Source: an uncultured Eubacteriales bacterium
GTDB taxonomy: Bacteria; Bacillota; Clostridia; DSM-8532; CAYYEC01
DNA: 13,127 bases
Direction: 5' to 3'
Assembly: GCA_964470745.1 (NCBI GenBank)
Contig: CAYYEC010000047.1
Coordinates: forward strand, 1 to 13,127
In this document: positions 1 to 13,127 of the stretch, piece after piece
Position numbering within the stretch: the stretch's first letter is position 1
Layout of the letters: every line of letters begins with the position of its first letter
Program-made: the position numbers and the translations under genes
The notes under the pieces: generated by a model
Database searches by the model: none
What the model saw: the letters and a program-made list of their open reading frames with translations, nothing else
Told to the model about the DNA's origin: nothing

Positions 1-147
1 ACGTACAGTATAGCTACTGGTATAGCAGCAGGACTTATTTCTTACCCTATAATGAAGATATTTAAAGGTAAGGCAAAAGAAGTTCATCCTATTCTATATG
101 TACTTGCAATATTATTTATACTAAGATTTGTATTAATACCTTTATAA
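1..147 (+). CDS. C-terminal fragment of an NCS2/AzgA-family purine (adenine/guanine/hypoxanthine) permease; the 5' end lies outside the window
   Basis: Frame 1 is open from base 1 to the TAA at 145-147. It translates to TYSIATGIAAGLISYPIMKIFKGKAKEVHPILYVLAILFILRFVLIPL*, a hydrophobic tail with the (S/T)GIA(A/F)G...Y....K...GK..E(V/I)H motif typical of AzgA/PbuG-type permease C-termini. The ORF track does not list it because there is no start codon in the window. Confidence 0.5.
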   Translation, partial: TYSIATGIAAGLISYPIMKIFKGKAKEVHPILYVLAILFILRFVLIPL

Positions 148-161
148 TATATGAAGTTTAC

Positions 162-197
162 AATAAAGTCTGATAAGTGTGCTTATCAGACTTTATT
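162..197. terminator. Stem-loop with a 16-bp stem and 4-nt loop, immediately downstream of the permease stop
   Basis: AATAAAGTCTGATAAG (162-177), loop tgtg, CTTATCAGACTTTATT (182-197): a perfect 16-bp inverted repeat. The stem is AT-rich and no strong U-tract follows, so it would be a weak terminator on its own. It abuts the 30-bp stem below. Confidence 0.35.
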
Positions 198-275
198 AAT
201 ATCTTGAGGAACGATGAAATAATAATAACCGCTTCAAAATGGGAAATTATTATTTCATCGTTCCTCAAGATATTA
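197..275. terminator. 30-bp perfect inverted repeat with a 19-nt loop between convergent genes; probable bidirectional terminator, or a palindromic element
   Basis: Left arm 197-226 and right arm 246-275 are perfectly complementary, with a 22-bp core TCTTGAGGAACGATGAAATAAT / ATTATTTCATCGTTCCTCAAGA. The loop is aaccgcttcaaaatgggaa. On the + strand the stem is followed by TTTTG (276-280). The stop codon of the minus-strand gene (273-275) lies inside the right arm. Confidence 0.4.
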
Positions 276-854
276 TTTTGCAAAATAAGTATCAATAAGT
301 TTTTCCGCCAGCCTTTTACTTGCGTTGGCCTGGGCCACAAGCATTACAACTGCTAAAAACATTTCGGCGATCTCTCTATCGCTTTCAATTTTTTCTACTT
401 TGTTTTTAATCAAATCAAATTTTTTACTAAAAATATCACCAAAATCACTAAATTCCTTATCTACTATATCTAAATAAGTAGAATAAATATCTTCTAATGA
501 AATTATGTTATCTTCAGTTTTACTTATATCATTTAAAATTGGTCCAAAAAGTGAATGAATATCTCCTATTGATAAGATCTTCTTTAGGTTATAAACGATA
601 ATAAGTAAAATAATATGATCTTTACTTTATTTTTTATTTACTGAAGGCATCAGTATTTCTGCCTTAGTATAGTTATTGATCATAGTTTTTGTGAGCTGTT
701 TATCATCCTCATCCCTTTTTAAATGTGCAAACTTATTATTAATAAAAGTAGTTACCTGATCCATATACAATCCCATGTCGGGAATTTCTGAAAGCTTTAT
801 ATTATCAGTCAAAGATAATTCTTCAATAACTTTTGCGATATCTTCTTTCTTCAT
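273..854 (-). pseudogene. DUF1836-like protein reading frame, 75 aa + in-frame TAA (627-629) + 118 aa; a nonsense-interrupted gene or a sequencing error
   Basis: The listed 75-aa ORF (627-854) ends ...LTKTMINNYTKAEILMPSVNKK*. Reading on in the same frame through the TAA gives SKDHIILLIIVYNLKKILSIGDIHSLFGPILNDISKTEDNIISLEDIYSTYLDIVDKEFSDFGDIFSKKFDLIKNKVEKIESDREIAEMFLAVVMLVAQANASKRLAEKLIDTYFAK*, with a stop at 273-275. The combined ~194 aa contains L..IPD.GLYMDQV and LT.TMINNY.K motifs that I associate with DUF1836 proteins. A strong SD, AAGAGGTGA, sits 8 nt upstream of ATG 852-854 on the minus strand. Confidence 0.5.
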
Positions 855-1018
855 AAAATAATCACCTCTTAAATTTATTATATGGTATTAAAAACTATAT
901 TACAAGACTTTAAAAACGATAAATTGAGATAATCAAAGCAATTTGAAGAAAATTGATAAAAAAATAACAATATCATACGAGAATGAATACTGGAATACAT
1001 AGTTAAAATAAATAGAGT

Positions 1019-1047
1019 TTGTAGTATTCAATACTATGTGATATGAT
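1019..1047 (+). promoter_or_regulatory. Putative sigma-A promoter with a 15-bp palindrome in its spacer (candidate operator)
   Basis: TTGTAG (1019-1024), 17-bp spacer, then TGaTATGAT (1039-1047, extended -10). The spacer contains TAGTATT-C-AATACTA (1022-1036), a palindrome perfect except for the central base. GAATAC is also directly repeated at 985-990 and 993-998. Confidence 0.3.
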
Positions 1048-1116
1048 AATTACATCGACAACACAAAGAAGTACATACTACAATTGAGCTTATTAGTGAA
1101 AGGGGGAATAAGTAGG

Positions 1117-1377
1117 ATGTCAAATATTATAAAGATTAAGAGTGCTTTAGCTGTAGGACTCTGGATTATATTTTTTAGCGTTAAAAGAGTTGTTGATCCA
1201 ATATTTACTACAGAACAAGCACTAAAGCAAATGGAGGATACAGCAGCATCTTTTTATAGTCCGTCAATATATCAACAGTTGTGGAGTTTTGCCTGGTTGA
1301 TTCCATTATTTATTTGCTTGGTAATTTTTAAAAATGAAATTACAAATTTTTATTACAAAAAAAGAGGGGGATTTTGA
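1117..1377 (+). CDS. Small hypothetical membrane protein (86 aa, two predicted TM helices)
   Basis: ATG at 1117 is preceded by AAGGGGG (1099-1105) at 11 nt spacing. The TTG at 1084 that starts the listed ORF has no SD. Two hydrophobic segments are ALAVGLWIIFFSV and LWSFAWLIPLFICLVIF. The last codons (KKRGGF*) encode the SD of the next gene. Confidence 0.5.
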   Translation: MSNIIKIKSALAVGLWIIFFSVKRVVDPIFTTEQALKQMEDTAASFYSPSIYQQLWSFAWLIPLFICLVIFKNEITNFYYKKRGGF

Positions 1378-1379
1378 TT

Positions 1380-2318
1380 ATGAAAATAGCAAAGAAAACA
1401 ATTATTATTACAATGAGTTTATTAGTGATGACAGTAGTATTTGTGGGGTGTAAGCCATATGATAAGCCTGAATTAGTTACAATTGAACCATCTCAGACTG
1501 CATTTTTAATACCATTAGTAGGTAAGACTTCCGATCAGACAGAATTCATGAGTGAGAAATTTTTAGAAGGAGCAAAGGTAGCTACAAAAGAAATTCAAAT
1601 ACCTCATAGATGGCTACAGGAAGGAAGGGTGGAATATACTGGTAAGTGGATTCCATCAGCGAAATTAATTGTAGTCGAAAGAAAACCTGAAACAAGGGAA
1701 TGGACAGAAACTTCGGGAACAGGTACTTCTTCGAAAAATGAGGGAATTGTTGCAGAATCAAAAGAATCAATAAGCTTTATGGCAAGAATGAATTGTTCCG
1801 CTCAGATAGATGAATCAGATGCAGTAAAATTTTTATATAGATATAATAATAAGGCATTATCTGAAATCATGGATTTTGAATTAAGAGCAAGAGTTGAAAG
1901 TAATTTTGTTGAAGAATGTGCAAAGCTGTCATTAGAAGAAATTCTAATCAAAAAAGGTGAAATTATGGAAAATGTAAGAGAGGATGTTAAACAATATTTT
2001 AAGGAAAGAGGCATAACAGTAACTTCGTTAGGATTAAAAGGAGACTTTACATACGTAAATTCAGAAATACAAAAGTCAATAGATGAAAAGTTTAAATCAG
2101 CACAGGCCTTAATAACTCAAAAAAATGAAAATGAAAGAATTGTAAGCAAAGCAAAAGCTGATGCGGAAGCTATTAAAATACAAGCAGAAACAATTAAAGA
2201 CACTATTAGACTTAAGGAATTAGAAGTACAGGCAAAAACTATCGAGAAATGGGATGGTAAAATGCCTCAGTTTATGGGAGGAGAAAGTGGAACAATTTTA
2301 AATATACCTTTTAATTAA
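1380..2318 (+). CDS. SPFH/band-7 (prohibitin/flotillin-like) domain lipoprotein
   Basis: ATG at 1380 lies 10 nt after AGAGGGGG (1362-1369) and overlaps the stop of the upstream gene, so the two are translationally coupled. The N-terminus MKIAKKTIIITMSLLVMTVVFVGC is a signal peptide with a lipobox-like VFVG|C. The core LRARVESNFVEECAKLSLEEILIKKGEIMENVREDVKQYFKERGITVTSLGLKGDFTYVNSEIQKSIDEKFKSAQAL...AKADAEAIKIQAE follows the band-7 pattern (L..EIL..R.EI...V...L...GI.V..V.I.D...P.EV..A......AE.E..A.I..AE). Confidence 0.7.
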   Translation: MKIAKKTIIITMSLLVMTVVFVGCKPYDKPELVTIEPSQTAFLIPLVGKTSDQTEFMSEKFLEGAKVATKEIQIPHRWLQEGRVEYTGKWIPSAKLIVVERKPETREWTETSGTGTSSKNEGIVAESKESISFMARMNCSAQIDESDAVKFLYRYNNKALSEIMDFELRARVESNFVEECAKLSLEEILIKKGEIMENVREDVKQYFKERGITVTSLGLKGDFTYVNSEIQKSIDEKFKSAQALITQKNENERIVSKAKADAEAIKIQAETIKDTIRLKELEVQAKTIEKWDGKMPQFMGGESGTILNIPFN

Positions 2319-2412
2319 TATTAATAAGACCAGATGGCAGTTTGTACTATAGATTATGAAGATATCACAGACAATATTTGCAAGCGCATGAAGAAGGCGC
2401 TGCGACAGACAG

Positions 2413-2514
2413 AGTTACTATTCTTCTCAACAAGAGACTTCCAAAGTTTGTATCATGTGACTCCAAAAAAATAAGCTTGTTAACAAAACAAATATTTTGA
2501 GAAGAATAGTAACT
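2413..2514. repeat. 18-bp perfect inverted repeat flanking 66 nt, in the leader of the small membrane-protein gene
   Basis: AGTTACTATTCTTCTCAA (2413-2430) and its exact reverse complement TTGAGAAGAATAGTAACT (2497-2514). The 66-nt insert contains the 10-bp palindrome TTGTTAACAA (2477-2486). The right arm runs into the nested palindrome GTAACtGTTAC (2509-2519). Confidence 0.5.
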
Positions 2515-2542
2515 GTTACCTTAGAAAAAAGGAGGAGTAATA

Positions 2543-2866
2543 ATGCAATTTGCTTCAATTTCATTTACAATGACAGGAACATGTATTGCTGCAATTGGAT
2601 TTATAATAAGACAATTTAGCTTAGTTAATATAATTTTAGGATATGATCCTGATAAAGTGGTTAACAAGAAGGGGATGGCTAGATGGGTTGGCAAAAATCT
2701 TATGCTGATGGGTTTAACTTGTGCATTGCCAAGCTTTATACGAATGTTTATTATTAACTATGAAGGCTTTATTCCTTTATTTATTGAAGCTGCTTTGTAT
2801 TTAAGCATTATTGGCTTTTTTAGTCTAAGGCTGGCCAATGGATATAAGATGTTCGAAAAACCATAA
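2543..2866 (+). CDS. Small integral membrane protein (107 aa; possibly DUF3784-like)
   Basis: Strong SD AAGGAGG is 7 nt upstream of ATG 2543. There are three hydrophobic segments. The motif GYDPDKVVNKKGMARWVG between TM1 and TM2 is reminiscent of the AGYNTMSKEEKEKYD-type small membrane proteins. Confidence 0.55.
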   Translation: MQFASISFTMTGTCIAAIGFIIRQFSLVNIILGYDPDKVVNKKGMARWVGKNLMLMGLTCALPSFIRMFIINYEGFIPLFIEAALYLSIIGFFSLRLANGYKMFEKP

Positions 2867-2896
2867 TTATTATTGGTTTATCAAGGATTCTTTTTA

Positions 2897-2926
2897 TTGC
2901 CATATTTCAATTATATATGCTATAAT
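2897..2926 (+). promoter_or_regulatory. Probable sigma-A promoter of the sensor / histidine kinase / response regulator operon
   Basis: TTGCCA (2897-2902), 18-bp spacer, then TGcTATAAT (2918-2926, extended -10). This predicts a 5' leader of about 170 nt before ATG 3105. Confidence 0.4.
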
Positions 2927-3104
2927 CAAAAGTATCATTTATGAGTTATATAACTTTAGGTGCATGATTTGGCACTTGTTATATTAAAAAAATGTAAAGG
3001 ATTAAGCGCGAAATATATAATATTCATGTTTGGAAGGGGAAATCTGGTTTAAGGTACTATTTGAATTTTTCTGAAATTCCCTTAGTGAAAATAAGGAGGT
3101 TGAT

Positions 3105-4106
3105 ATGAAAAAAATCTACATTATTTTTGCTATAGCTATAATTTTAATAACGGTATTTGTTTTCATGGATTTTAAATTTGAAGAAGAAAATACAGATTTT
3201 TCAACATCATGTAATGATTCAGCTAAAAAAATTATTATGGGCTTTTCTCAAATTGGCTCTGAAAGTGAATGGCGAACAGCAAGCTCGAGATCGATTACTG
3301 AAGCAGCACAGGATGCTGATATAGAATTAAAATTTATGGATGCCCAGCAAAGACAGGAAAATCAGATTAAGGCCATTAGAGGGTTTATTGCACAGAGGGT
3401 TGATATAATTGCATTTACACCAATAATTCAGACTGGATGGGATTCTGTTTTAAGAGAAGCAAGAGATGCTGACATTCCTGTTATATTAGTTGATAGAACA
3501 ATTGATACTGAAGATTCTTCTTTATATGATGCATACATAGGGTCAGATTTTCTTGGAGAGGGAAAAAAGGCAGGCAAGTGGTTGGAAGATAGATTAAGTG
3601 GAATTGACAAGGAGATTAATATTTTTGAGATTGAAGGTACTATAGGTTCTGCTCCGGCTATAGAAAGAAAAGAAGGATTTTACAGTATTATAAAGGATCA
3701 TAAGAACATGAAAATAATTAAGTCAATAGCTGCAGATTTTATGCGTTCAAAAGGAAAAGAAGTGATGGAGGATTATCTAGAATCTCAAGGTTTAGGAATT
3801 GATGTTATCTATTCCCATAATGATGATATGGCATTAGGAGCAATTGAGGCATTAGAAGAAGCTGGTTTGAGGCCGGGAAAAGATATAGTGATAATATCAG
3901 TAGATGCAGTAAGAGGAGCTTTTGAGGCAATGATTGAAGGAAAATTAAATTGTTCAGTAGAATGTAATCCATTATTGGGTCCACAATTAATGAAATTAGC
4001 AAAAAATATTGTTATGGGTAAGGATGTTCCCAAAAAAACTATTGTGAATGAAGCTATATTTACTCAAGAAAATGCTAAGAGTGAGCTACCAAATAGAAAA
4101 TATTAA
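3105..4106 (+). CDS. Membrane-anchored periplasmic-binding-protein-fold sugar sensor (YtfQ-like type I sugar-binding protein), the first component of a three-component system
   Basis: SD AGGAGG is at 3094-3099. The N-terminus MKKIYIIFAIAIILITVFVFMDFKFEEE is a single TM anchor with no lipobox and an acidic stretch after the helix. The body carries GFSQIGSESEWR, QENQIKAIRGFIAQRVDIIAF, IPVILVDR, GTIGSAPAIERKEGF, HNDDMALGAIEAL and PGKDIVIISVD. These match the E. coli YtfQ pattern (GFSQVGSESGWR...QENQIKAVRSFVAQGVDAI...ELQGTVGASVAIDRKKGF...YAHNDDMVIGAIQAIKEAGLKPGKDI) and the binding protein at 7563-8588. Confidence 0.8.
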   Translation: MKKIYIIFAIAIILITVFVFMDFKFEEENTDFSTSCNDSAKKIIMGFSQIGSESEWRTASSRSITEAAQDADIELKFMDAQQRQENQIKAIRGFIAQRVDIIAFTPIIQTGWDSVLREARDADIPVILVDRTIDTEDSSLYDAYIGSDFLGEGKKAGKWLEDRLSGIDKEINIFEIEGTIGSAPAIERKEGFYSIIKDHKNMKIIKSIAADFMRSKGKEVMEDYLESQGLGIDVIYSHNDDMALGAIEALEEAGLRPGKDIVIISVDAVRGAFEAMIEGKLNCSVECNPLLGPQLMKLAKNIVMGKDVPKKTIVNEAIFTQENAKSELPNRKY

Positions 4107-4128
4107 TTGAAAATAAATGGAGGAAAAA

Positions 4129-5613
4129 ATGGTGAATAGTTTTTTTCCTGAATTAATTCATAAATATAGTATAAATAAAAATAAAATCAGTTCAAATATT
4201 AAGCTTTCAATTAGAAGTAAAATCCTTATATCTTTTGTTATTATAATATTAGTAATGATTAGTCTAAATTTGATGCTTTTACTTAGCTCATTAAAATATA
4301 ATAAACAATATAAAACTATAGTGAATAATATAACAACTATAAACAGGATAAATGGCATTTTAAAAACTAGAATTGATTTGGAAATGTGGAATATAGTTGC
4401 AGGGAAAACTGAGTTTAAAGATGGAAATCAATATGAAATAATAAATGACGCAAAACAAAGTATCAGAGAAATTATGGATAATGTAAGACTAGAAGAAAAT
4501 AGAATAAGATTAGATGTTACATTAAGGACTATAGATACACTTACAAACTATGTTGATATAATGGGAAAGCAGATTGAAAATAAAAGTAAAGTTGCAGAAA
4601 ATGAAAAAATTCTAGATGAAATAAGATCTGTTTCTTCTTTAATCGAAGATAATATCCAGGAATTCATATTGAATGAAATAACTTCAAGTGAAAAAGTAAG
4701 TGAAGACTTAGAGAGAAATACAAGCAGATGGCTTCTAACAAATCTTATTGTTATAGGAGTTACATTGCTTTTTTCAATGCTAATGGCTTGGATTATCTCA
4801 GGAAGTATTACCAAGCCTATAAGGGAACTACATAAAACTACTGCTTTGATAGCAAAGGGTAATTTTGATGTAAGGGTTGAACAGAATAGTGTTGATGAAA
4901 TTGCAGGTTTGAGTAGAAGCTTTAATACAATGATTGTTAAAATAAAAGAGCTTATTGAGAGGAATAAAAAGGAACAGGAAAATTTAAAGAAATCAGAGCT
5001 TAAAGTAATGCAGGCTCAAATAAATCCCCATTTTCTATATAATACTCTAGATACAATTGTATGGATGGCAGAAGCAAATAATATGAAGCAGGTCATAGAA
5101 ATAGTAAGAGCATTATCCAATTTTTTTAGGATTACATTGAGTCGTGGGAAAGATTGGATAAGTGTTCAGGATGAAGTAGAGCATGCGAAGAGCTATTTGA
5201 TAATACAAAAAATCAGGTATAGGGATATTTTAAATTTCAGCTTCGATATAGGTGAAGAAATGTTTAGCCATGCAATTTTAAAGTTGACATTACAGCCAAT
5301 AATAGAAAACGCTTTATATCATGGTATAAAAAACAAGAGATCAGGTGGGATACTACAGGTTAAGGGATATAAAGATGAAGACAGGTTGATATTTGAAGTC
5401 ATGGATGATGGTATGGGTATGACAAAAGAACGGCTTAGCGAAATCCAAACAGAACTTAATGTGGATTCTATTGAGCCAGTTCAAAAAGAAAGTGGATTTG
5501 GCCTAAATAATGTACATAGCAGAATAAAACTTTACTACGGTAAACAATATGGAATATCTATAGAAAGTAAGTATAAAGAAGGAACAAAAGTAACAATTTG
5601 TATACCTGCGTGA
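4129..5613 (+). CDS. Sensor histidine kinase, YesM/LytS (COG2972) type: TM1, ~150-aa extracytoplasmic domain, TM2, HAMP, His_kinase (PF06580), HATPase_c
   Basis: The ORF opens at ATG 4117, but GGAGG (4119-4123) favours ATG 4129 or GTG 4132. The domains visible in sequence are:
- TM1: ILISFVIIILVMISLNLMLLLSSL.
- TM2: WLLTNLIVIGVTLLFSMLMAWIISG.
- HAMP: SITKPIRELHKTTALIAKGNFDVRVEQNSVDEIAGLSRSFNTMIVKIKELI.
- His_kinase H-box: QAQINPHFLYNTLDTIVWMA.
- ATPase N-box IIENALYHGIKN and G-box GFGLNNVHSRIKLYYG.
Only 10 nt separate it from the sensor gene. Confidence 0.85.
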   Translation: MVNSFFPELIHKYSINKNKISSNIKLSIRSKILISFVIIILVMISLNLMLLLSSLKYNKQYKTIVNNITTINRINGILKTRIDLEMWNIVAGKTEFKDGNQYEIINDAKQSIREIMDNVRLEENRIRLDVTLRTIDTLTNYVDIMGKQIENKSKVAENEKILDEIRSVSSLIEDNIQEFILNEITSSEKVSEDLERNTSRWLLTNLIVIGVTLLFSMLMAWIISGSITKPIRELHKTTALIAKGNFDVRVEQNSVDEIAGLSRSFNTMIVKIKELIERNKKEQENLKKSELKVMQAQINPHFLYNTLDTIVWMAEANNMKQVIEIVRALSNFFRITLSRGKDWISVQDEVEHAKSYLIIQKIRYRDILNFSFDIGEEMFSHAILKLTLQPIIENALYHGIKNKRSGGILQVKGYKDEDRLIFEVMDDGMGMTKERLSEIQTELNVDSIEPVQKESGFGLNNVHSRIKLYYGKQYGISIESKYKEGTKVTICIPA

Positions 5614-5656
5614 GAATCTTTAATTTGTGCTATAGATAAGATAAAGGGTGAATGAG

Positions 5657-7249
5657 ATGTACAAAATTTTTATAGTTGAAGATGAGATAGTAGTAAGGGA
5701 AGGCATAAGAGATAATATTGACTGGGAAAGCACTGATTTTATTATGGCGGGGGAAGCTCCTGATGGTGAAATGGCTTTACCTTTAATCCAGGAAATTAAG
5801 CCGGATATTCTCATAACTGATATAAAGATGCCTTTTATGGATGGTTTAGAATTGTGTCGTATTGTTAGAAAGAGCATGCCGTGGATAAAAATAGTGATAA
5901 TAAGTGGACATGATGAATTTAATTATGCTAAGGAAGCTATAAGTATAGGGGTTACAGAATATATGTTAAAGCCTGTAAGCTCCGTAGAATTGCTTAAACA
6001 GCTAAATAAAGTAGCTATAAAAATTGAAAATGAAAAAGAAGAAAAAGCAAATATAGAAAAAATAAAAAATCAGTTAAATAGTAACCGGGAATCAATAAAA
6101 GAAAAATTTCTAAATGAAGTATCCCTGGGTATAATTACCACTAAAGAAGCTCTGGAAAAGGCATCTTACTTTAATATAGATTTAGTTTCAAGATATTATC
6201 TTGTTGAAATAATTGAAATAGAAAAAAGTGAAAATATCAAATATTTTAATCAAGAAGAGTTATTAGAAATTGATATTATTATTTCTAATTATATTGAAAA
6301 AAATCCTGAAATAATCAGGTTTAAAAGAAACTTAGAAGAGTTTGTATTAATTATAAAGGGAGAATCTGAAAAAGATCTTGAGGAGATTTCTTATAGGACT
6401 GCCCAGTCTATAAAATATGAAGTTGAAAGAACTACAGAATGCATTCTTTCCATAGGGATTGGAAGTGTTCAAGAAAGAGTTCATGGAATAGCATATTCAT
6501 TTAAAGATGCGTCTACTGCTAACAGACAGAAAATATTGCTGGGAAAAGGGAAAATAATTGATATAAATGATATAAAGATAGATAAGGAAGAAAGTAGACT
6601 GCTTGATATAAGTAAAATAAGTATTACTGATTTTCTAAAAGTAGGCTCTAAGCAAAGTATCAATGGTTTTTTAGATGAATATATAAAATGCCTAAATACT
6701 ACTGGCCTAAAATCAATAATGTATATACATTATGCTTTTTTAAACATTGTATTAAATACTGTTAAATTTATTGAAAACCTGGAAGGTGATAATAAAAAAG
6801 TAATAGAAGAAATATCAAATTCAGAAAACACTTTATTGGGAATCGTTTCTATAAATCAATTCAAAGAGCAGGCTTTTAATATTTTATCGAAGGCTTTTGA
6901 CTATCGAGACAACATTGTGGAAAGTAAATATTTAAATGTAATTGCAATGGCAAAAAAATATATAAATGAAAACTATTCAGATTCTTCAATGTCATTAAAT
7001 TCTGTTGCAGCCTTTGTAAATATCAGTCCAAGTCATTTTAGTACCATATTCAGCCAGGAAACTGGAGAAACATTTATTGAATATTTGACGAAGACAAGAA
7101 TAAATAAAGCTATGGAATTATTAAAGACAACATCTCAAAAAACTTTTGAAATATCTTATGCTGTTGGATATAATGATCCTCATTATTTTAGTCATCTTTT
7201 TAAAAAAGTGACTGGAAGAACTCCAAGAGAGTTTAGGATAAATGAATAA
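5657..7249 (+). CDS. Response regulator, YesN (COG4753) type: CheY receiver plus AraC/XylS helix-turn-helix
   Basis: The ORF opens at GTG 5648. ATG 5657 sits 6-7 nt after AGGGTGA and gives the classic N-terminus MYKIFIVEDE. The receiver Asp is in PDILITDIKMPFMDG. The C-terminal AraC HTH reads MSLNSVAAFVNISPSHFSTIFSQETGETFIEYLTKTRINKAMELL...ISYAVGYNDPHYFSHLFKKVTGRTPREFR. Confidence 0.85.
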   Translation: MYKIFIVEDEIVVREGIRDNIDWESTDFIMAGEAPDGEMALPLIQEIKPDILITDIKMPFMDGLELCRIVRKSMPWIKIVIISGHDEFNYAKEAISIGVTEYMLKPVSSVELLKQLNKVAIKIENEKEEKANIEKIKNQLNSNRESIKEKFLNEVSLGIITTKEALEKASYFNIDLVSRYYLVEIIEIEKSENIKYFNQEELLEIDIIISNYIEKNPEIIRFKRNLEEFVLIIKGESEKDLEEISYRTAQSIKYEVERTTECILSIGIGSVQERVHGIAYSFKDASTANRQKILLGKGKIIDINDIKIDKEESRLLDISKISITDFLKVGSKQSINGFLDEYIKCLNTTGLKSIMYIHYAFLNIVLNTVKFIENLEGDNKKVIEEISNSENTLLGIVSINQFKEQAFNILSKAFDYRDNIVESKYLNVIAMAKKYINENYSDSSMSLNSVAAFVNISPSHFSTIFSQETGETFIEYLTKTRINKAMELLKTTSQKTFEISYAVGYNDPHYFSHLFKKVTGRTPREFRINE

Positions 7250-7562
7250 CTTATAAATTTTAATTTATTGATTATTATATATGAATGTTATTTTTCTTTG
7301 CTCAACATACAAAAAATCAAAAGAAAAAACAGCTAAATCAAAAAAAAATTAACTTAATTTTAAAAAAAACTAGAAGATTTAAAATCAAAAAAAATTTTTA
7401 AACTATTTTAAAATCTATATTCATTGTTTGAAAACTATATAAATTTTATAATTTATTTATCAGATGTAGAGATTGGGCAAGTAGGTTTACTGGATATTAT
7501 TAGCCTCGCTTACTTTTATCTATAAATGATTAATAAAAAATTTTTATTAGGAGGAAAAAATA
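7250..7562 (+). promoter_or_regulatory. 313-bp extremely AT-rich regulatory region upstream of the ABC transporter operon, with repeated TTAAAATC / AAATCA(8-9) motifs that are candidate response-regulator binding sites
   Basis: AAATCAAAAAAAA occurs at 7335-7347 and 7382-7394. TTTAAAATC occurs at 7378-7386 and 7407-7415. There are many A-tracts. A weak promoter candidate is TTGTTT (7424-7429), 17-bp spacer, TATAAT (7447-7452). The SD AGGAGG (7547-7552) lies 10 nt before ATG 7563. Confidence 0.4.
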
Positions 7563-8588
7563 ATGGGAATGAAAAAAATTATCAAAGCAGTTTCATTGAT
7601 GATGGTGTCAGCAATGATGGTGTCAATGGTAGCTTGCACTGGGGCAAGTAAAACAGCTCCAGCGACTTCTTCGGAAACAAAGGCTGAAACTAAAGCAGAC
7701 AAAAAAATAGTATTAGGATTTTCACAAATTGGGGCAGAAAGTGAATGGAGAACAGCTAATACTGAATCAATTAAGCAAGCAGCTGCTGATGCAGGTATAG
7801 AATTAAAATTTGCTGATGCACAAAATAAACAGGAAAACCAGATTAAAGCAATTAGATCATTTATTGCACAAAAAGTTGATGTTATAGCATTTTCACCGGT
7901 TGTTGAAACTGGCTTTGAAACAGTTCTAAAAGAAGCTAAAGCGGCTGGAATACCAGTTATACTTACAGATAGAGCAGTTGATGTAGATGATGATTCTTTA
8001 TATGTAACATTTATGGGATCTGACTTCGAAATAGAAGGAGAAAGAGCTGCTAACTGGCTAATAGAATATATGGATAAAAAAGGTAAAACAGGTGATATAA
8101 ACATAGTTGAACTTCAAGGTACTGTAGGTTCAGCTCCAGCAATTGACCGTAAAGACGGATTTGAAAAGATCCTTAAAGATCATCCAAATTATAAGATAAT
8201 CAAATCACAAACTGGTGACTTTACTCGTGCATTAGGTAAAGAAGTTATGGAAGCTTTCTTAAAATCAGATGGAGATAAAATTGACGTATTATTTGCACAC
8301 AATGATGATATGGCAATTGGCGCAATACAAGCAATCGAAGAATATGGTAAAAAACCAGGTGAAGATATTACAATCGTATCAATCGATGGTGTTAAAGGTG
8401 CGTTTGAAGCTATGATAGCTGGTAAATTAAATTGTACAGTAGAATGTAGTCCTCTTCTTGGACCACAATTGATGCAATCGGTTAAAGATTTAATGGCAGG
8501 TAATGAACTACCTAAGAGAATAGTAACTGAAGAAGGCGTATTTCCGGCAGAAGTTGCTGCTGAAGAATTCCCAAATAGAAAATATTAA
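7563..8588 (+). CDS. ABC transporter sugar-binding lipoprotein, YtfQ-like (galactofuranose/furanose-type); paralogue of the sensor at 3105-4106
   Basis: Signal peptide MGMKKIIKAVSLMMVSAMMVSMVAC with a lipobox (MVA|C), followed by a Ser/Thr/Lys-rich linker. The mature protein aligns colinearly with the sensor: GFSQIGAESEWRTA, QENQIKAIRSFIAQKVDVIAF, IPVILTDR, GTVGSAPAIDRKDGF, HNDDMAIGAIQAIEE and PGEDITIVSIDGVKGAFEAMIAGKLNCTVECSPLLGPQLM. Both end with PNRKY. Confidence 0.85.
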   Translation: MGMKKIIKAVSLMMVSAMMVSMVACTGASKTAPATSSETKAETKADKKIVLGFSQIGAESEWRTANTESIKQAAADAGIELKFADAQNKQENQIKAIRSFIAQKVDVIAFSPVVETGFETVLKEAKAAGIPVILTDRAVDVDDDSLYVTFMGSDFEIEGERAANWLIEYMDKKGKTGDINIVELQGTVGSAPAIDRKDGFEKILKDHPNYKIIKSQTGDFTRALGKEVMEAFLKSDGDKIDVLFAHNDDMAIGAIQAIEEYGKKPGEDITIVSIDGVKGAFEAMIAGKLNCTVECSPLLGPQLMQSVKDLMAGNELPKRIVTEEGVFPAEVAAEEFPNRKY

Positions 8589-8615
8589 GATTTAGTTAAA
8601 ACAAGAATTTGTGAT

Positions 8616-8695
8616 AAAACCACTCCTATCCTATTGTACCTTGGGAAAAACAAGGATGATTAATTCATTTCTTGTAAGGAGTGGTTTTGTTTTTA
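8616..8695 (+). terminator. Intra-operon stem-loop plus U-tract between the binding-protein and ATPase genes; candidate attenuating terminator
   Basis: AAAACCACTCCT (8616-8627) pairs with AGGAGTGGTTTT (8677-8688) in a 12-bp stem. The loop contains an inner hairpin, CCTTG (8639-8643) with CAAGG (8651-8655). GTTTTT follows at 8689-8694. Confidence 0.45.
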
Positions 8696-8743
8696 AAAAT
8701 TATTATTTAAAATGGTGAGAAAATTAAGGAGGTGCATTTTAGA

Positions 8744-10255
8744 ATGTCAAGCAATCCAATTTTAAATATGGTAGGGATATACAAAGAGTTTCCAGGCGTA
8801 AAAGCACTTTCTAATGTGGATTTTAAATTAGGAACAGGTGAGATCCATGCACTTATGGGGGAAAATGGAGCAGGAAAGTCAACATTAATTAAATCACTTA
8901 CAGGTGTTTATAAAATAGAAAAAGGCGAAATTTTTCTAAATGGAAAAAAGGTTGAGATAGATTCGCCACATGAAGCTCAAATGTTAGGTATAAGTACAGT
9001 TTACCAGGAGGTAAACTTATGTCCGAATTTAACTGTAGCTGAAAACATTTTTATTGGTAGAGAGCCAATTAAGAGTTTTAAAATTGATTGGGATGAAATT
9101 AATAAAAGAGCAAAAACTATCCTTTCAAGACTGGATATTAATATAGATGTTACAATGACACTTGACAGCTATTCTATTGCTATACAGCAAATGGTTGCAA
9201 TTGCCAGGGCTCTTGAGATATCTGCAAAGGTGTTGATCTTGGATGAGCCTACTTCAAGCCTTGATACCAATGAGGTAAACAAGCTTTTTGAAGTTATGAG
9301 GAAATTAAGAGAAGATGGGTTGGGTATTATTTTTGTAACGCATTTTCTTGATCAGGTATACGAAGTGTGTGACAGAATAACTGTTCTGAGAAATGGTCAA
9401 CTGGTAGGAGAATATGAAATTGAATTTCTGCCAAGAATTGAATTAATATCTAAAATGATAGGAAAAGAATTTGATTCTTTTGAATCTATGAAGAAATCTG
9501 TAAGTACTATGGAAAAAGAGAATTCTGAAAACAGTTTTATAAGATTAAAAGGGCTGGGACAGAAGTCAACTATCAGTTCAGTAGATTTAAATATTAATAA
9601 AGGTGAAGTAATAGGTTTAGCAGGGTTATTAGGTTCTGGAAGAAGTGAAATTGCAAGGTTGATATTTGGAGTTGATAAGGCTGATTCCGGTGAAATCTAC
9701 ATAGAAGGTAAAAAGGTAACTATTACATCACCGGGAGAAGCTATGACTCATCAAATGGCTTTTTGTCCTGAAGATAGAAAAGTAGAAGGTATTATAGGAG
9801 ACTTAACCATAAGAGAAAATATTATTTTGGCTATACAATCCCAAAAAGGATGGTTTAGATATATTGGTAGAAAGGAACAGGAAGAGATAGCAAACAAGTA
9901 TATTAAGCTTCTAAATATAGTTACACCAAGTTGTGAACAGAAAATAGAGAACTTAAGCGGAGGTAATCAACAAAAGGTTATTCTTGCCAGATGGTTGGTG
10001 ACTGAACCAGAATTATTAATACTTGATGAACCAACCAGAGGTATAGATGTTGGTGCAAAGGCCGAAATTCAGAAGTTGGTACTTGAATTAGCTGAGGAAG
10101 GCATGTCTATAATGTTTATTTCCTCTGAGCTGGAAGAAACAGTAAGATGTTGCAACAGAGTAGTTGTGTTATGTGATAGAAAAATTGTTGGAGAACTTTC
10201 TTCAGAAGAAATAAGTGAAAATAAAATTATGCAAATTATCGCAAAGGAGGCATAG
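8744..10255 (+). CDS. Sugar ABC transporter ATP-binding protein with two tandem ABC domains (YtfR/RbsA/MglA-like)
   Basis: The ORF opens at GTG 8732, which lies inside the SD AAGGAGG (8726-8732). ATG 8744 (MSSNPILNMVGIYKEF) is the likely start. N-domain: Walker A GENGAGKST, signature LSGGNQQ-like motif, Walker B VLILDEPTSSLD. C-domain: GLLGSGRSE, LSGGNQQKVILARWL, LLILDEPTRGIDVGAK. Length is ~500 aa. Confidence 0.85.
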   Translation: MSSNPILNMVGIYKEFPGVKALSNVDFKLGTGEIHALMGENGAGKSTLIKSLTGVYKIEKGEIFLNGKKVEIDSPHEAQMLGISTVYQEVNLCPNLTVAENIFIGREPIKSFKIDWDEINKRAKTILSRLDINIDVTMTLDSYSIAIQQMVAIARALEISAKVLILDEPTSSLDTNEVNKLFEVMRKLREDGLGIIFVTHFLDQVYEVCDRITVLRNGQLVGEYEIEFLPRIELISKMIGKEFDSFESMKKSVSTMEKENSENSFIRLKGLGQKSTISSVDLNINKGEVIGLAGLLGSGRSEIARLIFGVDKADSGEIYIEGKKVTITSPGEAMTHQMAFCPEDRKVEGIIGDLTIRENIILAIQSQKGWFRYIGRKEQEEIANKYIKLLNIVTPSCEQKIENLSGGNQQKVILARWLVTEPELLILDEPTRGIDVGAKAEIQKLVLELAEEGMSIMFISSELEETVRCCNRVVVLCDRKIVGELSSEEISENKIMQIIAKEA

Positions 10256-10257
10256 GG

Positions 10258-11337
10258 ATGAAAAACTTATTAAATATGCTGAAGCGCTTTTCAAAATGGA
10301 GATTATTTGGTCCATTTATTACATTGGCTTTGGTTCTTATGTTTAATGTGATATTTACACCTGGGTTCTTTCATTTGGAGATCAAAGATGGGCATTTGTT
10401 TGGAAGTCTAATAGATATACTAAACCGTGGTTCGAGTACCATGATTATGGCTGTAGGATTAACATTTGTAGTGGCTACGGGAGGTATTGATATTTCAATA
10501 GGATCCATGATAGCTATAACAGGTGCTGTAGCAGCGACATTAATTGGTGGAGAACTGGTAATTGTTGATGGCGTTCAAGAGTATGTATCATTACTACCTA
10601 TGCCTATTGCTATATTAGCAGCTCTGGCTGTTGCTATTGCTCTTGGAATGTGGAATGGAACTCTTGTTGCCAGGATAGGAATTCAGCCTGTAGTCGCTAC
10701 ATTAATATTACTTACTGCCGGTAGAGGTATCGCACAATTATTAACTAAAGGACAAATAATTACTATATATTATAAACCATATCATTTTATTGGTACAGAA
10801 TACTTACTCGGATTACCATTCTCAATTTATATAGTAGTATTTATATTAATTCTCTCATTATTGACTGTTAAGAAGACAGCTCTTGGATTGTTTATTGAGT
10901 CAGCAGGATGTAATCCTGTTGCCAGCAAATTTGCAGGAATAAAAGTTAAGAAGATAATTTTTTGGTCATATGTTTTTTGTAGTTTTTGTGCAGGTATAGC
11001 TGGATTAATTATTAGCTCAAATGTTAAGAGTGCAGATGGGAACAATGCAGGTCTGTTTAAAGAAATGGATGTTATTCTAGCAGTAGCACTTGGAGGTAAT
11101 TCTCTAAATGGAGGAAGATTCTCTTTAGTGGGAAGTGTTATTGGAGCATTGATTGTTCAATCCATTGATACAACAATATATTCAGTAGGTATTCCTCCAC
11201 AAATAAGTAAAATTATTAAAGCTGTTGCTGTAATTATAATATGTTTGGCACAGTCTCAACCGTTTAATGATAAAATGTCAAAAGTTTTTAAAAAAAGAGG
11301 GGGTCTAAAATATGAAGAAAATGCAGTTAAATTATAA
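10258..11337 (+). CDS. Sugar ABC transporter permease, RbsC/YtfT-like (BPD_transp_2)
   Basis: ATG 10258 is 9 nt after AGGAGG and 2 nt after the ATPase stop. Multiple TM segments. The family motif TGGIDISIGSMIA is present. Confidence 0.85.
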   Translation: MKNLLNMLKRFSKWRLFGPFITLALVLMFNVIFTPGFFHLEIKDGHLFGSLIDILNRGSSTMIMAVGLTFVVATGGIDISIGSMIAITGAVAATLIGGELVIVDGVQEYVSLLPMPIAILAALAVAIALGMWNGTLVARIGIQPVVATLILLTAGRGIAQLLTKGQIITIYYKPYHFIGTEYLLGLPFSIYIVVFILILSLLTVKKTALGLFIESAGCNPVASKFAGIKVKKIIFWSYVFCSFCAGIAGLIISSNVKSADGNNAGLFKEMDVILAVALGGNSLNGGRFSLVGSVIGALIVQSIDTTIYSVGIPPQISKIIKAVAVIIICLAQSQPFNDKMSKVFKKRGGLKYEENAVKL

Positions 11338-12286
11338 GTATTTACCTCTGACGATAACAATTTTATTATTTGTTGTATTGTTTATGGCAGGTTCCTTAAA
11401 ATATACAGGTTTTTTCTCATTACAAGTTATAATGAATTTATTTATTGATAATGCTTTCCTTATAATAGCAGCTATAGGTATGACATTTGTTCTTTTAACA
11501 GGAGGAATCGATATTTCGGTTGGATCTGTAATTGCTTTAAGCTGTATGATAGCAGCCGATTTACTTGAAAATAAGCATATGAACCCGTATCTTGTTATGT
11601 TGATTGTATTACTTGTAGGTACAACAATTGGGTTTATTATGGGATATCTTATTCACTACTTTAAATTGCAGCCATTTATTGTTACTCTGGCTGGACTGTT
11701 CTTTGCACGTGGATTATGCTATATAATCAGTATAGGAAGTATAAGCATAAATGACCCTATATTTAAGAATATATCCCAGTTTAGAATACCATTGCCGGGA
11801 AACGCATTTGTATCAATTAGTGTTATTATTACGATAGCTATGATTATACTTGCAGTTTATTTAGCTCATTATACAAAATTCGGAAGAACAGTCTATGCAA
11901 TAGGTGGTAACGAGCAGTCAGCACTTCTTATGGGATTACCTGTTGCAAAAGTTAAAGTTTTGGTATATACCCTGAATGGTTTTTGTGCAGCATTATCAGG
12001 TCTCGTATTTTCCTTTTACATGCTTTCAGGCTATGGACTAACAGGTGTAGGTATGGAAATGGACGTAATTGCATCAGCAGTTATAGGTGGTACATTATTG
12101 ACAGGTGGAGTAGGATTTGTTATAGGTTCTGTATTTGGAGCATTAATACAAGGTATTATCCAAACAATAATTACCTTTCAGGGAACATTAAGCCCTTGGT
12201 GGACAAGGATAATTGTAGCATTGCTAATATGTGTATTTCTTTTATTGCAGAGAATGCTGCAATCTTTTAAGGTAAAAAAAGCATAG
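11312..12286 (+). CDS. Second sugar ABC transporter permease, YjfF-like (BPD_transp_2)
   Basis: ATG 11312 is 7 nt after AGAGGGGG, which is encoded by the KKRGG codons of the upstream gene. It overlaps the previous gene by 26 nt. The motif TGGIDISVGSVIA is present, with 8-9 predicted TM segments. Confidence 0.85.
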   Translation: MKKMQLNYKYLPLTITILLFVVLFMAGSLKYTGFFSLQVIMNLFIDNAFLIIAAIGMTFVLLTGGIDISVGSVIALSCMIAADLLENKHMNPYLVMLIVLLVGTTIGFIMGYLIHYFKLQPFIVTLAGLFFARGLCYIISIGSISINDPIFKNISQFRIPLPGNAFVSISVIITIAMIILAVYLAHYTKFGRTVYAIGGNEQSALLMGLPVAKVKVLVYTLNGFCAALSGLVFSFYMLSGYGLTGVGMEMDVIASAVIGGTLLTGGVGFVIGSVFGALIQGIIQTIITFQGTLSPWWTRIIVALLICVFLLLQRMLQSFKVKKA

Positions 12287-12322
12287 TACTTTTGAATATT
12301 ATTTTTGATCAGACAGATATAA

Positions 12323-12352
12323 TTGATTTTAATACGGATTTAAGGGTATAAT
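12323..12352 (+). promoter_or_regulatory. Weak candidate promoter downstream of the ABC transporter operon
   Basis: TTGATT (12323-12328), 18-bp spacer, TATAAT (12347-12352). No clear intrinsic terminator follows the permease stop. Confidence 0.2.
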
Positions 12353-12435
12353 TTAGTAGTTATTATATTAAACGTACAAATGATTCTACATCAAATTAAT
12401 ATTGATATTTGTTCGTTTAATGAGTTTTATAGGTG

Positions 12436-12486
12436 TAGATTTCGCGTAAGTTAAATTAAAATGCAGAATCATTTATGCGAAATCTA
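12436..12486. promoter_or_regulatory. Imperfect 14-bp inverted repeat upstream of the alcohol dehydrogenase gene (candidate operator or leader hairpin)
   Basis: TAGATTTCGCGTAA (12436-12449) and TTATGCGAAATCTA (12473-12486) are complementary except for one G/T position, with a 23-nt spacer. The right arm overlaps a TATAAT at 12485-12490. Confidence 0.3.
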
Positions 12487-12531
12487 TAATATAAATTTTA
12501 ATAACTGACATATAATATCGGAGGTTTGATT

Positions 12532-13127
12532 ATGATAAATTTTGAGTTTTTAAGTCCTACAAAAATAATATTCGGAAAAGGTACTGAAAGTAAGGTTGGT
12601 AGTGAGACTTGTAAATATAGCAAAAAGATTTTACTTCATTATGGAGGCGGAAGCATAAAAAGATCCGGTCTTTATGATAAGGTAGTTAAGTCTTTAAGTG
12701 AAAGTGGAGTGGAATTTCTTGAGCTTGCAGGAGTTAAGCCAAACCCAAGGCTTAACATGGTTAATGAAGGTATTGAATTATGTCGTAAGGAAGATATCAA
12801 CTTTATACTTGCTGTGGGTGGTGGAAGTGTAATTGATTCTGCTAAAGCTATTGCAATGGGAATACCATATAAAGGTGATGTGTGGGATTTCTATACAGGT
12901 AATGCAGAAGCTAAGGAAGCGCTGCCAATCGGAGTAATTCTTACAATTCCTGCGGCAGGTAGTGAAGCAAGTCCAGCTACGGTTATTACAAATGAAGATG
13001 GATGGTATAAGCGTGGAGTAAATGCGGAGGTACTAAGACCCGTTTTTTCCATACTAAATCCGGAACTTACATACACGCTGCCGCTAAACCAGACTGTTGC
13101 AGGTGCAGCTGACATAATGGCCCATAT
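12532..13127 (+). CDS. Iron-containing (group III) alcohol dehydrogenase, NADH-dependent butanol-dehydrogenase-like; N-terminal 198 codons, continuing beyond the window
   Basis: GGAGG (12520-12524) is 7 nt before ATG 12532. The translation is MINFEFLSPTKIIFGKGTESKVGSETCKYSKKILLHYGGGSIKRSGLYDKVVKSLSESGVEFLELAGVKPNPRLNMVNEGIELCRKEDINFILAVGGGSVIDSAKAIAMGIPYKGDVWDFY...LPIGVILTIPAAGSEASPATVITNEDG...VLRPVFSILNPELTYTLPLNQTVAGAADIMAH. This closely follows the BdhA/BdhB pattern (PTKVFFGKG...YGGGSIKRNGIYD...ELSGVEPNPR...LAIGGGSAIDCSK...GDTWD...LPIASILTLSATGSEMD...DPTYTYTVPKNQTAAGTADIMSH). It is absent from the ORF track because it has no stop in the window. Confidence 0.8.
   Translation, partial: MINFEFLSPTKIIFGKGTESKVGSETCKYSKKILLHYGGGSIKRSGLYDKVVKSLSESGVEFLELAGVKPNPRLNMVNEGIELCRKEDINFILAVGGGSVIDSAKAIAMGIPYKGDVWDFYTGNAEAKEALPIGVILTIPAAGSEASPATVITNEDGWYKRGVNAEVLRPVFSILNPELTYTLPLNQTVAGAADIMAH

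Follow-up and report, generated by a model that had tools for sequence, protein, structure and literature searches.

A perfect 18-bp inverted repeat in the leader of a DUF3784-like gene from an uncultured Clostridia-like organism, a candidate small invertible DNA switch

Introduction

What does a perfect inverted repeat, its two arms separated by 66 nt, do in the leader of a small membrane-protein gene? The repeat examined here lies in an AT-rich Clostridia-like organism, in a stretch of DNA, referred to below as the window, that comprises a whole contig of 13,127 bp with 31% G+C. A preliminary description of the 102-bp element had put forward three candidates, a structured leader or small RNA, a miniature inverted-repeat transposable element (MITE), and a pair of operators, among which we cannot tell, positive evidence having been found for none. 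The reading that we rank first is absent from those three, although it is covered by the fallback of the same description, a protein-binding site. In this reading the element is a candidate inverton, a small invertible DNA switch in the leader of a DUF3784 gene, acted upon by a tyrosine recombinase resembling RecV or Xer. We hold it tentatively, as a serious contender, and the sections below weigh it against the other explanations where the evidence bears on them.

The inverted repeat and its setting

The features of the locus, in window coordinates, are the following.

1380-2318, plus strand: SPFH/Band 7 gene, upstream of the element and itself preceded by a small membrane-protein gene
2334-2474, plus strand: open reading frame of 46 codons that crosses the left arm and reaches the enclosed segment, probably not a gene
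2378-2405, plus strand: GC-rich hairpin, -10.9 kcal/mol, 8 nt upstream of the left arm
2413-2430: left arm of the perfect 18-nt inverted repeat, AGTTACTATTCTTCTCAA
2431-2496: enclosed segment of 66 bp, putatively invertible, with an A7 tract (2465-2471), the palindrome TTGTTAACAA (2477-2486) and AAGCTT
2497-2514: right arm, TTGAGAAGAATAGTAACT, the exact reverse complement of the left arm
2509-2519: palindrome GTAACTGTTAC, which overlaps the right arm at its end and adds a third GTTAC motif just beyond the repeat
2543-2866, plus strand: DUF3784-like membrane-protein gene, 107 aa, with a strong ribosome-binding site, AGGAGG, at 2530-2535

The inverted repeat is real and non-random, far beyond what chance would provide. 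We simulated the window 300 times with a first-order Markov model; among perfect inverted repeats whose arms lie no more than 150 nt apart, the longest averaged 11.2 nt per simulation and was never longer than 15 nt. The analytic expectation for a perfect repeat of at least 18 nt is 2.4e-4. The arms are 100% complementary over their 18 nt, and their centres stand 84 bp apart, which is 8.0 helical turns. When as many as three mismatches are allowed, the 18-mer is found in the 13-kb window as these two arms only. The geometry given in the preliminary description, an 18-bp perfect repeat around 66 nt with palindromes nested at 2477-2486 and 2509-2519, is thus confirmed, and its remark that the arms are too far apart to make one operator describes the 66-nt separation correctly.

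The element lies within the 225-nt gap between the SPFH and DUF3784 genes, on whose common strand it begins 95 nt downstream of the former and ends 28 nt before the ATG of the latter. With 15-16 nt between its end and AGGAGG, it leaves the ribosome-binding site uncovered; this agrees with the earlier statement that the site is not sequestered, and the distance to that site had likewise been given correctly. The gene that starts at 2543 does encode a small membrane protein, as had been said. Its product matches the Pfam family DUF3784 with E = 4e-6 and 27.4 bits, just below the cut-off of 28.1, and the gene is presumed to be the target of any regulation exerted by the element. No terminator-like site was found within 2319-2542, so co-transcription of the SPFH and DUF3784 genes is plausible. 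The 46-codon frame has no Shine-Dalgarno sequence, its product has no Pfam or NCBIfam match, and two protein searches returned no homologue. It was rejected as a gene remnant as well, having no word-level homologue and a single spurious, repeat-summed HMMER match.

Immediately upstream of the left arm, positions 2380-2412 are 61% G+C, against 31% for the window. A GC-rich stretch had been reported at 2385-2412; its composition is as described, but the string quoted for it spans 2380-2414. The hairpin at 2378-2405 has no U-tract and hence is no canonical terminator. Within it, 2381-2404 form a 24-nt exact and in-frame match (KRMKKALR; E = 0.06) to a gene on a Paraburkholderia plasmid that encodes an IS5-family transposase; the codons of the stretch are GC-rich and atypical of a contig with 31% G+C. 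Since the 46-aa frame has no transposase homologue, we judge that the match probably arose by chance, with some residual doubt; the sequence would otherwise be a tiny foreign fragment.

Relatives of the locus are few. At 90% identity, neither the DUF3784 protein nor any other tested protein of the window is grouped with a second sequence, and the sole other record is an independent 2.5-kb Logan contig, L001, from SRR14817123. No arm of the repeat marks the start of that contig, which falls at 2362 of the window, past the SPFH stop codon and before the element. Homologues of the SPFH protein with 70-74% identity occur in metagenome-assembled genomes of Clostridia and Bacillota. Seven loci that encode them show no intergenic similarity to the window, and a DUF3784 gene follows the SPFH gene in just one, unrelated genes following in the others. 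In that one, from a related Clostridia assembly (L057, 4001-5710), the SPFH gene is followed after 39 nt by a gene for a 242-aa protein with DUF3784 and bPH_5 domains. Judged by predicted domains, the SPFH-DUF3784 pairing recurs, the downstream protein of L057 appearing as a longer, two-domain version. The DUF3784 protein of L057 is barely similar to the one here (E = 1.1), however, which leaves the orthology of the gene pair uncertain.

Resemblance to the ends of RecV-dependent switches

Invertons are defined by inverted repeats of 10-40 nt (PMC11892184, PMC5903667), and the present locus, with 18-nt repeats enclosing 66 nt of intergenic or 5'UTR sequence, has this architecture. In Clostridia-like genomes the median number of invertons is about three (PMC11892184). 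The recombinase that acts on an inverton is often encoded elsewhere in the genome (PMC5903667); no recombinase gene was found in the 13-kb window.

A further clue lies in the arms themselves. For the RecV-dependent flagellar (flgB) switch of C. difficile, the consensus of the left repeat is 5'-AAGTT(A/G)CTAT(A/T)TTACAAAAAA-3' (PMC5386303). The outer 10 nt of each arm in the window, AGTTACTATT, match this consensus at 10 of 10 positions and in the same register, counted from the outer end. In simulations based on the composition of the window, such a 10-mer match has a background of 2e-5 per position and about 2e-4 per 18-mer in any register. The match was noticed post hoc, and correction for comparable repeat families brings p, by our estimate, to about 0.005-0.01.

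According to the RecV model, each end of a switch is a dimer site composed of a 13-bp arm, a 6-bp spacer and a second 13-bp arm; cleavage occurs at the spacer edges, and the spacer has to be identical at the two ends of one switch but differs between switches (PMC12282940). Under this model the 21-mer of flgB divides into 12 + 6 + 3. Alignment to the flgB repeat would give 11 + 6 + 1 for the 18 nt here, the numbers standing for outer arm, spacer and remainder. On the left, the putative arm is 2413-2423 and the spacer, TTCTCA, is 2424-2429, plus 1 nt; on the right, the outer arm covers 2504-2514 and is preceded by the mirror spacer TGAGAA at 2498-2503. The two ends consequently carry the same 6-bp spacer in opposite orientations, as must be so in a perfect repeat once the flgB alignment has set the register of the arms. 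A division of this kind would explain both where the identity stops and why the arms are strictly Watson-Crick.

The complete RecV dimer consensus, AWAGTWNCCNTTW-N6-WAANGGNWACTWT, was applied at about one mismatch per 10 bp (PMC12282940). The element fails it over the full 32 bp, with 9 of 22 mismatched positions at the left end and 7 of 22 at the right, where about 3 are allowed. The outer arms have 3 of 11 mismatches each, and the inner arms are near chance level. This failure leaves the element without an established place among RecV sites; only the claim that it works like a RecV switch has moderate support. The arm consensus is itself non-specific in a window so rich in A+T, where it gives 391 matches at three mismatches or fewer against 380 expected, and the fit of 2506-2518 to the 13-nt arm with one mismatch is to be read with the same non-specificity. 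Two other families of recombination site, integron attC and Xer dif, presumably misfit in the order of the GTTAC/GTAAC motifs and in their arm sequences.

The outer part of the right arm together with one flanking base, AGAATAGTAACTG, recurs exactly at 8517-8529, in the 3' end of a sugar-binding protein gene, likely by chance (E ~0.1). This copy was considered as a recombination partner and rejected, since it belongs to coding sequence and has a different 6 nt next to it, which makes it incompatible as a partner site.

Orientation of the segment and a possible mechanism

The flipped orientation was not seen in either assembly, the window or the independent contig L001; the latter agrees with the window in orientation and crosses both arms without an assembly break. 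The junctions to be expected after a flip are ...CTATTCTTCTCAAAATATTTGTTTTG... and ...GGAAGTCTCTTGTTGAGAAGAATAG..., the first joining ...TATTCTTCTCAA to AATATTTGTTTTG... and the second ...GGAAGTCTCTTG to TTGAGAAGAATAG.... When the segment is flipped in silico, a terminator is created in neither orientation. Two promoter-like sites, TCAACA-18-TATCAT (from 2427) and TTAACA-16-AAGAAT (from 2480), both weak at 9/12, face the DUF3784 gene in the present orientation only. The segment is unusually short. It measures 66 bp between the arms and 74 bp from spacer centre to spacer centre. Cre is quoted as needing 82 bp to recombine efficiently, more than is available here, yet in vivo it remains active at 24 bp (PMC11260471).

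On the inverton reading, strand exchange inside the identical spacers would flip the 66-bp segment, and the same recombination would preserve the identity of the two arms. The orientation could then set the amount of DUF3784 protein by way of the two weak promoter-like sites, which face the gene in the present orientation alone; alternatively, it could alter read-through from the SPFH operon, as in the cwpV and flgB switches of C. difficile. The analysis establishes the perfect repeat, where it lies, and the identity of its outer 10 nt to the flagellar-switch repeat, whereas recombinase binding, the division into arm and spacer, inversion and a regulatory consequence are all putative for this element. 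In its most specific form, the proposal is of a minimal tyrosine-recombinase inverton outside C. difficile that combines the outer arm of the RecV flagellar switch with a 6-bp spacer of its own, flips 66 bp (74 bp between crossover points) within an apparent SPFH operon, and phase-varies DUF3784. We regard this form as possible, if somewhat doubtful.

Were it true, the RecV code of arm plus spacer would extend to uncultured Clostridia, and the smallest size recorded for such switches would fall. Confirmation of the inversion would show that switches can work at lengths far below the 150-200 bp of those in C. difficile. It would also mean that a RecV-type arm can be recognised from sequence in uncultured Clostridia, which bears on what RecV-like recombinases actually read, and would tie the uncharacterised DUF3784 membrane proteins, here paired with SPFH, to phase variation. 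A RecV-like regulon would show itself as further inverted-repeat pairs that start with AGTTACTAT and carry different 6-nt spacers. Should the inversion fail to be confirmed, the element would be no more than an orphan repeat and would matter little in general.

Mobile element or neutral duplication

Perfect terminal repeats bounding a small, non-coding, intergenic unit are also what a mobile insertion would display, and the element could be a MITE or the remnant of one, 102 bp long, non-autonomous, with 18-bp terminal repeats, and carried passively in a transcript between the SPFH and DUF3784 genes. The gap between these genes is 39 nt in L057 and 225 nt here, a difference compatible with inserted DNA, although the slight similarity of the two DUF3784 proteins detracts from the comparison. 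A perfect palindromic unit of 79 bp, with 30-nt arms, elsewhere in the window suggests that the genome tolerates such elements. The flanks, however, ...GACAGACAG and GTTACCTTAG..., contain no direct repeat, so that a target-site duplication is lacking, and no transposase with matching ends was found.

It had been proposed that the 18-mer be sought in multiple copies, and neither the window, which has no second copy, nor the large collections favoured this. We scanned for the 18-mer in 596 Gb of genomes, in JGI metagenomes and in IMG/VR, about 17 chance matches being expected, by our arithmetic, in the 596 Gb. Exact matches numbered 12 in genome contigs, 32 in metagenomes and 10 in viral sequences; they are single arms in unrelated taxa, extend to no more than 25 nt, and stand at chance level. 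Searches of plasmid and phage DNA gave short chance matches only. Two candidates were examined and discarded as chance. A 25-nt match in the viral contig L048 lies inside a phage open reading frame and in another reading frame, and an inverted pair of 10-mers in L019 fails to extend. No related copy thus appeared in the genome, metagenome, viral, plasmid or phage collections, among which the source genome is not represented. An insertion would also leave the match to the flgB switch repeat unexplained. We consider a mobile origin unlikely.

The repeat might instead be a neutral by-product of a recent inverted duplication or template switch, functionless and destined to decay. This explanation agrees with a repeat that is perfect, single and orphan, for which neither conservation nor an Rfam family was detected and whose regulatory logic is not clear. 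Template switching usually perfects quasi-palindromes that are closely spaced, however, and arms 66 nt apart are unlike its usual substrates. Nor would a neutral event account for an in-register identity of 10 nt to a known recombinase site, or for placement exactly in the leader of a gene. We find this origin rather improbable, and the inverton remains our first-ranked reading.

RNA stem or operator pair

If transcription reads through from the SPFH gene, the repeat would fold into an 18-bp duplex with a 66-nt loop, which might serve as an RNase III site or stabiliser that uncouples DUF3784 from SPFH. The plausible co-transcription of two genes with no terminator between them accords with this, as does the GC-rich hairpin that precedes the stem, and whichever way the segment is turned, the fold is dominated by the predicted stem. 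The fold of 2400-2545 has z = -2.9, owed entirely to the 18-bp stem. The stem folds equally well on the opposite strand, however, and leaves the ribosome-binding site untouched. With its 66-nt loop and no U-tract, it does not have the form of an intrinsic terminator or attenuator, for which a short-looped, GC-rich hairpin and an adjoining U-tract are typical. The preliminary description had suggested that Rfam be consulted for a structured RNA leader, and nothing in the whole window reached a gathering threshold; a permissive scan of 2250-2600 returned noise with E ~1, the best match scoring 18 bits against a gathering score of 100. The absence of any G-U pair or mismatch is unusual for a helix selected as RNA. 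Its 18 Watson-Crick pairs, set against the sole comparable stem of RNA type in the window, 18 pairs before the gene at 12534 that include 3 G-U pairs, suggest a constraint on DNA and not on RNA. A role as an RNA element is, in our judgement, decidedly unlikely.

The arms might alternatively be a pair of operators for a looping repressor, two identical inverted sites that bracket a weak promoter. The centre-to-centre spacing of exactly 84 bp, or 8.0 turns, would suit a loop, and the promoter-like TCAACA-18-TATCAT falls between the arms. Neither arm is a dyad, though, which is unlike the normal operators of dimeric regulators. There is no regulator gene beside the element; the two-component system nearby belongs to a sugar ABC-transporter cluster. 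The motif is not repeated before other genes of the window. We consider an operator pair very unlikely.

Other features of the window

Several further features were noted in the window. Between convergent genes, at 162-275, two adjacent perfect hairpins together reach -62.6 kcal/mol (z = -12.6). The first (162-197) is terminator-like, with a 16-bp stem and a 4-nt loop; the second (197-275) has an unusually long, 30-bp perfect stem and a 19-nt loop, and this unit of 79 bp may be a mobile palindromic element and not simply a terminator. On the minus strand at 279-854, a DUF1836-like open reading frame is interrupted by an in-frame TAA near 627-629 (…PSVNKK, stop, SKDHIILL…), at a position that we take to be usually Tyr in DUF1836 proteins. 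The frame could be a pseudogene or carry a nonsense mutation, or the stop could be a sequencing error.

The leader of a gene resembling iron-type alcohol dehydrogenases, which starts at 12534, is highly structured over 12340-12500 (z = -3.2). It contains a stem of 18 pairs, 3 of them G-U, between 12434-12451 and 12471-12488; it has no Rfam match, and may be an uncharacterised cis-regulatory RNA. A 34-nt direct repeat of 76% identity is found at 2955-2988 and 12339-12372, upstream of the sugar-sensor cluster and of the alcohol dehydrogenase gene, respectively, and may be a shared promoter or operator motif.

Comparison with known systems

Known repression loops, such as those between OE and OI of gal and between O1 and O3 of lac, use operators that are each dyad-symmetric and have a known adjacent regulator. 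The present element resembles them in having two identical sites separated by whole helical turns (84 bp) around a promoter-like site; it differs in lacking both the dyad-symmetric operators and the adjacent regulator. The MITEs RUP of Streptococcus pneumoniae (107 bp) and Correia of Neisseria are about 100 bp long and intergenic, with terminal inverted repeats; they are often co-transcribed, form long hairpins, occur in many copies and are flanked by TA target-site duplications. The element shares their size and terminal repeats, whereas it is single-copy in searchable data and has no duplication.

Closer parallels are found among the switches of C. difficile. In the cwpV switch (Cdi1), the repeats lie 57 bp before the start codon and the promoter is upstream of the switch (PMC2784873). 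That switch, like the element here, stands between a promoter or upstream transcript and an ATG, at 57 bp in the one case and 28 bp in the other. It need not contain the promoter, and the protein that it controls is a cell-envelope protein, which likens it to the DUF3784 case. The repeats differ, being 21 bp, imperfect and around 195 bp in cwpV but 18 bp, perfect and around 66 bp in the window. The OFF orientation of cwpV makes an intrinsic terminator, whereas no orientation-specific terminator is predicted here.

The flagellar switch (Cdi4, flgB) has several specifics in common with the element (PMC5386303, PMC12282940). It is located in a 5'UTR (PMC5386303), so that in both cases inverted repeats occupy a 5' leader in an AT-rich Clostridia genome; both have the outer 10 nt AGTTACTATT, a repeat length that fits an arm plus a 6-bp spacer, and a recombinase that is not adjacent. 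On the other side, flgB encloses 154 bp and not 66 bp, its spacer is TACAAA and not TTCTCA, and a flagellar operon, not a DUF3784 gene, lies downstream. The inner arms here mismatch the RecV consensus, and inversion, recombinase and regulation, demonstrated for flgB, are putative in the window. The position of the element between genes, in the 5' leader of a membrane-protein gene whose start codon is 28 nt away, fits the known Clostridial switches.

Follow-up and report, generated by a model that had tools for sequence, protein, structure and literature searches.

A putative three-component furanose sensor with a GafA-family binding protein beside a GafABCD-type importer

The locus described here is probably that of a three-component sensor which detects a furanose outside the cell, most likely L-arabinofuranose, and would induce the neighbouring importer of the GafABCD (YtfQRT-YjfF) type. 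As to the kind of module, a membrane sugar sensor made of a binding protein, a kinase and an activator, adjoining the transporter that it switches on, is the most likely reading. The class of three-component sugar sensors is already known, and the module is a sound, unsurprising further member of it; nor is it unique to this genome. The analysis computed gene content, domains, protein families, pocket residues, the fold of the sensor domain, linkage across three phyla, the ara neighbourhood and a cis motif shared between loci. An earlier note on the same DNA had read the locus as a three-component sensor with its transporter; the module type stands, while total control by the system is not supported.

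The window, i.e. the whole stretch of 13,127 nucleotides analysed, holds seven open reading frames, all on the + strand and in the order and at the coordinates given in that note, and the domains it had anticipated are those returned by Pfam (Peripla_BP_4, HAMP/PF06580/HATPase_c, Response_reg/HTH_18 and BPD_transp_2). The first gene (3105-4106), whose ATG is preceded by a strong ribosome-binding site (AAGGAGG), encodes a membrane-anchored binding protein of the GafA/YtfQ family and putative sugar sensor (Peripla_BP_4, PF13407, 159.7 bits). Its N-terminus, MKKIYIIFAIAIILITVFVFMDFKF, is hydrophobic, and in the translation no Cys was found where the hydrophobic stretch ends, in agreement with the proposed N-terminal anchor without lipobox. 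The missing lipobox is peculiar to this copy rather than a family trait: of the 64 orthologous binding proteins encoded next to the kinase in related loci, the majority have a Cys at the end of the signal peptide. The strict lipobox pattern is shown by 46 of them, and in most of the others, including all ten closest relatives, a lipobox can be recognised by eye. Since the Cys is common among the sensor orthologues, lipoprotein status argues neither for nor against a sensing role.

The second gene (4117-5613) encodes a YesM-type sensor histidine kinase consisting of TM1, an outer domain of ~150 residues, TM2, HAMP (48.3 bits), the PF06580 His_kinase domain with its H-box (94.6 bits) and the HATPase_c ATPase domain (46.7 bits). 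This architecture had been deduced earlier, and every part of it is recovered by Pfam, by the structural model or in the translation, which shows the H-box NPHFLYNTL, two hydrophobic segments and an outer domain of ~150 residues. The likelier start is the ATG at 4129, which has GGAGG directly 5' and is also the start of the database copy P0001; the gap between sensor and kinase genes is then 22 nt, not 10 nt as first proposed. Likewise, the likelier start of the regulator gene, ATG 5657, gives a gap of 43 nt in place of 44 nt. The catalytic half of the kinase is matched by PDB entry 6swj (E 9e-32), and full-length relatives share 50-66% identity with it, orthologues being named YesM by JGI. 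The third gene (5648-7249) encodes a YesN-type response regulator with a receiver (Response_reg, 86.2 bits), a GGDEF_2-like middle domain (28.8 bits) and an AraC-type double helix-turn-helix (HTH_18, 74.5 bits; HTH_AraC, 71.2 bits); judging by the translation, its receiver motifs (VEDE, ILITD, LKP) are intact.

A four-helix bundle is predicted for the outer domain of the kinase: four long helices appear in the AF2 model, which covers the N-terminal 203 residues and has a pLDDT of 84.5. When the outer-domain model was compared by Foldseek with 350,542 PDB chains, the top match was 5xsj_L, that is LytSN of the XylFII-LytSN complex, with a target-normalised TM-score of 0.86, an rmsd of 2.2 Å over 121 columns and 17% aligned identity, the E-value (2e-3) being modest and four-helix bundles a common fold. 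At the sequence level, 5XSJ is absent from the results of both phmmer (E <= 1) and the profile search (E <= 10); the likeness to the xylose system therefore lies in architecture and fold and does not extend to close family membership. The match with XylFII-LytS-YesN put forward in the earlier note thus holds for these two aspects and fails for the sequence kinship of the sensor domain, of which none is detectable.

The transporter (7563-12286) begins with its own binding protein, a GafA/YtfQ-type lipoprotein (7563-8588; Peripla_BP_4, 176.1 bits) with the lipobox SMVAC. It is followed by a tandem-domain ABC ATPase of YtfR/GafB type (8732-10255, two ABC_tran domains, likelier start ATG 8744), which scores 720.7 bits against YtfR (cut-off 850, not reached) versus 516 against AraG and 479, well behind YtfR, against the xylose ABC transporter ATPase model PRK13549. 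Permease 1 (10258-11337, BPD_transp_2), of YtfT/GafC type, has YtfT as its best NCBIfam family at 317.6 bits, below the cut-off of 535. Permease 2 (11312-12286, BPD_transp_2), of YjfF/GafD type, overlaps it by 26 nt and is the sole part to pass its cut-off, with 441.7 bits against YjfF and a curated threshold of 363. One fused double ATPase and two separate BPD_transp_2 permeases, with YtfR, YtfT and YjfF as best families, make up the ytfQRT-yjfF arrangement that had been recognised before.

An alignment of 295 residues shows 60% identity between the two binding proteins, which confirms their close paralogy. YtfQ is the best NCBIfam family for both the sensor and the transporter protein (346.2 and 366.3 bits), below the equivalog cut-off of 510 in either case, versus RbsB (107 and 106 bits) and xylF (50 and 63 bits), in line with the YtfQ-like nature previously ascribed to them. 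The best solved relatives of the sensor protein are M. smegmatis GafA (6hyh/6hbd, E 8e-98), the Shewanella protein (5ocp) and E. coli YtfQ (2vk2); the transporter protein finds 6hb0/6hbd (E 8e-105), 5ocp (1.7e-92) and 2vk2 (2e-83). Judged by sequence, both belong to the GafA/YtfQ furanose-binding family, but not as certified equivalogs of E. coli YtfQ. According to the GafA paper, a Trp and a Phe stack in the pocket and an Arg-Asp salt bridge sizes the site. The W and R of GxESxWR, the D of (L/V/T)DR and the F of (G/A)DF occur in both window proteins and in 64/64 sensor-type orthologues, and none of the 64 binding proteins encoded beside the kinase in the related loci departs from the Trp, Arg and Asp of that paper or from eight further motif residues. 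Where Shewanella GafA has its Phe40, thought to exclude galactofuranose, a Ser or Asn is found here, as in the M. smegmatis protein, which binds both sugars. In a tree, the sensor-type binding proteins group as a clade of their own inside each phylum.

Upstream of the sensor gene, a putative sigma-70-type promoter, TTGCCA-18-TGcTATAAT (2897-2926), was identified by its match to the consensus; already proposed earlier, it is the top such match in the window (11/12, with an extended -10 TG), promoter-like matches being in only slight excess in this AT-rich DNA (89 versus 70.5 +/- 7 in shuffles). The spacer between regulator and transporter genes (7250-7562) is AT-rich, as had been noted, with 313 bp at 17.6% G+C. 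No terminator is evident 3' of the regulator gene on inspection of the window, and transcription that starts at the sensor operon may continue into the transporter genes. The spacer contains candidate regulator-binding direct repeats, an A-tract followed by AACTT in two units 21 bp apart (7338-7379). When the whole window was scanned, both strands included, with a weight matrix built only from sites 5' of transporter genes in other Bacillota-type loci, the top score, 15.6, fell at 7338-7358 on the correct (+) strand, against 12.8 for the runner-up, the motif being A-rich within AT-rich DNA; the weaker second unit, 7359-7379, was recognised by eye. Paired matches 21 bp apart also occur in related locus L004, outside the matrix set, and the motif recurs in L010; a search of L005, L007 and L011 did not find it. 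Downstream of the repeats a putative activator-dependent promoter of the transporter genes, TTGTTT-17-TATAAT (7424-7452), can be read in the sequence; it fails the -35 criterion of the scan (3/6), as expected of a promoter that would depend on an activator. Between the binding-protein and ATPase genes there is a terminator-like branched hairpin with a U-run (8613-8694), its core stem CCACUCCU/AGGAGUGG being followed by UUUUGUUUUU; the predicted fold of 8586-8735 reaches -35.6 kcal/mol (z = -3.57), and 0/200 shuffles were equally stable. By analogy, this hairpin may set the ratio of binding protein to transporter.

The proposed mechanism runs as follows. The promoter at 2897-2926 would drive the three genes for the GafA-family binding protein, the YesM-type kinase and the YesN-type regulator, and an uncleaved N-terminal helix would keep the first of these on the outer face of the membrane, where it would take up the sugar in its conserved GafA pocket. 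The loaded sensor might then dock on the four-helix-bundle outer domain of the kinase, as XylFII does on LytS, and the signal would reach the PF06580/ATPase core by way of TM2 and HAMP. There the kinase would autophosphorylate on the His of NPHF and pass the phosphate to the receiver Asp of the regulator, whose phosphorylated AraC-type form would bind the A-tract/AACTT direct repeats at ~7338-7379 and activate the weak -35 promoter at 7424-7452. Transcripts from there would encode the lipoprotein GafA paralogue, the ATPase and the two permeases, the terminator-like hairpin 3' of the binding-protein gene probably leaving the binding-protein transcript in excess. In this scheme I infer which sugar is the ligand, that the binding protein physically contacts the kinase, that the phosphorelay operates, which DNA is the target and that regulation acts by activation.

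A scan of species-representative genomes retrieved 182 relatives of the sensor domain; the locus counts refer to the best 80 of these 182, a set drawn from Bacillota, Calditrichales and, most of all, Chloroflexota. A GafA-like gene adjoins the kinase in 76/80 loci, as does a regulator gene (76/80), and a complete two-permease transporter is adjacent on the same strand in 55/80. Within 10 kb, araA, ribulokinase or araD is found in 18/80 loci, the calls passing NCBIfam cut-offs. A case in point concerns Pseudobacteroides cellulosolvens, where the module sits between GafABCD and a group formed by an AraR-type regulator, an isomerase, a ribulokinase, AraD and a dockerin-bearing GH43 enzyme. In published work GafA proteins bind L-arabinofuranose, and in a published survey gafA genes cluster with araBAD and never with galactose genes. 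Because of these links in related loci and the published GafA work, the signal is likely L-arabinose, probably in the form of L-arabinofuranose, which sharpens the earlier guess of a furanose or other non-xylose sugar. Arabinose catabolic genes were looked for in the 13-kb window and none was found, so the ligand assignment rests on other genomes. That same absence leaves room for the same three-component mechanism to read D-galactofuranose (e.g. from fungal or bacterial glycans that contain it), or both furanoses equally. The best-matching NCBIfam families carry the name galactofuranose, E. coli YtfQ and M. smegmatis GafA are both published binders of it, and in the published model a small residue at the Phe40 position would give room for the longer sugar. 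I nevertheless consider this ligand unlikely, given the araA, ribulokinase and araD linkage, the lack of galactose genes among the annotated neighbours of related loci and a survey reporting no tie between gafA and galactose catabolism.

The mechanism itself may be read in two other ways. The kinase-adjacent binding protein might be a second capture subunit of the transporter, the kinase sensing the sugar or some other signal directly through its outer domain; the 60% identity of the two proteins and their common pocket would fit, as would the published observation that the two-component part of the R. cellulolyticum system still responds weakly without its binding protein. Moreover, 12/80 loci possess a single binding protein, placed between kinase and ATPase, so separate sensing and transport copies are not obligatory. 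Against such a role, the sensor gene runs in the same direction as those of the kinase and regulator and lies close to them, 3.4 kb and a probable promoter stand between it and the transporter, and its counterparts adjoin the kinase almost throughout the 80 loci; in at least five of these the sensing genes occur by themselves, at least 5 kb to each side of them being free of transporter genes. In addition, sensor-type and transport-type proteins fall into separate clades, and the nearest structural relative of the outer domain acts through a bound binding protein, all of which makes a mere capture subunit very unlikely. A slimmer chance still is granted to a genuine sensor whose main target is not the adjacent transporter, the two sharing a substrate and the transporter being controlled by an AraR/CcpA-type regulator elsewhere. 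Related loci do carry LacI-type regulators beside the module, and L011 an AraR-type one; given these, and a window of one 13-kb contig, the former statement that control appears to rest entirely on the three-component system is not supported. In A. chartisolvens, furthermore, the motif lies 5' of the sensor operon itself and no transporter is nearby. In the window, however, the top motif match sits 5' of the transporter gene, the poor -35 of the putative transporter promoter is what an activator would call for, a search for cre and AraR boxes yielded none that was convincing, and the analogues that have been characterised act on the transporter next to them.

Returning to the preferred reading, a sensor that induces its neighbouring importer, one may tentatively go further, at somewhat less than even chances, and suppose that the GafA paralogue on the kinase reads the ring form of the sugar, namely L-arabinofuranose freshly freed from arabinan or arabinoxylan and not yet mutarotated. 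If true, it would be the first time that a signalling system is shown to read a sugar ring form, and the cell would receive a signal of fresh hydrolysis nearby, distinct from that of bulk arabinose. The module would then represent a widespread carbohydrate sensor in Chloroflexota and cellulolytic Clostridia.

Three known systems, XylFII-LytS-YesN, the Geobacillus arabinose system and CuaDSR, offer precedents for the logic of the module. It resembles XylFII-LytS-YesN of C. beijerinckii in joining a membrane-associated Peripla_BP_4 protein to a two-TM PF06580-type kinase and a receiver/AraC regulator, in adjoining a CUT2 ABC transporter (xylFGH there) whose binding protein is a paralogue of the sensor, and in the LytSN-like four-helix-bundle fold predicted for the kinase outer domain. 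It differs in that its binding proteins are of GafA/YtfQ rather than XylF type, XylFII being outside the 60 best PDB sequence matches, in the two permeases of its transporter as compared with xylFGH, and in its likely ligand, L-arabinose or a furanose in place of D-xylose.

Compared by description, AraPST-AraEGH of Geobacillus stearothermophilus follows the same logic and probably responds to the same sugar, and is a precedent for three-component sensing of extracellular arabinose. Reportedly (Shulami et al. 2011), AraPST, made up of a binding protein, a kinase and a regulator, induces a CUT2 transporter for arabinose, sensing and transport there having separate binding proteins. The pairing of sensor and AraR-type regulator in the P. 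cellulosolvens locus is a further point of likeness. AraEGH is written with three genes, taken here as indicating a single permease, and the binding protein of its Parageobacillus orthologue is ChvE-like, in contrast to the two-permease GafABCD type of the present transporter.

The GafABCD/YtfQRT-YjfF systems of E. coli, M. smegmatis and Shewanella sp. ANA-3 supply the best families for the transporter genes, and their pocket residues are shared by both window binding proteins, that of the transporter matching the solved GafAs at E 2e-83 to 8e-105; the araBAD link, too, is common to them and the related loci. The difference lies in the recruitment of a GafA paralogue as putative signalling subunit, the text of the GafA paper mentioning no kinase, sensor or two-component system. 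Finally, CuaDSR-CuaABC of Ruminiclostridium cellulolyticum, a cellobiose system, likewise uses a dedicated sensing binding protein and a two-component system to induce an adjacent ABC transporter, which has its own binding protein paralogous to the sensing one. Its 2:2 complex has been modelled on XylFII-LytSN, and it differs from the present module in its family-1 binding protein and disaccharide ligand.

The seven open reading frames of the module, all in one orientation (+) and spanning 3105-12286 of one contig (13,127 bp, about 30% G+C), were recovered at coordinates identical to those of the earlier note, and the Pfam families by which it proposed to confirm them, Peripla_BP_4, PF06580 with HATPase_c, Response_reg with HTH_18, and BPD_transp_2, were all found. 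The sensor binding protein (3105-4106, Peripla_BP_4) is followed by the kinase (4117-5613; HAMP, His_kinase and HATPase_c) and the regulator (5648-7249; Response_reg, a GGDEF_2-like middle domain and HTH_18/HTH_AraC), and then by the transporter with its own binding protein (7563-8588, Peripla_BP_4), an ATPase with two ABC_tran domains (8732-10255) and two permeases (10258-11337 and 11312-12286, BPD_transp_2 each). Ribosome-binding sites suggest somewhat later starts for the kinase (4129), the regulator (5657) and the ATPase (8744). The top NCBIfam families of the corresponding proteins are YtfQ, YtfR, YtfT and YjfF, with the ribose, xylose, arabinose-pyranose and galactose systems far behind, although only YjfF passes the curated cut-off; a xylose reading is rejected because of these family scores.

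The flanks of the window carry a disrupted DUF1836 gene, a DUF3784 gene and the C-terminus of a membrane protein that matches no Pfam family. The DUF1836 gene (273-854, -) is broken by one in-frame TAA (627-629) at the conserved KK-Y-SKDHI position; with the stop read as Tyr it scores 120.8 bits in Pfam. The stop stems from a sequencing error or from a nonsense mutation, or else the gene is a pseudogene. Upstream of the module (1084-2318, +), a 97-residue membrane ORF with no Pfam match overlaps by 4 nt the gene of an SPFH/Band 7 protein of 314 residues whose N-terminus resembles that of a lipoprotein; downstream lies an iron-containing alcohol dehydrogenase gene (12520-13127, +) that continues past the contig end. 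Neither the SPFH pair nor the dehydrogenase is obviously linked to sugar use.

The sensor and the transport binding protein are 60% identical over 295 residues. Among solved structures both come closest, at E-values between 8e-105 and 8e-81, to GafA/YtfQ proteins of M. smegmatis (6hb0, 6hbd, 6hyh), Shewanella (5ocp) and E. coli (2vk2). Drousiotis et al. (2023) renamed YtfQRT-YjfF as GafABCD and demonstrated furanose binding by GafA proteins; the Trp, Arg and Asp to which they draw attention are retained in both window proteins, as are the other motif residues common to the three solved proteins. The earlier note had described an anchored sensor without a lipobox: its N-terminus is indeed a hydrophobic helix with no Cys at its end, and the transport protein does have a lipobox, but the arrangement is no family trait. 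Most kinase-adjacent binding proteins of related loci, including the window's ten closest relatives, carry a lipoprotein-type Cys, so the uncleaved anchor is a local variant of membrane tethering. In a neighbour-joining tree that carries no support values, the kinase-adjacent proteins fall inside the GafA family, where those of each phylum make up a separate clade, and sensor and transport copies group by phylum. Only 2 of 283 columns universally separate the two types, and therefore no docking surface can be inferred.

Relatives of the kinase number in the thousands, the closest 66% identical, and the best 120 align over their full length, N-terminal half included, at 50-66% identity. In a search of 1.84 billion proteins, a profile of the kinase's N-terminal domain retrieved 467 cluster representatives, of which 260 had E <= 1e-10, and this makes the sensor domain a distinct, moderately sized family. 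Neither the kinase sequence nor the domain profile matched in the PDB any solved sensor domain, including LytSN, the outer domain of the kinase in the XylFII-LytS-YesN xylose sensor of Clostridium beijerinckii. AlphaFold2, run on the alignment, confidently (pLDDT 84.5) places a bundle of four helices between the two membrane segments, and Foldseek against the PDB ranks first 5XSJ chain L, LytSN in its complex with XylFII (target-normalised TM-score 0.86, rmsd 2.2 A, 17% identity), a likeness reached by fold comparison alone and not by sequence or profile searches. According to a review, XylFII contacts the LytSN bundle side-on, and xylose assembles two heterodimers into a heterotetramer.

Scanning species-representative genomes with the sensor-domain alignment gave 182 relatives, the best 80 of which, from about 10 Bacillota/Calditrichales and about 70 Chloroflexota genomes, were annotated by BLAST against the window proteins and the arabinose enzymes of one locus. 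Among these 80 loci, a GafA-like gene adjoins the kinase in 76, the regulator is adjacent in 76, and a complete same-strand two-permease transporter is present in 55; twenty are truncated or uncertain for the transporter, and five, in which the sequence extends 5 kb or more beyond the sensing genes in both directions, are devoid of it. Loci of the Bacillota type, the window among them, are arranged binding protein-kinase-regulator, and those of Chloroflexota regulator-kinase-binding protein. In twelve loci there is just one GafA-like gene, located between kinase and ATPase (L022, L023, L030, L042, L051, L057, L063, L067, L073, L075 and L078 in Chloroflexota, besides L006), an arrangement that suggests, by analogy with ChvE, a protein with a dual role in signalling and transport; in the same unsupported tree some of these copies cluster with the transport type and others with the sensor type. 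In Anaerobacterium chartisolvens (L001/L010) the binding protein-kinase-regulator operon is an orphan, with no transporter within 10 kb. In two further loci (L009 13393-14403; L013 13519-14547) the transporter binding protein is 36% identical to that of the window and scores 140 bits to YtfQ, and fucose-isomerase-like genes stand on both flanks; there the same type of sensor may go with a transporter of another sugar.

As to the ligand, L-arabinose isomerase, ribulokinase or L-ribulose-5-phosphate 4-epimerase is encoded within 10 kb in 18 of the 80 loci, the assignments exceeding the NCBIfam cut-offs (837 > 622, 761 > 428 and 341 > 251). In Pseudobacteroides cellulosolvens (L011), GafABCD is followed by the sensor protein, kinase, regulator, an AraR-type GntR/PBP regulator, a fucose-isomerase-like isomerase, ribulokinase, AraD and a GH43-CBM6-dockerin enzyme. 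The module is there enclosed in a cellulosome-linked arabinose island (80-20537), with dockerin-bearing esterase-like and ricin/cytochrome c-like proteins upstream; the isomerase, of 510 residues and with no NCBIfam match, may be a non-orthologous L-arabinose isomerase. Along the same line, the Shewanella GafA is L-arabinofuranose-specific, and gafA often lies within araBAD clusters, never with galactose genes (Drousiotis et al. 2023). Galactofuranose deserves weighing too: the Shewanella Phe40, proposed to exclude it, is replaced by Ser in the sensor and Asn in the transport protein, like in the M. smegmatis GafA, which binds both galactofuranose and arabinofuranose (Drousiotis et al. 2023). 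L-arabinose appears a reasonably likely ligand, the assignment being comparative because no arabinose gene is found in the 13,127-bp window.

The sensor operon is preceded by the best sigma-70-like match in the window (2897-2926, +). Its leader of about 180 nt, from promoter to start codon, contains a weak hairpin with a T/A-rich run after it (2957-2978, +), which is probably due to chance, since seven terminator-like sites were found against 4.6 expected. The transporter is preceded by a 313-bp spacer of 17.6% G+C (7250-7562). In several Bacillota-type loci, the transporter binding-protein gene is preceded by a pair of direct repeats spaced by 21-22 bp, both consisting of an A-tract and then AACTT, and a weight matrix from nine such sites of other loci, those of the window excluded, gave its top score on either strand of the window (15.6; next best 12.8) inside the spacer, at 7338-7358 on the coding strand, with a weaker second unit 21 bp further on. 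Three copies of AAATCAAAA(A/G)AAAA...AAC (about 7314, 7335 and 7382, spaced by 21 and 47 bp; 7313-7405, +) overlap this candidate operator, but chance is hard to exclude for them in such low-complexity, A-rich sequence. Downstream of the repeats, a putative promoter (TTGTTT-17-TATAAT, 7424-7452, +) has a poor -35 box, as expected if it depends on an activator.

Paired matrix sites precede both transporter and sensor operon in L004, and the highest-scoring motif of all (21.9) immediately precedes the orphan sensing operon of A. chartisolvens (L010, 8756, +), hinting at autoregulation together with a distant target; the scan gave nothing clear in L005, L007 and L011. Searches for cre and AraR boxes returned only chance-level matches, none of them convincing in either promoter region of the window. 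Rfam had no match in the window or in six related loci, one tRNA in L012 excepted, and the predicted fold of the transporter leader (7455-7565) is no more stable than that of shuffled sequence (z = -1.06). Related Bacillota-type loci share a conserved palindrome, YTCTTCC(C/G)(G/C)GGAGAAG, which precedes the start of the transporter binding-protein gene by 53-137 nt and lies downstream of the apparent -10 (L004 13292, L008 13220, L009 13340, L012 11184, L013 13466; a variant in L006); absent from the window and with no Rfam match, it could be an RNA hairpin or the operator of a second regulator.

The gap that separates the transporter's binding-protein gene from the ATPase gene holds a branched hairpin (8613-8694, +) with a GC-rich core stem CCACUCCU/AGGAGUGG and a subsequent U-run UUUUGUUUUU; it is far more stable than shuffles (z = -3.57) and is not picked up by a simple terminator scan. 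It may be an internal terminator or attenuator setting the ratio of binding protein to transporter; a reference title reports a similar device for subunit ratios in clostridial ABC operons.

The earlier claim that control rests entirely on the three-component system asks too much of 13 kb, and it is weakened by the LacI-type regulators, and in one locus the AraR-type regulator, found beside orthologous modules.

The module is real, well defined and widespread, and conceptually unsurprising; it overturns no concept, its value being one of annotation and possibly of engineering. To our knowledge, few binding-protein-dependent kinase sensors are known in Gram-positive-type bacteria, and this one, if true, would add a third monosaccharide specificity after xylose and the arabinose of Geobacillus. 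The family is commonest in Chloroflexota, whose carbohydrate sensing is, as far as we know, almost unstudied, and an experiment on any one member would annotate several hundred sequence clusters; an arabinose-responsive sensor-promoter pair might possibly serve clostridial engineering. The module would also provide a dedicated regulator for GafABCD furanose transporters, none being reported in the GafA paper (Drousiotis et al. 2023). No paper on a GafA-type sensor with a YesM/YesN pair was found in a literature covered incompletely, most subscription papers falling outside it; a paper on R. papyrosolvens lists, besides one 'galactofuranose' transporter, three two-component loci that include a binding protein, its text being silent on their overlap.

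To sum up, the best-supported reading, in which the physical interaction and the regulatory output are predictions, is a binding-protein-dependent phosphorelay that would activate the adjacent importer. The pattern is shared with XylFII-LytS-YesN, the Geobacillus arabinose system and CuaDSR; unlike them, the module is built from a GafA paralogue. Architecture and fold are those of the class, the single departure being in sensor-domain sequence homology: the domain has the LytSN fold without sequence similarity to LytSN.

Follow-up and report, generated by a model that had tools for sequence, protein, structure and literature searches.

Paired YtfQ/GafA-family binding proteins beside a histidine kinase and an ABC importer in an uncultured Eubacteriales bacterium

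The window analyzed here, a 13,127-nucleotide stretch from an uncultured Eubacteriales bacterium, contains a cluster for sugar uptake with two copies of a furanose-sugar binding protein, the first probably serving a histidine kinase and the second an ABC transporter. The cluster consists of a sensor module (3105-7249) and an importer module (7563-12286), both on the plus strand (Table 1). We judge there to be a good chance that the modules share one sugar class, as a three-component sensor and a GafABCD/YtfQRT-YjfF-type importer operating by the mechanism proposed below. Established here are the paralogy of the two binding proteins, their family membership, their conserved contact residues, the gene architecture, its conservation in 85 loci, and the co-inheritance of sensor copy and kinase. 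The cluster is a fresh example of an already known regulatory design rather than a new kind of system.

Table 1. Features of the sensor and importer modules, with coordinates in the window
Feature	Coordinates	Strand	Basis
Promoter-like site upstream of sensor-kinase-regulator genes	2897..2926	+	TTGCCA, 18 nt, TG-n-TATAAT
Kinase-linked YtfQ/GafA-family binding protein, 333 aa, proposed co-sensor	3105..4106	+	Pfam Peripla_BP_4 E 1.3e-46; YtfQ 346 bits
Membrane histidine kinase (LytS/YesM-type), 498 aa	4117..5613	+	Pfam HAMP, His_kinase PF06580, HATPase
Response regulator (YesN type), 533 aa	5648..7249	+	Receiver, GGDEF_2-like linker domain, AraC-type HTH
A-rich direct repeats (AAATCAAAAAAAA, three copies)	7313..7397	+	Upstream of transporter operon
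Transport YtfQ/GafA-family binding protein, 341 aa, lipoprotein	7563..8588	+	Pfam Peripla_BP_4 E 1.3e-51; YtfQ 366 bits
Long hairpin and U tract between binding-protein and ATPase genes	8613..8697	+	MFE -35.6 kcal/mol
ABC ATPase, two ATP-binding cassettes (YtfR-like)	8732..10255	+	YtfR 720.7 bits (cutoff 850); Pfam ABC_tran x2
ABC permease (YtfT-like)	10258..11337	+	YtfT 317.6 bits (cutoff 535); Pfam BPD_transp_2
ABC permease (YjfF-like)	11312..12286	+	YjfF 441.7 bits (cutoff 363); Pfam BPD_transp_2

Two paralogues of one furanose-binding family

The initial annotation placed both binding-protein genes at their correct coordinates and described a colinear pair, 55-60% identical over ~290 residues. 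BLASTP (ORFs 3105-4103 versus 7563-8585) returns 177 identities over 295 residues (60%; 80% positives; E 4e-137), with a single gap of 2 residues and 118 aligned positions that differ; the matching blocks quoted earlier and the shared C-terminal PNRKY are all present in the alignment. The proteins are paralogues within the YtfQ/GafA family, as had been proposed. YtfQ is the best NCBIfam family for both by a wide margin (346.2 bits for the sensor copy, 366.3 for the transport copy), while the xylose-subfamily xylF model scores only E 3e-13. Solved GafA proteins are also their best PDB matches, with similarity over the full length: the sensor copy matches 6hyh/6hbd/6hb0 at E 8e-98, 5ocp at 6e-83 and 2vk2 at 8e-81, and the transport copy ranges from 8e-105 (6hb0) to 2e-83. 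Neither copy reaches the NCBIfam YtfQ equivalog cutoff (NF041827, 510 bits), so by the NCBI threshold they are not equivalogs of the E. coli protein.

The two copies agree at all twelve canonical contacts (E, S, W, R, D, R, R, F, N, D, D, E), nine of which were assigned by homology to ribose-binding protein. In every group compared, whether kinase-linked or transport, each of these residues holds the majority at its position, and ten are invariant throughout; the Ser and the Phe fall to 0.70 in Chloroflexota transport copies. The stacking Trp and Phe, the Arg38/Asp111 pair (E. coli numbering) and the polar contacts are all kept. The YtfQ/GafA family binds L-arabinofuranose and D-galactofuranose, and the remaining three contacts, the binding-site W, R and D named for it (PMC10191376), are W56/R57/D130 of the sensor copy and W62/R63/D136 of its transport counterpart. 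Because both proteins keep the same contact residues, they likely bind one and the same furanose or two closely related ones, in agreement with the initial annotation.

That ligand is most likely L-arabinofuranose from arabinan or arabinoxylan, possibly with D-galactofuranose as well. Since the window carries no arabinose-catabolic or arabinofuranosidase gene, the assignment draws on the family and on other loci. Two related loci (L002 and L012) carry araA/araB/araD, an AraR-like regulator and a GH43-dockerin enzyme; araB and/or araD occur in six Chloroflexota loci (L017, L027, L031, L040, L065, L067), and L023 has araD, with only weak matches to araA and AraR. This context agrees with the araBAD linkage reported for clade II GafA systems (PMC10191376). 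Where the arabinofuranose-specific Shewanella protein has Phe40 in the second shell, the sensor copy carries Ser; the transport copy carries Asn, which it shares with the dual-specificity mycobacterial GafA protein.

A probable sensor module with its own anchor, kinase and regulator

The gene layout bears out the reading that links the upstream copy with the kinase and the downstream copy with the transporter. The sensor gene ends at 4106 and the kinase gene begins at 4117, a 10-nt gap between co-oriented genes, and the binding-protein gene adjoins and shares its orientation with both kinase and regulator genes, as in XylFII-LytS-YesN-type systems; the adjacent ABC importer with its own paralogous binding protein is a further feature of that type. 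The site at 2897..2926 is the best sigma-70-like match in our scan (11/12 with an extended -10), a consensus match in very A/T-rich DNA, and the sensor module is probably transcribed from a promoter of its own.

Anchors were assigned by rule-based patterns and Kyte-Doolittle hydropathy. The start codon of the sensor copy is the first in its ORF and lies 7 nt past AAGGAGG. Its residues 4-21 (IYIIFAIAIILITVFVFM) are strongly hydrophobic (best 15-residue mean 3.37), with acidic residues next, and its sole cysteine—C36, 15 residues past the hydrophobic stretch and behind D/E residues—fails both strict and relaxed lipobox patterns. The sensor copy would thus appear to be tethered by an uncleaved N-terminal hydrophobic segment, not by lipid. 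The transport copy satisfies the strict lipobox pattern with ...MMVSMVA-C, behind which comes a Ser/Thr/Lys-rich linker. By these rules the N-termini differ as first described, but anchor type is not diagnostic of role: about 74 of 77 kinase-linked copies in the 85 related loci have a lipobox-like Cys and look like lipoproteins, and five Christensenellales-type loci have a type-I signal on the transport copy and a lipobox on the kinase-linked copy. Because anchor type does not separate sensor from transporter, the suggestion that two lipoprotein N-termini would undermine the sensor interpretation is not a valid test.

Pfam and AF2 order the kinase as TM1, an extracytoplasmic four-helix bundle of ~145 aa, TM2, HAMP, PF06580 and HATPase; two membrane helices flanking a helical bundle, together with a REC/AraC HTH regulator, form the layout of a three-component system. 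The regulator matches Response_reg (2.1e-24), GGDEF_2 (1.6e-6), HTH_18 (8.2e-21) and HTH_AraC (6.5e-20). Kinase orthologues in related loci are 61-63% identical, sensor domain included. The AF2 model of the sensor fragment (pLDDT 87.5) has helices at fragment residues 5-67, 78-95, 99-127 and 132-204, and its top Foldseek match among 350,542 PDB chains is 5xsj_L, LytSN of the XylFII-LytSN complex (TM 0.85 on the target, rmsd 2.2 A, 17% identity). Homology to LytSN is not established by this match, for its Foldseek E is only 1.7e-3 and four-helix bundles are common. Searched against the PDB, a 19-sequence profile of the sensor domain found nothing at E <= 10 except designed helical proteins, and sequence-level similarity to LytSN was not detected (E > 10).

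An importer with candidate control elements

The importer genes follow the GafABCD/YtfQRT-YjfF order of a binding protein, a double-cassette ATPase and two BPD_transp_2 permeases, the last gene overlapping its predecessor by 26 nt. YtfR, YtfT and YjfF are the best NCBIfam families for ATPase and permeases, and only YjfF exceeds its equivalog cutoff. Within the A-rich repeats lies the 17-mer CAAAAAAAAATTAACTT (7339-7355). The exact sequence, with Y at one position, has a single occurrence in the window; elsewhere in the set of 88 loci it is confined to L004/L005 and L011, in the same intergenic place. The repeats may be an operator of the response regulator, a candidacy suggested by a conservation match in very A/T-rich DNA. 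The hairpin behind the binding-protein gene was missed by a simple terminator scan; its folding energy lies far below that of shuffles (-22.4 +/- 3.3 kcal/mol; z -4.0), and it is probably an internal, partial terminator, the same device having been described for clostridial ABC importers (PMC9045158).

Conservation and alternative roles for the upstream protein

Our comparison set comprised 85 non-redundant loci with an orthologous kinase, from Clostridia, Pseudobacteroides, a Calditrichales genome and ~60 Chloroflexota. The strongest competitor to a dedicated sensor is a dual role, in which the kinase-linked copy both signals and feeds the transporter and the second copy only adds capacity. 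Single binding proteins serve both roles in ChvE/VirA and CBP/ChiS. Four or five Chloroflexota loci (L068, L069, L071, L074, perhaps L033) have a single GafA-like gene, placed between kinase and ATPase and grouping with the kinase-linked clade, so one protein apparently can serve both modules. In the window, however, a separate copy heads the transporter operon and is of a highly conserved transport type, and of 111 positions invariant in three solved GafAs the sensor copy has lost 27, against 11 for the transport copy. We therefore hold a dual role here to be improbable.

Still less probable is that the upstream protein is a second transport receptor for the same translocator, perhaps of other affinity or specificity, and lies beside the kinase incidentally. 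Its intact ligand contacts and its 60% identity to the transport copy would suit such a receptor, and docking on the permeases is compatible with the data. Yet a GafA-like gene lies directly beside the kinase in 79 of the 85 loci, an adjacency kept in two gene orders (S-HK-RR in Firmicutes-type loci, RR-HK-S in Chloroflexota), and in three loci (L076, L082, L086) S-HK-RR stands without a Gaf transporter nearby. Divergence points the same way: in a mirror-tree comparison of pairwise distances, the kinase-linked copy tracks the kinase sensor domain (r 0.92; 0.84 within Chloroflexota) above the ATPase (0.84; 0.53), whereas the transport copy does not follow the sensor domain (0.57; 0.26) and tracks the ATPase instead. 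These correlations reflect co-inheritance of adjacent genes and do not demonstrate contact.

The initial annotation called the pair duplication-derived. Paralogy within one family stands, but a recent local event does not, and we give little credence to the idea that this genome recently duplicated the gene in tandem and that the upstream copy then diverged fast. Eleven Chloroflexota loci, with copies 67-86% identical that group together, document recent duplication or gene conversion in the family. In the window, however, the transport copy shares 76-80% identity with Proteobacteria and Myxococcota GafA proteins and only 60% with its neighbor, the sensor copy is 62-64% identical to those foreign proteins with no special affinity to its neighbor, its six clade-specific substitutions are common to kinase-linked copies of other Clostridia, and it falls in an NJ clade of Clostridia kinase-linked copies, with weak bootstrap (0.39 and 0.55). 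Any duplication behind the pair is old, or one partner has been replaced.

Positions that differ between the copies had been put forward as candidate kinase-contact residues. They prove poor pointers: only 6 of the 118 are clade-consistent, and 5 of these lie within 4 residues of ligand-contact residues—a Thr to Met/Leu change beside the stacking Phe, for example—so they outline no obvious kinase-contact face.

Relation to known systems

XylFII-LytS-YesN controls xylFGH in Clostridium beijerinckii (Sun et al. 2015; Li et al. 2017, PDB 5XSJ; per PMC8050422), and the analogy drawn to it earlier is upheld by the arrangement of the genes and by the fold predicted for the sensor domain of the kinase. 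Both systems set a Peripla_BP_4 protein gene beside a PF06580-type kinase and an AraC-type response regulator, neighboring a CUT2-type ABC sugar importer that is served by a paralogous binding protein of its own, and the window's kinase has a predicted four-helix sensor bundle whose best PDB match is LytSN. In contrast to that system, the window's binding proteins belong to the YtfQ/GafA (furanose) subfamily, not the xylose subfamily, its kinase sensor domain is without sequence-level similarity to LytSN, its transporter has two permease genes (YtfT/YjfF type), and its sensor-kinase contact and ligand are putative.

The likeness to GafABCD/YtfQRT-YjfF lies in matches to E. coli YtfQ (2VK2), Shewanella GafA (5OCP) and the M. 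smegmatis proteins (6HBD/6HBM) at E 1e-81 to 1e-105, in ATPase and permeases nearest YtfR/YtfT/YjfF, and in contact residues intact in both copies. In descriptions of the characterized GafABCD systems the linked regulators are AraR/AraC-type or absent, and a paralogous co-sensor is not reported (PMC10191376), whereas the window has a second GafA copy attached to a two-component system.

In CuaDSR/CuaABC of Ruminiclostridium cellulolyticum and AraPST/AraEGH of Geobacillus stearothermophilus, a sensing module induces the neighboring ABC importer (PMC10384115; PMC5663094). These systems likewise pair a dedicated sensing protein, a kinase and an AraC-type regulator with an adjacent importer that has a separate transport binding protein. 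The Cua proteins are of SBP_bac_1 type and their ligand is cellobiose; family and ligand both differ. CuaD is a lipoprotein, as most kinase-linked copies in the 85 loci seem to be, whereas the window's sensor copy appears tethered by its uncleaved hydrophobic segment. Precedents for paired sensor and transport binding proteins are given in PMC8050422, PMC10384115 and PMC11847368.

Proposed mechanism and outlook

For the preferred reading, a dedicated sensor copy beside a transport copy, we infer the physical contact between binding protein and kinase, the identity of the ligand, the direction of regulation and the operator. Free furanose sugar would close the membrane-tethered sensor protein, which, once loaded, would alter the extracytoplasmic four-helix bundle of the kinase, its likely docking partner, as in XylFII-LytS. 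The kinase would phosphorylate the YesN-type regulator, which would activate the promoter upstream of 7563, and the hairpin after the binding-protein gene may keep the transport binding protein in excess over the translocator.

A broader and rather doubtful proposition is that kinase-linked GafA copies are retuned receptors, and that sensing and transport modules are separately inherited, repeatedly re-paired cassettes. Because the clade-specific substitutions sit beside ligand contacts, the sensing module could recognize a different furanoside, anomer or concentration range from that which the transporter imports. Were the modules indeed such cassettes, they may have been re-paired, re-duplicated or collapsed into one dual-purpose protein many times across Bacillota and Chloroflexota.

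The cluster and its protein families

The region is a GafA-type member of a known three-component sugar-sensing design joined to a GafABCD-type importer, and it adds no new principle to a mode of sensing that is already established. Seven genes, all in the same orientation, make up the system (see the table). The initial annotation had read its two binding proteins as a sensor copy and a transport copy with a common ligand class in a XylFII-like layout, and this core reading is right. Their similarity, put by eye at ~55-60% over a colinear alignment, comes to 177/295 identities (60%) with 80% positives by BLASTP (E 4e-137); the matching blocks then quoted and the common C-terminal PNRKY occur in both proteins. 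The N-termini do differ in kind: residues 4-21 of the sensor copy are very hydrophobic and followed by an acidic stretch, with no Cys in a lipobox context, and the transport copy has ...MVA-C followed by a Ser/Thr/Lys-rich linker. The sensor copy starts at the first start codon of its ORF, behind AAGGAGG, an assignment that we regard as secure on sequence grounds.

Features of the gene cluster, its flanks and its putative regulatory DNA
Feature	Position	Strand
DUF1836 gene, one in-frame stop	273-854	-
97-aa membrane protein ORF and SPFH/Band 7 gene	1084-2318	
Best promoter-like site	2897-2926	
Binding protein, 333 aa (sensor copy)	3105-4106	+
Histidine kinase	4117-5613	+
Response regulator	5648-7249	+
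Three A-rich direct repeats	7313-7397	
17-mer CAAAAAAAAATYAACTT	7339-7355	
Binding protein, 341 aa (transport copy)	7563-8588	+
Hairpin with U tract	8613-8697	
Double-cassette ABC ATPase	8732-10255	+
Permease	10258-11337	+
Permease	11312-12286	+

Both binding proteins carry the Pfam domain Peripla_BP_4, and the best curated family for each is YtfQ, the galactofuranose-binding protein (346 and 366 bits, both under the NCBI equivalog cutoff of 510 bits; the runner-up, RbsB, scores ~107). Their closest solved relatives are the Mycobacterium smegmatis structures 6HB0/6HBD/6HBM/6HYH, Shewanella GafA (5OCP) and Escherichia coli YtfQ (2VK2). These three characterised furanose binders, whose ligands are L-arabinofuranose and/or D-galactofuranose, do not differ in their binding-site residues: Arg38 is paired with a key Asp (Asp111; E. 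coli numbering), and the ring of the sugar is stacked by a Trp and a Phe (PMC10191376). In our alignment both window copies retain the Trp, Arg and Asp, as do 100% of the members of every group of relatives. To the residues named in that paper were added nine further contact positions, placed by homology to ribose-binding protein. All nine are identical in the two copies and strongly conserved in relatives, with 7/9 invariant in every group. The upstream protein is a GafA paralogue with its pocket intact. Since the ATPase and permeases best match YtfR, YtfT and YjfF (the last above its cutoff), the downstream half is a GafABCD-type furanose importer.

On the signalling side, the kinase combines HAMP, His_kinase (PF06580) and HATPase domains, and in the regulator a receiver is joined to a GGDEF_2-like region and an AraC-type HTH. 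They form a pair of the YesM/YesN or LytS/YesN type, as in XylFII-LytS-YesN of Clostridium beijerinckii and CuaDSR of R. cellulolyticum, where a binding protein dedicated to sensing switches the kinase on, and the adjacent ABC importer is induced by the regulator (PMC8050422, PMC10384115, PMC11847368). Against PDB sequences, neither phmmer alone nor a 19-sequence profile found a LytS match for the kinase N-terminal region. A profile search of the sensor domain against a 5.8-billion-protein set returned mostly short fragments and served only to supply an alignment for AlphaFold2. The resulting model (residues 28-232, 32 sequences, pLDDT 87.5) places a four-helix bundle between two membrane helices, and its top Foldseek match among 350,542 PDB chains is 5xsj_L, the LytSN of the XylFII-LytSN complex (target-normalised TM 0.85, rmsd 2.2 A over 121 columns, 17% identity, E 1.7e-3). 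As modelled, the sensor domain agrees with LytS in fold and architecture, an agreement that does not by itself establish common ancestry.

The flanks encode an SPFH protein, a DUF3784 protein and a partial Fe-alcohol dehydrogenase; no catabolic gene lies in the window, and an Rfam search of it gave no match. The DUF1836 gene is interrupted after codon 75 (Pfam E 2.3e-33 with the pieces joined) and is either a pseudogene or affected by a sequencing error. The ORF for the 97-aa membrane protein, which has no Pfam match, overlaps the start of the SPFH/Band 7 protein, whose own N-terminus is lipoprotein-like (…VFVGC); neither bears any relation to the sugar system.

Related loci and gene order

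No close orthologue of the sensor copy turned up in the 5.8-billion-protein set, where its best matches, 56-63% identical, are mostly ordinary GafAs. A subset of these matches carries the motif DFMRSKG, in place of which transport proteins have GDFTRAKG. Every DFMRSKG protein for which context was retrieved has its gene immediately before those of an orthologous kinase and regulator, the kinases being 61-63% identical to that of the window, sensor domain included. A scan of genome contigs with the window kinase as single query found no relative; a scan with a six-sequence kinase alignment, limited to one genome per species, added 80 further loci. These lie in MAGs of Clostridia and other Bacillota, in Pseudobacteroides cellulosolvens (L012), in one Calditrichales genome and in ~60 Chloroflexota.

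Annotated by BLAST against the seven window proteins, loci of the Firmicutes type follow the window's order (sensor copy, kinase, regulator, transport copy, ATPase, permease, permease), and those of Chloroflexota run regulator, kinase, sensor copy, transport copy, ATPase, permease, permease. A GafA-like gene directly adjoins the kinase in 79/85 non-redundant loci, most of the others being truncated contigs, and three loci (L076, L082 and L086) have sensor copy, kinase and regulator with no Gaf transporter within 4-8 kb. This adjacency, together with the transporter-free loci, indicates that it is the kinase, not the transporter, that the upstream copy accompanies.

Some arrangements depart from both orders. 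In four Chloroflexota loci, and perhaps in L033, a single GafA-like gene stands between kinase and ATPase (L068 10528-11700, L069 1451-2476, L071 3927-5099, L074 10540-11385); it groups with the kinase-linked clade, and its product may serve both sensing and transport. P0006 (L089 8001-9710), like P0003-P0005, is a tandem two-domain binding protein with a GafA-like C-terminal half. Its gene lies behind those for a dCache-type PF06580 kinase and an AraC-type regulator and ahead of another binding protein and ABC transporter, which looks like a fused-sensor variant of the theme.

Origin and inheritance of the two copies

The initial annotation derived the pair from a duplication. Because the copies are paralogues, a duplication somewhere in their history stands; a recent local event does not. 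Over 285 columns the transport copy is 76-80% identical to GafAs of Proteobacteria, Myxococcota and other Clostridia and only 60% to its neighbour. The corresponding figures for the sensor copy are 64-65% against other kinase-linked copies and 62-64% against the same foreign GafAs, and it has no special affinity to its neighbour. In a neighbor-joining tree (200 bootstraps) it falls, with weak support, within a 27-member Firmicutes kinase-linked clade (0.39; a 12-member sub-clade, 0.55), and the transport copy falls among the widely distributed core GafAs. The substitutions S61, I107, I133, M213, S215 and S237, common to the sensor copy and its clade relative to core GafAs, offer better support for its membership than the tree does, and the orthologous neighboring kinase adds more.

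For a low-GC host, the 76-80% identity of the transport copy to GafAs of Sorangium, Haliea and Burkholderiales is unusually high across phyla, a pattern suggesting that constraint is strong or that the transport module has been transferred horizontally.

Across the family, the two copies of one locus are between 37% and 86% identical. In eleven Chloroflexota loci (L014, L015, L017, L018, L020, L021, L025, L029, L030, L039 and L041) they reach 67-86% identity and cluster with each other in the tree. Kinase-linked and transport copies of Chloroflexota also form one cluster (bootstrap 0.73). Both patterns suggest that duplication or gene conversion has recurred in some lineages of this phylum, recently in these eleven loci. 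Given that cluster and the poor support at deep nodes, we did not adopt monophyly of the kinase-linked copies as a whole.

Pairwise distances, correlated over the 45 loci with all parts and over a subset of 36 Chloroflexota loci, show that two modules are inherited separately, one of binding protein and kinase, the other of binding protein and translocator. Distances of the kinase-linked copy follow those of the kinase sensor domain (r 0.92 over 45 loci; r 0.84 in Chloroflexota) more closely than do those of the transport copy (r 0.57; r 0.26). Against the ATPase, the values are r 0.77 and r 0.69 for the transport copy and r 0.84 and r 0.53 for the kinase-linked copy. These correlations fit a functional pairing of upstream copy and kinase, and do not prove contact.

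Divergent positions and anchoring

Among 111 positions invariant in three solved GafAs, the transport copy retains 100 and the sensor copy 84, which marks the latter as the faster-diverging one. Positions that differ between the copies had been proposed as candidate kinase contacts, a proposal that the comparison does not favor. Only 6/118 differences are clade-consistent, and five of these six are no more than four residues away from a contact residue, where chance would place 20% of positions (binomial p ~0.002, or 0.005 with position 253, in a post hoc test on small numbers). Because they sit beside contact residues, they look more like tuning of the pocket than a kinase-contact face. Position 213, adjoining the stacking Phe, shows this most clearly: Thr has given way to Met in the sensor copy, 92% of the close clade have Met, 100% of a second Firmicutes clade have Leu, and Chloroflexota keep Thr. 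A second-shell site, Phe40 in the arabinofuranose-specific Shewanella protein, is Asn in the transport copy, as in the dual-specificity mycobacterial protein, and Ser in the sensor copy, a residue unique to the window. At sensor position 253 (transport 261) the window has Ala and Tyr, respectively, the reverse of the consensus (Tyr at 0.83-0.94 in kinase-linked clades; Ala at 0.77-0.89 in transport and core proteins); the reversal may be due to chance or to a small conversion tract.

Anchor type, which the initial annotation had offered as a test of the sensor role, proves invalid for that purpose: a Cys that fits the strict or the relaxed lipobox pattern is present in about 74 of 77 kinase-linked copies, as in CuaD. 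Among them the lipobox is clearly absent only in the window's sensor copy and in L006/P0120. In five loci of Christensenellales type (L073, L077, L079, L080 and L083) the window's arrangement is reversed, with an AxA type-I signal on the transport copy and a lipobox on the kinase-linked copy, the two being only 37-39% identical. The uncleaved anchor of the window's sensor copy is a minor local tethering variant.

Likely ligand and putative regulatory DNA

Two related loci, L002 and L012, contain araA, araB, araD, an AraR-like regulator and a dockerin-bearing GH43 enzyme. In Chloroflexota, six loci contain araB and/or araD, and in one more, L023, araD is accompanied by araA/AraR matches that are only weak. 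This linkage matches the araBAD linkage reported for clade II GafA systems (PMC10191376). The most likely signal is L-arabinofuranose, with D-galactofuranose a further possibility.

The best promoter-like site of the scan, with an extended -10, precedes the sensor gene. Ahead of the transport operon, a 313-nt spacer holds the A-rich repeats and the 17-mer CAAAAAAAAATYAACTT, which among 88 loci recurs only in the equivalent spacer of L004/L005 (14143-14159 and 8555-8571, respectively) and L011 (11053-11069). Repeats and 17-mer, confined to the regulator-to-transporter spacer of three independent loci, are candidates for the site at which the AraC-type response regulator binds. Between the transport-copy and ATPase genes lies a long, stable hairpin (dG -35.6 kcal/mol, z -4.0) that a simple terminator scan did not detect. 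Similar internal terminators set the ratio of binding protein to translocator in ABC importers of cellulolytic clostridia (PMC9045158). We infer the promoter, operator and hairpin roles.

Implications

Our literature searches, incomplete in coverage, found no published description of a GafA/YtfQ-type co-sensor. The cluster extends XylFII-LytS sugar sensing to the furanose-specific YtfQ/GafA family. The module is widespread: at least 85 loci, spread over Clostridia, Calditrichales and many Chloroflexota, contain it. Some ~75 natural sensor/kinase pairs are usable for co-variation analysis or complex modeling, and the set of sensor, regulator and promoter could become an arabinose-responsive switch in clostridial engineering. 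For plant-biomass degraders, such a system would provide a means to sense freshly released L-arabinofuranose ahead of mutarotation.

Follow-up and report, generated by a model that had tools for sequence, protein, structure and literature searches.

Predicted activator-dependent promoter of a ytfQRT-yjfF-like sugar transporter operon adjoining a three-component sensor in an uncultured Eubacteriales bacterium

Genes at the locus and related sensory systems

The stretch of DNA analysed here, the window, is a complete contig of 13,127 bp with a GC content of 31%, from a Clostridia-like organism. It contains the genes for a sensory system, followed by an ABC transporter operon that is the predicted target of this system:

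3105-4106, + strand: sensor solute-binding protein (SBP), YtfQ-like and membrane-anchored, opening the sensor operon (Pfam Peripla_BP_4, 1e-46)
4117-5613, + strand: membrane histidine kinase with a transmembrane segment, an extracellular domain of ~150 aa, a second transmembrane segment, HAMP, His_kinase (PF06580) and HATPase_c (domain search)
5648-7249, + strand: YesN/AraC-type response regulator with a REC domain, a GGDEF_2-like linker and a dual helix-turn-helix (HTH) AraC domain (Pfam)
7563-12286, + strand: target operon encoding a YtfQ-like lipoprotein SBP (7563-8588), a fused ABC ATPase (8732-10255) and two permeases (10258-11337 and 11312-12286) (Pfam)

The sensor SBP matches YtfQ-type chains in the PDB (E=8e-98) and carries a hydrophobic anchor at its N-terminus, as is expected of the extracytoplasmic component of a three-component sensor. 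The catalytic part of the kinase matches PDB entry 6swj. When the kinase was compared at the sequence level with all PDB chains (phmmer, E<=0.001), only catalytic-domain matches were found (6swj, 3d36, and 4cti), and its sensor domain did not match any solved chain, including those with the N-terminal domain of LytS. In the regulator, residues 439-530 match HTH_18 (8e-21) and HTH_AraC (6.5e-20) and constitute the dual-HTH AraC domain. The transporter SBP matches 6hb0/6hbd (E=8e-105) and YtfQ (2vk2; E=2e-83). With two ABC_tran domains in the fused ATPase and two BPD_transp_2 genes (Pfam), the operon has a YtfQRT-YjfF-type gene set. The two SBPs are paralogues with 60% sequence identity; in tblastn comparisons, the SBPs in the sensor position of relatives were closer to the transporter SBP of the window than to its sensor SBP. 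The SBP, the PF06580-type membrane kinase and the YesN regulator are encoded by adjacent genes, and the same triad is found in relatives. Judged from these genes, the layout is that of an SBP-dependent three-component sugar sensor adjoining a transporter under its predicted control.

In Escherichia coli, the ytfQRT-yjfF operon encodes an ABC transporter for galactofuranose and arabinofuranose. The transporter of the window shares with it the SBP matching YtfQ, the fused ATPase and the two permeases. On the basis of the similarity to YtfQ and the function of this protein in E. coli, the ligand of the transporter is likely a furanose sugar. To our knowledge, ytfQRT-yjfF of E. coli is not regulated by an adjacent three-component sensor.

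Systems in which an SBP, a kinase and a YesN/AraC-type regulator induce an adjoining ABC transporter have been described in Ruminiclostridium cellulolyticum, i.e., CuaDSR (PMC10384115) and XuaDSR (PMC12175519). CuaDSR and XuaDSR differ from the window in their sugars and in the class of the transporter (CUT1), and a conserved binding site was not reported for them. In Clostridium beijerinckii, XylFII-LytS-YesN controls xylFGH (Sun et al., 2015, cited in PMC7098912), and the YesN protein is described in the citing article as directly activating this adjoining CUT2 ABC operon. As described there, this system resembles the window in that a CUT2 ABC operon adjoins the genes for a YesN regulator, a kinase of the PF06580 type and a binding protein that is independent of transport, whereas the binding proteins of the window are YtfQ-like rather than XylF-like and its transporter has two permeases.

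For comparison, ~60 orthologous loci were collected. The nearest relatives of the regulator are 55-59% identical, with none above 59% identity, and consequently the DNA of these loci does not align, whilst synteny holds. Loci L081-L084, L086, L087, L091, and L093 have the sensor genes of the window and, after a gap of 200-560 bp, its four-gene ABC operon as well. A scan of genomes with the regulator alignment yielded, among the matches listed, at least about 50 loci of more distant relatives in Chloroflexota, Treponema, Lachnospiraceae, and Paenibacillus/Cohnella, which served as an independent, GC-rich test set. In L085, the regulator gene is followed by genes for an SBP and a methyl-accepting chemotaxis protein instead of the ABC operon, and in L088 by a small ORF and secA, also without an ABC operon. 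Thus, the sensor/transporter module can be rewired.

The AT-rich gap and its predicted promoter

The gap between the regulator gene and the transporter operon (7250-7562) is 313 bp long and contains 17.6% GC (82% A+T). No other intergenic region of the window is as long or as AT-rich; the other sizeable gaps measure 224, 238, and 143 bp with 33.5, 26.5, and 27.3% GC, respectively. In an earlier note on this DNA, the gap had been described as longer and more AT-rich than the other intergenic regions, in agreement with these data (143-238 bp and 26-34% GC for the latter). Small ORFs in the gap would encode just low-complexity peptides of 22-41 aa.

The earlier note had drawn attention to two pairs of repeated words in this gap, AAATCAAAAAAAA at 7335 and 7382 and TTTAAAATC at 7378 and 7407, as the best candidates for the binding sites of the regulator, and to a promoter candidate, TTGTTT-17-TATAAT. 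All of these are located exactly where they were placed, and a third copy of AAATCAAAA is found at 7314, 21 bp before the copy at 7335. The significance of the repeats was assessed in 3000 composition-matched shuffles of the gap, both mononucleotide and dinucleotide. For a non-overlapping repeat of at least 13 nt containing C or G, P was 0.015 in the mononucleotide and 0.026 in the dinucleotide shuffles, compared with 0.037 and 0.073, respectively, for any repeat of at least this length; the 13-nt repeat AAATCAAAAAAAA is marginal against chance. Repeats of at least 9 nt were obtained in ~60% of the shuffles and, therefore, the TTTAAAATC pair is no more than expected by chance. The words are present, yet they carry little statistical weight as repeats. 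Runs of at least eight A residues occur only three times in the whole 13-kb window, at 7340-7348, 7362-7369, and 7387-7394, i.e., spaced 22-25 bp.

The features that were assigned in the gap, all on the + strand, are as follows:

7310-7336: degenerate A-rich/AAATC segment with the third AAATCAAAA copy at 7314 (weak; <1 bit with the 15-column matrix discussed below)
7337-7366: distal box unit ATCAAAAAAAAATTAACTTAATTTTAAAAA, core AACT at 7351-7354 (best match of the window to the family box)
7360-7380: A8 followed by CTAGAAGATT, possible degenerate box, AACT at 7368-7371 (anecdotal; <1 bit)
7378-7392: TTTAAAATCAAAAAAA, AAAATC element followed by an A-tract, 5' of the proximal box (AAAWTC in relatives)
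7393-7414: proximal box AATTTTTAAACTATTTTAAAAT, core AACT at 7401-7404, counterpart of TCTACTTTTC.CAAAA in relatives (conserved register)
7422-7429: -35 element cATTGTTT with the weak hexamer TTGTTT at 7424-7429 (consensus cATTGTtA in the same register in relatives)
7447-7452: -10 hexamer TATAAT, 17 nt 3' of the -35 (in all nine aligned promoters)
7459-7548: predicted 5' leader of ~100 nt, its start placed at 7459-7461 from the position of the -10 only
7549-7554: ribosome-binding site AGGAGG, 8 nt 5' of the ATG at 7563 (from the sequence)

The hexamer TTGTTT has 3/6 matches to the -35 consensus. When the promoters of six close relatives were anchored on TATAAT, they stacked on the window without gaps. 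The stacked promoters have in common the -10 hexamer, the 17-nt spacer, a -35 region cATTGTtA and a proximal box TCtACtTTTc.CaAAA. Among the columns that do not vary in the six relatives are T7420, A7423, T7424, and G7426 in the -35 region and A7402, C7403, T7407, and A7413 upstream of it. In a held-out test, both strands of the window were scanned position by position for the invariant columns alone. All 14 columns matched at the predicted promoter, and this was the case at 1 of 26,138 positions; with the -10 omitted, a match in 8/8 columns was found at 1 of 26,184 positions. The relatives added later, L091 and L093, matched in 14/14 and 12/14 of the invariant promoter columns, respectively. 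Thus, the proposed promoter (7424-7452) is positionally conserved in eight orthologous loci and well supported. The earlier assignment of the gap as the control region of the transporter operon is supported as well. Profile log-odds derived from the six sequences were noisy, with the whole promoter ranking 2-12 and the proximal box alone ranking 426, and were replaced by the counts of conserved columns.

The proximal box of the window, TTAAACTATTTTAAAAT, has A7402-C7403-T7404 in the columns of TCtACtTTTc.CaAAA in the relatives. It scores 5.6-6.3 bits with the 15-column matrix (6.3 bits for 7393-7407), and its conservation when considered alone (columns -52 to -30) is not significant (7/12 columns, P=0.055). 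The AAAWTC element is located at columns -64 to -59 in the relatives vs. -66 to -61 for AAAATC in the window, a shift of 2 nt. With the proximal box and the -35 columns conserved in register, the region has a promoter-proximal site next to a weak -35 that is combined with a good -10. In the distal region (-125 to -52), no significant ungapped conservation was found, because the register of the boxes relative to the -10 varies among the loci.

A box shared with related loci

When EM motif discovery was run on the relatives without the window, AAAAAATCAACTTTT-type words came first, ahead of an element in the leader and the ribosome-binding site. The first EM matrix, with 18 columns, was blurred over A-run and T-run registers and scored coding sites of the window above the gap. 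It was replaced by a register-locked 15-column matrix and a 30-column matrix, the latter built from 34 distant non-training loci only. According to the 15-column matrix, each close relative has 2-4 boxes of 10-22 bits, typically arranged as a distal pair 20-21 bp apart and one box by the -35. In Bacillota, Chloroflexota, and Spirochaetota alike, the linked ABC operon is preceded by the box unit of ~21 bp, tc..AAAAAAtc.aACTTTT, mostly in a tandem arrangement with 21-bp spacing. The extended consensus reads tc..AAAAAAtc.aACTTTTttc.aaAA, in which TC recurs roughly once per helical turn. In L093, four tandem units of ~95 bp (aaaaattagctattcttttttgcgggacgctcg...) at 7597-7990 fill the enlarged gap of 558 bp upstream of the boxes.

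The box was tested in 51 non-training loci from among the matches listed, with GC contents up to 61%. Within 300 bp 5' of the ABC operon, these loci have 49 box matches of at least 10 bits vs. 2.2 expected. The upstream match was the best of the whole locus of ~17 kb on either strand in 20/51 cases and belonged to the top three in 32/51. As many of these loci have 50-61% GC, such an AT-rich word cannot be background there. Neighbouring boxes were spaced by 21 bp in nine cases and by 20 bp in two, and +21 was the sole enriched offset from the best box (21% vs. 0.6%). Hence, tandem direct repeats ~21 bp apart are seen at the level of the family.

Tandem direct repeats of ~21 bp, centre to centre, are also the sites of the dual-HTH proteins AraC at araBAD I1-I2 and XylS at Pm, where the promoter-proximal site abuts a weak -35. 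The family boxes share this phasing. Control is different, as AraC and XylS are ligand-binding proteins, whereas the regulator of the window would be controlled by phosphorylation. Also in contrast to AraC and XylS, the strongest pair in the close relatives lies ~75-100 bp upstream of the -35 and is accompanied by a further proximal site, and a single strong distal unit is recognisable in the window.

This distal unit at 7337-7366 scores 15.0 bits with the 30-column matrix and ranks first of all window positions on both strands, the next one scoring 11.0 bits. Judged by the 15 flank columns that had not been used in site picking, it belongs to the best 0.05% of positions in the window and the best 0.7% in the gap. 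The probability of a maximum of at least 15 bits in shuffled gaps is 0.0027 (mononucleotide) or 0.009 (dinucleotide). A caveat is that the box motif is A/T-rich and the genome has 31% GC. A 15-mer identical to that of the window, AAAAAATTAACTTAA, constitutes a box in L079, where it has a partner 21 bp upstream. With the 15-column matrix, 7343-7357 scores 10.7 bits and the proximal box 6.3 bits, which is weak compared with the 12-22 bits in close relatives; this makes two matches of at least 6 bits vs. 0.48 expected. No partner box is recognisable 21 bp to either side of the distal unit (<1 bit, 15-column matrix). The segment at 7310-7336 corresponds in position to the upstream partner box of the relatives, 20-21 bp from their main distal box, and the sequence at 7360-7380 resembles, by eye, AAAAACTTAGAAAG at a similar position in L082. 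The distance between the distal and the proximal box is 50 bp in the window vs. 53-54 bp in 4/6 close relatives.

The 238-bp gap upstream of the sensor operon contains a near-consensus promoter-like sequence, TTGCCA-18-TATAAT at 2897-2926, unlike the transporter promoter with its weak -35. The family box was not found in this gap, with scores of at most -2.5 (+ strand) and 0.7 (- strand). Just within the start of the sensor SBP gene, a box-like word, AAAAAATCTACATTA, is present at 3109-3123 (11.4 bits); it codes for MKKIYI and is probably a coincidence of Lys codons.

The conservation of the repeated words in orthologous loci, suggested in the earlier note as a check, can now be evaluated. The exact words are mostly low-complexity flanks of the conserved boxes. 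Of the two copies of AAATCAAAAAAAA, the one at 7335-7347 makes up the 5' flank (tc..AAAAAA) of the distal unit, and the one at 7382-7394 corresponds, with a shift of 2 nt, to the AAAWTC and A-rich element 5' of the proximal box in the relatives. Likewise, TTTAAAATC at 7407-7415 overlaps the conserved columns T7407 and A7413 between the core of the proximal box and the -35, and at 7378-7386 it overlaps the AAAWTC element, conserved 2 nt away in the relatives. Neither word contains the AACT(TTT) core (7351-7354 and 7401-7404), and they are not the conserved elements. Thus, the proposal that an AraC-type regulator acts at direct repeats upstream of the weak -35 was right about the kind of site, as 21-bp-phased family boxes that include A-tracts are found, and wrong in detail, i.e., with respect to the exact words.

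Alternatively, the exact words, AAATCA8-9 at 7314/7335/7382 and TTTAAAATC at 7378/7407, could be lineage-specific sites of a diverged regulator. The distance of 21 bp between the first two AAATCAAAA copies, the marginal non-randomness of the 13-mer (P 0.015-0.07), the occurrence of tc plus an A-tract within the extended family consensus and the lack of a strong 21-bp partner box in the window would all be in agreement with this option. However, the DNA-binding domain of the regulator is on average 67% identical to those of its relatives, most close relatives have the same recognition Helix-1 (SPSHFSTIFSQETG), and recognition Helix-2 (GYNDPHYFSHLFKK) is one residue away from their GYNDPHYFSYLFKK. 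Such near-identity of the recognition helices makes a shared DNA specificity plausible, and these relatives, whose regulators are all at most 59% identical, use a box with AACTTTT. In addition, the 9-mer pair is expected by chance, and without the AACT core and the 3' flank, 7337-7366 would not be the top match of the held-out matrix. We therefore consider sites made up of the exact words unlikely.

Another option is that the A-tracts provide only intrinsic curvature or an UP element, in a promoter that is constitutive or fed by read-through and does not require sequence-specific binding of an activator. In the window, the only three A-runs of at least eight bases all lie within 7340-7394 at intervals of 22-25 bp, in a region with 82% A+T, and there is no terminator between the regulator operon and the gap: none was found by a scan 3' of the regulator gene, where the local fold has z=-0.9. 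Hence, read-through may add to the expression of the operon, as was also proposed at a basal level for xydSR-xyl-doc (PMC3572039). However, the GC-rich relatives retain the non-A-tract core TC.AACTTTT, often as the best match in ~17 kb, and the fixed 21-bp phasing of complete units together with a poor but conserved -35 points to a protein site. Since an A-tract belongs to each box in the relatives, the suggestion in the earlier note of a role in curvature is inseparable from protein binding. As a sole explanation, A-tracts have a low probability.

The regulator of the window belongs to the same clade as that of XydS/XydR of R. cellulolyticum (Ccel_1227/1228), the activator of the xyl-doc hemicellulase cluster; P0037, the R. 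papyrosolvens counterpart of XydR, is 52% identical to it over its full length. XydR is a YesN/AraC response regulator that was shown experimentally to be an activator and to bind its own target promoters in EMSA, and the DNA of these promoters contains shared A-rich repeats upstream of the -35 (PMC3572039). At the locus of the R. papyrosolvens counterpart, the adjoining YtfQ-like two-permease ABC operon has a 20-bit box with a partner 21 bp upstream. Unlike in the window, the ABC operon in the XydSR system lies upstream of the kinase gene, a separate sensor binding protein is lacking and cellulosomal genes are driven as well. The boxes in the xyl-doc promoter of R. papyrosolvens reach ~9 bits only and are supportive at best for a link with the EMSA results on XydR.

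As the link between the box and the regulator rests on co-occurrence, the boxes might also be bound by another protein, either a global or a second local regulator, with the YesN regulator acting elsewhere or indirectly. The related XuaDSR system, for which there is no conserved site (PMC12175519), and the moderate boxes in the xyl-doc promoter controlled by XydR could be explained in this way. The box, however, tracks the regulator/ABC module over three phyla, which is not what a host-specific global factor would do, and direct repeats of 21 bp suit the dual-HTH domain of an AraC-type protein. Binding by another protein is quite improbable.

Whether the tandem 21-bp unit tc..AAAAAAtc.aACTTTT is the recognition site of the whole YtfQ-linked YesN/XydR clade, from Bacillota to Chloroflexota and Spirochaetota, is in our estimate an even bet. 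For XydR, shared A-rich features were listed and a binding consensus was not defined (PMC3572039), a conserved binding site was not identified for XuaDSR (PMC12175519), and a clear repeat was not reported for pneumococcal YesN. The family-wide box is a modest by-product of this analysis that may be new to the literature.

The leader and the predicted mechanism of control

In the close relatives (L081-L084, L086, L087, L091, and L093), the leader contains an element, CTTCCCGGGAGA, at approximately +25 to +45 after TATAAT. Its palindromic centre is TCCCGGGA, TCCGCGGA or TCTCCGGAGA, and the outer stems covary. The CUUCC half resembles an anti-Shine-Dalgarno sequence and pairs with the real ribosome-binding site in some of the predicted folds. 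No Rfam family was found for this element, which could be an RNA switch, a stabiliser or a DNA operator. Neither the leader of the window nor the distant loci contain this element. A riboswitch or another cis-regulatory RNA in the leader (7459-7562) as the main control point is very unlikely: the leader is long (~100 nt) and the close relatives have their conserved palindromic element there, but Rfam gave no match in 7250-7562 even at E<=5 and none at gathering score in five orthologous loci, and the leader of the window, including its 5' hairpin, folds no better than shuffles (z=-1.3) and is devoid of the element of the relatives.

Other potential control elements were inspected as well. No convincing CcpA cre site (TGWAANCGNTNWCA) was found near the promoter, where the only match, at 7429-7442, has two mismatches and is devoid of the central CG. 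Over the whole window, 22 cre-like matches were counted vs. 12.8 +/- 4.1 expected. The 143-bp spacer between the SBP and the ATPase genes contains, at 8613-8695, a strong stem-loop with a 15-bp stem (AAAACCACUCCUA...UAAGGAGUGGUUUU) followed by GUUUUU (z=-3.6), which was missed by the simple terminator scan. It is probably a partial terminator or a stabilising hairpin that results in an excess of the binding protein. At the beginning of the window, two near-perfect hairpins with stems of 15 and 30 bp are adjacent to each other (163-196 and 197-274; -65 kcal/mol, z=-12.8). They explain the microRNA-like Rfam matches on both strands and may be a bidirectional terminator or a repeat element.

Taken together, 7250-7562 is probably an activator-dependent promoter of the sigma-A type plus the leader of a ytfQRT-yjfF-like sugar ABC operon, controlled by the upstream three-component sensor. 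The data computed here on which this reading is built are the gene content, the conservation of the promoter and of the register of the proximal box, the enrichment and 21-bp phasing of the boxes, and the top rank of the distal unit with a held-out matrix. We infer the role of the regulator as binder and activator, the start site and the ligand. In the proposed mechanism, the sensor binding protein, when loaded with sugar, would activate the kinase, which would phosphorylate the YesN/AraC regulator. The dual-HTH domain of the latter would then occupy the units composed of an A-tract and TC..AACTTTT, i.e., the distal one at 7337-7366 and the proximal one at 7393-7414. In this position, the regulator may aid RNA polymerase at a promoter with a perfect -10 (7447-7452) and a poor, conserved -35 (7422-7429), in a class-I/II-like activation by the phosphorylated protein on 21-bp-phased units. 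Transcription would start at ~7460 and produce a leader of ~100 nt before AGGAGG.

Read as an activator-dependent promoter, the control region is ordinary but well supported, and a sugar sensor that induces its own transporter is ordinary biology. What was an AT-rich gap is now annotated as a promoter with specific bases, namely two AACT cores (7351-7354 and 7401-7404), a -35 (7424-7429) and a -10 (7447-7452). Bacillota that degrade plant biomass very commonly have YesN/AraC response regulators, and we know of hardly any among these proteins with a defined operator. If the 21-bp unit is indeed the recognition site of the clade, the box would be usable for genome-wide regulon prediction, including the targets of XydR-like regulators in hemicellulase clusters. 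Thus, a box that tracks the regulator/ABC module over three phyla offers a handle on the prediction of furanose and hemicellulose regulons.
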